Shown here: in pieces, positions 1 to 64,000 of the stretch | Layout of the letters: each line of letters begins with the position of its first letter | How positions within the stretch are numbered: the stretch's first letter is position 1 | Source: Nannocystales bacterium | Lineage (GTDB): Bacteria > Myxococcota_A > Polyangia > Nannocystales > Nannocystaceae | Assembly (NCBI GenBank): GCA_050633305.1 | Contig: JBOEGF010000018.1 | Span: forward strand, 352,001-416,000 | DNA: 64,000 nt | Reading direction: 5' to 3' | The notes under the pieces: model-generated | Told to the model about the DNA's origin: nothing | The model's input: the letters and a program-made list of their open reading frames with translations, nothing else | Database searches by the model: none | Translations under genes and position numbers: made by a program

Positions 1-901
1 CGTAGTCCGGGCTTTGCTGCGGATCCTCGCCATAGAACTCGGTGGCTGCCTTGCTGATCTTCTCGACGAGTTCGGCTCGCACGGAGCTGTGGGCGAGGAC
101 GTAGTCCGGCGCAATGCAGGTCTGACCGGTGTTGAACCACTTGCCCCACGCGATGCGCTTGGCCGCGACGTCGATGTCGGCGCTGGGGGTGACGATCGTC
201 GGACTCTTGCCCCCGAGCTCGAGGGTGACCCGGCTGAGATGCTCTGCGCCAGCTTTTGCGTAGATGCGTCCGACGTCCGTGCCCCCCGTGAAGAAGATGT
301 GGTCCCACCGGTGCTCGAGCAGCGCTTGGGATGTTTCGATTCCGCCCTCGACGGTGGCGACCCACGCGGGGTCGAAGGCATCATCGATGATGGCTTTGAC
401 GACGGCCGATGACGCGGGCGCGAGCTCCGAGGGCTTGACCACGCAGATGTTGCCCGCAGCGACTGCACCAACGAGGGGAGCGAGCGAGAGCTGCACGGGG
501 TAGTTCCACGGGCCCACGATCAGCGTCGCTCCAAGTGGCTGGGAGACCAGCATGCTTCGCGAAGGGGCTGCGGCCAGCGGCGAGAACATCTTCTTGGGGC
601 GCATCCACTTGCCGACCGATTTGATCGCGTTGCGGAGTTCGCCCGTGACGTAGCCGACTTCAGAGAGGTAGGCCTCGGTCGAGGGGCGATGCATGTCTTC
701 ATGCAGCGCGTCGATGATGTCCGGCTCGTGCTTCTGAACCGAGGCGAGGAACGCCCGCAGCGCCTCTTCTCGAGCCTCTCGGGGCAGCGTGTGGCCGGCC
801 GCGAAGTACTTTCGCTGCGTCTCGAGCACCGATGCGATCGCGGGCGCGACGTCAGCCGCGGTGGCGGGGCTGGTGGGGCTTTGTCGAGAACCGTCCGGCA
901 T
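1..901 (-). CDS. Aldehyde dehydrogenase (ALDH3/coniferyl aldehyde dehydrogenase-like), 3' end outside window
   Basis: Manual translation (not in ORF track) MPDGSRQ...IVGPWNYP...VVKPSE...FFTGG...TLELGGKSP...FNTGQTCIAPDY: ALDH NAD-binding and catalytic Glu/Cys motifs. Confidence 0.95.
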   Translation of the reverse strand, partial: MPDGSRQSPTSPATAADVAPAIASVLETQRKYFAAGHTLPREAREEALRAFLASVQKHEPDIIDALHEDMHRPSTEAYLSEVGYVTGELRNAIKSVGKWMRPKKMFSPLAAAPSRSMLVSQPLGATLIVGPWNYPVQLSLAPLVGAVAAGNICVVKPSELAPASSAVVKAIIDDAFDPAWVATVEGGIETSQALLEHRWDHIFFTGGTDVGRIYAKAGAEHLSRVTLELGGKSPTIVTPSADIDVAAKRIAWGKWFNTGQTCIAPDYVLAHSSVRAELVEKISKAATEFYGEDPQQSPDY

Positions 902-908
902 CCTTCGA

Positions 909-936
909 ATGTTAGTGACCCCCGGTCATTTGTCAA
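909..936 (-). promoter_or_regulatory. Sigma70-type promoter of ALDH (TTGACA-N16-TAACAT) with palindromic operator TGACC-ccc-GGTCA (916-928) in the spacer
   Basis: Perfect -35 at 931-936 and -10 at 909-914, 7 nt before the ATG; the inverted repeat lies between divergent ALDH and TetR. Confidence 0.75.
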
Positions 937-958
937 TCAGGCTGGTATCGTGACGACG

Positions 959-1558
959 ATGAGCGTTCGGCGGCGCGCGGATGTGGAGTCCTCGCGAACA
1001 TCGATTCTCGATGCGGCCCAACGGCTGTTCCTCGAACACGGGTATGCGGGAACGTCGATGAGCGAGATCGCCAAGGCGTCCGGGGTGACCAAGAGCCTCA
1101 TCCATCATCACTTCGGTACGAAGGACGCGCTGTGGCAGATGGTCAAGCGCTCCGCGTTCGCCGCCTACCACGCAAGGCAGAAGGAACTGCTTGCAGGCCA
1201 TCCGCTCACGGTCGAAACCGCCAAGGCCTCGATGCGGATCTACTTCGAATTCCTCGCTGAGAACCCTCAGGTTCTTCGGATGATGTGGTGGATGCTGCTC
1301 GGCAACGAAGACGATCGCTCCAACGAGTTGGTTGCCGAGCTTGGTGAGCTTGGCGTGGCCCAGATTCGCGGGCTGCAGGACGAAGGGCTCATTCGGCGTG
1401 ATCTCCGGCCCGAGTCGGTCCTGTGTGGATTCCTGGGGCTTATCCACTCGGCCTTCACCGAGGATTGGTTGCTGACCTTCCGTGGCGTTTCGCCGACGGC
1501 CTACATCGACGAGGCGTGGGAGATGTTCGCGCACGGGGTCATGCTCGATCGGCAGTGA
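959..1558 (+). CDS. TetR/AcrR family transcriptional regulator
   Basis: ILDAAQRLFLEHGYAGTSMSEIAKASGVTKSLIHHHFGTKDAL HTH; ATG 959. Confidence 0.93.
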   Translation: MSVRRRADVESSRTSILDAAQRLFLEHGYAGTSMSEIAKASGVTKSLIHHHFGTKDALWQMVKRSAFAAYHARQKELLAGHPLTVETAKASMRIYFEFLAENPQVLRMMWWMLLGNEDDRSNELVAELGELGVAQIRGLQDEGLIRRDLRPESVLCGFLGLIHSAFTEDWLLTFRGVSPTAYIDEAWEMFAHGVMLDRQ

Positions 1559-2304
1559 CTCGCCGCAGAGTTTGCCGGCCACAGGCTCGCGGGTTGGCTC
1601 ACCGTGACGGTGTGCTCCCCCGATTTGCAGTGATCGCCGTGCTGGCCGTTTGCACCTGCGCCCATGGTGAGCCGGAGCCGGTCCAGCCTCCGACCGCCGA
1701 GCCCGAGCAGCCGTTGAGTACGGCGTCGATGGAGCATCACTTCGAAGAGGCCGATGAGATGCGTCGGGCCGCGTTTCGTGGGGAGGTCGACACCGTTCGA
1801 GAGGTGGCGAAGGCGTTTGGAGCTCGGGTCGCGGAATCGACCTACCCGCAACCGTGGGGTCCCGCGGTCGAACGGCTGGAGGGGGTTCTCGCCGCCGCCG
1901 CCACGGTCGACGACGTCCGCAGCACGGCGAGCCTGATCGGCGAGGTGGGAGCATCGTGCGGGGCATGTCATCGTGAGAACAATGTCCCGGTCGAGCGCGA
2001 GTGGCCGATCGAAGCGGACCCCGAGCATCGAATGGATACGTTCGACTATGCGACCGAGCTGTTGTGGCTGGGGTTGATCGTACCCTCGGACGAAGCGTGG
2101 GGACGAGGCGCGGACGCGTACCACGCGGCGCTGAGCTGCGAGGGATTCGAGTCGGTTCCGGTAGGACCCGTACACATGAGTGCCTGTAGCAGCGCGCGGG
2201 CGACGGGGGCTTCGGTGGTCCGGGCGGGCGACGAGGCATCGCGCAGTCGGGCGTTTGCGGATGTGGTCCTGCACTGCGCCGGTTGCCATTCTCAGGGCTC
2301 CTAG
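1555..2304 (+). CDS. Exported di-heme c-type cytochrome (cytochrome c'-like helical repeats)
   Basis: Hydrophobic signal followed by Cys; CGACH and C-terminal CAGCH motifs; start GTG 1555 (GTGA overlap with tetR) or GTG 1612. Confidence 0.7.
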   Translation: MTRRRVCRPQARGLAHRDGVLPRFAVIAVLAVCTCAHGEPEPVQPPTAEPEQPLSTASMEHHFEEADEMRRAAFRGEVDTVREVAKAFGARVAESTYPQPWGPAVERLEGVLAAAATVDDVRSTASLIGEVGASCGACHRENNVPVEREWPIEADPEHRMDTFDYATELLWLGLIVPSDEAWGRGADAYHAALSCEGFESVPVGPVHMSACSSARATGASVVRAGDEASRSRAFADVVLHCAGCHSQGS

Positions 2305-2368
2305 GGGCTTTCCGCGGAGAAGATCACTTTCTTGTGATCCAAACGGCCGGTTTGGTCTCTACCCCCGC

Positions 2369-3346
2369 GTGCGCCAAACTTGGTTGTTGCTGTTCGTCCT
2401 GCCCGGATGTTTTGAATCACCCACGAACTCCATCTCGCTCGACGACGACGACGACGACCCGATGAGCATGACCACCGGTGCGAGTTCATCGAGCGCGGGG
2501 ACGAGCCCGACGCCCGGGGGGAGTACATCTTCGATGGGCACGAGCTCCGTTGGCTCCTCGTCGTCGCCGGAGGCGGATTCGTCTCCCGGCTCGACGAGCG
2601 ATGACCCCGCCTCGGCCGGAAGCGTGGCGTCATCTGGGGAGCGCACCACATCGAGTACGTCCGCAGAGTCGCTCGAGGGCTCGACGAGCGACGAAGCCGG
2701 GACGACGGGCGGGACCCCCGACTCTTGCGGCGACGGCGTGCTCGAGGACGACGAGGTGTGTGACGAGGGCGAGAACAACGGCGTCGAGGCGGGGGACTGC
2801 GCTCCGGACTGCAGTGCGTTGATTCAGGAGCGCATGATCGTCGTCGCCACGACCAACTTGGCGTCCTCGTTCGCCCTCGGAAGCGACACCGTGGTTGGGG
2901 TCGTCGATGACGCATGCGTCGCCGAGTTTGGGGCGGGTGCCGTGTCGATGTTCGCGCACGGAGATGAACGCCGCGCGACGGTGGGCCCCTACGCCGGAGA
3001 CGGAGCGATCGACTGGGTCCTCGAGCCGTGGACCCGATACGTCAACGACGCGGACGAGCTGGTGTGGACCACCGAGTCCATCGCGTTGTTGGGTGTGGAT
3101 GGGGCAGGGGGTACTCACGACCTGCTGCACCCGCTTTGGCTCTCGCCGGAGAACAACCCCGCGTTCACCGGGATGAACACGGACTGGACCACCCAGGAAG
3201 ACGCCGATTGCAACGGGTGGACGATGCCCGCGGGCGGGACGATGGCGTCGGGCAACCCTTGGTTTGTCGGAGATTGGGATTTCTTACGGCTGCCCGGGAC
3301 GTCCAACTGTGGCAACAGCCGCGGGTTCTACTGCGTCCTGCCCTGA
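2369..3346 (+). CDS. Lipoprotein: Ser/Thr linker, Myxococcus Cys-rich repeat, DUF1554-like C-terminal domain
   Basis: Lipobox LPGC; CGDGVLEDDEVCDEG repeat; DWVLEPWTRYVN...TGMNTDWT...CNGWT...FYCV. Confidence 0.75.
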   Translation: MRQTWLLLFVLPGCFESPTNSISLDDDDDDPMSMTTGASSSSAGTSPTPGGSTSSMGTSSVGSSSSPEADSSPGSTSDDPASAGSVASSGERTTSSTSAESLEGSTSDEAGTTGGTPDSCGDGVLEDDEVCDEGENNGVEAGDCAPDCSALIQERMIVVATTNLASSFALGSDTVVGVVDDACVAEFGAGAVSMFAHGDERRATVGPYAGDGAIDWVLEPWTRYVNDADELVWTTESIALLGVDGAGGTHDLLHPLWLSPENNPAFTGMNTDWTTQEDADCNGWTMPAGGTMASGNPWFVGDWDFLRLPGTSNCGNSRGFYCVLP

Positions 3347-3362
3347 CCGAAGCGACCGGGTC

Positions 3363-3767
3363 CTACAAGAACTCGCGGGCGACCATCGCGTGTCGCATCA
3401 GGGTCCGGTACTCCTGGGGTCCGATTCGCAAGGACTGTGCAATGCGGGCCATCAGCGCATCCTCTTCATCGACGATCTCGCCGTCGGCACTCGCGATCGC
3501 GAACGCCACGGACAACACGAGGCGCTTTTGCTCGTGCTCGAGGCTGTCGGCGTGTTCTGCCAAGAGATCGTGAAGTCGGACCCCGCTGGCGACTTGCTCG
3601 TTGATCAGAGCCACGATGGCTTCCGGTTCCAGCGTCCGCTTGAACCGTCGACGCATGATCCACTGGATGCGGACCAACTCGTTCGTGTCGACGTGACCGT
3701 CGACCCTCGTCATCAGGACCATCGCACGCCGCAGCAGAGTCGCGAAACGGTCCTCGTCCAACACCAC
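3363..3767 (-). CDS. TerB-like (tellurite resistance/DjlA N-terminal-like) protein
   Basis: Two DG..D..E motifs (VDGHVDTNE, ADGEIVDEE); true start may be GTG 3764. Confidence 0.8.
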   Translation of the reverse strand: MVLDEDRFATLLRRAMVLMTRVDGHVDTNELVRIQWIMRRRFKRTLEPEAIVALINEQVASGVRLHDLLAEHADSLEHEQKRLVLSVAFAIASADGEIVDEEDALMARIAQSLRIGPQEYRTLMRHAMVAREFL

Positions 3768-3836
3768 GTTTAATCTACCACCACCTTGTCAGCTCGCAGT
3801 TCGCTGCTACGTTGGCGAGCTGTTGGAGTCCCCCTC

Positions 3837-4271
3837 ATGGATGATCTGCACATCAAGACGCCCGCGGGCGCGCTGGTTGTCCCTGCGCGCGACATGTCGT
3901 GGACGGCGGCCCGGTCTTCCGGGCCCGGAGGGCAGAACGTCAATCGTGTCGCGTCCAAGGTCGACCTGCGTTTCGATCTCGCGGCCAACGAATCGCTGAG
4001 CCCCCAGCTTCGGGCGCGCATTGCCGAGCGATGCTCGACCCGGATCGATGCACGGGGGCGGCTCGTCGTCGTGTCGCAGTCGGCCCGTACCCAAGCCGGA
4101 AATCTGGCGTTGGCTCGTGAGCGACTCGCTGAGATCATCGAAGGGGCCACGCACGTGCGCAAGACGCGTCGAAAAACCAAGCCGTCCCGCGGCTCGGTCC
4201 GGCGTCGCCTCGAGGCGAAGAAGAAGACCTCCGAGAAGAAGTCTGCCCGCCGCTATACCCCGGAGTCCTGA
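3837..4271 (+). CDS. arfB: Alternative ribosome-rescue peptidyl-tRNA hydrolase ArfB
   Basis: RSSGPGGQNVNRVASKV GGQ motif; basic C-terminal tail RKTRRKTKPSRGSVRRRL. Confidence 0.93.
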   Translation: MDDLHIKTPAGALVVPARDMSWTAARSSGPGGQNVNRVASKVDLRFDLAANESLSPQLRARIAERCSTRIDARGRLVVVSQSARTQAGNLALARERLAEIIEGATHVRKTRRKTKPSRGSVRRRLEAKKKTSEKKSARRYTPES

Positions 4272-4290
4272 GGCCGAGGCACGGCGGCTG

Positions 4291-5415
4291 CTAGAAGTGC
4301 AGCGCCAATCCGGTGGCCGTGGGCTCGATCGCAACCTTGGGCGGGGGCTCCGTGCGGGGCGTGTCCGCTCCTTCTTTGGGGTCGGCCTCCGGGGTCGCGA
4401 GCGTGCGTCGCTCCAGCACACCACCGCCGACTCGCAACCCGATGCCGATCGGCAGGAAGACCGCCGCTGCGATCAGCCCGCCAAAGCCCACCTGACCAGA
4501 CAGCAGGAAGCCATTTCGGCGACGTCTGTCTTCCTCGGCGGTCGCAAGGGTCGGCGAGTTGGGATCGCCGGTGGATGAGTTGTCGAGCACAACCTTGTAC
4601 GCGGTCCGTGCGAGCGCGCCTCCGAGACCCACTCCAGCCGCGGTTGCACCGACCACGATGAGCCCGATGCCCGCGCCGTTGAGACGACGCGCTGAAGCGA
4701 GCTTCTTCTCTCGTTCGATGCGTCGCTTCTCGAGAGCTTCGAGTTCGTCGGCACTGGGACCGTTGACGATCACCCGGTTGCGCTCGGCCTCCTTGTTCTC
4801 TTCGAGCTCGATCTGCGCTTCGAGCTTCTCGATCATGTTTTGCACGTAGTCCGCTTCTCGGGCGCTGTAGCTCGAGTCGGTGTTCATGCGTTTTTGGTAG
4901 TTGATGAAGAAGCTCTTGGACTGGCGGAGGTGGTCGATGTCCGGATCGAGCTCGTACCAGCGGCGGTGGGCCTGCCCCAAGTTGAACAGGAGCTGGGGCA
5001 CGGGCGCCAGCTTCCAGGCGGTCTCAAACTTGGAGATCGCATCTTCGTACTGGCCCAGCTCGTAGAACATCGAGCCTTCTCGGAACAGCGCTGCCGCTTC
5101 TTGTTCCGCGGGATCGGGCTCCTCGGCGACCGGCTCTCCGGGGGGCGGCTCGGCCGGGGCGGTGTCGCTCGGTTCGCCGTCTGCGGAGGCCTCATCGGTG
5201 GGCTGCTCCGCCGTGGGGTCGCCGTCGGAGGGCGTGTCCTCTGGGGTCGCAGTGGGTTCGGCCGACTCTGGGGCCGCAGCGGGTTCGGCCGACTCTGGTG
5301 CCGCGTCGTCGGACGGGGGCGCGGCCCAGGCCACTGAACTCTGAAGGACGGCAGCAGCGCAGAGACCGGCGCAGGTGCGGGCGAAGGCGATGTTGGGCGT
5401 TCGCTTCATGGTCAT
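4291..5415 (-). CDS. Exported TPR-repeat protein with C-terminal hydrophobic segments
   Basis: Signal peptide, Pro/Glu linker, TPR helices (FYELGQYEDAISKFETAW...LLFNLGQAH); ATGA overlap with upstream gene. Confidence 0.75.
   Translation of the reverse strand: MTMKRTPNIAFARTCAGLCAAAVLQSSVAWAAPPSDDAAPESAEPAAAPESAEPTATPEDTPSDGDPTAEQPTDEASADGEPSDTAPAEPPPGEPVAEEPDPAEQEAAALFREGSMFYELGQYEDAISKFETAWKLAPVPQLLFNLGQAHRRWYELDPDIDHLRQSKSFFINYQKRMNTDSSYSAREADYVQNMIEKLEAQIELEENKEAERNRVIVNGPSADELEALEKRRIEREKKLASARRLNGAGIGLIVVGATAAGVGLGGALARTAYKVVLDNSSTGDPNSPTLATAEEDRRRRNGFLLSGQVGFGGLIAAAVFLPIGIGLRVGGGVLERRTLATPEADPKEGADTPRTEPPPKVAIEPTATGLALHF
5254..5307. repeat. 27-bp near-identical tandem duplication in coding linker (APESAEPAA)
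   Basis: gggttcggccgactctggggccgcagc / gggttcggccgactctggtgccgcgtc. Confidence 0.7.
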
Positions 5416-6308
5416 CCTCCCGTCGTGGCGGAGGTGCTCACGCCATCGGTGTCGGTGTCGGTGTCCTCGTCCATGCACTCCGCGAGCGCGTCTTCCAGCG
5501 CGTTTTCGCAGAGCTGGTCCGCCGCGGTCTTGCCCTCGGCATCGGGAATGCAGACCGTTCCCGACCTCCAGGCGAGGCCATCAGGCCCGAAGAAACGCTC
5601 GAAGTCGTCGGCTTCGTCGGTCTCGAACTTGGGTCGCCCGTCCTGGAAGCACATGTCGAACACCTGCTGACAGGCGGGCGGCTGGTTGCAGAACTGGCAC
5701 TCGCCCGCAAGCTCGTCGATGTCACGGCAGCTCGGGGAATCGCAGCTGCTGCACCGGAGGACGACGGTGACGTCCTCGGGCTTGGAGACGACGAACTCGC
5801 CGTCCGGGTTGCCATCTCCGTCCACATCGCCGTCCGGGGCCACGTTCCGAGCGACCGCGAACTGCTGGGTTTCAATCTTGTGGCACAGCGGCGGCACTTG
5901 GTCGCAGATGTTGGCGTCGACGACGTAGCCGAACTGGATGCGGCCGCGCTCCTCACCCTCGAGCCCGTCGATGAACGTCCACTGAATCTCGTCCGAGCCG
6001 GGAAACTGGATGCCGCCCCCGACCACGTTGCTGTGGTCTGCGGAAAACTCGAGGTCGACCGTGAAGGCTTGCCCCGGGTTTGCAACGATGACGTCCTCGT
6101 TGGAGATGATGCTGACCGACTCGTCGAACGCGGGATCGAGCAGCGGACCTTGAGGATCGCCGGTGTTGAACGGGGAACCGTCGGTTCCGCCGGACTGTCC
6201 CGCGAGGATCTCGGCGGGGTTGCCGTCGCCGGGGTACGGGGTGAGGAGACCGCACCCAACCCCCGCGGCCAGTCCGCCGAGCACGTAGACCAAGAAGCCC
6301 CGTTGCAT
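5412..6308 (-). CDS. Cys-rich acidic lipoprotein, hypothetical
   Basis: MQRGFLVYVLGGLAAGVGC lipobox; DGDVDGDG Ca-binding-like loop; many Cys. Confidence 0.7.
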   Translation of the reverse strand: MQRGFLVYVLGGLAAGVGCGLLTPYPGDGNPAEILAGQSGGTDGSPFNTGDPQGPLLDPAFDESVSIISNEDVIVANPGQAFTVDLEFSADHSNVVGGGIQFPGSDEIQWTFIDGLEGEERGRIQFGYVVDANICDQVPPLCHKIETQQFAVARNVAPDGDVDGDGNPDGEFVVSKPEDVTVVLRCSSCDSPSCRDIDELAGECQFCNQPPACQQVFDMCFQDGRPKFETDEADDFERFFGPDGLAWRSGTVCIPDAEGKTAADQLCENALEDALAECMDEDTDTDTDGVSTSATTGG

Positions 6309-6704
6309 CGGCTCTCGTATATCACGCGCGCGCTCGACGGCGCGGGTTGTGTCGGCAGCTAAATGCCGGAAAGATCTTCGGAAAGCCTGTTTCGTCGGTT
6401 CGGGCCCCGCCCGGTCGACCGCTCTCATTGCGGTGTCAGGTCCCGAGAAAACCAGCCTCGTCGGGGGCTCGGGGTTCTCCGCAGAACGCGGGAGGCGTTG
6501 GCGTTGGTCGGGTTGCCGCACTGGCGGGTTCACGCTGTTGGACACGGAGGTCTACAGGGCGCTCTCGTGATCGTGGGTGTTCGGAATAGCGCAGACGGGC
6601 TGAGCAGCGGAACGCGTGAGGATGCCCGGGGGGCGCGCACGCTGCGGCGGGCTGGGACGCCGGAGAGGCGCGCCCGAACGGCGGCCTGATATCTTCCCCG
6701 CCTC

Positions 6705-9230
6705 ATGCGGAACGCTTGGCCTTACATGGTGATCTTGGCGCTCTCGGGCGCAACGGCGTGCACCGATTCGGGCGATGGAAACAGCTCCTCGGACACCGAT
6801 TCGAACAGCGACTCGTCCCCGACGAACACCGAGGGTACGGATACCGAGGACACCGACACCGAGGGCACGGACACCGACGGAACGGACACCGACGACCCGA
6901 GCGGAGGCGGCGAGGTCACCGAGTGCGGGACGATGCTCGAGCCGCCGACCAACGGCACCTGCTCGGTCAACGGAGGCGGAGGCGGGGGCATCGTTCTGCG
7001 CGGGAACATCTTGGCTCCCGAGGACACGCTTCGCGGAGGGGAGGTCTTCGTCGACGCGAGTGGACGCATCGCATGCGTGGACTGCGATTGCAGCGGAACG
7101 CCCGGCTATGACGCTGCGGCGGTGGCTACGTGCGCCGACGCTGTGATCAGCCCGGGACTGATCAACCCGCATGAGCACCTCGGATTTGCGGCGAACCGTC
7201 CGATTGGCGATGGACCGCAGCGCTACGACCACCGTCACGAGTGGCGGACGGGCGCGGGCGGGAATATCGAGCTTTCCGTCGACGGGGGTGCCTCCCAGGA
7301 AGAGGTCCTCGCCGCGGAGCTCCGCTATCTGATGAGCGGCGTCACCTCGATCGCAGGTGCGGGCGGAGAGTCGGGCTTGATTCGGAACCTAGACATCTCG
7401 CCGTTGCTCGAGGGGCTTCCGGTCGCGGCGGTGAACACCGACACGTTCCCGCTCGATGACGCGAACGGAACGATGATCGAGCAGGGGTGCAACTACGGCA
7501 ACGGAGCGACGACGGCGTCTCAGATCGCTGGCGAGTCAGCCTACCTGCCGCACATCGCCGAGGGCATCAACCAGGCCGCGCGCAACGAGTTGACGTGCAC
7601 CAGCATGGGCAACCTCGACTTGGTCGCTCGGCAAACGGCGGTTGTGCACGCGGTGGGCGTGGGCGCGGCCGAGGCCCAACTGCTGGGAGACGACTTCACA
7701 CGCGTGGTGTGGTCGCCGCGCTCCAACGTCGTGCTGTATGGCAACACCGCTCCGGTCACGCTGCTCGACCGCATGGGCGTCGCGCTTTCGTTGGGGACCG
7801 ACTGGGTCGCCTCCGGTTCGATGAACATGCTGCGCGAGCTCCGGTGCGCGGATGAGCTCAACGACAACTACTACGACGGCTACTTCTCGGACGCGGACCT
7901 GTGGAAGATGGTCACGACCAACGGGGCCCTGGCCACGGGCACCCACGAGGCGATCGGGATGCTGAAGCCCGGGTACGTCGCCGACATCGCTGTGTACGCG
8001 ACGGGCGACCGCGTGGACCATCAGGCGGTCGTGGAAGCCGAGTTGCCCGATGTCGTGCTCGTGATGCGGGGCGGAGATGCTCTGTACGGCGACGACGCTG
8101 TCATGGCATCGGCCGGCGTGGGGAAGGGGAACTGCGAGGCCTTGGACGTCTGCGGTACCGCCAAGCGGGCCTGTGTGGCCGACGATGCGGGCCCTTCGCT
8201 TCAAGCGGTGCAAGGTGCCATCGAGAGCACGTACCCGTTGTTCTACTGCGACGTTCCGCAGAACGAGCCTTCGTGCGTTCCCACGCGGCCCGAGTACGCG
8301 GGCATTCAAGACGGTGACGCGGATGGTGACGGCGTCGGGAACGAGACCGACAACTGCCCGAGCATCTTCAACCCGGTCCGGCCGCTTGAGCAGGCTCAAG
8401 CCGACGCCGACCAAGACGGAACGGGTGACGTCTGCGACGTGTGCCCGCTCGATGGCGGGGACGCGTGCGCGGGCCTCGAGGGCGCCGACCTCGACGCGGA
8501 TGGGGTGCTCAACGGAGACGACAACTGCCCGCTGCAGCCCAACGCCGATCAGGCGGATGCCGACGAGGATGGCAAGGGAGATGTCTGCGATTCGTGTGGT
8601 GAGTCCAACCCCGGCGCGTCGGGTTGCTCCGCGACGATCGCCGCCATCCGGAATCCCGACCACCCGGCTCACCCCAACGAAGGCACGCCAGTCACCGTGA
8701 GCGGGGTCTACGTCACAGCCGTTCGCGACGACGGTTCTGGCTTCGTGATCCAGGACGACTCCCTTGAGCCTTGGACGGGAATCACCGCCTTCGGTTCCTC
8801 GGCCGGGCTTCAGGTCGGCGACCGGGTCACCGTTTCAGGAACCTACGCGGAGTTCTTCGACCTCAGCCAGATCGAAGACGCCGCAGCGACCGTCGAAGCC
8901 TCTGGCGCTTTGCCGTTCGACGCGGTCGCCTTCGACGTCGCGGACCTCGTCTCGGGGCCGGATGCCGAGTCCTACGAGTCCATGCTCGTGAGCATCGGCG
9001 GCGTTTCGATCACCACGATGAACCCCGACGACCCCGAAGACTTCGACGAATTCGAGGTCTCTGGCGGCTACCGGGTCGATGACCAGCTCTTTGGTGCGCT
9101 GGACAACGTATGCGCCGACGGCGAGACGTTCGACGGAATCATTGGGGTGCAGACCTACAGCTTCGGCAACTACAAGCTGCTGCCACGCGACGCGAGCGAC
9201 TTCGACAACGCATCGTGCACGCCCTTCTGA
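6705..9230 (+). CDS. Lipoprotein amidohydrolase with thrombospondin type-3 repeats and C-terminal OB-fold-like domain
   Basis: Lipobox ATAC; PGLINPHEH, PHIAEG, VVHAV, GTDW metal ligands; DADGDGVG..DNCP repeats; GDRVTVSGTYAEFFDLSQI OB-fold. Confidence 0.85.
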   Translation: MRNAWPYMVILALSGATACTDSGDGNSSSDTDSNSDSSPTNTEGTDTEDTDTEGTDTDGTDTDDPSGGGEVTECGTMLEPPTNGTCSVNGGGGGGIVLRGNILAPEDTLRGGEVFVDASGRIACVDCDCSGTPGYDAAAVATCADAVISPGLINPHEHLGFAANRPIGDGPQRYDHRHEWRTGAGGNIELSVDGGASQEEVLAAELRYLMSGVTSIAGAGGESGLIRNLDISPLLEGLPVAAVNTDTFPLDDANGTMIEQGCNYGNGATTASQIAGESAYLPHIAEGINQAARNELTCTSMGNLDLVARQTAVVHAVGVGAAEAQLLGDDFTRVVWSPRSNVVLYGNTAPVTLLDRMGVALSLGTDWVASGSMNMLRELRCADELNDNYYDGYFSDADLWKMVTTNGALATGTHEAIGMLKPGYVADIAVYATGDRVDHQAVVEAELPDVVLVMRGGDALYGDDAVMASAGVGKGNCEALDVCGTAKRACVADDAGPSLQAVQGAIESTYPLFYCDVPQNEPSCVPTRPEYAGIQDGDADGDGVGNETDNCPSIFNPVRPLEQAQADADQDGTGDVCDVCPLDGGDACAGLEGADLDADGVLNGDDNCPLQPNADQADADEDGKGDVCDSCGESNPGASGCSATIAAIRNPDHPAHPNEGTPVTVSGVYVTAVRDDGSGFVIQDDSLEPWTGITAFGSSAGLQVGDRVTVSGTYAEFFDLSQIEDAAATVEASGALPFDAVAFDVADLVSGPDAESYESMLVSIGGVSITTMNPDDPEDFDEFEVSGGYRVDDQLFGALDNVCADGETFDGIIGVQTYSFGNYKLLPRDASDFDNASCTPF

Positions 9231-9297
9231 GCGGCTGACCCCGGGGGCCGGGTCCCGTCTTTTGACGTGCGCCCGGACCCTGTGGCACACCGGGCCC

Positions 9298-9795
9298 GTG
9301 GCCAACAACCTTGCCCGGGAGGCCGTCGATTTCGGCTTTCGCACCGCCTACAAAACGGCGCACCGGATGCTCCGTGCCTACTGGGGGATTCGCAACCCGC
9401 AGACCCACGGGGCCCTGATCGCCGCCTGGTACGACGGCCAGATCTTGCTGGTGAAGAACTCGTATCGGGCCGAGTACACGTTGCCCGGTGGCTACGTACG
9501 CGCCGGCGAAACGCCGGAACAAGGCGCGGCTCGGGAGCTTCGCGAGGAGGTCGGCGTCGACGTTTCGCCCGCTGACCTGAGTCTCGCCTACGAAGACACC
9601 AAGCCCTACGAGAACCGTCGCGACCACGTGACCATCTGCGAGGTCAAGCTCGAGCGGCCGATCGAGCTCGCGGTCGACAACCGCGAGGTCGTTTGGGCGG
9701 GATTCCGACGCCGCGATGAGGTGCTCTCGCTGCCGATCGTTCCGCACCTGCGCGAGTACCTGACCGCATCCCAAGAGCGCACCGGCGACAATTGA
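9298..9795 (+). CDS. NUDIX hydrolase
   Basis: Nudix box LPGGYVRAGETPEQGAARELREEVG. Confidence 0.92.
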   Translation: MANNLAREAVDFGFRTAYKTAHRMLRAYWGIRNPQTHGALIAAWYDGQILLVKNSYRAEYTLPGGYVRAGETPEQGAARELREEVGVDVSPADLSLAYEDTKPYENRRDHVTICEVKLERPIELAVDNREVVWAGFRRRDEVLSLPIVPHLREYLTASQERTGDN

Positions 9796-9878
9796 AAGAA
9801 CCTGAGCTCGAGCGGGGTGGAGACCCGACCGAGCCCAGGCTCTTTCCTGGGCGGAGGCTTCGCGCTGGGCGAAGCCTC
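9794..9878. terminator. Tandem hairpins (9794-9846 and 9854-9878), likely terminating both NUDIX and the opposing ncRNA
   Basis: gaaagaacctgagctcg...cgagcccaggctctttc and gaggcttcgc-gctgg-gcgaagcctc. Confidence 0.6.
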
Positions 9879-10118
9879 GGTCTTTCAAGTTAAGCTATCG
9901 GCGTAAGGCTAAGGCAAGCGGAGAAAAGCTAAGTCGCGCGGTCGTTCAAGCTAAGCGTCAGATTCAAGGACAAGTCAGGCTAGGTTCGAACTCGGTCGGG
10001 AAGAGTTAAGTCGGCCGGGTTCGATCGAGGCTAAGGTCAGGTCAAGGTCCGCGGAGAGGTCGTTTTTCAAGGTAAGCCAAGGAGTAAGCAGGTAGGCCAG
10101 GCGAACTCTTGCGGATAC
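9794..10118 (-). ncRNA. Putative sigma54-dependent small RNA with repeated CUUR motifs and two 3' hairpins (no known family recognised)
   Basis: Non-coding, low-GC segment; ~17 YAAG on + strand in 9886-10089; 17-bp stem 9794-9846 fully paired only on the minus strand (2 G-U pairs); 10-bp stem 9854-9878; sigma54 promoter upstream. Ends are inferred. Confidence 0.65.
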
Positions 10119-10128
10119 CAAGACTGTC

Positions 10129-10144
10129 TGCAGACGGTGTGCCA
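10129..10144 (-). promoter_or_regulatory. Sigma54 (-24/-12) promoter TGGCAC-ACCGT-CTGCA
   Basis: One mismatch to consensus TGGCAC-N5-TTGCW with exact GG/GC spacing; points into the CUUR-rich segment. Confidence 0.75.
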
Positions 10145-10253
10145 AACCGTCAGCAATACAGAATCGTTGAGAAAAACCGTCAAACGAGTCCGAGTGCCCC
10201 GATCCGCGCACCCGGGGCCATGACGCAAATGCCCGAACTGGCGCCGATCGGGT

Positions 10254-10275
10254 TGTCAGGCCTGACATCGATGTC
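10254..10275. promoter_or_regulatory. Overlapping perfect palindromes TGTCAGGCCTGACA and GACATCGATGTC (candidate enhancer-binding-protein sites)
   Basis: About 110-130 bp upstream of the sigma54 promoter, separated from it by an A/T-rich tract (10151-10184). Confidence 0.5.
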
Positions 10276-10355
10276 GTGCGGACTCGCGGACAGGCCGCCG
10301 CGGGATCCCTGTGGCCCGCTCAAGTCCACCTCGGGGTCGCCGATGGCCTGAAGCG

Positions 10356-10832
10356 ATGCCTTCTCAGGATCCCGAACGCCGCCGCGCACCCCGATACAAC
10401 GTGACGTTCTCGATGGTGTGTGACTCCGGCGATGCCTTCGGCAGCGCGGTCGTCGTCAACCTCAGTGACTCCGGCGCCCTCGTGCAGACCGAAGATGACT
10501 ACGCTGAGGGGGACAAGCTGTCGTTGGTTCCCGTGGGGGAGGCGGGGGACATCCTGTTCGACCTACCGGCCACGGTTGTCCGCATCCTCGATGACCCCGG
10601 TCCGGGCCGCATCAAGCGCTACGGCGTACGGTTTTCGGGACTGACACTTCCACGGATTCGCGCGCTTCGGACGTTGTGCGCGGCGATGCCTCCGACGCCG
10701 GACGAGCTTCCGGAGTCGGAGGCGCCGCAGGGCGGTCCCGCGCGTAGCGGCAGCGAGCCCCATTTTCGAATTCGAACGCGGGTCGGGGGGAGTCCGGGGA
10801 CGCCTCGGTGGGCGAGGCGACCCTTCGGATAG
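10356..10832 (+). CDS. PilZ domain protein (c-di-GMP receptor)
   Basis: RRRAPR (RxxxR) and NLSDSG (D/NxSxxG) motifs. Confidence 0.88.
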   Translation: MPSQDPERRRAPRYNVTFSMVCDSGDAFGSAVVVNLSDSGALVQTEDDYAEGDKLSLVPVGEAGDILFDLPATVVRILDDPGPGRIKRYGVRFSGLTLPRIRALRTLCAAMPPTPDELPESEAPQGGPARSGSEPHFRIRTRVGGSPGTPRWARRPFG

Positions 10833-10840
10833 CCGCCCTC

Positions 10841-11506
10841 TCAGACCAGGAGTTTGGACCCGGTGTTCTCGACGTCTTCAGCGCTCAGGCCATCGGGCTT
10901 GGGCGGGACATTGCGTCCGGCTTGGACGGCGGGCCTCGCTTCGATGGTCTTCAGCCACCGCGACAGGTGCGGGAGACCGTCGATGTCGACGCCCGACCAG
11001 CGGTAGGTCGTGGCCCAACACCAGTTTGCGATATCGGCGATCGAGTAAGCGCCGGCGAGATACTCCGACTCGCCGAGTCGTGTGTTGAGAACCTCGAGGA
11101 GTCGCCGCGTCTCTCGCTGGTACCGCTCGGTTGCGTAGGGGATTCGCTCCGGTGCGTAGCGGTGGAACACGTTGGCTTGGCCCATCATCGGGCCGAGTCC
11201 CCCGACCTGAAACATGAGCCATTGCAACGCGACCGAACGGCCAGCGGAGCCCTCGGGGAGGAGCCGGCCGGTGCGCTCTGCGAGGTGGATGAGGATGGCA
11301 CCCGACTCGAAGATCACGAGGTCGTTGGCGTCGTGGTCGACCAGCACCGGGATGCGGCCGTTGGGGTTGAGCGCGAGGAAGGCGGGGTGCTTTTGCTCTT
11401 TGCTCTCGAGGTCGACGGGGTAAACCTCGTACCGCAGACCGAGCTCTTCGAGCGCGATGCTGGCCTTGAAGCCGTTGGGAGTGCGAGCGGTATAGAGCGT
11501 GAGCAT
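10841..11506 (-). CDS. Glutathione S-transferase, YfcG/YghU-like
   Basis: [28 protein letters not shown] motifs. Confidence 0.93.
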
Positions 11507-11510
11507 GGCG

Positions 11511-12260
11511 TCACAGCACGAACGGGACGATGGCCCGCCGATTGGGGGGCAGGTTCGGGAAGGTGCGCCGATACCATAGGTGATGGGAGACCGCTCGGGG
11601 GAGCAACAGTGCGACCGCGAGCGTGGCTGTGGCGAGTCCAGGCTTGGACCAGGTCAGGATCGCCCATCCAACCCACATCAGCATCTCTCCGAGATAGTTC
11701 GGGCAGGACACCTCTTCGAAGAAAATCCCCCGAGGGAGCATGTGTCCGACGTCGCCGCGGCGCCGCAGGTTGATGAGCGAGAGGTCGGCCGCGCGGGAGA
11801 CGAACATCCCGGCGACAAACAACATGGCGCCGTAGAGGAAACGAATGCTCCACAGCCAGCGCAACGGATACGCGCGCCAGGTCTCCGCGATGACCAGCCC
11901 GTTGAGGTGAGCGAGCGCGGCTGTGAATAGGGCGCCCAGGACCACGACAGTCCAGGGCATACGCTTGCGATGGGTGCCGCGGATGAGCGCGGGATACAGC
12001 ACGCCTCGCCAGCCGTACGCGAGCATCCACAGCGCCAACATGATCAGCGGGACCACCCCACCGCCCCCGCCGTCGTAGACGGTCCACGGACAGAGGACCA
12101 AGCCGGGGACGGCGATCAAGACCCAGGCGAGCCGGATCGGAACGCCGCTGGCGTCGGGGGAGGCGTGGCGGCCATATCGGAGTGGGGCTCGTCCGGTGAT
12201 CACGAACAACACCCCGGATGCGGCGAAGAGGGTTCCGAGCATCAGCGTGGTGGGGGTCAT
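11511..12260 (-). CDS. Steroid 5-alpha-reductase/DET2-like membrane oxidoreductase
   Basis: [30 protein letters not shown]...RAIVPF motifs; ATG 12260 overlaps upstream stop. Confidence 0.85.
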
Positions 12261-13111
12261 ACGAGCTCCGTCCCGCATACGCGGCAGAAGTTGGCGTCGT
12301 CGGCGTGCCCCGCAGCGTTGCACTCCTGGCATGTGACGGGCTCGTTCACGGGCCCTACGTTCATCGCCTGGACATACTCGGCAGAGACGATTCCCGTAGG
12401 CACTGCGAGGATGCCGTACCCGAGCAGCATGAGAATCGCCGCGACGGCTTGGCCTGGGACGGTGCTCGGCGCAATGTCCCCGTAGCCGACCGTGGTCATC
12501 GTGACGATCGCCCAGTACATGCCGCGAGGGATGCTGCTGAATCCGTTCTCCGCACCCTCGATGAGGTGCATCGTGGCGCCCATCACGACCACGATGGTGA
12601 GCACCGCGCCCATGAACACGGTGATCTTCGCCGCGCTGGACTTGAGGGCATTGAGCAGCTGGTTCGCCTCGCCCAGCATGCGCATGACCTTGAGGACCCG
12701 GAAGACCCGAAGCAGTCGAAGCACTCGGATGACAAGCAGGGAGTGCGCACCGGTGACGACGATCCCGATGAACGACGGGAGGATCGAGAGCAGGTCGACG
12801 ATGCCGAAGAACGACACGACGTAGCGGAGCCGGTGCCGGGCGACCCAGAGGCGAATCGAGTACTCGGCGAGGAACAGCACGGTGAAGACCCAATCCAGCA
12901 CCCGAAGCGCGGTGCCGAACCGAGCCGAGAACGCCTCGACACTTTCGAGCATCACGGCGAGGACGCTGGCGAGGATCAAGATCAACAAGCCCACGTCGAA
13001 CGCGCGCCCGGCCGGGGTCGCGGTACCGAAGATGATCCGTCCCAGACGCTGGCGTGCCCCGTGGCGGTCGCCAGCGGCCATCTCCTCCGCCGGGGGTGAG
13101 GTCTCGCTCAT
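12257..13111 (-). CDS. Voltage-gated potassium channel (6TM) with C-terminal Zn ribbon
   Basis: S4 IRVLRLLRVFRVLK; filter TMTTVGYGD; CQEC...CRVCG. Confidence 0.93.
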   Translation of the reverse strand: MSETSPPAEEMAAGDRHGARQRLGRIIFGTATPAGRAFDVGLLILILASVLAVMLESVEAFSARFGTALRVLDWVFTVLFLAEYSIRLWVARHRLRYVVSFFGIVDLLSILPSFIGIVVTGAHSLLVIRVLRLLRVFRVLKVMRMLGEANQLLNALKSSAAKITVFMGAVLTIVVVMGATMHLIEGAENGFSSIPRGMYWAIVTMTTVGYGDIAPSTVPGQAVAAILMLLGYGILAVPTGIVSAEYVQAMNVGPVNEPVTCQECNAAGHADDANFCRVCGTELV

Positions 13112-13215
13112 GCGTGCCGGAGTGTAGCGAACACCACCGTAGACAGAACCATGACGTACGAGGACGGGAGTGTGACCACACCTAGCGGGCCGCAGCGGCA
13201 CACTGCTTGTCGACG

Positions 13216-14142
13216 ATGAGCGTTTTTGACGTCCCACAAGAGCAGCCGCGCGCACCCGGGAAGCTGGCGCGGTCTCTGCGCGACTACCAGCTGAAGGACG
13301 TGGGTCCGTTTGCGATCATCCACGTTCTGGGCATCGCTGGTGTGTTCATGGGCGCCAGCTGGAAGGTCTGGACGCTCTGCTTCGCGCTCTACGTTGTGCG
13401 CATGTTCGGCGTGACCGGGTTCTATCACCGCTACTTCGCGCACCGCACGTTCAAGACCAGCCGATGGTTCCAGTTCGTCGCGGCGTTTGTGGCTCAGTCC
13501 GCGGCGCAACGCGGAGCGCTGTGGTGGGCGGCGCATCACCGCGACCACCACAAGTTCTCCGACACCGAGAAAGACCTCCACTCGCCGCGGCAACACGGCT
13601 TTTGGTACTCGCACGTCGGCTGGATCTACGACCACAACGATGTGAGCAAGTACGCCCGCATCAAGGACTTCTCGCGCTACCCGGAGCTGGTCATGCTCGA
13701 CAAGTACTGGCTCGCTCCGGCGATCTTCCTCGCAGTGCTCTGTCTCGCTTTTGCGGGGCTCTCAGGCCTGCTCGTCGGGTTCATGTTCAGCACGGTCTTG
13801 CTCTGGCACGGGACGTTCACGATCAACTCGCTTTCCCACGTCTGGGGGTCCCGCCCCTACGAGACCGCCGATGACAGCCGGAACAACTGGTTCCTCGCGA
13901 TCATCACCATGGGCGAGGGGTGGCACAACAACCACCACCACTACATGAACTCGACCCGGCAGGGCTTCCACTGGTGGCAGTACGACATCACCTACTACGG
14001 CCTGAAGGTGCTGAGCTGGGTGGGGTTGATCTGGGACATCAAGGAGCCACCGGCCCACATCGTTGCAGGGGTCAAGCGAACGAGAAACGCGAAGCCCTCC
14101 GCCGCTCCTTCGGCCAAGGGTAGCGCGAGCCCCTCGACCTGA
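13216..14142 (+). CDS. Delta-9 acyl-CoA/lipid fatty acid desaturase
   Basis: His boxes HRYFAH, HHRDHH, HNNHH; GEGWHNN. Confidence 0.93.
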   Translation: MSVFDVPQEQPRAPGKLARSLRDYQLKDVGPFAIIHVLGIAGVFMGASWKVWTLCFALYVVRMFGVTGFYHRYFAHRTFKTSRWFQFVAAFVAQSAAQRGALWWAAHHRDHHKFSDTEKDLHSPRQHGFWYSHVGWIYDHNDVSKYARIKDFSRYPELVMLDKYWLAPAIFLAVLCLAFAGLSGLLVGFMFSTVLLWHGTFTINSLSHVWGSRPYETADDSRNNWFLAIITMGEGWHNNHHHYMNSTRQGFHWWQYDITYYGLKVLSWVGLIWDIKEPPAHIVAGVKRTRNAKPSAAPSAKGSASPST

Positions 14143-14174
14143 GCCGGCGGTAGGCCGGACCCGAGCCTCCGAGC

Positions 14175-14603
14175 TCAGCCCCGACGCGGTCGCTTCGCCC
14201 TCTTGGCGGTGGCCGCGTCGATCATTGGTTCGAGGTGCGGCACGACCAGGGCTTCGTAGCGAGACCACGCGCCTTCCACCAGAGCCCAGTGGGCGATCAA
14301 CGCCTCGAAGCCCGTGGAGCTTCGGTAGGTCTGCGTGTTCTTTTTGCCGCGGATGCTTGTCGTTTTCGCGTTGCGGCCTCGACGGACCACGGAACGCTCG
14401 TCTTCGGTGAGCTCGGGCTCAATGATGTCGAGCAGGGCCGACTGCGCTTCGGCGCGGACGACGTCGGCTTTGATGGAGTCGAGTCGGTCGACCGGGTGAT
14501 CGCCCCGAGCGCACACTCGCCACCGGACGTCCCGCTCGAAGGCTGCATCGCCCAGCCATGCGAGCGTGCGGACCGAGCGTTGCAGCAGGGCTTGGTCCGA
14601 CAC
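14175..14603 (-). CDS. mrnC: Mini-ribonuclease III (RNase III domain without dsRBD)
   Basis: LAWLGDAAFE...VRAEAQS...RRGRNA...YRSSTGFEALI; 142 aa. Confidence 0.8.
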   Translation of the reverse strand: MSDQALLQRSVRTLAWLGDAAFERDVRWRVCARGDHPVDRLDSIKADVVRAEAQSALLDIIEPELTEDERSVVRRGRNAKTTSIRGKKNTQTYRSSTGFEALIAHWALVEGAWSRYEALVVPHLEPMIDAATAKRAKRPRRG

Positions 14604-15404
14604 TCAGCGCCCCTTGAACTCGGGTGCGCGCTTGCCCAGGATCGCGGCGACCGCTTCCTGGTGGTCGTCGGTGTTCTGCACCATGCCTTGGTAACTGGCG
14701 GCCAACTCGAGCGCGGTGTCCAAGTCTGTATCCCAGCTGCGGTAGGCGGCGCGCTTGGTCAGCGATACGGCCAACGGAGCGTTCTGAGCGATGAGCATCG
14801 CACGGGCCCGAGCGGCCTCGAGCAGCTCCTCCCGGGGGACAACAGCGTGTACGAGCCCCATCTGCAGGGCCTCGTCGGTCTGGACGAGGCGGCCGGTGAG
14901 GACCATGTCGAGCGCGCGAGGGAAGCCGATCGTTCGCGCGAGGAAGTACGCTCCGCCGTCACCGGGAACGAGTCCAACCTTCACGAAGGTCGAGCCCAGC
15001 TTTGCACCTTCGGCGGCGATTCGGATGTCGCACATGCACGTGAGGTCCAAGCCCGCGCCAATCGCAGCGCCGTTGATCGCAGCGATGAGTGGTTTGTCGA
15101 ACTGAGCGATGCGGCGAGGGATGGTCTGAATGCCGTCGATGTACTGGCGCCTCAGCGTGACAGGGCCGCCCGCAAACATCCCGCTGGAGCTCTGCATTCG
15201 TTTCAGGTCTCCACCGGCGTGAAACGACTTGCCCTCGCCGGTGAGGATGACGGCGCGGACACTCTCGTCTGCCTCGGCAGCGTCCAGTGCGGCAATGAGG
15301 CTCCGCACCATCTCTTCGCTGTACGCGTTGCGAGCTTCGGGGCGATCGAGGGTGATCGTGGCCAGCGGGGCGCTGACCTCGTAGCGCAGGTCGGTGAACG
15401 ACAT
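14604..15404 (-). CDS. Enoyl-CoA hydratase/isomerase family protein
   Basis: ITLDRPEARNA, FHAGGDL, IAAINGAAIGAG, GLVPGDGG. Confidence 0.92.
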   Translation of the reverse strand: MSFTDLRYEVSAPLATITLDRPEARNAYSEEMVRSLIAALDAAEADESVRAVILTGEGKSFHAGGDLKRMQSSSGMFAGGPVTLRRQYIDGIQTIPRRIAQFDKPLIAAINGAAIGAGLDLTCMCDIRIAAEGAKLGSTFVKVGLVPGDGGAYFLARTIGFPRALDMVLTGRLVQTDEALQMGLVHAVVPREELLEAARARAMLIAQNAPLAVSLTKRAAYRSWDTDLDTALELAASYQGMVQNTDDHQEAVAAILGKRAPEFKGR

Positions 15405-15592
15405 GCCCCGGACTCTCCCCGAACCGCGCGGGCGTGTCGAGGAGGATTCGCGCACGCTGCGAGACAGAGCGTATGAACGTTCGCAGGGAGGTCCCCCGAG
15501 GACGAAGGCGGCGCTTCGAAGAACACGCGCGCGCATGTTGTTCGCTGTGCCCTCGTCGGTGGCGCGGGTCTGGGTTTCCCGCGCCTCGTGGA

Positions 15593-16771
15593 TCAAGCGC
15601 CGAGCTGTTCGGTGAACGTCGCGACACCAGCTCCGGCGGGCACCGAGATCCCCTGGGCCTTGAACGCTGCCTCCATCGCGGCGAGGAGGACCACGATGTG
15701 TCGGGGTTGGCACGACGCGCCCATGAGGCCGACACGCCACACCTTGCCTGCGAGCGGTCCAAGCCCGCCGACGATCTCGACACCGTGCTGCTGCATGAGG
15801 TAGGCGCGCACCTTGGCCTCGTGCACCCCGTCGGGGACACACACCGTTGTGAGGGTGGGAAGTCGGTGCTCAGCCGGAACAAGCAGGGACATGCCCATGG
15901 CCTCGAATCCCGCCCACATCGCTTCTGCGGTTTTCTGTACTCGTGCGGTCCGGTTGGCGAGGCCCTCTTCGTCGATGATGCGCAACCCCTCATACAGCGC
16001 GTACGACAGGTTGATCGGTCCGGTGTGGTGGTACTTGGGAGGCGCGTCCCAATAGGTCAGGTTGAGGAGGACGTCGAGGTACCAGCTTCGGCAGGACGAT
16101 CCCCGGTTGCGGATCCTGTCCATCGCTCGGTCGCTGAAGGTGATCGGCGAGATACCTGGGACCGCACTGATGCATTTTTGTGCTCCCGTGTAGACGATAT
16201 CTGCGCCCCAGTCGTCGGTCGCGAACTCCACGCCGCCCAGCGAGGCGACGGTGTCCACCAGCAGCAGTGCACCATGGTCGTGGGCCAGCTTGGCGATCTC
16301 GGGAATGTCTTGCCGAACGCCGGTGGACGTCTCGCCGTGGATGATGCCCACGACCTTGATGTCCTTCTCGTGCTCGAGCGCCGCCTTGACGTCGTCGGCG
16401 TTCGTCGGTGTCCCCCAGGGGGACTCCACGACCACGACGTCAGCACCCGCGCGCTCCATGATCTGACGCAGGCGGTCACCGAAATAGCCATGTACGCAGA
16501 CTAGGGCTTTCTGCCCCGGCTCGAGTGCGTTGAAGACCGCAGACTCCATCGCGGCTGTGCCGGCTCCTGTGATGGCGAGCGTCGCGTCGTTCTTGGTGTC
16601 GAAGACCATGCGCAGCAGACCGCGCAACTGCTGCATGAGCGCGACGTAGCTGGGGTCCATGTAGCCGACGGTCGGGCGAGCGAGCGCGGAGAGGACGCGG
16701 GCGGGGACTTCGCTGGGGCCGGGGCCGAGGAGGATGCGCGTGGGGGGGTCGAAGACGAACGGCTCGCTCAT
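15593..16771 (-). CDS. Alanine-glyoxylate/serine-pyruvate aminotransferase (class V PLP)
   Basis: [36 protein letters not shown]. Confidence 0.93.
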
Positions 16772-16824
16772 GACGACAGCATGGTAGAGCGCATCGCCAA
16801 ACGTCGCCACGGGGTCGTGTGGCC

Positions 16825-18735
16825 TCACTCGTCTTCGAACGCGTCGCGCCGATGGAGTGTGGCTCCGCCGTCCTCCTCATCGTCGATGTCGGCATCCCGC
16901 AGGGCGTCGAGCTTGGACAGGTCAAACCCCAGGTCGGCAGGCTCGGGCGCCGGTGCGGCCGGCGCAACGACGGGGGCGTCGGGTTGAGGTGGAAGTTCGA
17001 ATGGGATCTCACCCGTCAACGAGGCCAACTCTTCGCGGGACAGCATGCTGCTCGAGTCTTCGTCCAGGACATCGAAGGTGGCGGCGCGCAGCTTCTCGAG
17101 TGAGGCCTCGTCGAGTCCCTCCGACGGGGCAGCGTCGTCAGGCCCGGCCTCGAGCACGGCGTCGTCCCCCTGTGATGCCTCGACCCCTGCTCGCATGCGT
17201 GCGACGTCGTCGAGGCTGAGCATCCCGGTCCCTTCCTCGTCCTCGGACGGCGGAGCCCCAAACATCATGGCGCCGGCCGGCGCTGCGGCAACCCCGACCG
17301 GAAGGAAGGCGTCGGGGGCTTTGGGGCCGGCCTCCGGAGCGGGCGCGGGGGCCTTTGGCTCGGCGACGACCCCCTCGTCGGCAGGTCCTTCGCCGAGCGC
17401 GGTTGGAGCATCGGGCTCGACGAGGTTTTCGAACGCGTCTGCTTGGGCTGAGAACTTTGCGGCCTGGTCGCTGAGGCCTCGTTTTCGACACATCTCCGCC
17501 AACGAGCGGGCCGACTCTCCGGCCGAGGTCAGGGGCGCAACGGGTCCTGCTGCCTCGGCGAGTTTCACCGCCTTGGTATAGAAGGCGATCGCTTGGGCCT
17601 GCATGCCAAGCTCTGCGGCGAGCGACCCTGTGAGTCGGCCGCCTTCGATCGCCAACGCCGGCTGGCCCGACCGCTCCGCCGCGACGGTGCCTTCCGCGTA
17701 ACAGACCAGGGCGCCCTGTTTGTCGCGCCGGGTCAGCTTGCTCGCGCCCAACGAGAACTGGCCCGTGGCGACCTGGGAGTCCTTTCCTTGTTCTGCTGCC
17801 GTTTCCGTCGCGCGAGAAAAGGCCGCTTCGCTCTGCTTGGGGCTGCCTGCCGCGAGCAGCTGACCGCCCAGCATGAGCTCGAGGTTGATCGCGTCGCGGT
17901 GCAGCCCCGCTGCGGCACTGAGGTCGCGGGCTTCTCGGGTCGACTGCACGGACTCTGCGGCGCGGCCTTGCTTCATCGCGAGCGCGGAGGCGACGAGTTT
18001 TTGGGCGATGGCACCGCGGAGTTTCGAGTCGGCCGTCGGCTCGGCGGGCGGCGCCGTGCTGGGGTGCCGGGGCGGTGGAACCTCAGGTGCTGCTCCTGGT
18101 GGTGGGGCGCCGGGGACGAAGTCTTCCAGCATGGACTCCACATCTCGATCTTCGTCGGCGGAGTTGGGCGCGACCGTGACCTTGTCTGCCCGGTCGCGGA
18201 GCTGTTCGGCGATCGAAACGGTGGGAGCGGGTGGCGTTTCGATGATCACGAAACGCACCGACGCCAGCTTGGGGTCCATCAGAAGCGGTTGCACGCCAGC
18301 GTGCCAAGCCTCGACCGCGTCCAGTGTGGTGGGAGAGAGAACCACCACCATGCCGTGGGCGCCCTCGGGTTGGGCGTGGACGAGTTGCAGCAGCGCCGTT
18401 GCGAACTGGGCCTGGCCGTTGCCCGCCGCCACACCCTGCGGCAGTGTCTCTAGCGATTCGCCATGGGGCTCCATCAGCTCTGCGCGATGGGCATGTTGAG
18501 CTCGAGCATGTTCGGCGCGTTCGGACCACTGCGGGGCATGCCCGGTGTGCTCTTGCTCGAAGAGATAGAACGGCGCCGTGTTGGCCAGGTCGCGCTCGTA
18601 CGCCATCACCGCCTCGATGCACCCTTTACGCGTTTTTACGGCCGCGCTGACGTGCAGCAGCTTCGTAGCGGGGGTCCGCACGAATGCTGTCATCGCCTCG
18701 AGGAGGCGCTCGATGGGCGAGCCGAAGGACTCCAT
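16825..18735 (-). CDS. VgrG-associated hypothetical protein: alpha/beta N-domain, TPR-like helices, acidic tail
   Basis: Long ORF 4 nt downstream of vgrG; Ala-rich helical repeats at aa ~245-435. Confidence 0.7.
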   Translation of the reverse strand: MESFGSPIERLLEAMTAFVRTPATKLLHVSAAVKTRKGCIEAVMAYERDLANTAPFYLFEQEHTGHAPQWSERAEHARAQHAHRAELMEPHGESLETLPQGVAAGNGQAQFATALLQLVHAQPEGAHGMVVVLSPTTLDAVEAWHAGVQPLLMDPKLASVRFVIIETPPAPTVSIAEQLRDRADKVTVAPNSADEDRDVESMLEDFVPGAPPPGAAPEVPPPRHPSTAPPAEPTADSKLRGAIAQKLVASALAMKQGRAAESVQSTREARDLSAAAGLHRDAINLELMLGGQLLAAGSPKQSEAAFSRATETAAEQGKDSQVATGQFSLGASKLTRRDKQGALVCYAEGTVAAERSGQPALAIEGGRLTGSLAAELGMQAQAIAFYTKAVKLAEAAGPVAPLTSAGESARSLAEMCRKRGLSDQAAKFSAQADAFENLVEPDAPTALGEGPADEGVVAEPKAPAPAPEAGPKAPDAFLPVGVAAAPAGAMMFGAPPSEDEEGTGMLSLDDVARMRAGVEASQGDDAVLEAGPDDAAPSEGLDEASLEKLRAATFDVLDEDSSSMLSREELASLTGEIPFELPPQPDAPVVAPAAPAPEPADLGFDLSKLDALRDADIDDEEDGGATLHRRDAFEDE

Positions 18736-18739
18736 CGGC

Positions 18740-21148
18740 TCAGTTGATCTTCACGTTCGGGGCACCGATGTTGACCATCCCCATGCCCGCGACATCGACG
18801 ACCGCGCTGGAAAGCTTGGCTGCGGACGCACTGAGCTCGAGGGTGGACGCACCGGCCCCCAGTTTCACGTTCGCGCCGCTTCCGTCGATCCCCGTTGAGA
18901 CTTCGAGTTTGGCTCCGGCTGCCTGTGTGAGCACGGTACCGCCCTGGATTTTTACGTCGGACGTGAGGTCGACAGAGGCGCCCGTGGAGCTGTGGGTCAG
19001 GGCTGTCTGGGAGAGTACGAGACCACTGTAGGCGGCCGAGGTGAGGCTGACGTCCTGGTCCATCGTGATCGAAGAACCGACGATGGAGGTCATGCTCATC
19101 GAGCCCTTGTGGTCCATCTCGACGGCCATGCCCGCTCCTGCGGTCGCCAGCGCGAACCCTGCGTTGACGCTGAGCTGTGTGCCGCCGCCAGCCACCAGAG
19201 TGATGGCACCTGGCGTGAGGACGATGGAAGACCCCCCGCACTGAAGGGTGATCTGGTTTGGTGCGGTGATCGTGACGCTGTCGTCGGCCTCCTGCGTGAT
19301 GCAGCCGGTGACCGACAGGGAGTGGTTGGACGGGCCCGCGGTGGCCTCGGCGTCCGGCGGTGGAGGTGCGCCGACCTTGATCGTTTGGTGCCCGGTTACG
19401 CTCAGCGCCCGTTCTCCGCCGACACTGACGGTTTGCTTGGCGCCGACGCTGACCGACTGCGTCGCGCCGACGCGCTGGGCATGGGCGTTGCGGACGCGCT
19501 CGGTGTGGTTGCGTTGCGCGTGAAAGTAGACTTCCTCTTTGCCCGCGGCGTCCTCGAAGCGGAGCTCGTTGAAGCCGTCGCCGCCGGGTGAACTCTGAGT
19601 CTTGATGCCGCTTTGTGTCTTGTTGTCAGGAAGCGAATACGGAGGCGCATGACTTCCGCTGTAGACCGAACCGACACAAACGGGGCGGTCGGGGTCCCCA
19701 CCGAGGAAGCTTACGAGCACCTCCATGCCGATGCGTGGAATGAACTGGGTGCCAAAGCCTGCTCCGGCCCAGCTGTGCGCCACGCGAAGCCAGCAGCTGG
19801 TGTCGGTGTCGCGCTCGCGCTGTTCTCGGTCCCAGTGCATCCGCACCTGGACCCGGCCATGCTCGTCGGTGTGAATCTCTTCGCCGGAGGGGCCCACCAC
19901 GGTCGCGGTCTGAACGCCGAAGATCCTCGGCCGTGCGGACTCGGTCGGCGCGAACGTTTGCTCGAGGGACGCGCACACGAAGCGGTTGTCGTAGTTGCTG
20001 CCGCCTTGGCCGCCGAGTTGGACCTCGGGATTGTCGGCGGTGTGCGCGACGCGAATGCAGTAGTAGGGACCGTTGAGTTCGGTGTCAGGGTGTCCGTCGA
20101 GCTCGAAGGTGGCGCCCGGAGACATGCTCATGACGTTGGAGCTGCCATCAAAGAGGCTCGCCTCCAGCGCGATGAGATGGTGGGCTCGGCCCAGGCGGTC
20201 GGCGGTGTTGTCGAGGTGGGGCCCATCCCCGCCTGCGTCTTCCTGGAGCCGCCGGCCTCCGTGTTGATACGTCGAGCCAACTTGCCGTGGGGAGGCCAGC
20301 TCGGGTTCGACTGAGGCGTGCAGCTGGCCTGGCGCGGCCTGCTTCCAGTCCCATTGCTCGTGTTCGCCGTGTCCGGGATGCACCCGGTGTTGCCAAGTAA
20401 AGGATGCGATCGTCTCTTCGTCGGACAGCTCGCCGCGGTCGCCTCGGACAGGGACGTGTTGCGGCGGCGGAGCGCCATCGAGGCCTTCAACGGTACGCAG
20501 GACCGACCCAAAGCGGTCTTGGTCGTCAAACAGGACGACGCGCTCCATGGACTCGTCGGCCTCGAACGCGAGGGTCATCCCATCTTCGGCGAGGATCCGT
20601 CGAAGAAAAGCGAGGTCTGTCTCTTGGTACTGGACGCAGTAGTCGCGCGCGAGGGGCTCCTCCGCCAATCGGGTCACGTCGAGCTCTGCACCCCGGGTCG
20701 AGAGCAGCTCGCCCGCGACCTCTTCCATGATCTCGACGACGGTGGAGTCTTGGAAGATGCGACTGCGGCGGGTGTTGCTGAGCAACGCCAACGCGGGCAT
20801 GACCAGGAGGCGGGCGTGGTAGGCCTCGGAGAACGAGCCGATGTACTCCGTGGTGGCGACGACGCCGTGGAAAAAACGACCGTCGTTCTCTGCGGGGTTG
20901 GCTGCGTCCTCGCGCAGCATGTGTAGAGAAAAATCGGCTCCGGCCAACCTCGAGGGATCGAAGTGGGGGTGGTTGGTCATGACCTCGATGGCCATGCGCC
21001 ATGGTTGGCCCAACTCTTCGCGGAGGTCGACGTGGCGGACGCGAAGGAAGGTGCCGTCGAGCTCCAGCGGATCGGAGTAGGGACCCCACGCTGGCGCCAC
21101 GAGTGTGGCGTTGTACTGGATGAGCGGAAGCGCGGACGGCGAGGCCAT
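18740..21148 (-). CDS. vgrG: Type VI secretion spike protein VgrG (TssI)
   Basis: RIFQD, YCVQYQETDLAF, QTATVVGPSGEEIHTDEHGRV, SCWLRV, IPRIGMEVLVSFLGGDPDRP, NELRFEDAAGKEE; C-terminal beta-helix repeats. Confidence 0.95.
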   Translation of the reverse strand: MASPSALPLIQYNATLVAPAWGPYSDPLELDGTFLRVRHVDLREELGQPWRMAIEVMTNHPHFDPSRLAGADFSLHMLREDAANPAENDGRFFHGVVATTEYIGSFSEAYHARLLVMPALALLSNTRRSRIFQDSTVVEIMEEVAGELLSTRGAELDVTRLAEEPLARDYCVQYQETDLAFLRRILAEDGMTLAFEADESMERVVLFDDQDRFGSVLRTVEGLDGAPPPQHVPVRGDRGELSDEETIASFTWQHRVHPGHGEHEQWDWKQAAPGQLHASVEPELASPRQVGSTYQHGGRRLQEDAGGDGPHLDNTADRLGRAHHLIALEASLFDGSSNVMSMSPGATFELDGHPDTELNGPYYCIRVAHTADNPEVQLGGQGGSNYDNRFVCASLEQTFAPTESARPRIFGVQTATVVGPSGEEIHTDEHGRVQVRMHWDREQRERDTDTSCWLRVAHSWAGAGFGTQFIPRIGMEVLVSFLGGDPDRPVCVGSVYSGSHAPPYSLPDNKTQSGIKTQSSPGGDGFNELRFEDAAGKEEVYFHAQRNHTERVRNAHAQRVGATQSVSVGAKQTVSVGGERALSVTGHQTIKVGAPPPPDAEATAGPSNHSLSVTGCITQEADDSVTITAPNQITLQCGGSSIVLTPGAITLVAGGGTQLSVNAGFALATAGAGMAVEMDHKGSMSMTSIVGSSITMDQDVSLTSAAYSGLVLSQTALTHSSTGASVDLTSDVKIQGGTVLTQAAGAKLEVSTGIDGSGANVKLGAGASTLELSASAAKLSSAVVDVAGMGMVNIGAPNVKIN

Positions 21149-21427
21149 GAGGAGCCCTCGGAGTGTAGCGAGTTTTCTTCGCTTACCCTTGTTCGTCGAC
21201 CTACCCTGTCCGCTGGGTCCGTATGGTTGCGCCGACCGCTCGAGAGGTGTGGGCCAGGCGCGCGGGCTGTTACAGCGGGACAGGCGGTCCCGTCAAGCCC
21301 TGCTGCGCATCCTCCGAAGCGTACCGCTACCTGTCCGACGCGGCCAGATCGGGAAAAAATGGTCGCGCGGCTAGGCTTCTCGTGTTGGTCGTGTCCACGC
21401 GCTCGGAAAATGCGTATCCTCCTCGCC

Positions 21428-21817
21428 GTGAAGCTCGATCCGGACAAGCTCACCGACGCGCTCGTTGAAGCGTATGACCTGACCCCAGCGCAGCGGCAGG
21501 TCATCTACTTCACGTTGATGGGGCAGACGATGGCCCAGATCTCGACGCGGACGGGCAAGGCCATTCGTACGATCAAGCTGCACCGCACCGAGGCGTTCGC
21601 TCGGCTGTCGGTCGGTTCGACTGGCGAGCTGTGGGGACTCCTCTTCAAAATGGCGGGTCACGAACTCGAGCCGCTGTCGGATCACCCCGTGCGTTGGGAA
21701 GAGTTGTTCAAGACGTGCGGTGCGACGGTCGACATCGATCGCATCATGCGACTCACCGGTCGGCCTCGACGTGTCGTGATCAAGAAGCTCAAGGACTTCG
21801 GCTACGAAGTCGCCTAA
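21428..21817 (+). CDS. LuxR-type HTH regulator without receiver domain
   Basis: LTPAQRQVIYFTLMGQTMAQISTRTGKAIRTIKLHRTEAFARL; start GTG 21428 (alternative ATG 21410). Confidence 0.8.
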   Translation: MKLDPDKLTDALVEAYDLTPAQRQVIYFTLMGQTMAQISTRTGKAIRTIKLHRTEAFARLSVGSTGELWGLLFKMAGHELEPLSDHPVRWEELFKTCGATVDIDRIMRLTGRPRRVVIKKLKDFGYEVA

Positions 21818-21841
21818 CCGCGAGCACTTCCTCTCGAGGTG

Positions 21842-21887
21842 AAAGCCTCACGAGCTCGAGACACGGTCTCTGCTTCGTGAGGCTTTT
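21842..21887. terminator. Bidirectional intrinsic terminator between convergent luxR and kinase genes
   Basis: aaagcctcacga...tcgtgaggctttt 12-bp stem with inner gagac/gtctc. Confidence 0.75.
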
Positions 21888-21907
21888 GTCGTTGTGGGCC
21901 CGAGGGG

Positions 21908-23476
21908 TCAGGCGCCGTGGCTGCGGCAGAGCTCGACGATGCTCCAGACCGTCGGGTCGCCCGACTCTTGGCCTTCGCGTTCACACTGCGCGTACTTGCC
22001 GAGCTTGTGGAGCGCGCGAACGCGATGGCGCTCGCGTTGAGTTTTCTTCGCCGACCAACAGGCCTTGCCCTTGGTGTGTTTCAAGACGGTTCGCCACTCC
22101 CCCAGGAGTGCAGCGTCGACGGTCTCCTGCCGGACGGCGGCGCAGTCCTTCGCAGGCTTCTTGGACGGCGGCGAGGAGGGCCTGGGTTTGCCCTTCTTCG
22201 CTCGCGGCGGACTGGGCGGTGTGCGGGGCTTCGGCTCGGGGCTCACCTCAGGATCGGCAGCGGCGTCGGGCTCTGGCTCTGCCTTGGGAGAGACGGCCGG
22301 CCCGGGCTCGGGCGTCGCTGCCGCCGCGCTCGCGTCTACCTCCTTCGATTCGGCGGCTGGGGGCTCCTCCTCGCCGTTTTCGGCAAGGACCACAGTTTGG
22401 TCTGCCTTCGGTGCCATGGCGTGGGGTCGCACCAGCCACCAGCCCGTCATGCTGCCGAGGACGATGACGGCGGCAGCCGCAACGCCCCAAAGTGCCGGTC
22501 GCAGGCTGGGTCCCTTCTTCGGCGCGGGCACGACATCGGTGCCGCCGCGTTGCGCGGTTTGCGGACGAAGGATGGGCGCGGAAACCATCGAGACGTCCAA
22601 GCCCAGGGTGGGGAGGATGGAGATCAGTCCTGCTTCGACCTCTCGGGCCGATTGAATGCGACGGGTGCTGTCGGTTTGAAGCATGCCTTCGAGCAGCGCA
22701 TGGAGCTCGGCAGGAATGGGCGGCAAACCTTCCAGACTCGCGCCGCGCAAACCCCAGCCGGCCTTGGGGGGCGCACGCCCGGTGAGCATCTCCAGCAGCA
22801 GTACACCCATCGCCCAGATGTCGACGGTCTCCGCGTCGGAGATGCCCGCGGCCTGTTCCGGGGACATGTACTGGGCTGTCCCAATCACGGTGCCCCCGGC
22901 GGTCAGGTCTTGTGATCGCCCCGTCTCCGCGAGATCGGCGGAGATCCCAAAGTCGAGGACCTTCGCGACTTCTCGCCCGGCGCTGGATTCGAGCATGATG
23001 TTGGAGGGCTTGATGTCGCGGTGCACGACATCCATCTGATGCGCCGCCGACAGGCCCGCGGCCACGTCGCGCATCAGAGACACCGCGCGAGCGACCTCCA
23101 TGGGCTCGTCGCGCCCGGCGAGTTGATCGAGTTCGTCGCGGAGGTCGTGCCCGCGGACGAGGTCCATCACGAGGTAGCGGCGTCCATCGGGAAGGCTGCC
23201 GACATCGTGCACGGAGACGATCTGCGGGCATCCGGAGAGGCGCCCCATGACGAGTGCCTCTCGGTCGAACCTCGCGACGAAGTCTGGTTGATGCACGTAG
23301 TCGGTGTGCAGCACCTTGATGGCAACGCGGGCGTTGGTGGTGCGGTGGTGCCCGAGGTAGATCGTCGCCATCCCACCGTCCCGGAGGACGCTGTCCAGGA
23401 CGTGCCGATCGACTCCGGTTCCCGGAGGCAGGCGCTCCGGCATCGTCGGGAGTACGGAGGTGACGATGTCAGGCAC
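21908..23476 (-). CDS. Membrane Ser/Thr protein kinase
   Basis: VAIKVL, HRDIKPSN, DFG, YMSPEQ; TM, Pro-rich linker, Cys-containing C-domain. Confidence 0.93.
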   Translation of the reverse strand: MPDIVTSVLPTMPERLPPGTGVDRHVLDSVLRDGGMATIYLGHHRTTNARVAIKVLHTDYVHQPDFVARFDREALVMGRLSGCPQIVSVHDVGSLPDGRRYLVMDLVRGHDLRDELDQLAGRDEPMEVARAVSLMRDVAAGLSAAHQMDVVHRDIKPSNIMLESSAGREVAKVLDFGISADLAETGRSQDLTAGGTVIGTAQYMSPEQAAGISDAETVDIWAMGVLLLEMLTGRAPPKAGWGLRGASLEGLPPIPAELHALLEGMLQTDSTRRIQSAREVEAGLISILPTLGLDVSMVSAPILRPQTAQRGGTDVVPAPKKGPSLRPALWGVAAAAVIVLGSMTGWWLVRPHAMAPKADQTVVLAENGEEEPPAAESKEVDASAAAATPEPGPAVSPKAEPEPDAAADPEVSPEPKPRTPPSPPRAKKGKPRPSSPPSKKPAKDCAAVRQETVDAALLGEWRTVLKHTKGKACWSAKKTQRERHRVRALHKLGKYAQCEREGQESGDPTVWSIVELCRSHGA

Positions 23477-23479
23477 GGC

Positions 23480-25216
23480 TTACTCGGAGGCCCGGGGGGT
23501 GTCGCCGGAGTCGTCGAGGATGAAGTACGCCGCGGCTCCCGCTGCGGCGAGTGCGAGAACGAGACCGGCGACAAACATGGCCACGGTCTTGACCGGGTTG
23601 CGTTCCTGGACGACGAACCTCGTCATCGATGGCTCGTTCGCCATTGGAAGCTGAGCGGCCGGCGCTTGTCCTGGCGGCCGCCGGGCAACGGCTGGAGCAG
23701 GCGCGACGGGAGCGGCCGCTGCGACGGGGGCTCGCTGGGGCGAGGGGGCGCCGGGGCGAGCGTGGGCCGGACCGAACTGGCTTGGCGGCGCGATGAAGGC
23801 GGTGCCCTCTTCAGGCTCGGGCACAGGTGTGGAGCCGCCCGGGGCGTGTGGGTTGGGGAGGAACGCCGTCGGCTCTTGGACGTTGGCCTGCATCCCGCCG
23901 CTTCCGGTCTGCTCGGCGGGCAGGAAGGTCGTGGACCCGGCGCCTGCACCGGTCGCCTCTGCGGGCAGGCCACCGCCGTCCAGGAACATGGTCCGGGCGG
24001 GTGTGTTTGGTGCTGGGTGGGATGCGGCAGGCCCGGACGGGGCAGCCGCCGCAGGAGAGGGGACGGGCGCCGCGACGGGCGCGGGCATGACGGGCGCAGG
24101 CGCGGCAGGTGCCGGCATGGAAGGCGCAGGCGCAGGCGCAGCAGGTGCCGGCATGGAAGGCGCAGGCGCGGCAGGTGCCGGCATGGAAGCTGCGGGCATG
24201 GACGGGGCGGCGACAGGGGCCGGACTCGAGGGTCTTCCGGGACCGGGCCCTGGCCGGGCGGCGGAGGCCTGGCTGGGCTCGACTGCGGAGCGGGGACGAC
24301 TCGAGCCCAGCAAGCTTCCGACCACCTTGGAGAGCTCGACCCGACAGTCTCGATAGCCTCGGAACTGCTGAAGGAGCTCCAGTGCGGCCTCCGCCGACTG
24401 GGGGCGCGCTGCTGGATCTGGGCTGAGCAGCGCTTGTCGAAGTCGCTCGAGTTCAGGCGCGACCGGTCCGCGCAGCATCGGAGCGACGCCTCGGATGACT
24501 TGGGCATGAAGCTGCCGGTCGTCTTTGAAGTCTCCCCGAAACCGCTTGCCGTCGAGCAGCTCATGCAACAGCGTACCCACGCCGTAGAGATCCAGCGTCG
24601 GCGCTTTCGTCCGCGTGGTGAGCTGTTCGGGCGCCATGTACCGGAGCTTGCCCTTGACGTGCATGCCCGAGCTCTCCTCGATGACGGTGTGCGCGACGCC
24701 AAAATCGAGGAGCTTCACGTCTCCGGCTGTGGACACCAAAACGTTCTGCGGGGAGATGTCGCGGTGCACGATGCACAGGGGGACACCGCTGGGGTCGGTG
24801 AGCTGGTGCGCGTAGCCCAACGCGTGGAGGAGCTGACCGATGACGAACGAGACCATCGACGCACGCACGTCGGTGTTGTCGATGAGCTTGAGAGCCTCGC
24901 GAAGCCGCACCAAGTTGATGCCCTCGACCCACTCCATGACCATGTAGCTGACCCCACCGTCTTCGCCCTCGTCGAAGCACTGGACGATGTTGGAGTGACT
25001 CATGAGGCCACTGACCTCGGCTTCGGTCCGGAACATCCGGCTGTATCGAGCCTCGCCCGCGAGGTGGGGTAGGACCGCCTTGAGCGCGACGGGACGCCCG
25101 CGGCCGCCTTTGCGCGCGAGCCAAACCTGGGCCATCCCGCCTTTGCCCGCCGGGCGGATGAGCTGGTAGCCGCCAACGACGTCGCCCTCGGCGAACGCTG
25201 CTCGACTCCCGCTCAT
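23480..25216 (-). CDS. Ser/Thr protein kinase with Pro/Ala-rich linker and C-terminal TM anchor
   Basis: GKGGMAQV, VALK, HRDISPQN, DFG, YMAPEQ. Confidence 0.93.
   Translation of the reverse strand: MSGSRAAFAEGDVVGGYQLIRPAGKGGMAQVWLARKGGRGRPVALKAVLPHLAGEARYSRMFRTEAEVSGLMSHSNIVQCFDEGEDGGVSYMVMEWVEGINLVRLREALKLIDNTDVRASMVSFVIGQLLHALGYAHQLTDPSGVPLCIVHRDISPQNVLVSTAGDVKLLDFGVAHTVIEESSGMHVKGKLRYMAPEQLTTRTKAPTLDLYGVGTLLHELLDGKRFRGDFKDDRQLHAQVIRGVAPMLRGPVAPELERLRQALLSPDPAARPQSAEAALELLQQFRGYRDCRVELSKVVGSLLGSSRPRSAVEPSQASAARPGPGPGRPSSPAPVAAPSMPAASMPAPAAPAPSMPAPAAPAPAPSMPAPAAPAPVMPAPVAAPVPSPAAAAPSGPAASHPAPNTPARTMFLDGGGLPAEATGAGAGSTTFLPAEQTGSGGMQANVQEPTAFLPNPHAPGGSTPVPEPEEGTAFIAPPSQFGPAHARPGAPSPQRAPVAAAAPVAPAPAVARRPPGQAPAAQLPMANEPSMTRFVVQERNPVKTVAMFVAGLVLALAAAGAAAYFILDDSGDTPRASE
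24085..24200. repeat. Tandem coding repeat (SMPAPAAPAP)n
   Basis: gcaggtgccggcatggaag repeated three times at 30-36 bp spacing. Confidence 0.75.
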
Positions 25217-25310
25217 GCGGACACACGCTCCGGGCGAACAGATTCACGATGCGGTCGGCGAGAGGGCGTCATGCGCGGCTCGTCCATCGTGGCGCCGTCC
25301 GGCGCCAACG

Positions 25311-28300
25311 TCAAAGCCGTTCGTGCGACTCGGACATCATGGATTGCAAGGCCTCCAGGGGTCGTTGGACCCGCGTCCGGGTGTGCAGCCAGTCGGCGAA
25401 GTCCTCTGGGGTCCGGGGCGCTGCGGCCCCCCACCGGCGCAGTGTCCCAGGCTGCGGGACGTCGATCCAGCCCCCACCGTCGGCCCAGGCGAGCGGGCTG
25501 ACCGGGCGGGGTAGCGTTCGACGTTGTCCCGAGTCGAGGTCGAGAAGGGTGACCTCGGCGACCGCGACTTGCGCCACCCAGAGCTGGCGGCCGCCGGGCG
25601 CCACATGCACTTCGGTGGCGCTCTGCCCCTGTAAAAGGTCCGCCGGCAGCCGGACAAAGTGATCCTGAGCGAGCTGCCACAGCAGGACGCGTCCTGTTGA
25701 CGTCTCCAGCACGACGCCCGCGCGGTCTGCCGTCGCGAACAGTCGTCGTAGTCCGACTTCCTCGAACAGGGTGTGCAGGCCACCGTCATCTCCCCGTTGA
25801 CCGACGTACAACGCGGACGTACGCCCGCCGGCCGCGAAAGCGGCAATGCGCAGGGCTCCGTCTGGATCAAAGGCCGTGGCGAGTAAGCCTCCGCGATTGG
25901 GTGGTCGTACTTGGCCCTGCTCCCCGCTGGCGGCATCCCAGAACGAGACGTGGTGTTGGTGCACAACCGCGACACGGTCTCCGGTGCGTGAGATGAGCAG
26001 TCCTTCTGGGTCGCCTCCGGTGGTCCCCAGAGTCCTTGCGGGTCGGCCGTCGGATGGATGGACTGCCAGATGGCACGTCGAGCTGTCGAACGGGCAGGCC
26101 AGCTTGGCCAATGTGGATCCATCCGCGGACCATACGTAGGGCCCCAAGGCGCTGTTGTCCTCCGAGCCCAGCGCCCGCACCTGCGTCGGCTCATCGAGGT
26201 CGAGAACATGCAACCTGCCGTCCGGGCTTTCGACGGCGATGTAGCGCTGGTCGTGACTCGCGACGCTCGCACGCACCTGTGTCGGAAGATCCACAACGGT
26301 CCGGGCATCGCTCCCCGGTGTGCTCTCGAGCACGACGCCGTCCGAGCTGACCACGAAAACACGCTCCGCTCGAGGGTGGACGCCCACGATGTCGGCCTCG
26401 GTATGCAGGTCGATCCGGCGATCTCCCGTCGCACGCAGGCCCGTGTCGTCCAGCCCGGTCCTCCACAATGTGATCCCGGTGGCGCTGCCTCCCGCTGCCC
26501 AGTGGCCTTCACGCGAGACTGCCAGGCCCGAGATCCTATCCCCAACTTCCAGCGGGAGTGTCGTGCCGTCTGCGAACGTCGTGAGTGCGCCCCGCGGACC
26601 GACGGCGACCTGGGTCTGTGCGTCGCGGGACCTTGCGACCCGGTGCACGTCTCCAGGCACTGGAGCTGCAGCCTCGGTACCCTGAGTTCCATCCCACGCC
26701 GCCGGTCCACCAGAGGTCAGGGCGACGACGCATTCCTCCTCGGGAAACCACACGAGTTCTTGGATCGCGCGGTCGATACCCATCGTCCGATGTGTCTTCT
26801 TCGAGAGAAAGGATAGGCTGACTCGACCGCTCCTGTCCCCGGAGGCTAGTGTGTTGGAGGACGGGTGGAAGGCGAGGGCTCCCACGGCTGCTGCGTGTTC
26901 CCTGAGGATCACGGTCGCGTCGCCGCGCAGGACGTAGACGGTCCCGTCTTCCGCTCCGATCGCGGTCCGGCCCTCGCCGTCGGTCGCGAGGGCCGTCAGA
27001 GGGCCGTCGTGAACACGACGGGTGGCCGGAACGTTGGATGCTGGTTCGAGCGTCGCCAACATGCCGCCCGTCAGCAGGATGCGTAGCTGCCCCGTGGCGG
27101 TGAGTGCGATGTCGACCGGCTTCGCGTCAAGGCGGACCGTCTCGGAATCGGATGACTGCGGTGTCGTCCAGCGTAGGATCGAGCCGTCTTCGGTCAGCGC
27201 GGCGAGATGGTTCGAACCCGGAGAAAAGACGACACGGCGCACCGGTGTTGTCGTGGTGTGCATCGCGAAGACCGGCCCTTGCCGGATCGCGTCGGCGGCG
27301 GATGCCCTCGCGGCTGGGAGCCAGCTGGTGTCGGACATCGACAAGTGTTTCAGCCCGGCGAGGACCGCCGTAGGGCTGTCCGACGACGCGGCATGGGCCA
27401 GGAGCAGGTCGTTCCACCGCTGGGGGAGCGTGCGAGCCTGTAGACGCTTGAGTTCTGCCTCTGCTTCAGGGTCCTGGGATGCGTCGAACTCGGCTCGAAT
27501 GCGAATGCCTTCCGGAGACAAAGCGTCGGACCCCGAGGGCGACCAGAGCACGGAGCCCCCGAGCACGATCGAAGCCAACCCCAGTCCCCAGGCAGCCGTG
27601 CGCCACCGGCCGCGCGAGCTCGGCAGGGCGAGGTCGGCCAGCAGTGCCTCCATCGTCGGAAAACGGTCCTCGGGGTCGACGCTTAGGCCTCGAACGAGTG
27701 CCTTGTGAACACTCGAGGGAACGGCGGTATAGCGCGGCGCGGGCTCGACCCTGCCCTCGAGAACGTTGAGGCGGAGCTCGTCGATGCGCTCCCCCGCGAA
27801 TGCTCGATAGCCGTACAAGGCTTCGAACAACGACGAGCAAAAGGCGTACTGGTCTGTGCGCGGCTCAGTGGGTTGGGCCAGATGTTGCTCCGGGGCCATG
27901 TAGGCCGGCGTCCCCATGATGACCCCGGTGCGGGTGAGCGAGGGTTCCGCGTCAGGGCTGTGCGTCTCGGCGTCGTGTCCCGGCTCGATCTGCCCGTCGG
28001 TTCGCGCCAACCCAAAGTCGACCACGCGCACAACGAGGTCGGCTGCGCGAACCAGGACGTTGTCGGCCTTGAAATCGCGATGCACGATGCCGGCGGCGTG
28101 GGCGGCACACAGGCCTCGCCCGGCATCGAGGTAGCGCGCGAGAATCTCCCTCCAGTCCCGCGAGGGTTGCCACTGCTTGAGCGTGCTTCCCTCCACGTAC
28201 TCCATTGCCACGAAGACCTCTTCTTCGTGGGTCCCCACCTCGTACACTTGGATGACGCTGCGATGGGAGAGCCGCGCGATCGCTTGGGCCTCTCGGAGCA

Positions 28301-28649
28301 ACCGTTGGCGGGCCGTGTGCGTGACCGGGCCGTGTCCCGCGCGCAGCAGTTTGACCGCGACCTTGCGATCGAGTTTGTCGTCGTAGGCCGCGTATACGAC
28401 TCCCATGCCGCCGGCACCGATTCGCTTGATGACCACGTACCGGCCGATGCGGGTCGGCCCCTGTGAAGTAGGCCGCGCGGGGCGGTCCGGGTCCGGGTCG
28501 ACCGTGTCGGGCGCAGCGTCGAACAGACGAGCCTTCACGCCTGCTCGAATGTTGCCGATCCACTCGCGTGACTCGTCGGAGCCCGGGGCAGCTGGGCTCG
28601 GCGCCGCCTCACCCGGCGGCAGGGTGGGGTCGGTTTCGAGGGCCACCAC
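25311..28649 (-). CDS. Ser/Thr protein kinase with TM and WD40 beta-propeller
   Basis: IGAGGMGVVY, VAVKLL, HRDFKADN, DFG, GTPAYMAPEQ; WD40-like units (HAAAVGALAFHPSSNTLASGDRSG). Confidence 0.92.
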   Translation of the reverse strand: MVALETDPTLPPGEAAPSPAAPGSDESREWIGNIRAGVKARLFDAAPDTVDPDPDRPARPTSQGPTRIGRYVVIKRIGAGGMGVVYAAYDDKLDRKVAVKLLRAGHGPVTHTARQRLLREAQAIARLSHRSVIQVYEVGTHEEEVFVAMEYVEGSTLKQWQPSRDWREILARYLDAGRGLCAAHAAGIVHRDFKADNVLVRAADLVVRVVDFGLARTDGQIEPGHDAETHSPDAEPSLTRTGVIMGTPAYMAPEQHLAQPTEPRTDQYAFCSSLFEALYGYRAFAGERIDELRLNVLEGRVEPAPRYTAVPSSVHKALVRGLSVDPEDRFPTMEALLADLALPSSRGRWRTAAWGLGLASIVLGGSVLWSPSGSDALSPEGIRIRAEFDASQDPEAEAELKRLQARTLPQRWNDLLLAHAASSDSPTAVLAGLKHLSMSDTSWLPAARASAADAIRQGPVFAMHTTTTPVRRVVFSPGSNHLAALTEDGSILRWTTPQSSDSETVRLDAKPVDIALTATGQLRILLTGGMLATLEPASNVPATRRVHDGPLTALATDGEGRTAIGAEDGTVYVLRGDATVILREHAAAVGALAFHPSSNTLASGDRSGRVSLSFLSKKTHRTMGIDRAIQELVWFPEEECVVALTSGGPAAWDGTQGTEAAAPVPGDVHRVARSRDAQTQVAVGPRGALTTFADGTTLPLEVGDRISGLAVSREGHWAAGGSATGITLWRTGLDDTGLRATGDRRIDLHTEADIVGVHPRAERVFVVSSDGVVLESTPGSDARTVVDLPTQVRASVASHDQRYIAVESPDGRLHVLDLDEPTQVRALGSEDNSALGPYVWSADGSTLAKLACPFDSSTCHLAVHPSDGRPARTLGTTGGDPEGLLISRTGDRVAVVHQHHVSFWDAASGEQGQVRPPNRGGLLATAFDPDGALRIAAFAAGGRTSALYVGQRGDDGGLHTLFEEVGLRRLFATADRAGVVLETSTGRVLLWQLAQDHFVRLPADLLQGQSATEVHVAPGGRQLWVAQVAVAEVTLLDLDSGQRRTLPRPVSPLAWADGGGWIDVPQPGTLRRWGAAAPRTPEDFADWLHTRTRVQRPLEALQSMMSESHERL

Positions 28650-28719
28650 GGTCCAGTTCAGCAGAACCGCAGGCGAGGCGGTAGGTTTCGTCGTTTGCCC
28701 CAGAAAACGGTGGAACGGC

Positions 28720-28752
28720 CCGGTTTACTGCCGGTTTACCGCCGGTTTGCGG
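28720..28752. promoter_or_regulatory. Three direct repeats with 11-bp period (CCGGTTTAC/GC), OmpR/CpxR-type binding site candidate
   Basis: ccggtttactg ccggtttaccg ccggtttgcgg between divergent kinase and spy/cpxP-like genes. Confidence 0.6.
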
Positions 28753-28797
28753 CTGTGCCCCAGGTTCGCGGGTCACGATCTCCAGACTGGATCGCCT

Positions 28798-29340
28798 ATG
28801 AACTCTTTGCTCCGCGCCACCGCTTTCTCTCTTCCGCTCCTCCTCGGAGTCTCTTCCACTGCCCTCGCGGCGGCTCCCGATGCGTTGGCTCAAACCGCAA
28901 GCCAGGGCAAGAAGGGCAAGAAGGGCAAGGCCGGGAAACAGGCCCGCGGGTTGTGTGCGCAGCTGTCGTGTACCGACGCCCAGAGCGAGCAGGTCGGTGC
29001 GCACCTGCAGGCGCTACGAGAACGACAGAGCTCCGCGAGAGTCGGGCAGCAAGCGTTGAACACGTCCCTTTCTCGGGAGCTGGCCAAGAACAAGCCGAGC
29101 AAGAAAGAGCTCGCACGCATCCAGAAGGATCTCGCTCGAACGCAGGCGAAGATGACCGAGGCAACCCTCAGCACGCTACTCGACATTCACGCGCTTCTGG
29201 ACCCAACGCAGCGCCAACGCTTGTCCAGCATGGTGGAGCGCGGGGGGCTTCGTCGACTCTTCAAGGGGCCACGCGCCGGGCATGGTCCGGGGAGCCGCAA
29301 GCGCCGGGGTGGCTCCCCGCCCACGAAAACGCCGATCTAG
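28798..29340 (+). CDS. Periplasmic Spy/CpxP family protein
   Basis: Signal peptide; LSCTDAQ and LLDPTQR LTxxQ-like motifs; helical. Confidence 0.8.
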   Translation: MNSLLRATAFSLPLLLGVSSTALAAAPDALAQTASQGKKGKKGKAGKQARGLCAQLSCTDAQSEQVGAHLQALRERQSSARVGQQALNTSLSRELAKNKPSKKELARIQKDLARTQAKMTEATLSTLLDIHALLDPTQRQRLSSMVERGGLRRLFKGPRAGHGPGSRKRRGGSPPTKTPI

Positions 29341-29427
29341 GGCCGACGTCTTCGACTCGGGCGCAAACTCAGGGCTCGCACGTGTAGACGGGAACTTTCT
29401 CGTTCGCCGAACGGTGGGACAGGACAC

Positions 29428-29973
29428 ATGCGAATGTCCGCGACCCCATGGGTGGGCGTGGCGTTGGGGTTGATGTGCGCCGTGGGGTGTCCTCAATCCG
29501 ACGTCGGCGCTCCGTGTCAGCACGCCCAGCAAGACGTGCCTTCCGAGCCGGTCATCTCATTCCCATCGCTGGCCTGTGATCAGTTGCTGTGCGTGTTCGG
29601 GGAGACGATCAAGGCGCCGCCGGATCGATGCGAGTCCGACTCGGACTGTACAGAGATGGCAGGTGGGGTCGAGTCGTTCGTCTGCGAAGACAACCGGTGC
29701 ACCGTCGCGCAGCAAACGGTGCTCGAACGTTCCATGTGTTCGACGACCTGCGAGTCAGACGTCGAGTGTGAGTCGTTCGTCGACGGGACGCGCTGCGACA
29801 CGGGGTTCACGTGCGCACCTTTGATGTCGCTTGGAGACTTCTGCTGTCAGAAAGTCTGCGTGTGCCGTGACGGGCTCGACGTCGCGGGTTCGGAGACGCT
29901 TGAAGCGGCGTGTGAGGCCAGCGACGTGCCCGGCTGTTGTGACCGGGACCCACTCCCACGAGGCTGTGGCTGA
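29428..29973 (+). CDS. Cys-rich lipoprotein, CglC (gliding motility)-like
   Basis: Lipobox AVGC; SDVGAPC...ISF..LAC..LLCV...CSTTC pattern recalled from CglC. Confidence 0.55.
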   Translation: MRMSATPWVGVALGLMCAVGCPQSDVGAPCQHAQQDVPSEPVISFPSLACDQLLCVFGETIKAPPDRCESDSDCTEMAGGVESFVCEDNRCTVAQQTVLERSMCSTTCESDVECESFVDGTRCDTGFTCAPLMSLGDFCCQKVCVCRDGLDVAGSETLEAACEASDVPGCCDRDPLPRGCG

Positions 29974-30173
29974 AGGTTCGCGGGCTGCGCCGCCCCCGCC
30001 CGGAGGATGGCGAGGAAACCTACATCCCCCTCGGGTGTGATGTCCTTGCCCGCAGGCCGCCGTTTCTGGCGGTTCTCGGGGCGCCGGGATGGACTCGCCG
30101 AAAAATACCGCCGATCGGAAGGCGTTGGCTCCACACTACAAGGGGTGTCTCGAAAGAGGCGCACGACTGGTGT

Positions 30174-31391
30174 ATGGGGCTCACAGCGGCATTGCTGGCG
30201 ACCGCGTTCACGTTCGGACCGAGCGTGTCTGTGGAAGTCGTGGCGCAGGGCCCCCACGCCGACGACGCCACAGCCCTGGGAGGCTGGCTTGTTCAGCGCC
30301 TCATCGAAGAGGGCTACACGATCGCACCGGCCGAACACGCCGACCAGGTTCTCACGCTGCAGGCCGATGCCGACGCGGTCACCGTGCATGGCGGAACGGA
30401 AGCCTTCGAGATCGAGCCCGGCGCGCCGGCGGTCATGAGGCTCGAGGCATTGCACCGGGCGCGGTTGTTGCTGGAGCACGCGGCCGAAGCCCAGGTCGAG
30501 CCCCCACATCCGTTGGCCTCCGAAGTCTTGGGCATGCGTACGCAGGCCGAGGCGCCCGAAGGCGCAGCGGGCGTGTTGGAGTCGGCGTTGCTGCAGTCAG
30601 GCTACGTGCTCACCCCGCGACCCCGGCCGGGCGACCCGGTGCTGTGCGTGGTCCATACCGACGCCCGACTTGGCGCTTCGATGACGCAGGGAGGGTCCGC
30701 GTGTCCCGACCCCGCCATCTACGTGACGTACGCAGAGTTGCAGCAGCCCGAGGGGGCCGATGCGATCGTGACCCTCATCGAAGGTGCCTCCACGCCCGAG
30801 TCGCCGCCGGTCCGCTCCGCGCCGTTGCCCAGTCCGCCCAGCACGACCGACGAGCCTCCCGCGACGGCGCAGCCCGAACGGTCCGAGGAGAAAACGGGCT
30901 TTATCAGCAAGGAGTCGGAGTTTCGGCTCGGCGCGGACGCCGGCGCGGTGGCGCGTGGCGATGTGGATGCCTACGCCCGCACACACATGCGGCTGGGCAA
31001 GCTCCAGGGTCCGGGAGGTCAGTTGCATGTCGGGATCATTCCATCGCGTTCGGGGTCGGTCCGCGCCCTCGACACCACGCTTGCGGTCGGTCCCGACGTT
31101 CGCTTCGGGCGGCGTCGCTTTGGGGCCGAAGTCGGCCTCGTCGTGGGGGCGCTCGTACACGCTTACGCCGACGAGTCCGTTCGTGGCGGTTCCGCCAGCT
31201 GGTACGTCGGCCTCCCCGCATCGGTCTCGTTGGGTCGCCGCTGGGACCGGATGCGCGTGCACTTGTTTACCGAGGGCTTCATGACCGGCGGTCGTCTGCA
31301 GCACATCCGCGACAACGCACCCAACTGGGCTCGATCGGCCTGGGGGGTCCGTGCGGGGTTGGGCGTCACCTGGGGCTGGAACATCAAATGA
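30174..31391 (+). CDS. Exported protein with C-terminal beta-barrel-like region (ECF-associated OMP)
   Basis: Signal peptide; alternating beta-strands ending GLGVTWGW; ATGA overlap with ECF sigma. Confidence 0.65.
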   Translation: MGLTAALLATAFTFGPSVSVEVVAQGPHADDATALGGWLVQRLIEEGYTIAPAEHADQVLTLQADADAVTVHGGTEAFEIEPGAPAVMRLEALHRARLLLEHAAEAQVEPPHPLASEVLGMRTQAEAPEGAAGVLESALLQSGYVLTPRPRPGDPVLCVVHTDARLGASMTQGGSACPDPAIYVTYAELQQPEGADAIVTLIEGASTPESPPVRSAPLPSPPSTTDEPPATAQPERSEEKTGFISKESEFRLGADAGAVARGDVDAYARTHMRLGKLQGPGGQLHVGIIPSRSGSVRALDTTLAVGPDVRFGRRRFGAEVGLVVGALVHAYADESVRGGSASWYVGLPASVSLGRRWDRMRVHLFTEGFMTGGRLQHIRDNAPNWARSAWGVRAGLGVTWGWNIK

Positions 31392-31960
31392 GCGACCCGT
31401 TGCCCCACACGGTCGATGGTGTTGTAACCCCGGCCCTCACGCGGACTGAGCGGGTCGAGGCCCTGTACCTGCAGCATCGCGAATTCGTCTATCGCCTGGC
31501 TCTGCGCTACGGATCCGGGAGCCATGCGTGGGCCGAAGACGTGGCCCAAGAGGTGTTCGTTCGTCTGTTCGACGTACTCGACTCGCTCGACGAGCGGGCG
31601 GAGCACGGCGGGATGGAGCCCTGGTTCTACCGGGTGACCACCAACCGATGCCTCAACCGTCTTCGGGCAGAGCGGCTGCGCAACGCGGCGCCGGTGCGGT
31701 GGTTGCTGGGCCGTCGCAACACCGACCCTCGTGACCCCGAGCGAGTCACCGCGGCGCGCCAAGGGCTGCAACAGGCCTCGGCCGTGATGGCGAGCCTTCC
31801 ACCGAAGGAGCGGGTCGCGTTCTCGATGCATGTGCTCGACGGAAAAAAGCAGATCGAGATCGCGGAGGTTCTCGGGCACAGCAAGGGCTACGTCTCCAAG
31901 CTGATCGCGCGGGCCGAGGATCGTGTCCGCGCTGCAGGATGGGAGTTGCCCGATGCCTGA
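31388..31960 (+). CDS. ECF RNA polymerase sigma factor
   Basis: AEDVAQEVFVRL, WFYRVTTNRCLNRLR, LPPKERVAF...EIAEVLG. Confidence 0.92.
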   Translation: MSDPLPHTVDGVVTPALTRTERVEALYLQHREFVYRLALRYGSGSHAWAEDVAQEVFVRLFDVLDSLDERAEHGGMEPWFYRVTTNRCLNRLRAERLRNAAPVRWLLGRRNTDPRDPERVTAARQGLQQASAVMASLPPKERVAFSMHVLDGKKQIEIAEVLGHSKGYVSKLIARAEDRVRAAGWELPDA

Positions 31961-33074
31961 TCACGAGCACAATCCCGACCCGCGGCAAGACCTGGTGGCG
32001 GTGCTCGAAGAGCTCGAGCAGAAACGCGAAGCCGAAGGCATGCCGATCGGCGCTCGCAACCGGGTCCAGCTGGCCATTCAAAGCCACGAGTCCGGGCGGC
32101 AGGCTCGCTGGCGGCGCTGGGTCCCGGCTGCATCATTCGTTGCCGGGGCAGCCTTGGTGCTCGCGGTCGTCGGGAGTCGGTGGGCGGCACCCTCCGAGGA
32201 TGCCGCCGTCTCGGGATCCGTAGCCTCGCTCGCGGTCTCGCGTCCCACACGTGCCGCGGTTGGAGCGTTCCACGTCGAAGGCCCCTCCGAGGACTGCCTC
32301 GTTCGCGCGGCCGACGACGCGGCCGATCTCGCAGCGCATTGCAGCTTGGTCGCCCCCCACATGACCGTGCAGGCGTGGGAGGCCGCGACCGTACGCACCG
32401 AAGGGCGCAACGTTCGTGTGCGATCTGGCAAGGTGCTGTTCGAGGTCGAGTCGGTTCCGCACGATGAGGCCCCGGTCGAAGTTGGGGTCAGTCACGGAAC
32501 CATCGAAGTCGTTGGCACCCGGTTCGCGGTCGAGCAACAAGACGGCGGCGGCCATGTTGATCTTCTCGAGGGCAAGATCCGCTTTCATCACCCCGACGGT
32601 CGTGTCGAAGACGTTCTGCCGGGCCAGCGGTTGTCGTGGGGGACGCCGGTTGTTGCGATGGCGGACGGTACGACTGAGGTCGAAACGTCGGATCTGCAGC
32701 CCGCGGTCGCTGCAGCTGCCGAGGATTCCCCTCGGGGCGATGTCAGGGCGTCAGGCGCAAGTGCCGAGCCAGAACGTCGTCGTGCGCGTGGCCGGGGGAC
32801 GGACGCCCAGGCCGCAGCGATCATCGAGCGCGTGACCGAACTACGCGCGAACAAGCGGTTTGGTGCGGCGATCACCGAGTTGAGGCGAGCGCTTCGACGT
32901 AGCTGGGACGGACGCACAGCACAGGTCCTCAGCTACGAACTCGGAGAGCTGCTCCGAGCGGCCGAAGATCCGCTCGGCGCGTGCGACCACTTCGTTGCTC
33001 ACCAGCGCAAGTACCCGAACGGCCGCTACAAGTCGGCCGTCGATCGGGTGCTCGACCGACTCGAGTGCGACTAG
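31953..33074 (+). CDS. FecR-domain anti-sigma factor with C-terminal TPR-like helix pair
   Basis: TM, IEVVGTRFAV...VDLLEGKI FecR motif, YPNGRY end. Confidence 0.85.
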   Translation: MPDHEHNPDPRQDLVAVLEELEQKREAEGMPIGARNRVQLAIQSHESGRQARWRRWVPAASFVAGAALVLAVVGSRWAAPSEDAAVSGSVASLAVSRPTRAAVGAFHVEGPSEDCLVRAADDAADLAAHCSLVAPHMTVQAWEAATVRTEGRNVRVRSGKVLFEVESVPHDEAPVEVGVSHGTIEVVGTRFAVEQQDGGGHVDLLEGKIRFHHPDGRVEDVLPGQRLSWGTPVVAMADGTTEVETSDLQPAVAAAAEDSPRGDVRASGASAEPERRRARGRGTDAQAAAIIERVTELRANKRFGAAITELRRALRRSWDGRTAQVLSYELGELLRAAEDPLGACDHFVAHQRKYPNGRYKSAVDRVLDRLECD

Positions 33075-33093
33075 CCCCCGAGTCCAGCCGGTC

Positions 33094-34275
33094 TCATTTC
33101 GCGGGCGCCAGCGGTTCGCGCAGCTCCCAGCACACCGAATTCTCCAGCGACTTTGGAAGCAGCGCAACCTTGCGTTTGCCGCCCTCGGTGTCGCCGATGA
33201 CGATGTGGGACGGACACTGGACCTCGTCAGCGCTGTGCGCGGTGGCGCTGAGCGTCGAGGCGTCGCACGGGACGCCCAAGTATTCTTCGCATTGCGCCTG
33301 GGCCAGTCCGCCGAGACGGTCGGCGCAAGCCGATGCGCCCGAGGTGGGCTTGGCCGAGTGCAGCACCAAAACCTGTCCCCCCATCACCGGGATTCCGTCG
33401 CGCCCGCTGTCGGCCACGTTCCGGTTCGCAGTTCGGAGAATCGCCTGCTCGCACTTGAGGTTCTGCTCGTCGAGTGTCTTGAGCAACACTGTCTCGCCCC
33501 GCACCTCGACGCTCACCTTTCCGTTGGAGAACTGCCCTTTGGGAATCTGCGCGGTGTTGATGGACCATCGGTTGCCGAAGACCGATGGGCAGAATGGGCC
33601 GGTGCCTTCGACCGGGTCGAGCTTTCCCCGGACCAGGCCTTCTTCGCTGAGCGTGACCGAACCGGTGCAGAGTGTTTCTCCGAACACGCCCTTGCGGACG
33701 ATCAGCTCGTTCGCCTTCGACTCGAACATCACCGCTTCCTCGAGCTCCAGCACCTCGTCGTTGCGCGTTTGGATGATCTGTTTGCCCTCCAGGCGCACCC
33801 CTTCCGCGACCGCGTATGGGTCTTTGCGGCCATACGACCCGGCCATGGTCTCTGGGACCGTGTCGACCAGAGACCAAGCCTCCCAGTCGCCCAGGAGGCT
33901 GGCCTCGCACTTGCTGTCGCTGTCCATCTTGAACATGGTCAGCAGCAGACGTGTGCCGTGCCGGTCGATCGTGCCTTTGCATTTCTTCGGGTCGTCGGTG
34001 CCAGCATCTTTCGCCCAGCGGAGTTCGGCCTCATCGATCTGGTACGAGCCGTTGGCTAATTCCTTGCCCGCGACGATCTTGACCGTGAGCTCAGAGTACC
34101 GAAGCGTGTCGACGTCGACCTCCAAGCCCAGCGTTGGCAGGAACGCATCGACCTCGGTCCGTCCGTACGCGCCGCGCAGAGCTTCCGGAATCGGAGCGGA
34201 ACCGGCCGTCTTGTTGTCGCAAGCGGGCGCGCTGAGCAGGAGCGCGACCAGGGAGATCGTGGCTTGGCGGATCAT
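33094..34275 (-). CDS. Lipoprotein with internal repeated beta domains, hypothetical
   Basis: Lipobox APAC; PEALRGAYGR / PETMAGSYGR repeats. Confidence 0.7.
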   Translation of the reverse strand: MIRQATISLVALLLSAPACDNKTAGSAPIPEALRGAYGRTEVDAFLPTLGLEVDVDTLRYSELTVKIVAGKELANGSYQIDEAELRWAKDAGTDDPKKCKGTIDRHGTRLLLTMFKMDSDSKCEASLLGDWEAWSLVDTVPETMAGSYGRKDPYAVAEGVRLEGKQIIQTRNDEVLELEEAVMFESKANELIVRKGVFGETLCTGSVTLSEEGLVRGKLDPVEGTGPFCPSVFGNRWSINTAQIPKGQFSNGKVSVEVRGETVLLKTLDEQNLKCEQAILRTANRNVADSGRDGIPVMGGQVLVLHSAKPTSGASACADRLGGLAQAQCEEYLGVPCDASTLSATAHSADEVQCPSHIVIGDTEGGKRKVALLPKSLENSVCWELREPLAPAK

Positions 34276-34667
34276 TTGTAGTCGGTCAGATGTCGGCGGC
34301 GGCCACGAGGGTTCTCGCGTTCTCGACGCTCGGCGCAGGCGATGCAGAGTGTGGACCACGGCATCAGCTCCAAGCGTCGTCGCTTGATCTCCTTGCTGCA
34401 GTCCTCGCAGTGACCGTACTCGTCGGGGTCCTCCGCGATCACGTCCAGGGCTTCGAGGATCGCCTCGAGTTGCCGGGTCCGTGTCACGTTCCGCTTGGAT
34501 GCGATGATCTGATTCATCTCGGCCAGCGGTGCGGCGTCCTCGTCCACCCGCCGCGCTGTGTCAGCGCTGGAGTTTTCGGGGACCACCTCCACATCTCCCT
34601 CGGCCCGCAGCTCGGCCTGACGGCTCAAGAGCAGGGCTTTGAAAAACTCGACATCTTTCGGGGTCAC
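34272..34667 (-). CDS. TraR/DksA C4 zinc-finger protein
   Basis: YGHCEDC..EI...RL..MPW..LCIAC; start uncertain (34667-34688). Confidence 0.88.
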   Translation of the reverse strand: MTPKDVEFFKALLLSRQAELRAEGDVEVVPENSSADTARRVDEDAAPLAEMNQIIASKRNVTRTRQLEAILEALDVIAEDPDEYGHCEDCSKEIKRRRLELMPWSTLCIACAERRERENPRGRRRHLTDYK

Positions 34668-34760
34668 TGCCGCCACAGCATCGCCCAAGCTGGGGGGTGA
34701 TGGAAGTGCCCCGTCGCGAAGCCGCGCCGATGCCGGAGCATGGGCGCGGGGGACCTTGGC

Positions 34761-35591
34761 TCAGTCGCGACGGCGACGGCTCGCGAACAGGCCCAGTCCG
34801 AACAGGATCCCAAGCGCTCCCCAGGTTCCACCTCGGCTTCCCGGGGAGACGGCGCAGGCTGCCTCGCCGTCGAAGAGTCCCGAGAGGTCGACCGTTTGTT
34901 CGACCCGGATGCCCTCCGCCTCGAGGGCATCGATGCAGCCGTCGAGGTTGTCGCCGTGGTCGATGTACTGGCCGTCGCAGAACAATGTGCCGCTGGTCGA
35001 ACACTTGCTCGCGCATTCGTTGGCGAAGCTCTCCTGGCAGGCCGTGTATCCCTCGGACTGGCAGGAGATCTGGCAGTCGAGGTTGACCTCTGCGGTGCAG
35101 GAACCGCCGCAGCAACCTTCGCACTGAGCGACACAGTCGGCGTCTGGGGCCTGGACGTCGCAGCTGCCGTCGCACTCGGCCGAGCAGGTCGACTCGCACG
35201 AGGCTCGGCACTCGGTCTCATCATCGGCGCCAGAGCAGGAGGCTTCGCAACTTCCTTCGCAGTCGAGCTGGCAGGATGCCGAGCAGTCGAAGGCTGCGGG
35301 GTTGGCCGAGCACTCCGCTTCGCAGGAGGGACGACAGTCGTTGGTACACTCGATGTCCGCATCGAAGTCGCAGGTGCCTGAGCAGGCCGCCTGTAGATCC
35401 GCCGCACACGCGCTCAGGGCGGCATCGAGGTCGCAACTGCCTTCGCAGGTCGCCTCGAACCGAAGCTCACACTCCGCGCCGCGTTCGATGTGCGCCCCGC
35501 CACACTCGTCGATTCCTGCTTTTGCGTCGGTGCTGGCAAGAAGTGCGGCTCCCAGGGCAAGGCCCATCATGCTGTGTCGGATCAAGTTCAT
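34761..35591 (-). CDS. Cys-rich repeat surface protein with MYXO-CTERM sorting signal
   Basis: Signal peptide; many CxxxC repeats; ACAVSPG...LGILFGLGLFASRRRR. Confidence 0.85.
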   Translation of the reverse strand: MNLIRHSMMGLALGAALLASTDAKAGIDECGGAHIERGAECELRFEATCEGSCDLDAALSACAADLQAACSGTCDFDADIECTNDCRPSCEAECSANPAAFDCSASCQLDCEGSCEASCSGADDETECRASCESTCSAECDGSCDVQAPDADCVAQCEGCCGGSCTAEVNLDCQISCQSEGYTACQESFANECASKCSTSGTLFCDGQYIDHGDNLDGCIDALEAEGIRVEQTVDLSGLFDGEAACAVSPGSRGGTWGALGILFGLGLFASRRRRD

Positions 35592-35859
35592 GTCGTGTCC
35601 TCCGGGGCGCGTGGAAGGGCCCCTGGTGGTTCGTGGCCACTACGGCCCTGATTTCGTGAGCGGGTTGTCGAATCGTTCGGTTTCCCGTTGTGGACGGGAG
35701 AAGTACACGAACCGTGCCGACACGCGTACCAGCCTGTTTTCGGGGGATCGCTGGGCTCTACCGTTGCAGTCCGCAGCACCCGCGCCGCGGACCACGACAT
35801 CGCCGACAGGAGATCCCGCCGGCTGGCCATGGGCTGGCTGCGCGGCATACGATGCGTGG

Positions 35860-36591
35860 GTGGGACGGGGCCAGATCGGAGGCATCGCGGCGCTGGCAGT
35901 CGCGGCTTGGCTTGCGACGCCTGCGGTTGCGGAGGCGGCCGAGGATCGTCGAGGACGCCCCTGGGCTGAGGGAACGGTGGTGCCCACCTTTGGGCTTGGG
36001 TTCGGCTACAGCCAGGACCTCGTATCGCTGAGCTTTGGACTCGGAGGGAGCTACTTCATCGCCGATGGGTTCTCGTTGGGACTCCAGGTCGATGACGAAG
36101 TTCTTCTGTACTCCAAGTCGCTCAAGGGCGATCTCCCGGACCTCGAGAATCAGATCCCGACCAACGTCTTTAGTCTGACTCCGATTGCCCAGTGGGTTTT
36201 CGTTCGCCGGCCTCGATTCTCGCCGTACGTGTTCGCGGGGATCGGTCCCGTGTTCTTCAACAACGACAACGGGGTTTTCGGCCACTGGACCGCTGGGCCA
36301 GGGGCGTACATCGGTGTGGGCGGTCCGGTGTCGATTGACCTGGGGGTCGCGTTCTCGGGTCTCTTTCCGACCGGGCAGTGCAACGACTCGTTCGAGTACC
36401 AGCCCTCTGCGACCGGCGCGGACCCGGTTCCGGTCTTGGACTATTGCTCGTTCCGATGGGGGCCACGTTTGGGCATCGTTCTCGCGCTCGGGGGGTCGAA
36501 GCGAGAAGCTCGCGAGGGGGAGAAGCCTGCCGACCCGTTCCTCCCGCCGGCCGAGGGAAGCTCCGACGGCCAGCCCGCGGCGACGGACTGA
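35860..36591 (+). CDS. Outer-membrane beta-barrel protein
   Basis: Signal peptide AEA; amphipathic strands (FGLGGSYFIADGFSLGL, FSPYVFAGIG). Confidence 0.7.
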   Translation: MGRGQIGGIAALAVAAWLATPAVAEAAEDRRGRPWAEGTVVPTFGLGFGYSQDLVSLSFGLGGSYFIADGFSLGLQVDDEVLLYSKSLKGDLPDLENQIPTNVFSLTPIAQWVFVRRPRFSPYVFAGIGPVFFNNDNGVFGHWTAGPGAYIGVGGPVSIDLGVAFSGLFPTGQCNDSFEYQPSATGADPVPVLDYCSFRWGPRLGIVLALGGSKREAREGEKPADPFLPPAEGSSDGQPAATD

Positions 36592-36896
36592 CGCGTCCTG
36601 CGCGTGCCGATTCGAAGAAGTTTCGGTGACGGTGCGACAACGGCCCGACCATCTCGTCTGTAGGGGTGGAGTCACGACGGATGTGAAGTCGGGACGAAAC
36701 CGCCGCAATACGAATAGAGTGAGGTCTGGGTCGTCTGACCTAGAGCCGCATGAATTGGCCGACGCGCATTGATGGCGCGAGACCGAGCATGCGCCGCACT
36801 GACAGTGTCCCGCCTGGGTCGATGTCTATGCCGCCGATTGGCGTCTGAGCCTCGGCAGTGCCACAATTACCCACACCGCCTACACAGGTTGAAATC

Positions 36897-38390
36897 ATGA
36901 AACGCTCTTTCGCCCTCCTCACTCTCTCCGCCCTTGGTCTCGCGAGCTGCAACTCCGCGTCCGCCGAGGAAGCCGGAATGGGGATGCGCGATTCCGATCG
37001 CATGATTCACCAGGAGGTCGTCTCTGCGTCCCTCTACGGTGAGCCGGACGGGGAATTTGACTCCGCGCTCAGCGACGAGCCCGACGATTTCGAGGACGAG
37101 GCTTCGCCGTCCAGCGAGCGCTTGGCCGACGAGCCCGCCGTGCTCGAGCCTCTGGCCGAGGCCGAAGCCGCGGTGGAGCTGGAGGCGGAGCCGGAGCCCA
37201 TTGCTCGGCGCATCGCTCGGCAGAAGCTCACGATCTTCGCCAAGCCCACCGATTCTGCGCCGATTCGCGGCCGCATCCCGACGGCGGCAGCGTTCGATGT
37301 CTTCGGCTACGTGGATGGGCCGGGGTGTGACGGCGAACTCGGATGGGCCGACCTCGGACACCACGGCTTCGCCTGCATGGACGACACCCGCAACGGCGAG
37401 GGCGCCATCGCGTACGCCCAGCCAAAAATGCGAGCCGAGCTGACACCCTTTTATTACGCCAAGGTGAAGGTCGGGCACGACGCACCTCGCTACCGAAATC
37501 TTCGGGCGCTCAACGCAGGTGCGGATCCCATCGACACCCTCAAAGAAGGGGTCGACTACGCGTTCGTCGTCCGACGTCGATCGAAGGGACAGCTTGTTCT
37601 CATCGACGACCAACGCCGTGTCGTGCGAGAGCAAGACGTCCGGCGGTTTCGGCCCAGCCGCTTCGAAGGTCGAGACCTCGAGGCGGAGCCCGTGCCGGAG
37701 GGCAAGGTGTTGGCTTGGGTCTCCAACTGGCCCAAAGCGCCCGCCTACAGCCGCGCCAGCACGTCATCCGAGCTGGCGACGAACGTCACCTATCACGACC
37801 AACTCCTCGTTGAGCCAGCCGACACCGACGGCTGGTACAAGCTCGACGACGGGAGTTTCATCTCCACGGACGACGTTCGGGTCTTCTCGACACCGACCGA
37901 TCGCCCCGATGGGGTGACCGAGGGGGAAATCTGGGTCGATATCGATCTCGAGCAGCAGGTCCTCTCCGTCATGTTGGGGGATGCTGCGATCTACACCACG
38001 CTCGTCTCCTCTGGCCTCAAGAGTCCCACTCCTCGTGGGCTGTTCCGCATCCACAACAAGCGTGCGGTCGGTTCGATGAGCAGCGCCCCGGGGGCCGACG
38101 ACTTCTACAGTGTGCAGGCGGTTCCCCATGTGCAGTACTTCCTGGGCAGCTTTGCGCTGCACAGCGCCTACTGGCACGATGGATTCGGCCGCCCCATCAG
38201 CCACGGCTGCGTGAATCTCAGCCCCAAGGATGCCAAGCACGTGTTCTCGCTGACCACGCCGAGCCTGCCGATGGGCTGGCTGCACGGGTACGAATCGACG
38301 GAACACCTCGGCACGACGATCCGCGTCCGCATGGGCGACGCTCCGGTCCGTGACCGTCGCGGTGAGGTCGAGCCGATCTTCGGGCGGTAG
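36897..38390 (+). CDS. L,D-transpeptidase (YkuD) lipoprotein
   Basis: Lipobox LASC; WVDIDLEQQ, TPRGLF, ALHSAYWHDGFG..ISHGCVNLS. Confidence 0.92.
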   Translation: MKRSFALLTLSALGLASCNSASAEEAGMGMRDSDRMIHQEVVSASLYGEPDGEFDSALSDEPDDFEDEASPSSERLADEPAVLEPLAEAEAAVELEAEPEPIARRIARQKLTIFAKPTDSAPIRGRIPTAAAFDVFGYVDGPGCDGELGWADLGHHGFACMDDTRNGEGAIAYAQPKMRAELTPFYYAKVKVGHDAPRYRNLRALNAGADPIDTLKEGVDYAFVVRRRSKGQLVLIDDQRRVVREQDVRRFRPSRFEGRDLEAEPVPEGKVLAWVSNWPKAPAYSRASTSSELATNVTYHDQLLVEPADTDGWYKLDDGSFISTDDVRVFSTPTDRPDGVTEGEIWVDIDLEQQVLSVMLGDAAIYTTLVSSGLKSPTPRGLFRIHNKRAVGSMSSAPGADDFYSVQAVPHVQYFLGSFALHSAYWHDGFGRPISHGCVNLSPKDAKHVFSLTTPSLPMGWLHGYESTEHLGTTIRVRMGDAPVRDRRGEVEPIFGR

Positions 38391-38528
38391 AAAGCGTTCT
38401 CTGGCCTACGTCCAGCCGGCCACGAGTTTGAGCTGGCCGGGCTCGGGCGGAGGTTTCGCCGGGATGCGTGAGTGGGGGCACGGCTGAGCCGTTGCACAGT
38501 GCGGGGTGCATCGGGTCTGCTCTCTCTC

Positions 38529-40706
38529 ATGCGCGCGTTTCGAGCTGTTCTGATCTGCTCCGTGTTGGCCACGGGCTGCGACTCCGCCAACAAGCCGGCC
38601 ACTGAGGCCAAGCCGACCCCGGCGGCGAAGGCCAAGACCCCCGCTGGCAAGCCTGGCGCCGACGCTCCGAAACCGGACGGTATCAAGGACGCGCCCGCCA
38701 AGCCGGATGCGGAGCAGCCCGCCGGGGAGGTGAAGGCGGACGAGTTCAAGTACTTCGCCGAGCAAGTCGCCGACCTCCGGATCCTGCGGTACCAGGTGCC
38801 GGGTTTCGAGGCGCTTCCGGTGAAGCAGAAGAAACTCGTCTACTTCTTGTCTCAGGCGGCGCTCGCCGGTCGCGACATCATCTGGGACCAGAAGTACCGC
38901 CACAACCTCGCCATCCGTCGGACGCTCGAGGCGGTCATGACGGGCAGCAAGACCGACAAGACCAGCGAAGACTGGAAGAAGCTGGTCGAGTACACGAAGC
39001 GGGTCTGGTTCAGCAACGGCATCCACCACCACTACTCGAACAAGAAAATGGTGCCGGAGTTCTCCAAGGAGTTCTTCGCCGAGGCCGTCAAGGCTGTCGA
39101 CAGCTCGTCTCTCCCGCTCGCCGAGGGCGAGGATGTCGATGCGCTGCTCGCCAAGCTCGAGCCCGTCATGTTTGACCCCAAAGTCGACGCCAAAGCGGTC
39201 AACCTCGATCCCAACGCGGATCTCGTCGCGTCATCGGCCACCAACTTCTACGGCCCGGACGTCACCCAGAAGGACGTGGAGAAGTTCTACGACAAGATGA
39301 AGGCTGCGGATCCGAAGCGGCCTGTTTCGCTGGGTCTCAACAGCCAGCTCGCCAAGGTCGATGGAAAGCTCGTCGAGCGCCCTTGGAAGGTCGATGGCAT
39401 GTACGGGCCCGCGATCAAGGAGATTGTCGGCTGGCTGAAGAAAGCCGTGGAGGTTGCCGAGAACGAGCCTCAGAAGAAGGCGCTCGAGGAGCTTGTCGCC
39501 TACTACGAGACCGGGGACCTCGCGACGTTCGATGCGTACTCGGTCGCTTGGGTCGCGGACACGGAGTCTCGCGTCGACGTCGTCAACGGGTTCATCGAGG
39601 TCTACGGAGACCCGATGGGCTACCGCGGTGCCTTCGAATCGGTGGTCAGCATCCGGGACCTCGAGGCGTCCAAGCGGATCGAGACCATCTCGAAATCGGC
39701 GCAGTGGTTCGAAGACAACTCCTCGATCCCCGACGAGTACAAGAAGGAGTCGGTCAAAGGGATCTCCGCCAAGGTCATCACCGTTGTGACCGAGGCGGGG
39801 GACGCCGCTCCGTCCACACCGATTGGAATCAACCTGCCCAACGCCAACTGGATTCGCGCCGAGCACGGCTCCAAGTCGGTCAACTTGGGCAACATCGTCC
39901 ACGCGTACGACAGCAGCAGCAAGTCCAGCGGGGTCCTGGAGGAGTTCTCGTTCTCGGATGAAGAAGTCGCCCGGACCAAGAAGTGGGGCAACTACGCCGA
40001 CACGCTTCACACCGACATGCACGAGGTCATCGGCCACGCTTCGGGCAAGATCAAGGAAGGCGTCGGAACTCCGAAAGAGACGCTCAAGAACTACAGCTCG
40101 ACTCTCGAGGAAGCGCGGGCGGACCTGGTGGCGCTGTACTTCCTGTTGGACCCCAAGCTCATCGAGATCGGTGTGATGGAGGATCTCGACACCGGGCGTG
40201 CGGCCTACGACGACTACATCCGCAACGGGTTGATGGTGCAGCTCTCGCGGCTCGAGCTCGGTGAACACCTCGAGGAGGCCCACATGCGCAACCGCCAGAT
40301 GATTGCGAAGTGGGTGTTCGAGAAGGGGAAGGCCGACAATGTCGTGGAGCAGAAGGAAAAGGACGGCAAGACGTACTTCGTCGTCAACGACTACGAGAAG
40401 CTGCGCGGACTCTTTGGTGAGCTTCTTTCCGAAGTCCAGCGGGTCAAGTCGGAGGGGGACTACAAAGCTGGCAAGGCGCTCGTCGAGACCTACGGCGTGA
40501 AGGTCGACGCCAAGATCCACGCAGAAGTGAAGAAGCGCTACGAGGCGCTGAAGATCGCGCCGTATGGCGGGTTCATTCAGCCGAAGCTGGTGCCGGTCAT
40601 GAACGGGGATGAGATCACCGACGTGAAGATCGAGTACCCCGACGACTTCACCACGCAGATGCTCGAGTACGCCGAGACGTACTCGTTCCTTCCAACGGTC
40701 AACTGA
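38529..40706 (+). CDS. Dipeptidyl-peptidase III (M49) lipoprotein
   Basis: HEVIGH (HExxGH), EEARAD, GINLPN, EEAHMRNR. Confidence 0.93.
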   Translation: MRAFRAVLICSVLATGCDSANKPATEAKPTPAAKAKTPAGKPGADAPKPDGIKDAPAKPDAEQPAGEVKADEFKYFAEQVADLRILRYQVPGFEALPVKQKKLVYFLSQAALAGRDIIWDQKYRHNLAIRRTLEAVMTGSKTDKTSEDWKKLVEYTKRVWFSNGIHHHYSNKKMVPEFSKEFFAEAVKAVDSSSLPLAEGEDVDALLAKLEPVMFDPKVDAKAVNLDPNADLVASSATNFYGPDVTQKDVEKFYDKMKAADPKRPVSLGLNSQLAKVDGKLVERPWKVDGMYGPAIKEIVGWLKKAVEVAENEPQKKALEELVAYYETGDLATFDAYSVAWVADTESRVDVVNGFIEVYGDPMGYRGAFESVVSIRDLEASKRIETISKSAQWFEDNSSIPDEYKKESVKGISAKVITVVTEAGDAAPSTPIGINLPNANWIRAEHGSKSVNLGNIVHAYDSSSKSSGVLEEFSFSDEEVARTKKWGNYADTLHTDMHEVIGHASGKIKEGVGTPKETLKNYSSTLEEARADLVALYFLLDPKLIEIGVMEDLDTGRAAYDDYIRNGLMVQLSRLELGEHLEEAHMRNRQMIAKWVFEKGKADNVVEQKEKDGKTYFVVNDYEKLRGLFGELLSEVQRVKSEGDYKAGKALVETYGVKVDAKIHAEVKKRYEALKIAPYGGFIQPKLVPVMNGDEITDVKIEYPDDFTTQMLEYAETYSFLPTVN

Positions 40707-40709
40707 TCG

Positions 40710-41711
40710 TCAGTACGTCAGGTGGAGCTCGCTGCAGCGCAGCTCCACCTGAATCACGAAGGAGTTGGTCCGTGTCCTCAGGCCCATGGCGACCGTTCCT
40801 GCCGGACACGTCAGGGGACCGAAGGTACCTCCGCCCCCCCCGCCTTGGAGCGTCTCGAACTCGACGTTGGGGCTGGGGTCGAGTTCGTACGCGCCGGGGT
40901 CACCGATCGTGTCGATGCTTGCGCACTGAATCTGCAGCCCGTCGATGACGGTGCCCGAGCCGCCCCGTACGCCGACGATGACCTCGTCGCCGCTACACTC
41001 CGTGCTCCACGCGCCGCCACCATTGAACCCCCCGTGTTCGGGCAGCTCTGTGGCGGGGCCGCCGGTCGCGAACTCGGGCGGGTCGGTGTTGGTCAGCGCG
41101 GCAGGCCGGCACACGCCCCCGATGACCCCGAGCCAAGGCTCAGAGGTCAGGTCGCCCTGCAGTCCGACGAGGACTTCACCCGCCGGGCACTCGTCGGAGT
41201 TGTTGTCGATGCCCGTGTTGTCGCTTCCGCCGCCGAGGCCACTGGTGACGATCGCGCCGTATCCGATCCCGGTGGGACCCTCGACGCAGTTGCTGGTACA
41301 GCCGTCGAGCTCGTCGTCGTTGCCATCGTCGCAGTCCTCGCCATCTTGGGTGCGACTGTCTCCGCAGGTGGTCGATGGGTCACCGGTGCTCGAGTCGTCG
41401 GTCGGGTCCGGCCCGCTCGAAGCGTTCCCCGTGGATTCGGCCGGGCCGGACGAGCCCTCGGAGGTCGTCCCGCGGCCAGTGGGGTCGACCGTGGTGTCCG
41501 CGTCCGTTGTGGACTCTGGCGCGCCGCTCGTGCCGCTGGCGCCGGAGGTGGGGCTCGTCTCGCTGTCGGCCCCTGTTGGCACCGGGGTCTGCTCGGTCTC
41601 GGCCGCCGAAGTGCCCTCGGTGTCCGCCTGTGGATCCTCATCCTCGGCAGCCACGAACGTGCTGCACCCTCCCAACACCATCACGGCCCCGAACAACGCA
41701 ACCCGATCCAC
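40710..41711 (-). CDS. Lipoprotein: Ser/Thr linker, Myxococcus Cys-rich repeat, beta-prism (jacalin/VMO-I-like) domain
   Basis: Lipobox LGGC; CGDSRTQDGEDCDDGN; three CPAG/CSG..V.G repeats. Confidence 0.75.
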   Translation of the reverse strand: MDRVALFGAVMVLGGCSTFVAAEDEDPQADTEGTSAAETEQTPVPTGADSETSPTSGASGTSGAPESTTDADTTVDPTGRGTTSEGSSGPAESTGNASSGPDPTDDSSTGDPSTTCGDSRTQDGEDCDDGNDDELDGCTSNCVEGPTGIGYGAIVTSGLGGGSDNTGIDNNSDECPAGEVLVGLQGDLTSEPWLGVIGGVCRPAALTNTDPPEFATGGPATELPEHGGFNGGGAWSTECSGDEVIVGVRGGSGTVIDGLQIQCASIDTIGDPGAYELDPSPNVEFETLQGGGGGGTFGPLTCPAGTVAMGLRTRTNSFVIQVELRCSELHLTY

Positions 41712-41759
41712 GGGTGCATTCTATCACGCTCGTCGCCCCCGAAAGGGGGGCAGGGTGGC

Positions 41760-44522
41760 TCAGGCCTCGGCGGACGGGGTTGGGATCGGCCCGGTTGGCA
41801 TCGGCGCGATGACGGTGTGTTCGACCTGCGGAACCGGGTCGTTGACCGTGCGGTACCGAGCCGTGCCGGCGTGGGGTCGATCGGCTTGCAACACCCAGAT
41901 GCCGTCGAGGTTCGCGAGCTGGATTCGGTCTCCATCTTCGGGGTCACCCTGGCCAACGAGGAGCCGACGCTCGTCCCGTTCGCCCTTGAGCTCAACCGCG
42001 ACGAGCACGCGCCCCTTGGCACGAAGCTGCATGGCGAGGTCGCTAAACAGGATCGAGCCCTCGCCGCCTTGGGAGTCGAGTCGTGTGAACGATTGGCCCC
42101 ACGGCGAGAGGAGTTCCCCGAAGATCGTCGTGAAACTCTGCACGATGATCGACTGGAACATGAAAAACGCCCGCATCTCATGCAGCGAGTACACAGCGAC
42201 GTTGTCCCGTCCCATCGCGCGGTAGCGACGGTCGAGACGGTGTGCGAGCTCGGCGTTGACGACCTCGGCGACGATCGTCTGTTCGGGGCGCTGAGCATCC
42301 CGGCCACCGATGTGCTCTTGGAGGTGCTCCAGCTTCATCAACGCGGTCGCAGTGGTCGCGTCGGATCCGTGGCGCTGCGATGAGGTGAGGATGACCGCGT
42401 CCATCTCTGGAGCGGTCCCGAAGTCCCGCGGCAGCCGCATGAGTTGGCGAGACGACGTCCAGTCGCCCACCTCGAACACCACGCGTCCAACGGCCCCGCC
42501 GCCTCCGTTCCCAGGGATGCATTGGAACTCGGCGTTGCTGCCCGCGAGGGGTTCGAAGGTCCCGCGCAGGCCTTCGAGGAGCCCGGTCCGCACGAGGTTG
42601 CTGTGGCCTTCCACGGCATCGATCGCCTCGGCCTTGGCGTCCTCGTTCTCGAGGAGCACCAGGACCTCTCCGCGCGGCTCGGCCGTCAGAATGGCCTCGA
42701 TGAGGTTGACCGTTGCGGGGCGAAACCCACAGATGAGGACCTTGCGCAGCGGGTTGGGCGTGTCCGGTTCGAACGAGGGCAGCTCGACCGTGCTGCCCGG
42801 GGTGGGGGTGCTGTGCATGCCACCGGTGCGCTGCTCATCGGCAAACTCGGCGGTGACCTGGTGGTTGGGCGCGAGTGCCACGAACCCGCACATTCGTTCG
42901 TCGGGGTGGAGCGCGCCGGCATCCGCGGCCGGGTTGAGCAACACCCGAGGCGGGGAGCCGGAACCTTCGGTGGCCATCAACGCCCCGATCGGGATGACGC
43001 GGCGTGCGGGAGAGCGTGGAAGCCCTTGCATCACCATGGACTCGAGGGCGTCGTGCGGCGGTGGGAGTTGAGGGGTGCCGCCGGGCATCTCCGAGTTGCG
43101 GTAGTCGTACATGTACAGCTCGTAGCCGGAGGAGGCGACGATGCTGGTGAACACCTCGGCAGCCCGTCGGCGACGAGCGACGGAAAAGGCAAACAGTGCG
43201 AGCAGACGCTCCGTGGGGACGATGCGAGCCTCGACTCGGCCCGATGCCCGGGCGATGGCCTTTTGGGCTGCGCCGATGTTGCTCTCATCGACGATCTCCG
43301 CGATCAGCTTGGTCCGGGCGTTTTCATCATCATCGATGACTTCGCGCAGCCTCTCGACGATCGTGATGAGGGTTCGGACGGTCTCGTCGTCCGGCGCATC
43401 GCTGTCCGCGTCTGCAAGCACCACTACGCGGCGCGCAAGTGGAACGTCGGCACGCGTCAGGAACGCCTCGTCATCTTCGTCGGAGTTCTCGCGGTAGATG
43501 ATGCGGGCGAACTCGGGGTCACGCAGGAAAGGTGGTGCCTCCGTGTCGCGGCCGACGACGACGAACTCCCGCTGTTGCCGCGCACGCCGCCGGAACTCTC
43601 GGAGGCCCCGAACGCTAAATAGGCGAGCTCCGGTGGGGACGAGCTTGCGGTACTCGCCGACAACCTCGTCCAGCAGGGCCCGCGTTGGGGTGGTGAGGTT
43701 GAGGAGGACCGTGTGGCCCTTGAGACCCGCCGAGCGGAGTTGGCTGAGTTCCATCAGTTCGGACACCGCGTCCGTGCCGATGCCGATGAGCACACTGATC
43801 AAGAACAGGCCGACGAAGGTCAGCCCGATACTGACGACGAGCGTGCCTGCGTCGTGGGGCGACCCGAGCATGTTGCCTGGGTCGCCGATCTGGCGCACGG
43901 CCCACCACATGCGCACCCAAAACTCGTGGTCGTGCGGGTCTCCGACGTTGCCATCGGCATCGAAGTCGTCCCCGACCGAGTCGGTGAGGTGGTTGAGAAG
44001 GACGGTGCCCGCAAACGACATGATGCAGACCGTCGCGAACACCAGGAACAGCTGCCGCGCGCGCTCCCGTCGTCGCAGCACGTTCCAGAGGTCGGCAACA
44101 AGCGGCGCCCAATAGCGCAACAACATGACGGTTCGGACCAGCCGGAAGAGGCGCAGCCATCGGGTTTGCGCGCTGGCCCAGGGGAGGAACGACAGGAGCG
44201 CGATGAAGTCGACGACCAGAAGAAACGCGTCGAGTCGTCTGGGGGCGACCCAACCGGCCGCGGCGGGGTCGTTGTGCTGCGCCCGGTATTCTCCCCGAAA
44301 CGCGAGAATCGATCGGCCGACGAACTCCGGAAGGAACGCGACGAGGAACAACAAGTGGACCCACGCTGTGTCGGCTCCTCCGAGTCCGACGGCGACCATT
44401 CGTTCGTGCGGGATGAGGCTGATGATGATCAGCAGGCTGAGGATCACGCGGGTCGCCAGGTGGTCGAGAATGAACTCGACCTGGCCGACCCAGCCGTCGC
44501 GGCGCGCGGTGTGGCGGGACAC
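41760..44522 (-). CDS. CASTOR/POLLUX(DMI1)-like ion channel with two RCK domains and an extra S1-S4-like N-terminus
   Basis: MWWAVRQIGDPGN pore; ISVLIGI; GHTVLLN and KVLICGF RCK starts; IVAEV; S4-like RWLRLFRLVR. Confidence 0.75.
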   Translation of the reverse strand: MSRHTARRDGWVGQVEFILDHLATRVILSLLIIISLIPHERMVAVGLGGADTAWVHLLFLVAFLPEFVGRSILAFRGEYRAQHNDPAAAGWVAPRRLDAFLLVVDFIALLSFLPWASAQTRWLRLFRLVRTVMLLRYWAPLVADLWNVLRRRERARQLFLVFATVCIMSFAGTVLLNHLTDSVGDDFDADGNVGDPHDHEFWVRMWWAVRQIGDPGNMLGSPHDAGTLVVSIGLTFVGLFLISVLIGIGTDAVSELMELSQLRSAGLKGHTVLLNLTTPTRALLDEVVGEYRKLVPTGARLFSVRGLREFRRRARQQREFVVVGRDTEAPPFLRDPEFARIIYRENSDEDDEAFLTRADVPLARRVVVLADADSDAPDDETVRTLITIVERLREVIDDDENARTKLIAEIVDESNIGAAQKAIARASGRVEARIVPTERLLALFAFSVARRRRAAEVFTSIVASSGYELYMYDYRNSEMPGGTPQLPPPHDALESMVMQGLPRSPARRVIPIGALMATEGSGSPPRVLLNPAADAGALHPDERMCGFVALAPNHQVTAEFADEQRTGGMHSTPTPGSTVELPSFEPDTPNPLRKVLICGFRPATVNLIEAILTAEPRGEVLVLLENEDAKAEAIDAVEGHSNLVRTGLLEGLRGTFEPLAGSNAEFQCIPGNGGGGAVGRVVFEVGDWTSSRQLMRLPRDFGTAPEMDAVILTSSQRHGSDATTATALMKLEHLQEHIGGRDAQRPEQTIVAEVVNAELAHRLDRRYRAMGRDNVAVYSLHEMRAFFMFQSIIVQSFTTIFGELLSPWGQSFTRLDSQGGEGSILFSDLAMQLRAKGRVLVAVELKGERDERRLLVGQGDPEDGDRIQLANLDGIWVLQADRPHAGTARYRTVNDPVPQVEHTVIAPMPTGPIPTPSAEA

Positions 44523-44613
44523 GGCGGGAGGATAACGCTACGGGCGGTCGCGACGCAGGAGGGTCCGCGTCATGCGCGCGACAGCCTCCGGACAGCCTGC
44601 TACAAGGGGGGCG

Positions 44614-46752
44614 GTGAGCTCCGCTTCGCACCTCTTCGCGCGTCAGGCCAACCTGGCTGCGGCACCGTTTCTACCCACCTCACGGGCAGAGATGGATGCG
44701 TTGGGCTGGGACGTGTGTGACGTGGTGCTGGTGACCGGGGACGCCTATGTCGACCACCCGAGCTTCGGGATGGCCATCGTGGGGCGCCTGCTCGAAGCGC
44801 AAGGCTTGCGCGTCGGCATCGTCGCCCAGCCTCGATGGCAGGACACCACCGACATCGCGGCGCTAGGAAAGCCGCGGCTGTTCTGGGGGGTGACGGGCGG
44901 GAACATGGACTCCATGGTCAACCGGTACACGTCGGACCGGAAGATCCGGCGCGATGACGCCTACTCGCCGGATGCGGCGGAGGGCCTCCGCCCGGACCGG
45001 TGCACGCTGGTGTATGCCCAGCGATGCCGCGAGGCGTTTCGAGATGTGCCGATCATCCTCGGAGGGATCGAGGCGAGCTTGCGTCGGATCGCGCACTACG
45101 ACTACTGGTCGGACAAGGTCCGGCGCTCGGTTCTCACCGATGCGAAAGCCGACCTGTTGATCTTTGGCAACGCCGAGCGAGCGCTCGTCGAAGTCGCGCG
45201 GCGGCTACGAGATGGTGAGACCATCGACTCCGTTCGCGACGTGCGAGGCACGGTGTTCATGCGGCGCGGATTGCCGGAGGGCTGGGCCGAGGTCGATTCA
45301 ACGGAGCTCGATGCACCGGGGCCTGTGGGGCCGAGCGTCGACCCCTACGCGAGCAAGTCCGAGACACCCAAGGCCGAGCTCGTTGGTATCCGGCGCCGCA
45401 CGAAGATCGCAGCGCAGCGACACGACCGGACCAAGACCGCGGTTCGCTTGCCCTCGTTTGAGGCGGTGCGGGATGACGCTGTGCTCTACGCCCATGCATC
45501 ACGCGTGCTGCACCTGGAGGCCAACCCCGGCAATGCCCGTGCCCTCGTTCAGGCGCATGGTGACCGGGACCTGTGGCTCAATCCGCCCCCGATCCCGCTG
45601 AGCACGGAGGAGATGGACGCCCTGTACGAGCTGCCGTTCGCGCGTGTGCCTCACCCCAAGTACGGAGACGCGAAGATCCCCGCGTACGAGATGATCCGCT
45701 TCTCGGTCACGATTCAGCGCGGGTGTTTTGGGGGGTGTTCCTTCTGTTCGATCACCGAACACGAAGGACGCGTCATCCAGAGCCGGTCCGAGGACTCGAT
45801 CATCCGCGAGGTCGAACGTGTGCGGGACATGACCCCGGGGTTAACCGGGACCATCTCCGACCTCGGGGGACCGACGGCGAACATGTACCGGTTGGCGTGC
45901 AAGTCCAAGGCGATCGAGGCGGCGTGTCGGAAACCCTCGTGCGTCTACCCGGGGGTCTGCTCGAACCTCGACACCAACCACGCGCCGTTGATCTCGCTGT
46001 ATCGAAAGGCGAGGGCATTGCCAGGCATCAAGCGGGTGATGATCGCCTCGGGTGTGCGCTACGACCTTGCGGTCGAGTCCCCGGAGTACGTGCAGGAGTT
46101 GGTCGAGCACCACGTCGGCGGGTACCTCAAGATCGCGCCCGAGCACGTTGCCGAAGGTCCGTTGTCCGCAATGATGAAGCCGGGGATCGGAACCTACGAG
46201 CGGTTCAAGACGATGTTCGACCGAGCGTCGAAGCGGGCGGGCAAGAAGCAGTTCCTGATCCCGTATTTCATCGCCGCCCATCCGGGGACCCGCGTTGAAG
46301 ACATGATCGAGCTGGCGGTTTGGCTCAAGAGCAACGGGTTCGAGGCGGATCAGGTGCAGACATTCCTGCCCTCACCGATGGCGAGTGCGACGGCGATGTA
46401 TCGAAGCGAGAAGGACTTGCTGCACGGTGTGAAGCGGGTCGGTGGGGATCTTCATGTCCCCAAGGGGCTGAAGATGCGACGGCTGCACAAGGCGTTCCTG
46501 CGCTACCACGATCCCGAAAACTGGCCGCTCCTCCGTGCGACACTACAGCGAATGGGGCGAGGGGAGCTGATCGGCAACGGTCCGGGAGCACTCATCCCAC
46601 GCACCCAACCTGCGACCGGAGCACGACGTCCGCGTCGAGGCGGTCCGCGTCCGGGCTCGGCGCTGACCCAGCACACCGGGTTGCCACCACGAAAAGATGG
46701 CTCGTCGAAGGCGGGCCGCAAACGCAAGCGGAAGACACGGGCCCCCAAGTAG
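44614..46752 (+). CDS. ygiQ: YgiQ/UPF0313 radical SAM protein
   Basis: [42 protein letters not shown]. Confidence 0.95.
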
Positions 46753-46775
46753 CCCGCGCAACCGGGCGCGCCTCC

Positions 46776-48023
46776 TCAGATCTTTTCGCGGGAGCGGTAC
46801 TGCAGCAGGGTGTCCGTCATGGACGCATGCTGGATCCGTATCCAGTCCGCGGAGCGTGCCACGTCGCTGATTCGAACCTCGTCGATGCCGCCACGCAACC
46901 ATCGCCCGACGCGCATGGAGCCGTTGGTGTTGGACCCCGGCGTGTACAGGGTGTTGCCGCTCGTGATGAGATCGCCGTCGACGAACAACCGCATCTGCTC
47001 ACCGTCGTACGTGCCTGCGAGCATGGTCCAGCGTTCAGCCTCAAGAGGATCGGGTCCCAAGACGTTGTCGTGGAGTTCGTCGGTGAGCGATTGGGAGAGG
47101 TTGAAGAACGGGGATGCCGCGAACTCCGACAATGGCCCCACATGCCCTCGGACCGCGCTGAGTCGATAACCCGGGAGCTTGGCAATAAGCTCCCGATGCC
47201 GCGCGTCACTGTCGTTCCAGGGAAGAACCTCGGCGTGTTTGTTCTCGAGTTGGACCCACCCCAGCGTTGAGATCTCATCGTCGTCGTGGAGGTCGAGGCC
47301 GAGGTCCGAGGCTTCGAGCACCCCGTCCCCGAGCTTCCAGATATGCGTTCCCAGGACCCACTCCGTTTGGCCCTCCTGCGTATCGGCGTCGGCGACGAGT
47401 TCGATGCCGTTGGCCGAGTCCACGAAACTCAGTGGGCTCTCGTCACCGTTGTCGAAGTGAAACACTGCGACGTAGCCGGCGGACCAAACGGACCGGGTCG
47501 GGAGTCGTTCAGGGAGGTCGGGACACGTCGTGCCCATGATCGCCTCGAACTCGGTGGTCTTTTCCTCACCGAGTTCCTCGATCCGGACCCATGCGAAGCG
47601 CCCGATCCCTTCCAACTCGTAGGGGAGTCTGTCGTCGTGTTGGTAGAAGCGCAGGGTCCCGAGGTTCGGAACAGGGGCGAGTTGGGACGTTTCGACCCGT
47701 ACGGGGACCTCGCTGAGAACCGTGCCCGCGGGAAGCAGATCTTCGGTGCTGATGATGATCCGCGTTCGCCAGCAGTCGGGCTCGGTCTCGATTTCCGTCG
47801 TCGAGTCCCCAGTCGACGGGGACGAACTGGACGCGCCCTGGCTCTGGGACGCCGAAGCGCTGTGGGCCGATGTGGTGCCCTGGGTTGACCCCGAGTTTGT
47901 CGAGGTCGCAGGATTGAGTTCGGTGCCGGTTCCGAGATCGGCGTCCTCTTGGTAGGCCGCGTTCTCAGCCGTGCACGAGAGCGTGATGCTCGCGCTCAGG
48001 CCGAGTGCCGACAGGATTCGCAC
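46776..48023 (-). CDS. Lipoprotein with DUF2341-like and LamG/concanavalin-like domains
   Basis: Lipobox TLSC; LPYELE..AWVRI; VWSAGYVAVFHF; GTYDG..LFVDG; GGIDEVRISDVARSADWI. Confidence 0.8.
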   Translation of the reverse strand: MRILSALGLSASITLSCTAENAAYQEDADLGTGTELNPATSTNSGSTQGTTSAHSASASQSQGASSSSPSTGDSTTEIETEPDCWRTRIIISTEDLLPAGTVLSEVPVRVETSQLAPVPNLGTLRFYQHDDRLPYELEGIGRFAWVRIEELGEEKTTEFEAIMGTTCPDLPERLPTRSVWSAGYVAVFHFDNGDESPLSFVDSANGIELVADADTQEGQTEWVLGTHIWKLGDGVLEASDLGLDLHDDDEISTLGWVQLENKHAEVLPWNDSDARHRELIAKLPGYRLSAVRGHVGPLSEFAASPFFNLSQSLTDELHDNVLGPDPLEAERWTMLAGTYDGEQMRLFVDGDLITSGNTLYTPGSNTNGSMRVGRWLRGGIDEVRISDVARSADWIRIQHASMTDTLLQYRSREKI

Positions 48024-48074
48024 CGCAACATCGTACCAGCGGCGGCTGGGCCTCAGCCCCCTAGGCCTCCGCGC

Positions 48075-48560
48075 TCAGGGCTTCTCGTTGGCTTCGACGT
48101 CGATGACGTCCGGACTGGACTCCGCGTTCTCGGAGGCGTCGGACCAGGCCTGCGATGCCGCGGCGCCCACGAAGCCCGCGGGCGTCATCGGCTGAAGCTG
48201 AAACCGTTTTTCGACGTATCGGTTGAGTACGCCTGCCACCGCCCGGCGGGCGGGCGGGATGAGCATCGTGATGCCGAACATGTCGGTCAGCACGCCCGGC
48301 GTGACCAAGAAAATGCCGCCGACCAGGACAAGAAGCGAAGAGACGAGGCCCTCTTTAGGGAGCTCGCCCCTCTGTAGAGATGCTTGCCATTCGCCGAAGA
48401 CCCGGCCTCCTTCGCGCTTGGCCAGGGACGCGCCGAGGAGCCCTGTCGTGAGAACGATGGCGATGGTGGCGCCAGCGCCAAGCGCGCCGCCGAGCTGGAT
48501 CAGCAGGTACAGCTCCACGGCGGGGACCACCGTGAAGAGGAGGAACAGCTTGCCAAGCAC
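48075..48560 (-). CDS. fxsA: FxsA family membrane protein
   Basis: VPAVELYLLI...TGLLGASL...LVTPGVLTD. Confidence 0.9.
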   Translation of the reverse strand: MLGKLFLLFTVVPAVELYLLIQLGGALGAGATIAIVLTTGLLGASLAKREGGRVFGEWQASLQRGELPKEGLVSSLLVLVGGIFLVTPGVLTDMFGITMLIPPARRAVAGVLNRYVEKRFQLQPMTPAGFVGAAASQAWSDASENAESSPDVIDVEANEKP

Positions 48561-48607
48561 GACCCAGTCAACGTAGCAGCCGGGAGGCGCCTGCTGACGC
48601 GAAGGGG

Positions 48608-48650
48608 TTGACGGGTGGCACTCCTGATTTATAGTTGACCAGTCGTCTTG
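48608..48650 (+). promoter_or_regulatory. Sigma70 promoter TTGACG-N16-TATAGT with overlapping operator TTGACC-AGTC-GTCTTG (48635-48650)
   Basis: -35 at 48608-13, -10 at 48630-35; box resembles NemR-type TAGACC-N4-GGTCTA. Confidence 0.65.
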
Positions 48651-48684
48651 TCATGGAGTCTACCCAACCAGCCTGGAGGTCTGC

Positions 48685-49299
48685 ATGGGCCGCGTGAGTG
48701 ACGCCAGAGGCCGGATCCTCAAGGCGGCGGCCGAGCTCATCCACGACCGCGGTTACGCATCCGTCAGTGTGTCGGACATCTGCTCGGCCGCGGATCTGAA
48801 GAAGGGCAGCTTCTATCACTTCTTTCCCAGCAAGCTCGCGCTCGTGCTCGAGACGATCGACCAGCTCGCGGCCGGACAACGCGAAGGCGTTCAGGCCATG
48901 ATCGCGGGTTCCGGCAGTGCGCGCGAGAAGCTCACGCAGATGTTCGCCGCAGCCTCTGGGGGCAACAAGCAGTGCCAAAAAGACTGCGGATCCATCCGTG
49001 GCTGCCCAATTGGCAACCTGGCCCTGGAGATGGCGCACCGCGAGCCCGCGGTCGCCGAGAAACTCAAGCAGGTGTTCAACCAGTGGCGGGCCGGCGTCGA
49101 GAGCGTGCTGCAAGCTGGGGTTGCCGCCGGCGAGTTCGAAGTCGATGATCCGCGGGCCGTCGCCGAGAGTCTGATCGCGTTCGTGGAGGGCTCCATCCTG
49201 CTCGCCAAAGCGACCGGAGACACCGCCGTGTTCGACCGTCTGTCGAAAGGCGCGGAAGCGATCCTCAACGGCGCCGTTCGGACGACCGTCGCGTCGTGA
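48685..49299 (+). CDS. TetR family regulator, NemR/LmrA-like, Cys-rich
   Basis: GYASVSVSDICSAADLKKGSFYHFFPSK HTH; RGCPIGNLALE. Confidence 0.93.
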   Translation: MGRVSDARGRILKAAAELIHDRGYASVSVSDICSAADLKKGSFYHFFPSKLALVLETIDQLAAGQREGVQAMIAGSGSAREKLTQMFAAASGGNKQCQKDCGSIRGCPIGNLALEMAHREPAVAEKLKQVFNQWRAGVESVLQAGVAAGEFEVDDPRAVAESLIAFVEGSILLAKATGDTAVFDRLSKGAEAILNGAVRTTVAS

Positions 49300-49314
49300 T
49301 TCTTGTTTTCGAAT

Positions 49315-49330
49315 TAAACCGACCAGTCAA
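49315..49330. promoter_or_regulatory. Second operator copy TAAACC-GACC-AGTCAA upstream of ECF sigma
   Basis: Reverse complement agTTGACTGGTCGGTTT matches agTTGACCAGTCGTCTT upstream of tetR. Confidence 0.6.
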
Positions 49331-49383
49331 CTTGCCAAACGCCGAAGTGGATACAAGCTGGCTTCATCGAAAGGGGTTCGCCC

Positions 49384-50028
49384 ATGACTGAGACACTCGA
49401 AACCGCGCACACAACGCATCCTCCGATGCGGGGCCTTCAGGCACTGATGGAGCGCTACATCGACGGAGACCAACGCGCGTTTGCGACGCTCCACCGACGG
49501 TTGTACCCACGGGTTCGCGCCCGTCTGGGCCGGATGGTTCGCGATGACGCGTTGGTCCAAGACCTCGTTCAGCAGACTTTCTTGCGCGCGCACCAAGCCC
49601 GTCACCGGTACGAGACCGGCCCTGGCGCGGGCGACCGAGCGGTCGAGGGTTGGTTCCTCGCGATCGCCCGAAACGCAGCGCTTGATGCGATGCGTCATCA
49701 ATACCGCCGCGACAGGCGCCACGCGACGCTCGAGGCGCGCGGCGAAGTCGAGGGCATGGGCGTGTCGATGGAGCGGCTCGATTCCGAGGCCGCACACATC
49801 GAGGAGGAGCGCGAGTTGGCCGAAGTCCGGCGCGTTCGTGCCGCGATCGATCAGCTGCCGCCCACCCAGCGCGAGGTGGTGAAGATGCACAAGCTTTCGG
49901 GAATGCCGATGGCAGAGATCTCGGACCGCCTCGGCGTACGGCCTGGGGCGCTGCGCGTACGAGCCCATCGCGCCTACAAAGCGTTGGCTCGGATGCTTCG
50001 CCCCGAGACTGCTGCGACACCCGCGTAG
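49384..50028 (+). CDS. ECF RNA polymerase sigma factor (no adjacent anti-sigma)
   Basis: DLVQQTFLRAH, WFLAIARNAALD, LPPTQREVV...EISDRLG..PGALRVRAHRA. Confidence 0.92.
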   Translation: MTETLETAHTTHPPMRGLQALMERYIDGDQRAFATLHRRLYPRVRARLGRMVRDDALVQDLVQQTFLRAHQARHRYETGPGAGDRAVEGWFLAIARNAALDAMRHQYRRDRRHATLEARGEVEGMGVSMERLDSEAAHIEEERELAEVRRVRAAIDQLPPTQREVVKMHKLSGMPMAEISDRLGVRPGALRVRAHRAYKALARMLRPETAATPA

Positions 50029-50047
50029 GTGCGGGGTACCCTCGCCT

Positions 50048-51121
50048 CTACGAGGTTGGGGCGGTGCGCTCGACGATCCGGGGACGAGCCGACGAGATGA
50101 TGAACAGGTCATCTCCGTCGGCGAGTTCATAGTCGGGCCCAGGGTTGATGTTCTGGGTTCCCGCTCTGCGTAGCCCGATCAACATCACGTTCTCTTGCGC
50201 GAGTTCAGCCGCGAGATCGGCGAACCGGAACGACCCGGAGCCCTTGAGTGCGAACGGGACGGCATCGACCTGCTGCGGCGTCCGATTCGACGCAAGGTCG
50301 TTGAACAGCTGCTGAATCTGCAGCCCTTCGCGGGCTTGGGCCAGCAGCTGCGTGGTGAGCTCGGTGACGCAGATCGCCGTGGAGGCGCCGGCCTTGAGCA
50401 TCAGCTCCTTGTGCAGCGGCGAGACACACTCGACCACGATCGTCAGTTTGCTGTTGGTCGATTGCAACGCAACAAGCACACCGAGGTTGAAGGAGTCGCT
50501 GTTCTCGTCCCGCTCCGAGCGAGCGAACAGGATCACGTCGGCGGCCTGAGAGATACCGGCACGCTCGAGTGCTTCCTCGTTGATGGGGGAGCCCTTGACG
50601 AAGTGGACGTGCAAGCGCGCGAGCGTCTCGGGGAGCTCGTCGATCTGGTCGGTCAGCAACACGAACTCGCGGTCATCGAGGTGCGTGTCGTGGCGGAGCT
50701 CGTCGATCATCTCTACGAGCTTTGCCTCGCCCGGGTAGTTGATGAGGACGATGTGTCGACGGAAGTTGAAGTCGTTCATCCCGCGGAGCTCCTTGGTCTT
50801 TTCTTCGATCAGGTAGGTCGTGATGACGGAGAGGCCGTACGCGAGCACGCCTCCGCCTGCGATCATCGCGGGGAACGCGATGAGGAAACGGCCGCCCAGC
50901 GAGACCGGGGCGTAGTCGCCATAGCCCACGGTCGTCATGGTGACGACGCTCCACCACAACGAGTCCAGCAGGGTGAGCTCGGGGTTGTGCGGGGACTCGA
51001 ACAGGTAGAACCCGACGCTTCCAAACGTCCAGAACATCGCAACGAAGCCCACGACCTTCAGCTGCAACCGCGTCTGGACCTGCCTGCGAATCCGAAGCAG
51101 GAATTGGAACAGCAACCCCAT
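50048..51121 (-). CDS. 2TM potassium channel with RCK (TrkA-N/C) domains
   Basis: SLWWSVVTMTTVGYGD; HIVLIN; ALERAGISQA. Confidence 0.92.
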   Translation of the reverse strand: MGLLFQFLLRIRRQVQTRLQLKVVGFVAMFWTFGSVGFYLFESPHNPELTLLDSLWWSVVTMTTVGYGDYAPVSLGGRFLIAFPAMIAGGGVLAYGLSVITTYLIEEKTKELRGMNDFNFRRHIVLINYPGEAKLVEMIDELRHDTHLDDREFVLLTDQIDELPETLARLHVHFVKGSPINEEALERAGISQAADVILFARSERDENSDSFNLGVLVALQSTNSKLTIVVECVSPLHKELMLKAGASTAICVTELTTQLLAQAREGLQIQQLFNDLASNRTPQQVDAVPFALKGSGSFRFADLAAELAQENVMLIGLRRAGTQNINPGPDYELADGDDLFIISSARPRIVERTAPTS

Positions 51122-51362
51122 GGGGCCGTGAGCTTAGAGCACATCTTCCGGCGTGGCCATGGCCTGTTCGGAGAGCGCAGGGACGACGACGGTTTACCGA
51201 AACGCCTCAGGACAGGCGGTGCGAGGCCGTTCCTTTCGCTTTGTCCTTCCTCCCGGAGGTGGGGAGAGACCCGGTGCGCCCCGAGCGTGGGGGGCGAGGC
51301 AACCCTCGTCGGGAGGAGCCGCGAGGCCCAGAGGCCGTCCCCCATGTGATATTGGCCGGCGC

Positions 51363-51977
51363 ATGCAAACGCTCGTTGTCGGCGTCGCAGGTGCCACCGG
51401 TTCAGGGAAAACCACGGTTGCCCATCGTTTGGCCGAGTCCGTGGCCGAGCACGTGTCTGTTCTGCAGCACGACTGGTACTACCGCGACCGACCGGAGCTG
51501 ACCTACGAAGAACGGTGCGAGCTCAATTTCGACCACCCCGATTCGCTTGATTCGGAGCTGCTCGTCGAGCACCTGACCAAGCTGCGGGCAGGGGAAGCGA
51601 TCGGTGCCCCGATGTACGACTTCACGACGCACCGTCGTGACGAGCAGTGCTTGCCGGTTCGGCCGGCGCCCATCTTGTTGGTCGAGGGCATCCTGGTCTT
51701 GGCGGACCCTCGGCTGCGGGAGCTGTTGGACATCAAGGTGTTCGTCGATACCGACGCCGACATCCGCGTGTTTCGTCGGATCCGGCGCGACATTGAGAAG
51801 CGCGGCCGGACGTTCGAGCAGATCCGTCAGCAGTACTACGCGACGGTGCGGCCGATGACGCTGCAGTTTGTCGAGCCCTCGAAACGGTGGGCCGACATCA
51901 TCATTCCCGAGGGCGGGCAGAATGCGGTGGCGCTCGACCTGCTGGCTGCCAAGCTTCGGAGCGTGGTGACGACGTGA
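51363..51977 (+). CDS. udk: Uridine kinase
   Basis: GVAGATGSGKTT, NFDHPDSLD, YDF..H.R, VEGIL, FVEPSK.WADII. Confidence 0.95.
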   Translation: MQTLVVGVAGATGSGKTTVAHRLAESVAEHVSVLQHDWYYRDRPELTYEERCELNFDHPDSLDSELLVEHLTKLRAGEAIGAPMYDFTTHRRDEQCLPVRPAPILLVEGILVLADPRLRELLDIKVFVDTDADIRVFRRIRRDIEKRGRTFEQIRQQYYATVRPMTLQFVEPSKRWADIIIPEGGQNAVALDLLAAKLRSVVTT

Positions 51978-52369
51978 GCGAGACGACGGACAAGCCAGTG
52001 GACGAGCCGGAAGCCGGGGCGGACAAGTCAGAGGCCGAAGCGGAGCCCACGGGCACCATGGCCAAGCTCAAAGGGTTTTTCTCCGAATACGGTCCCCTCG
52101 GGATTACCGTCTGGTTCACGATCTTCTTCGGGACGTGGGGCGCATTTCTCGTGCTGCTCAACGCGGGGGTAGACCTTGGAGGTTGGCTCTCCGGCGGCGA
52201 CGGCGGCGGATTCTTCGGCCGCTTCCTCAAGACGGGCGGGGTCACGGCGTTGGCCTACGGTGCGACTCAAGTCGTCAAACCCATCCGCATCATCGCGACC
52301 TTCGCGATCACGCCGCCGCTTCACTCTTTGCTGCTGCGTATCCGCGGCAAGCAAGAGCCCGACTCCTAG
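51974..52369 (+). CDS. DUF1279/FAM210-like membrane protein
   Basis: EYG..GI; ALAYGATQVVKPIRIIATFAITP; GTGA overlap with udk. Confidence 0.7.
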   Translation: MSETTDKPVDEPEAGADKSEAEAEPTGTMAKLKGFFSEYGPLGITVWFTIFFGTWGAFLVLLNAGVDLGGWLSGGDGGGFFGRFLKTGGVTALAYGATQVVKPIRIIATFAITPPLHSLLLRIRGKQEPDS

Positions 52370-52388
52370 AGTCCGCGGGGCGGGTCGT

Positions 52389-54131
52389 TCAGCTCCGCTT
52401 GCGCACGCAGATCACGGTGGCCGGCTCGCTCTTCTCCCAGGAGGAGAGGCGCCGGCCGCTGCGTTCGTAGACATACGCGAAGTCGGTGTCGTCGGTGTCG
52501 ACGGTCCGGGACCAGAACGAGCCCTTCGCGAGCATACCGATCGCGCCCAAGAGCTGAAGCTCCCGGCGATGCGGTAGTCGCCAGTCGTCCACGCCATCGA
52601 TCTCGAGTACCCGACACAGGCGCCGGGCACCGTCCCAGCGGGCCTTCGGAGGATCGGTGGTGGCCGTGTAGTACTTGTTGGAGACCTTCACGGCACGCCG
52701 CTCGATTGCGCGGGCGAGCTTGGTCTCCACCTCGGCACTCGACGGCGGGCTGAGGTCGGCTTCGGCCGAAGCCACCGGTGCTGGCGGTTCCACGGGCACG
52801 GGCTGGGGCTCGGGCTGGGGCTCGGGCTCGGGCTCGTCTGGGGCGGGATCCGCCTCCAACTCGTCTTCCGCGTCCACGGGGTTGGAGGCGCTGTCTGCGA
52901 CCGCCGCTGGCTCGGACCCGTCTTGTGGAGCATCAGGAGCAGGGTCTCCGGCGACAGCTTCGTCCTCCGCGTCGTCTTCTTCGGCAGCGTCCTCTACCAG
53001 GACGACCCCTGCCGGATCAGGCGCTCCCAGGTCGGCCTTCGGGTTCGGGTTGGCCGCGGCGGCGCTGGGCTTCTCGTCGCTCGGGGAGTCGACGTGCTCG
53101 CCCGCAGTTTCCGGTTCGTCTGCGGCGCCCGGCGCGTCCGCGGGTGCGTCTTCGTTTTGCTCGCCGCCGGCCGCCGCGATCGCCGTGGCTTGCATATCGG
53201 TGGGCAGGAATCGGTCGTAGGCGCCGAGTTGGTAGCTGGCGAACGCGGCTCCACCGACCAGGACGAGCACGAGAAGGACCCAAGCGCCGCCGCGTCTGCG
53301 CGGCGGTTCCGCGATGGCGGCACCGAAGTTGGCCGCGACCACAGCGCGCTCGGTTTCCTGCGGCACCGCATGGGGGTCGAGGCTGGGCACGCGCACGCGC
53401 TTGCGGTGGGTCTTGGGCGCGTCGCCGCGGGTGGAGCGGGCGACGGTGGGCATCTCATCACCGTCAAACTCTCCGGGGACGGCGGGCAGTGGCCCGGTCA
53501 CGGCGCGGTACTTCCGGGTCGGCTCGATTCGCGCCACGCGGTGAGGAGGTGTGATCGGGGGGGAAGCCTTGGACTTGGCGCTGCGTTTGCGCACCTGATC
53601 TCGCTTCACCGCGCGGTAGGTGCTGGTGTCGTTCTCGTCGATGACTCGGCTGCCAGAGTGCTCCCGCCACTGCCGGCGCTCATGCAGAGGGTCGGGTCGC
53701 GTCCCGCCGGGCATGCGTTCGAGGGCCTCGGCGAACCTGCGGACTTGGCCGACCATGGACAGCGGCAGGCTCAGGTCGAGGACGGCGACGAACAAGTGCT
53801 CATCCGGACCGCCGTGGGTGGCCAGCGCCTGTCGCAGCGGGCCGACAACGGTGTCCTTGAGCGCGCCTTGAACACACACGACGTAGATCGTGGGCCGATC
53901 GCGCGCGCCCCCGCGGTCGAGGATGGCCGAGCGAGCGTCGGACCCCGTGACCACCTCGGTCTCGAACCCGAGACCCTCGAGTGCTCGCCCAACCTCTCCG
54001 ACGATCCCCTCCACGCTGTTGGCACAGCACAACGTGAGCGCGTGGGTTCGCGGGGCCTGATCGGCAAGAGGTCCCGGCAGCAGCGGAGCCGCGTCCGCCT
54101 CGACCAGTTGCGGCTCGATTTCTCCCATCAC
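52389..54131 (-). CDS. Membrane protein: alpha/beta N-domain, TM, acidic/Pro linker, C-terminal DUF1566-like domain
   Basis: WDGARRLC..L..DGVDDWRLP..EL..L; FWS; ICVR end. Confidence 0.75.
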   Translation of the reverse strand: MMGEIEPQLVEADAAPLLPGPLADQAPRTHALTLCCANSVEGIVGEVGRALEGLGFETEVVTGSDARSAILDRGGARDRPTIYVVCVQGALKDTVVGPLRQALATHGGPDEHLFVAVLDLSLPLSMVGQVRRFAEALERMPGGTRPDPLHERRQWREHSGSRVIDENDTSTYRAVKRDQVRKRSAKSKASPPITPPHRVARIEPTRKYRAVTGPLPAVPGEFDGDEMPTVARSTRGDAPKTHRKRVRVPSLDPHAVPQETERAVVAANFGAAIAEPPRRRGGAWVLLVLVLVGGAAFASYQLGAYDRFLPTDMQATAIAAAGGEQNEDAPADAPGAADEPETAGEHVDSPSDEKPSAAAANPNPKADLGAPDPAGVVLVEDAAEEDDAEDEAVAGDPAPDAPQDGSEPAAVADSASNPVDAEDELEADPAPDEPEPEPQPEPQPVPVEPPAPVASAEADLSPPSSAEVETKLARAIERRAVKVSNKYYTATTDPPKARWDGARRLCRVLEIDGVDDWRLPHRRELQLLGAIGMLAKGSFWSRTVDTDDTDFAYVYERSGRRLSSWEKSEPATVICVRKRS

Positions 54132-54185
54132 CCCCGACGTCTCGCACCATAATGTAACAGATGCGGGGCGGCGTTCAGCTCGCGG

Positions 54186-55709
54186 CTACAATTCGTCGGC
54201 CTTCTTGGAGATCGGCCCGCGATAGTTGTTCTCGAGGCTGATCTGCGCAACGACCGGCCCGAACCCTTTGTAGGTTTGCTTGACGCGGGTGAGTGCATTC
54301 GAGCGCCAGTCCACGTAGGGGTTGTCGATCTGCACGGGGTCGAGGCAGCCGGCAAGGACCACCTTGGAGGTCTCGCAGAAGCGGCTCATCAGGGTTTTGG
54401 CGAGGTGTCGGTCTCCGTTTTGAAGCTCATCGACGAGGACGATGGAGCTCTCGATGTCCAGGCCCCGCAGCAGTGAGGTGGAGAGCATGTGCATCATCTT
54501 GCGGTGCTCGAGCTCGGCCATGAAGTCGTGCTCGTTGATCGCACTGAGTGCCCGCATGTGCTGCATGAAGGGCTCCAGCCACGGGGAGACCTTCTCATTG
54601 AAGTCGCCGGGCAAGTAGCCGAGTTCGTAGTTGCTCGAGGGGTGCTCGGGCCGCAGCAAGAACATGCCGTTCTCGAAGCGGTTGGTGTGGGCGAGTGCGG
54701 AGTTCCTGGAGAACCGCATCGCAGTCGGCTGGCCCAACAACTGGTGCAGCGCGGCCGCCATCATCAGGCGGGTCTTTCCTGAGCCCGCGGGACCATCGAG
54801 GACGACCAGCTGGACCGCGGGGTCGAGCATGAACTCCATGGCGAAGCACTGCAGGGGGTCACGTGGGGTCATGCCCAGGATGGGTCGCGGGCTGTAGGTC
54901 AGCCGTTTGCGATCCCAGTACAAGGCGAAGCGGAGTTCGTGGAGTTCTCGGGTTTCGAGGTCCGCACGAAGCAGAAGCTCGTCATCCCCCGACTGGAGGA
55001 TCACGCCTGTGTTCCACATCAGGCGCTCGGTGATCGCGGGATCGAGTGTGTCCAAGGCGATCGAGCGCTCCATCGGCGGGGCGCCATCGAGAAAGTCTCG
55101 CATCACGCTCGGCTCGACTTCGGCGCGGATATAGCCTCGGTAGACCTCTTTGGGACTGTCCAGCTCCAGCTTTCCGAAGCGCAGGGCTTCTCCACGAAGT
55201 CCAACGGCGTCGCATTTGAGCAAGACGTTGCTGTCCTCCGAAACGACAACCACGCTGTAGCGGCCCGGCGCGCATTCGTCAGCGACCGCGGCCACCCTGC
55301 GCGCTCCCGCGACGATCAGGTTGTCCCCCGTCGTCGCGTCGTACGGTGCCATCGTGTCCCCTTCGGGCTCCCAGGCGAGCGTGCCGCGCTTGGCGTTGAG
55401 ATCCGGGGTTGCATGCGCGCCCGCCTGAAACAGCTCACGGATGTCGTGTGAGATCAGCCCCTGTCCGCGCAACGTCAGGATGTTCCGCATGACCGAGCGA
55501 GCCGCAGCACGGACTCCCTCGGACTTGTTGCGGCTGGCCTGAAGTCGCCCCAACTCTTCGATGACCTGGTGCAGCAACACGACGACATTGCCGTCGGTGA
55601 GCAAGCGGTCGAGCGAGTCAGGATTCTCGACGAGCGACGAGGTATCGGGGATGTAGACGGTGCCGGAGAGCGGAGCCGAGTCCAATGGCATCGATTTCCG
55701 TCGTACCAT
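54186..55709 (-). CDS. PIN-PhoH (PhoH2/YlaK-like) ATPase/RNase
   Basis: PIN IPDTSSL...VIEEL...DNLI...SEDSNV; GPAGSGKT; LGYLPGD; RGLDI..VDELQN. Confidence 0.9.
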   Translation of the reverse strand: MVRRKSMPLDSAPLSGTVYIPDTSSLVENPDSLDRLLTDGNVVVLLHQVIEELGRLQASRNKSEGVRAAARSVMRNILTLRGQGLISHDIRELFQAGAHATPDLNAKRGTLAWEPEGDTMAPYDATTGDNLIVAGARRVAAVADECAPGRYSVVVVSEDSNVLLKCDAVGLRGEALRFGKLELDSPKEVYRGYIRAEVEPSVMRDFLDGAPPMERSIALDTLDPAITERLMWNTGVILQSGDDELLLRADLETRELHELRFALYWDRKRLTYSPRPILGMTPRDPLQCFAMEFMLDPAVQLVVLDGPAGSGKTRLMMAAALHQLLGQPTAMRFSRNSALAHTNRFENGMFLLRPEHPSSNYELGYLPGDFNEKVSPWLEPFMQHMRALSAINEHDFMAELEHRKMMHMLSTSLLRGLDIESSIVLVDELQNGDRHLAKTLMSRFCETSKVVLAGCLDPVQIDNPYVDWRSNALTRVKQTYKGFGPVVAQISLENNYRGPISKKADEL

Positions 55710-55931
55710 GGCCGGCGTATCCGGTCTTTCGGCCGCCCCGCGCCACCGCGCTTTTCGAGTATTTCGGATCGTTTAGCGCGCGGTGGTTTCGGGCGTGCGC
55801 ACGCATTCGGCAAACGCGCATGGTGTGCGAAAAGGTGAGCTGAGACGACGGGCCATGCGGCCGGGGGCGTTGATCGATGAGCGGGTCGCGGTGTACGAGT
55901 GCGCATCCCCTATTCGGGGAAGGACGCTGCA

Positions 55932-56948
55932 ATGACCACCAAAATCGCCATCAACGGGTTCGGACGCATCGGTCGTCTGGTGTATCGCATCGCCGCGGAG
56001 CGCGGAGACATTGAGATCGTTGCTGTCAACGACCTCGTTTCCGCACCCAACCTGGCCTACCTCTTGGAGTACGACTCCACGCACGGCCGGATTGGGAAGT
56101 CGGTCGAGCTCAGCGAGAACGGTTTCTCCGTCGACGGAAAAGAGACCAAGTGCCTCAGTGAGCGCGACCCTGCTGCGCTCCCCTGGAAGGACCTTGGCGT
56201 CGACTACGTGCTCGAAGCAACGGGGCTTTTTACCAAGCTCGACGACGCGAGCAAGCACGTGCAGGCGGGAGCCAAGCGCGTCCTGATCTCCGCGCCGACC
56301 AAGACCCCCGACACCGTTCCGACGTTCGCCTACAAGGTCAACCACGAAGGATACGACCCTGCCCAGCACACGGTCCTGTCCAACGCGTCGTGCACCACGA
56401 ACTGCCTGGCGCCGGTCGCCAAGGTGATCAATGACAGCTTCGGGTTGGCCGAAGGTCTGATGACCACCGTTCACGCGGCGACGGCGACGCAGCCCACCCA
56501 AGACGGTCCGACCAAGAAGGACTTCCGTGGTGGACGCAACGCATACACGAACATCATCCCCGCGAGCACCGGCGCTGCGAAGGCGGTCGGCCTGTGCATT
56601 CCCGAGCTGCAAGGCAAGATCACGGGCATGGCGTTCCGCGTTCCGACGGCGGATGTCTCGGTCGTCGACCTCACCTTCCGCACGGACAAGAAGACCAGCA
56701 TCGCCGAGATCAGCGCGGCCATGAAGGCCGCCGCGGAAGGCCCCATGAAGGGCGTTCTCGGCTACACGGAGGCACCTGTCGTGTCCTCGGACTTCATCTC
56801 CGACCCCCACAGCAGCATCTACGACGCCACCGCGGCGATCCAGCTCAACGATCAGTTCTTCAAGATCGTCAGCTGGTACGACAACGAGTGGGGCTACTCC
56901 ACGCGCTGCGTCGACATGATCGAGATGATGGCAAAAAAAGACCGATAG
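55932..56948 (+). CDS. gap: Type I glyceraldehyde-3-phosphate dehydrogenase
   Basis: [39 protein letters not shown]. Confidence 0.98.
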
Positions 56949-57025
56949 CCTTGTTGGCACACCGCTCCTTCATTCGGTGTGCCGGCTATCGGTCGTAGAA
57001 CTTGGCGTTTGGTGCCGAGCTCTGA

Positions 57026-57070
57026 CGAGGGGGTTGAGAACCGTGGGTTCTCTTCTCCCTCGATTTTTTT
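57026..57070 (+). terminator. Intrinsic terminator downstream of gap
   Basis: cgaggg..gagaacc-gtg-ggttctc..ccctcg followed by T7. Confidence 0.8.
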
Positions 57071-57212
57071 GGCTGTCGCCTGGAGTCTCGGTACAGACCC
57101 CAACCATTCAATAGCGGATCCAAGGGGGGTTCGTCACGTGAAGATCGCATCGAGCCTCGCGCTTGGCTCGCGATCGCTTTCATCGAACGTCGCGCGGCGG
57201 CACACTCGACGC

Positions 57213-58256
57213 ATGTTGGATGTGCGTTCGAAGTTGGAGCTGGCGCTGGGACGGCGACTGGTGCGGATGCCGGACGCATGGCTCGATCGTCTTGGCGCGA
57301 GGCTTCACGTCGCGCGCGACGGCTTCACGATCAACCGGCGAGTCCACTTCGCCGTGCGGCTGATGGACCGCGCCAATGGAGGCAAGGGATTGCACGCGTT
57401 CGGAGTGCACGGGGCGCGTGAGCAGATGGCTCGCTTGCCGGCGTTGATGGATCCGGAGTCGCCGAGGGGTTCGCGAGTTCATGACGCCGAGTTCGACGGA
57501 CCTCGTGGCATGGTCCGTGTACGCATCTACGCGCCCCCAGGTGTGCACGGTGACGCGCCGGTCTTGGTCTACTTCCACGGAGGCGGCGGGGTGGTGGGTG
57601 ACCTCGAGACGCACGATGTCCCGTGCCGTGTGTTGTGTCGGGAGGCGGAGTGCACGGTGGTCTCGGTCGAGTACGGCCTCGCCCCCGAAAACCCTTTTCC
57701 AGCGGGGCTTAACGACTGCCTCGCGGCATTTCGCTGGATCCGCGACCACCCCGAGCTGGTGAACTCGGACGGACGGTTGGCGGTTGGCGGCGATTCGATG
57801 GGGGCGAACCTCGCGGCGTCCGTCGCCCTGCTGACCCGGGGGGAGGGGGGACCGTGTTTTCAGTTGTTGATCTATCCGATGACGGACCCCGTGGAGCCCT
57901 CCGCATCGCGTCGGGCGTTTGCCCGGGGTTTCCTGTTGGAGGCGGACACGGTCGACTGGTTTGAGCAGACGTATCTCGGCGGTGCAGATCCCAACGATCC
58001 TCGCATCGCGGTTCTTCGGACTCCCGACCTCGGTGGTGTTGCGTCTGCCTACATCGCGACTGCCGGCTTCGATCCCTTGAGAGATGAGGGGCACGCGTAC
58101 GCGGATGCTCTCCAGGCGGCGGGGGTCGCCGTGGAGCGCCGGTGCTTCGGTGATCAGGTGCACGGCTTCCTACACATGACGGGAGCCGTCCCCGGAGCAT
58201 CGGCCGCACTCGAGCGAATTGGCGAGGCGTTGGCAGCAGGGTTTGCGGCGAGCTGA
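57213..58256 (+). CDS. Hormone-sensitive-lipase family esterase (alpha/beta hydrolase)
   Basis: YFHGGG, GDSMG, DPLRDEG, HGF. Confidence 0.93.
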   Translation: MLDVRSKLELALGRRLVRMPDAWLDRLGARLHVARDGFTINRRVHFAVRLMDRANGGKGLHAFGVHGAREQMARLPALMDPESPRGSRVHDAEFDGPRGMVRVRIYAPPGVHGDAPVLVYFHGGGGVVGDLETHDVPCRVLCREAECTVVSVEYGLAPENPFPAGLNDCLAAFRWIRDHPELVNSDGRLAVGGDSMGANLAASVALLTRGEGGPCFQLLIYPMTDPVEPSASRRAFARGFLLEADTVDWFEQTYLGGADPNDPRIAVLRTPDLGGVASAYIATAGFDPLRDEGHAYADALQAAGVAVERRCFGDQVHGFLHMTGAVPGASAALERIGEALAAGFAAS

Positions 58257-58338
58257 CCTGCGCGCGATGACGACACGGGGCGTCTGCAAAACTTCCAGTA
58301 CGCCCGGGCGCCGTGCGATGCTCCCGCCCACGGATCTC

Positions 58339-58869
58339 ATGCGTACGTCTGCACTCATTTTCTCCGTGACTCTCTGCTTCTCTCTTGGCGCTTGCGACAG
58401 CGGCAACTCAGCACCGAAGCCCAACCCCGCCGCAGACGCGAAGGCGAAAGAGGCGGACGAGAAGAAGAAGCGTGTCGAAGCGAAGCGCCTGGAGCGTGAA
58501 GCCAAGGCGAAGGCCGAAAAGGAGGAGGCCGCCAAGCATCAGGCGGCCATTGATGCTCTGCTCGTGCTTCCCGAGAAAATGCCCAAGAAACTCGACAAGG
58601 CCTGCAAGGCGGCCAGCGAGGCTCAGGACGCGTTCATGCTTCGCCACTACGACGGGGATGCGGTCGAGAAGTGGAACGCCGCGAAGAGTTCGCAGCTCCA
58701 GATGGCGGTTGCGACTTGCACGAAGCTGGGCAGCATCGAGTCGGCGGCATGCCAGGCCAACGCGCTGGCGACCGCGCCGACCGAGCTGAAGAAGGCCCTT
58801 CCGGACATCCTGCGCGGCTGCATGGAGAAGTTCGGCAAGCCGGCTGCAGGCGGCCCGCCACCGAAGTGA
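58339..58869 (+). CDS. Helical lipoprotein, hypothetical
   Basis: Lipobox LGAC; Lys/Glu/Ala coil; 4 further Cys. Confidence 0.75.
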   Translation: MRTSALIFSVTLCFSLGACDSGNSAPKPNPAADAKAKEADEKKKRVEAKRLEREAKAKAEKEEAAKHQAAIDALLVLPEKMPKKLDKACKAASEAQDAFMLRHYDGDAVEKWNAAKSSQLQMAVATCTKLGSIESAACQANALATAPTELKKALPDILRGCMEKFGKPAAGGPPPK

Positions 58870-58873
58870 GTCG

Positions 58874-59305
58874 ATGAGCTCGATCGGCAGCATCTACGAC
58901 GACGCTCCCGCTGGCGAGGACCGGGGCCCGGACCTGCGCGCGAGCGTGAAGGTGCCGCGCTCGGGGTTGGGCGCACCGGACGGTGTGTGTGTTCCGCTGC
59001 CACCTACGCTCACGCTCGATGGCGCCGAAGTGGAGCGCGCGCCGCAGCCGGGCGAGTCGCTGGATTCGATCACACTACGCCTTCCGGAGGACTTCCCCGA
59101 CGGTGCGACGCTTCGTTTGAGAGGTGCCGGAGGTCGCGGGACGAAGGGCAGCGGAGACCTGTTCCTTCGGGTGGAGATCTCCTCGGATGCGATCGTCGTG
59201 TCGCCACCACGGGAAGTCGCGACCCAAGAGGGCTCATCGACCCCGGTGGTGGCGAGTCTGGCGATCGCGGCGATCATCGCACTCCTCTACGTCTTGCTGG
59301 GCTGA
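58874..59305 (+). CDS. DnaJ C-terminal-domain-only protein with C-terminal TM
   Basis: RGPDLRASVKV; LRLP...DGATLRLRGAG...GDLFLRVEI. Confidence 0.75.
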   Translation: MSSIGSIYDDAPAGEDRGPDLRASVKVPRSGLGAPDGVCVPLPPTLTLDGAEVERAPQPGESLDSITLRLPEDFPDGATLRLRGAGGRGTKGSGDLFLRVEISSDAIVVSPPREVATQEGSSTPVVASLAIAAIIALLYVLLG

Positions 59306-59334
59306 ACTCGGTGGCGAAGCTCGAGGCATCCCCC

Positions 59335-61119
59335 ATGGTGGAGCGGGCGGTGTTTGCCGCCGTCGCAGTTGTGCTCGCGTTCGTTCCTGGGGCGGCCGTG
59401 GCACAGATTCAGGGTCTGTCGTGGCAGGACGACGTCTCGGCGGTGCTGCGCTTCACGGTCGCGGGCGCCCTGTTGGTCGGGTTTGGGTACGCGTTGACCC
59501 TCCGTCGCGCCGCCGATCGGTGGTCGGCGCTGCGCCGAGCAAACCTGAGGGCGCTGCCGTTGCTGGGCATGCCGCTGTTGGGGCTGTTGCTGGACCCGGA
59601 CGTCGCGACCACCCGGGGCGGGCTGATCATCGCGGCAGTGGTGGGGTGGGGCGTGATGGCCGGCGTGTCGACGTTGCACGGGCGAGACCGGGTTCCTCGC
59701 GGTGCCCACCGGGTGGAGCTGTGGGGGGTGGTCGCGGCTGCGCTCATTGTGGGGGCATGGCTCGCGCGTCTTGCCCTCATCCGCGACTCCTCGATGCAAA
59801 CGAACACGTACGACTTCGGTCTGTTCGTCAACGCGATCTGGAACACCTCCGCGGGCCGGCCGTTTGTGTGCTCGCTGGTCCCCAGTGGCTCGGTCCTCGA
59901 CGAGCATGTTTCGCTCGCGCTGCTCGTCTTTGCCGGGTTGATGAAGGCAGGGCTCCCTCCACGCGGATTCCTTGTCCTTCAATCGGTCTGGATCTGCCTG
60001 GGCGCGGTGCCTTTGTTCCTGCTTGCACGACGGCACCTCGGGGCCGCGGGGGCACGCGTGTTCGCGCTGGCCTACCTGCTTCATCCCTCAGTGCACGTCA
60101 ATGCGTTGTGGGACTTCCACCCGATGAGCTTCGCCGCACCATTGCTGATCACGCTGGTGCTCTACGGCGAGCGTCGTCGTCTGCACGTCGGGTTTGTGCT
60201 GAGTGCCGCGGGCTTGCTGATGCTTCGCGAGGAGTTCGCGTTCGTGTTGGTCGCGTTCTCGGTGACGCTCGTGTCGCGGGGGCAGACGCGCCGGGCTGCG
60301 GGCCTGGTTGCGAGCGCACTCGCGTTCCTCGTGATGCTCAACGTGACGATGGGACAAACCTCGAGTCATCTCGCACGGTACGCCGATGTGGCCGAGCGCG
60401 GCGGGGGGGGGATCGTCGGGATGATGCTCGCCACGTTGTTCGAGCCGGCCTTCGTGCTGGGCTACGCGTTGAGCTACGCCAAGGTCGTGTACGTCGGGAT
60501 CCAAGGAGCCGGCGTTCTCGCGATGGCCGCGTGGGTCCGCCGAGCGTGGCCGATGCTCGCCCTCGCGTGTGCGTTCTCGATGCTGGCGAGCAGTCGCGCC
60601 GTCTACAACCCGTTCTTCCACTACACCACGATGCTCTACCCGCTCGCGCTGGCATGGGCCCCAGAGGGTCTGTCTCGACTCGCTGCGCGGCCGTGGAGTG
60701 CGCGGTCGATTCGTGTCCGGCGTCGAGCATTGGTGGTCGCTGTTGGCGTCGCGTCCGTCGGAATGTCGCTGACCTACGGCGGGCTGCACGACAATGAGGT
60801 GTTCCGCGCTGGCTTCCGGTCCCCGCGCAGAGCGATCTCGGAGCGCGCCCAGGAGCGCCTCGAGTGGTTGCACTCGCAACTCGCCGCGCTGCCCCCCGAG
60901 ATGCCGATCGCCGTCACCGGTCGCGTGGGTCCGCATGCTGCCACGCGACCCCAAGTGTATGCGTTCCCGACCGATCATGAGGTGGACGCGCTCGTGGTGT
61001 TTCAGGGCGACCTCCGTCGCGAAGACAAGTCGGCGCTGCGAACCGCGGTGGGGCGGGGCGAGTGGGCGATGGCGGCATCGTCGGGGTCGCTGGCGATCTA
61101 CCGCCGCGTGTCTCGTTGA
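59335..61119 (+). CDS. DUF2079 (GT-C-like) integral membrane protein
   Basis: YDFGLFVNAIWN..G; EH; WDFHP; REE; FHY motifs; many TMs. Confidence 0.8.
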   Translation: MVERAVFAAVAVVLAFVPGAAVAQIQGLSWQDDVSAVLRFTVAGALLVGFGYALTLRRAADRWSALRRANLRALPLLGMPLLGLLLDPDVATTRGGLIIAAVVGWGVMAGVSTLHGRDRVPRGAHRVELWGVVAAALIVGAWLARLALIRDSSMQTNTYDFGLFVNAIWNTSAGRPFVCSLVPSGSVLDEHVSLALLVFAGLMKAGLPPRGFLVLQSVWICLGAVPLFLLARRHLGAAGARVFALAYLLHPSVHVNALWDFHPMSFAAPLLITLVLYGERRRLHVGFVLSAAGLLMLREEFAFVLVAFSVTLVSRGQTRRAAGLVASALAFLVMLNVTMGQTSSHLARYADVAERGGGGIVGMMLATLFEPAFVLGYALSYAKVVYVGIQGAGVLAMAAWVRRAWPMLALACAFSMLASSRAVYNPFFHYTTMLYPLALAWAPEGLSRLAARPWSARSIRVRRRALVVAVGVASVGMSLTYGGLHDNEVFRAGFRSPRRAISERAQERLEWLHSQLAALPPEMPIAVTGRVGPHAATRPQVYAFPTDHEVDALVVFQGDLRREDKSALRTAVGRGEWAMAASSGSLAIYRRVSR

Positions 61120-61236
61120 ACCGCCGGAGGGCGGGCGCGACCGGTCGCGTCGGTCTGGGAGATCGACGATTTTGGGGGAAGGGGAGCGCGGGTTGCCCCG
61201 GATCCCGCACGGGGTATTATCCCGCACCGAGCCGCC

Positions 61237-63771
<2,535 letters not shown>

Positions 63772-63829
63772 GCTGCCTGCGCAGGCATCGTGTTGACGGG
63801 ACGCGGTCTGGACCCCGTATCATTGCGGA

Positions 63830-64000
63830 ATGTGGGGTCGATGCATTCGGTGGGGGTTGGTGTCGCTGCTGGGATGCGGCTGCTCCGCGGGTGCGATTGA
63901 CCAGGGCGCAACGTTCGGGACGCCGAACACGGTCCCAGAAGATGACGGGCCGGGCTCGACCGGCGGGACGGTGTTGACCACGGGGGTCACCGAGAACCCT
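63830..64000 (+). CDS. Probable lipoprotein N-terminus (runs off window)
   Basis: Manual translation MWGRCIRWGLVSLLGCGCSAG...STGGTVLTT; TATCAT 6 nt upstream. Confidence 0.55.
   Translation, partial: MWGRCIRWGLVSLLGCGCSAGAIDQGATFGTPNTVPEDDGPGSTGGTVLTTGVTENP

What the first reader, a model, noticed from the sequence alone, without database searches (positions are those of the whole stretch)
9794..10144. Candidate novel sigma54-dependent 'sponge' sRNA built from ~17 CUUR motifs
Seen: the gap between NUDIX and PilZ departs sharply from the surrounding composition. On the + strand YAAG occurs ~17 times in 9886-10089 (about 1 expected at this GC), plus ~6 related YAGG. The minus-strand RNA therefore reads as repeated CUUA/CUUG (and CCUA/CCUG) units in a pyrimidine-rich, weakly structured body. 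Upstream is TGGCAC-ACCGT-CTGCA (10144-10129), predicting a start near 10118. The segment ends in two hairpins; the 17-bp stem at 9794-9846 pairs fully only on the minus strand (two G-U pairs, which would be A-C mismatches on +). Established: a multi-motif, single-stranded, hairpin-terminated architecture is typical of protein-titrating RNAs (CsrB/RsmZ with GGA; sigma54-driven CrcZ with AAnAAnAA). Inference: this RNA titrates an unknown RNA-binding protein (e.g. cold-shock or RRM type, or Rho) through a CUUR motif that I do not recognise from any known family.
Basis: partly seen in the sequence, partly recalled or inferred. Interest (0 to 1): 0.9.

Follow-up and report, generated by a model that had tools for sequence, protein, structure and literature searches.

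The report
Repeat-rich small RNA of marine myxobacteria
This gap between two genes most likely encodes a roughly 330-letter non-coding RNA, switched on by a conserved signal and packed with one short repeated word, that probably soaks up an RNA-binding protein; related bacteria carry similar RNAs and no described family matches them.

Summary
The minus strand holds 17 CUUR words (about 1.4 expected), a sigma54 box at 10144-10129 and a 3' hairpin that folds better on the minus strand. A promoter-only search found 30 loci in 22 of 72 family genomes (Nannocystaceae); 29 are followed by a CUUR array on the promoter's strand. The unit is CUU-RR-CUU with 5-nt spacing. Order and number vary freely, no ORF is conserved, and the body is poorly structured. 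Shorter versions with the same enhancer occur in three other families of the class, and in 0 of 209 genomes of other classes. Rfam has no match. One public contig (RNA by guess) ends with an A-tail at the terminator, a weak hint of expression. Best reading: a sigma54-induced multivalent protein-titrating RNA working like CsrB or CrcZ but not a member. CsrA, Hfq and Rho are missing from carriers; RRM proteins are the only tested family in all five carriers checked. Binding and partner are inferred, not shown.

The parts
10264..10275 (-). Distal enhancer site (GAC-N6-GTC palindrome), 131 nt upstream of the sigma54 box; putative binding site of an unidentified sigma54 activator
   Evidence: Same site at 131-133 nt in the paralog and in relatives; used alone with the sigma54 box it retrieves the family
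10222..10233 (-). Proximal enhancer site (degenerate GAC-N6-GTC), about 89 nt upstream of the box
   Evidence: Site spacing peaks at 86-91 and 129-134 nt across loci; this promoter ranks 2nd of 122 sigma54 boxes in the genome by enhancer score, the paralog 1st
10129..10144 (-). sigma54 -24/-12 promoter
   Evidence: Sequence; conserved in 6 of 6 genus relatives
9792..10118 (-). Predicted non-coding RNA, about 327 nt (type A copy)
   Evidence: 5' end inferred from the promoter; 3' end from the hairpin and from one contig that stops at 9792 with an A-rich tail; no ATG, no AxGGA; no conserved ORF
9886..10101 (-). Weakly structured repeat body: 17 CUUR, 23 CYUR, 6 URRCUU
9854..9878 (-). Penultimate 10-bp hairpin; similar hairpin with changed stem letters in 5 of 6 genus relatives, absent in one
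   Evidence: seen by eye in the alignment; RNAalifold did not predict it
9794..9846 (-). Terminal hairpin, probably a two-way terminator shared with the convergent NUDIX gene; nearly invariant in the genus
   Evidence: 22 pairs, none with a change on both sides
9298..9795 (+). NUDIX hydrolase gene, convergent; marks type A loci
   Evidence: Pfam; beside 9 of 32 loci tested
10356..10832 (+). PilZ gene, divergent; not a conserved neighbour
   Evidence: Pfam; beside 3 of the 9 NUDIX-linked loci

Best explanation
A sigma54 activator bound at two GAC-N6-GTC sites switches on a roughly 330-nt untranslated RNA (and a roughly 520-nt paralog). The RNA offers many single-stranded CUU-RR-CUU sites, each bound by a small RNA-binding protein, most likely one of the single-RRM, glycine-rich proteins. 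When the signal is on, the RNA draws the protein away from its other RNA ligands or gathers it into a complex, as CsrB does for CsrA and CrcZ for Hfq. Shown here: promoter, enhancer, motif array, strand, terminator, non-coding character, spread. Inferred: transcription (one weak hint), protein binding, identity of the partner, the downstream effect.
For: Promoter-only pattern: 30 hits in 22 of 72 family genomes, 0 control hits; 29 of 30 carry 6-18 CTTR in the next 240 nt on the promoter strand, 0-2 on the other strand, 0-3 upstream. In 30 bodies UGGCUU occurs 92 times vs 7.8 in dinucleotide shuffles and in all 30 loci. CUU autocorrelation peaks at 5 nt (232 vs about 85), not 3 or 6. Bodies do not align between distant relatives while promoter and 3' end do. 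No conserved ORF and almost no GGAG. CUUR is less paired than the rest of the body in 45 of 49 loci. Type B terminators keep an invariant UGGUC loop in 25 of 25 rows while 8 of 12 stem pairs change on both sides. Two co-regulated paralogs in all 7 genomes of the genus. RRM genes in 5 of 5 carriers tested; CsrA 2 of 5, Rho 2 of 5, cold-shock 4 of 5; Hfq not in this genome. Run X1: contig at depth 526 inside the RNA, stopping at 9792 with an A-rich tail, flanks at depth 2-6.
Against: No binding data. URRCUU is not enriched in mRNA leaders (UGGCUU 22 sense vs 21 antisense in 2936 leaders), so the mRNA-side signature that CsrA has is missing. RRM genes are also in a family genome where no RNA was found (G021), so their presence does not discriminate; KH proteins were tested only in this genome. 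Lower pairing of CUUR partly follows from its A/U content. The expression hint is one contig from a relative, in a run only guessed to be RNA; the tool warns that contigs cannot show ends, strand or level; the other three runs laid held only the hairpin at depth 4-10 with unlike flanks. The near-invariant 3' hairpin and GGUGC motif (55 of 66 loci, no background measured) suggest a second function.
Confidence: 0.62

Rival explanations
1. A base-pairing sRNA. The conserved 3' motifs (GGUGC, the UGGUC loop, the invariant type A hairpin with a UCUCCACCCC loop, GUGCUCCUUCUC in family f2) are the seeds, and the repeat body only loads a chaperone that stands in for the missing Hfq, or is trimmed off as in Pxr maturation.
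For: 3' motifs are the most conserved letters; the f2 motif and the type A loop are complementary to Shine-Dalgarno sequences by eye; Hfq not found; RRM-bound base-pairing sRNAs exist in Bacteroides (PMC11697453, passages); Pxr is sigma54-driven and processed (PMC10217877, passages).
Against: Complements of the seeds show no clear peak at start codons; longest perfect complements to mRNA (17 and 19 nt) are within or just above shuffles (15-18 nt); CUC is depleted in the bodies; the 3' motifs differ between types and families while the repeats are shared.
Confidence: 0.22
2. The repeats themselves pair with purine-rich RNA, for example lysine-codon-rich (AAG) messages of histone-like proteins, whose antisense strands are the other CTTR-dense places of the genome.
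For: Other CTTR-dense windows are antisense to Lys-rich repeats; 113 genes have a 13-nt perfect complement to the RNA vs 72 for shuffles.
Against: Spacing is 5 nt, out of codon register: CTTGGCTT 101 times vs CTTGGCCTT 7 in 49 bodies; the same array occurs in 36-39% GC genomes.
Confidence: 0.07
3. Not an RNA gene: a DNA-level array of protein sites or a compositional oddity behind a sigma54 promoter, or a leader for a small peptide.
For: Direct expression evidence is thin; one family locus has a short ORF before the repeats (L066).
Against: Strict strand bias and position downstream of the promoter in 29 of 30 loci; covarying terminator stems with G-U pairs; no conserved ORF or ribosome site; next gene is convergent in both types.
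Confidence: 0.06

Closest known systems
CsrB/CsrC/RsmZ (CsrA-titrating sRNAs)
   Same: Intergenic, several paralogs per genome with a shared upstream activator site, poor sequence conservation, many copies of one short motif, intrinsic terminator (PMC11882849, passages).
   Different: Motif is CUU-RR-CUU, GGA is depleted; csrA not found in 3 of 5 carriers; sigma54 promoter.
CrcZ/CrcY (Pseudomonas; CbrB- and sigma54-driven Hfq/Crc titrators)
   Same: sigma54 promoter, upstream activator sites, IHF-like element in some loci (14 of 66, consensus recalled), 300-500 nt, repeated single-stranded motif.
   Different: No AANAANAA (0; motif recalled), Hfq not found, enhancer is GAC-N6-GTC, not CbrB's TGTTAC-N12-14-GTAACA (PMC8871633, passages).
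Pxr of Myxococcus xanthus
   Same: Myxobacterial, sigma54-driven, stem-loop 3' end, paralogs in some genera (PMC5568312, PMC10217877, passages).
   Different: Pxr is 108 nt, three stem-loops, lies beside its activator gene nla19 and is reported from Cystobacterineae; here a long unstructured repeat body, no activator gene alongside, no Rfam Pxr match.
FopS/GibS sRNAs with the RRM protein RbpB (Bacteroides)
   Same: Paralogous sRNAs tied to a single-RRM protein in an Hfq-less bacterium (PMC11697453, passages).
   Different: FopS are 65-70 nt base-pairing RNAs with one seed, and the protein titrates the RNA; here a long multi-motif RNA would titrate the protein.

Membership tests
CsrB/RsmZ | Repeated GGA motifs | tested here: not met
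   2 GGA vs 6 expected; 28 vs 66 in 30 bodies
CsrB/RsmZ | csrA in the host | tested here: not met
   present in this genome and G542, not found in G170 (100% complete), G513, G439
CsrB/RsmZ | Rfam model match | tested here: not met
CrcZ/CrcY | sigma54 promoter with upstream activator sites | tested here: met
CrcZ/CrcY | A-rich AANAANAA repeats and CbrB site | tested here: not met
   0 AANAANAA; enhancer differs
CrcZ/CrcY | Hfq in the host | tested here: not met
   not found in this 92% complete genome; control rang in 5 of 14
Pxr | Match to RF01812 | tested here: not met
   whole-Rfam scans of the locus, the paralog and 20 loci gave none; genome-wide Pxr searches had no positive control and say nothing
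Pxr | Located beside its sigma54 response regulator gene | tested here: not met
   neighbours are NUDIX/PilZ, argB or argC, lolA and others
Protein-titrating sRNAs (general) | Many copies of one short motif in weakly paired RNA, order not conserved | tested here: met
Protein-titrating sRNAs (general) | Same motif enriched in target mRNA leaders | tested here: not met
   (crude gene calls, 2936 leaders); one search showed a mild sense excess that the control did not uphold
Protein-titrating sRNAs (general) | Binds several molecules of one protein through the motif | not testable with these tools
   needs pull-down or gel shift
Protein-titrating sRNAs (general) | Abundant discrete transcript | tested here: inconclusive
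   one contig of a relative, depth 526, A-tail at the terminator, run only guessed to be RNA

The most novel reading that the evidence does not exclude
A class-wide regulatory circuit in Hfq-less predatory bacteria in which one conserved sigma54 activator drives RNAs that titrate, or condense into granules, single-RRM glycine-rich proteins through CUU-RR-CUU repeats. It would be a third kind of bacterial protein-sponging RNA beside the CsrA and Hfq sponges, and would give a binding motif for bacterial RRM proteins.
Probability: 0.33. Interest if true: 0.88.

Novelty: new variant of a known kind. Interest (0 to 1): 0.72.

Why it matters
Known bacterial protein-sponging RNAs act on very few proteins (CsrA, Hfq/Crc; recalled). 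These bacteria appear to lack Hfq, often CsrA and Rho, so how they regulate after transcription is open. The RNA is a ready bait: one pull-down with wild-type and mutated repeats would name the protein and its motif. Such RNAs escape BLAST and Rfam because only promoter, word content and terminator are kept, and the promoter-plus-word search used here finds them. Cultured species (Nannocystis radixulma, Plesiocystis pacifica) carry a copy.

Tried and rejected
Rfam: nothing near a gathering score at the locus, the paralog or 20 loci. Pxr model over this genome and 121 phylum genomes: no hit, but no positive control, so uninformative. Coding: the two overlapping ORFs have no Pfam match and no ORF is conserved. 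Mobile repeat: the hairpin has one copy in the genome. CsrA, Hfq and Rho as partner: not found in carriers; incomplete genomes weaken single absences. Motif in mRNA leaders: not upheld. Antisense seeds and long complements: nothing clear. Activator: 33 sigma54 activators in the genome, none with the site upstream; the pilin cluster promoter has a different palindrome; NmpR's site also differs (PMC11841059, passages). Exact protein look-up to name families f15, f2, f22 found nothing. Earlier findings of the scan: none in four look-ups. False hits dropped: L035, L154, L175 (promoter before an ORF), L057, L093 (no array), L150 (tandem repeat), L136 (no enhancer, not examined), L026 (near-duplicate of L054).

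Full report
Observation. The window is G000:C18:352001-416000. Between a NUDIX gene (9298-9795, +) and a PilZ gene (10356-10832, +) the + strand has 17 YAAG in 9886-10089. The genome frequency predicts 0.85, and none of 5000 mono- or dinucleotide shuffles reaches 17. It is the densest CTTR cluster in the genome; most runners-up are antisense to lysine-rich coding repeats. A sigma54 box lies at 10144-10129 on the minus strand. The terminal hairpin 9846-9794 folds at -38.9 kcal/mol on the minus strand and -31.5 on the plus strand, and the body folds worse than its shuffles. Against this, the full-length fold pairs the hairpin arms elsewhere and the plus strand has the better overall z-score. Rfam has no match.

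The same genome holds a second copy of the architecture at C22:47781 (minus strand), between argB and a convergent unnamed gene, about 520 nt, with 12 CTTR in its first 240 nt. Both copies have GACATCGATGTCA 131-133 nt upstream of the box and a second GAC-N6-GTC-like site at 89 nt. They rank first and second of 122 sigma54 boxes by a matrix trained on these loci, so the ranking is partly circular. An IHF-like word sits at one fixed position in 14 of 66 promoters and in 0 control windows (consensus recalled).

Conservation. BLAST finds type A in 6 of 6 genus relatives and 0 of 33 other genomes; in the four more distant relatives only the 3' end aligns. It finds type B in 6 of 6 plus one other genome. 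The key test used the promoter alone: enhancer plus sigma54 box gave 30 hits in 22 of 72 family genomes and 0 for the reversed pattern. Of these, 29 have 6-18 CTTR in the next 240 nt on the promoter strand, 0-2 on the other strand and 0-3 upstream; the exception precedes a short ORF with a ribosome site. Box plus repeat words gave 32 of 72 with 2 control hits. My union is 41 of 72 genomes in 12 of 17 genera; I viewed most of these loci, not all. Kin are not independent. Type A sits against NUDIX (9 of 32 loci), type B beside argB and the unnamed gene. No ORF or ribosome site is conserved.

Spread. In class samples the pattern also hit family f15 (9 of 23), f2 (5 of 15), f22 (1 of 1) and f19 (1 of 54), with no control hit. 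Of 16 loci viewed, the f19 hit and one f15 hit are promoters before ORFs; the rest have 5-11 CTTR, and in f15 and f2 they are 150-170-nt units closed by a terminator. None of 209 genomes of other classes matched. A scan of 185,579 species genomes with a strict pattern (it finds 17 of 49 known loci) gave 43 loci. Nineteen carry both the enhancer and 7 or more CTTR; all are labelled Nannocystaceae, Nannocystales, Nannocystis, Plesiocystis, Myxococcota, Myxococcales, Deltaproteobacteria or unclassified. None of the 21 loci with fewer than 7 CTTR has the enhancer. This makes the family Nannocystaceae by inference. No Myxococcus or Sorangium record appeared; at this sensitivity that is not absence.

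The motif. In 30 bodies UGGCUU occurs 92 times against 7.8 in dinucleotide shuffles and in every locus; CUUGGC 78 against 6.9, UGACUU 66 against 17, UAGCUU 33 against 3.5; GGA is depleted, 28 against 66. CUU autocorrelation peaks at 5 nt, and CUUGGCUU outnumbers the codon-spaced CUUGGCCUU 101 to 7 in 49 loci. CUUR is less paired than the rest of the body in 45 of 49 loci, partly by composition. Type B terminators keep UGGUC in the loop in 25 of 25 rows, while 8 of 12 stem pairs change on both sides; covariation is 0.43 against 0.25 in shuffles, and six rows are one column out of register. The type A hairpin is almost invariant in the genus and so gives no covariation.

Expression. Seventeen RNA-labelled runs from 13 studies hold a small share of the stretch; I laid four. 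Run X1, RNA by guess only, has a 273-nt contig at depth 526 covering 9792-9858 exactly and 9922-10001 with 7 differences. It stops at 9792 and continues with an A-rich tail and what I recall as an Illumina adapter; flanking contigs are at depth 2-6. That fits an abundant minus-strand RNA ending at the hairpin. It is one contig from a relative, and the tool warns that contigs cannot show ends, strand or level. The other three runs held only the hairpin at low depth with unlike flanks.

Partner. This genome has four RRM genes (two with Gly/Arg-rich tails), one cold-shock gene, one csrA and a KhpA-like gene; Hfq and Rho were not found. In four carriers of other families RRM was found in 4, cold-shock in 3, Rho in 2 and CsrA in 1. 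RRM is thus the only tested family in all five, but it is also in a family genome without a detected RNA. The motif is not enriched in mRNA leaders, and no antisense target stands out. The activator was not identified.

Mechanism. Shown: a conserved sigma54 promoter with a two-site enhancer, a strand-specific, order-free array of one word, no coding capacity, a terminator. By analogy with CsrB and CrcZ this is the layout of an RNA that binds many copies of one protein. I put multivalent protein titration at about 0.62, with an RRM protein as partner in about half of that. A base-pairing RNA with 3' seeds is at 0.22, pairing through the repeats at 0.07, and no RNA function at 0.06.

Comparison and novelty. 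It works like CsrB/RsmZ or CrcZ but fails their defining tests (motif, partner gene, Rfam), and it is not Pxr. I read passages only of PMC5568312, PMC10217877, PMC8538405, PMC11697453, PMC13370968, PMC11841059, PMC8871633, PMC11882849 and bioRxiv 10.1101/2025.09.11.675593. Searches listed no paper on such an RNA in these bacteria; the library lacks most subscription journals. I did not see the M. xanthus ncRNA survey of Whitworth and Swain (cited in PMC8538405) or the sequence of MXnc1, whose supplements are closed; either could hold a related RNA. Verdict: a real, apparently undescribed sRNA family, a new variant of the protein-titrating kind, with the partner still to be shown.

Noticed in passing
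G000:C22:47226-47914 (L049): Paralogous type B RNA gene with the same enhancer, about 520 nt, with extra conserved 3' elements and a terminator with a CCUGGUCC loop.
   Followed up: yes
L172-L174, L176-L179 (family f15), just after the sigma54 box: Short versions carry a hairpin with a nearly invariant 23-nt loop and lie upstream of lolA; part of that loop recurs in L181 (f22). No Rfam match for the three loci scanned.
   Followed up: partly
L088-L090, L156, L158, L159 (family f2): Invariant GUGCUCCUUCUCUUGU just before the terminator, complementary to Shine-Dalgarno sequences; possible base-pairing seed.
   Followed up: no
G000 C2:202307, C8:215569, C47:22438, C8:114142, C20:65279: Other sigma54 promoters with the same enhancer word precede lipoprotein-like genes with acidic low-complexity linkers; possible regulon of the same activator.
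   Followed up: no
L066 (G050), after the box at 1501: A short hydrophobic ORF of about 50 codons precedes a long CUUR array built of tandem units of about 50 nt; possible dual-function version.
   Followed up: no
L035 (G045): Same enhancer and sigma54 box drive a small ORF of about 25 codons with a strong ribosome site and no repeat array.
   Followed up: no
G000:C7:221190 (+): Enhancer plus sigma54 box with no called gene downstream; possible further small RNA without the array.
   Followed up: no
G000, G170, G439 (whole genomes): No Rho RNA-binding domain found, although G170 is 100% complete.
   Followed up: no
L009:1740-2675: Conserved 311-aa protein without a Pfam or NCBIfam match, convergent with most type B RNAs.
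   Followed up: no
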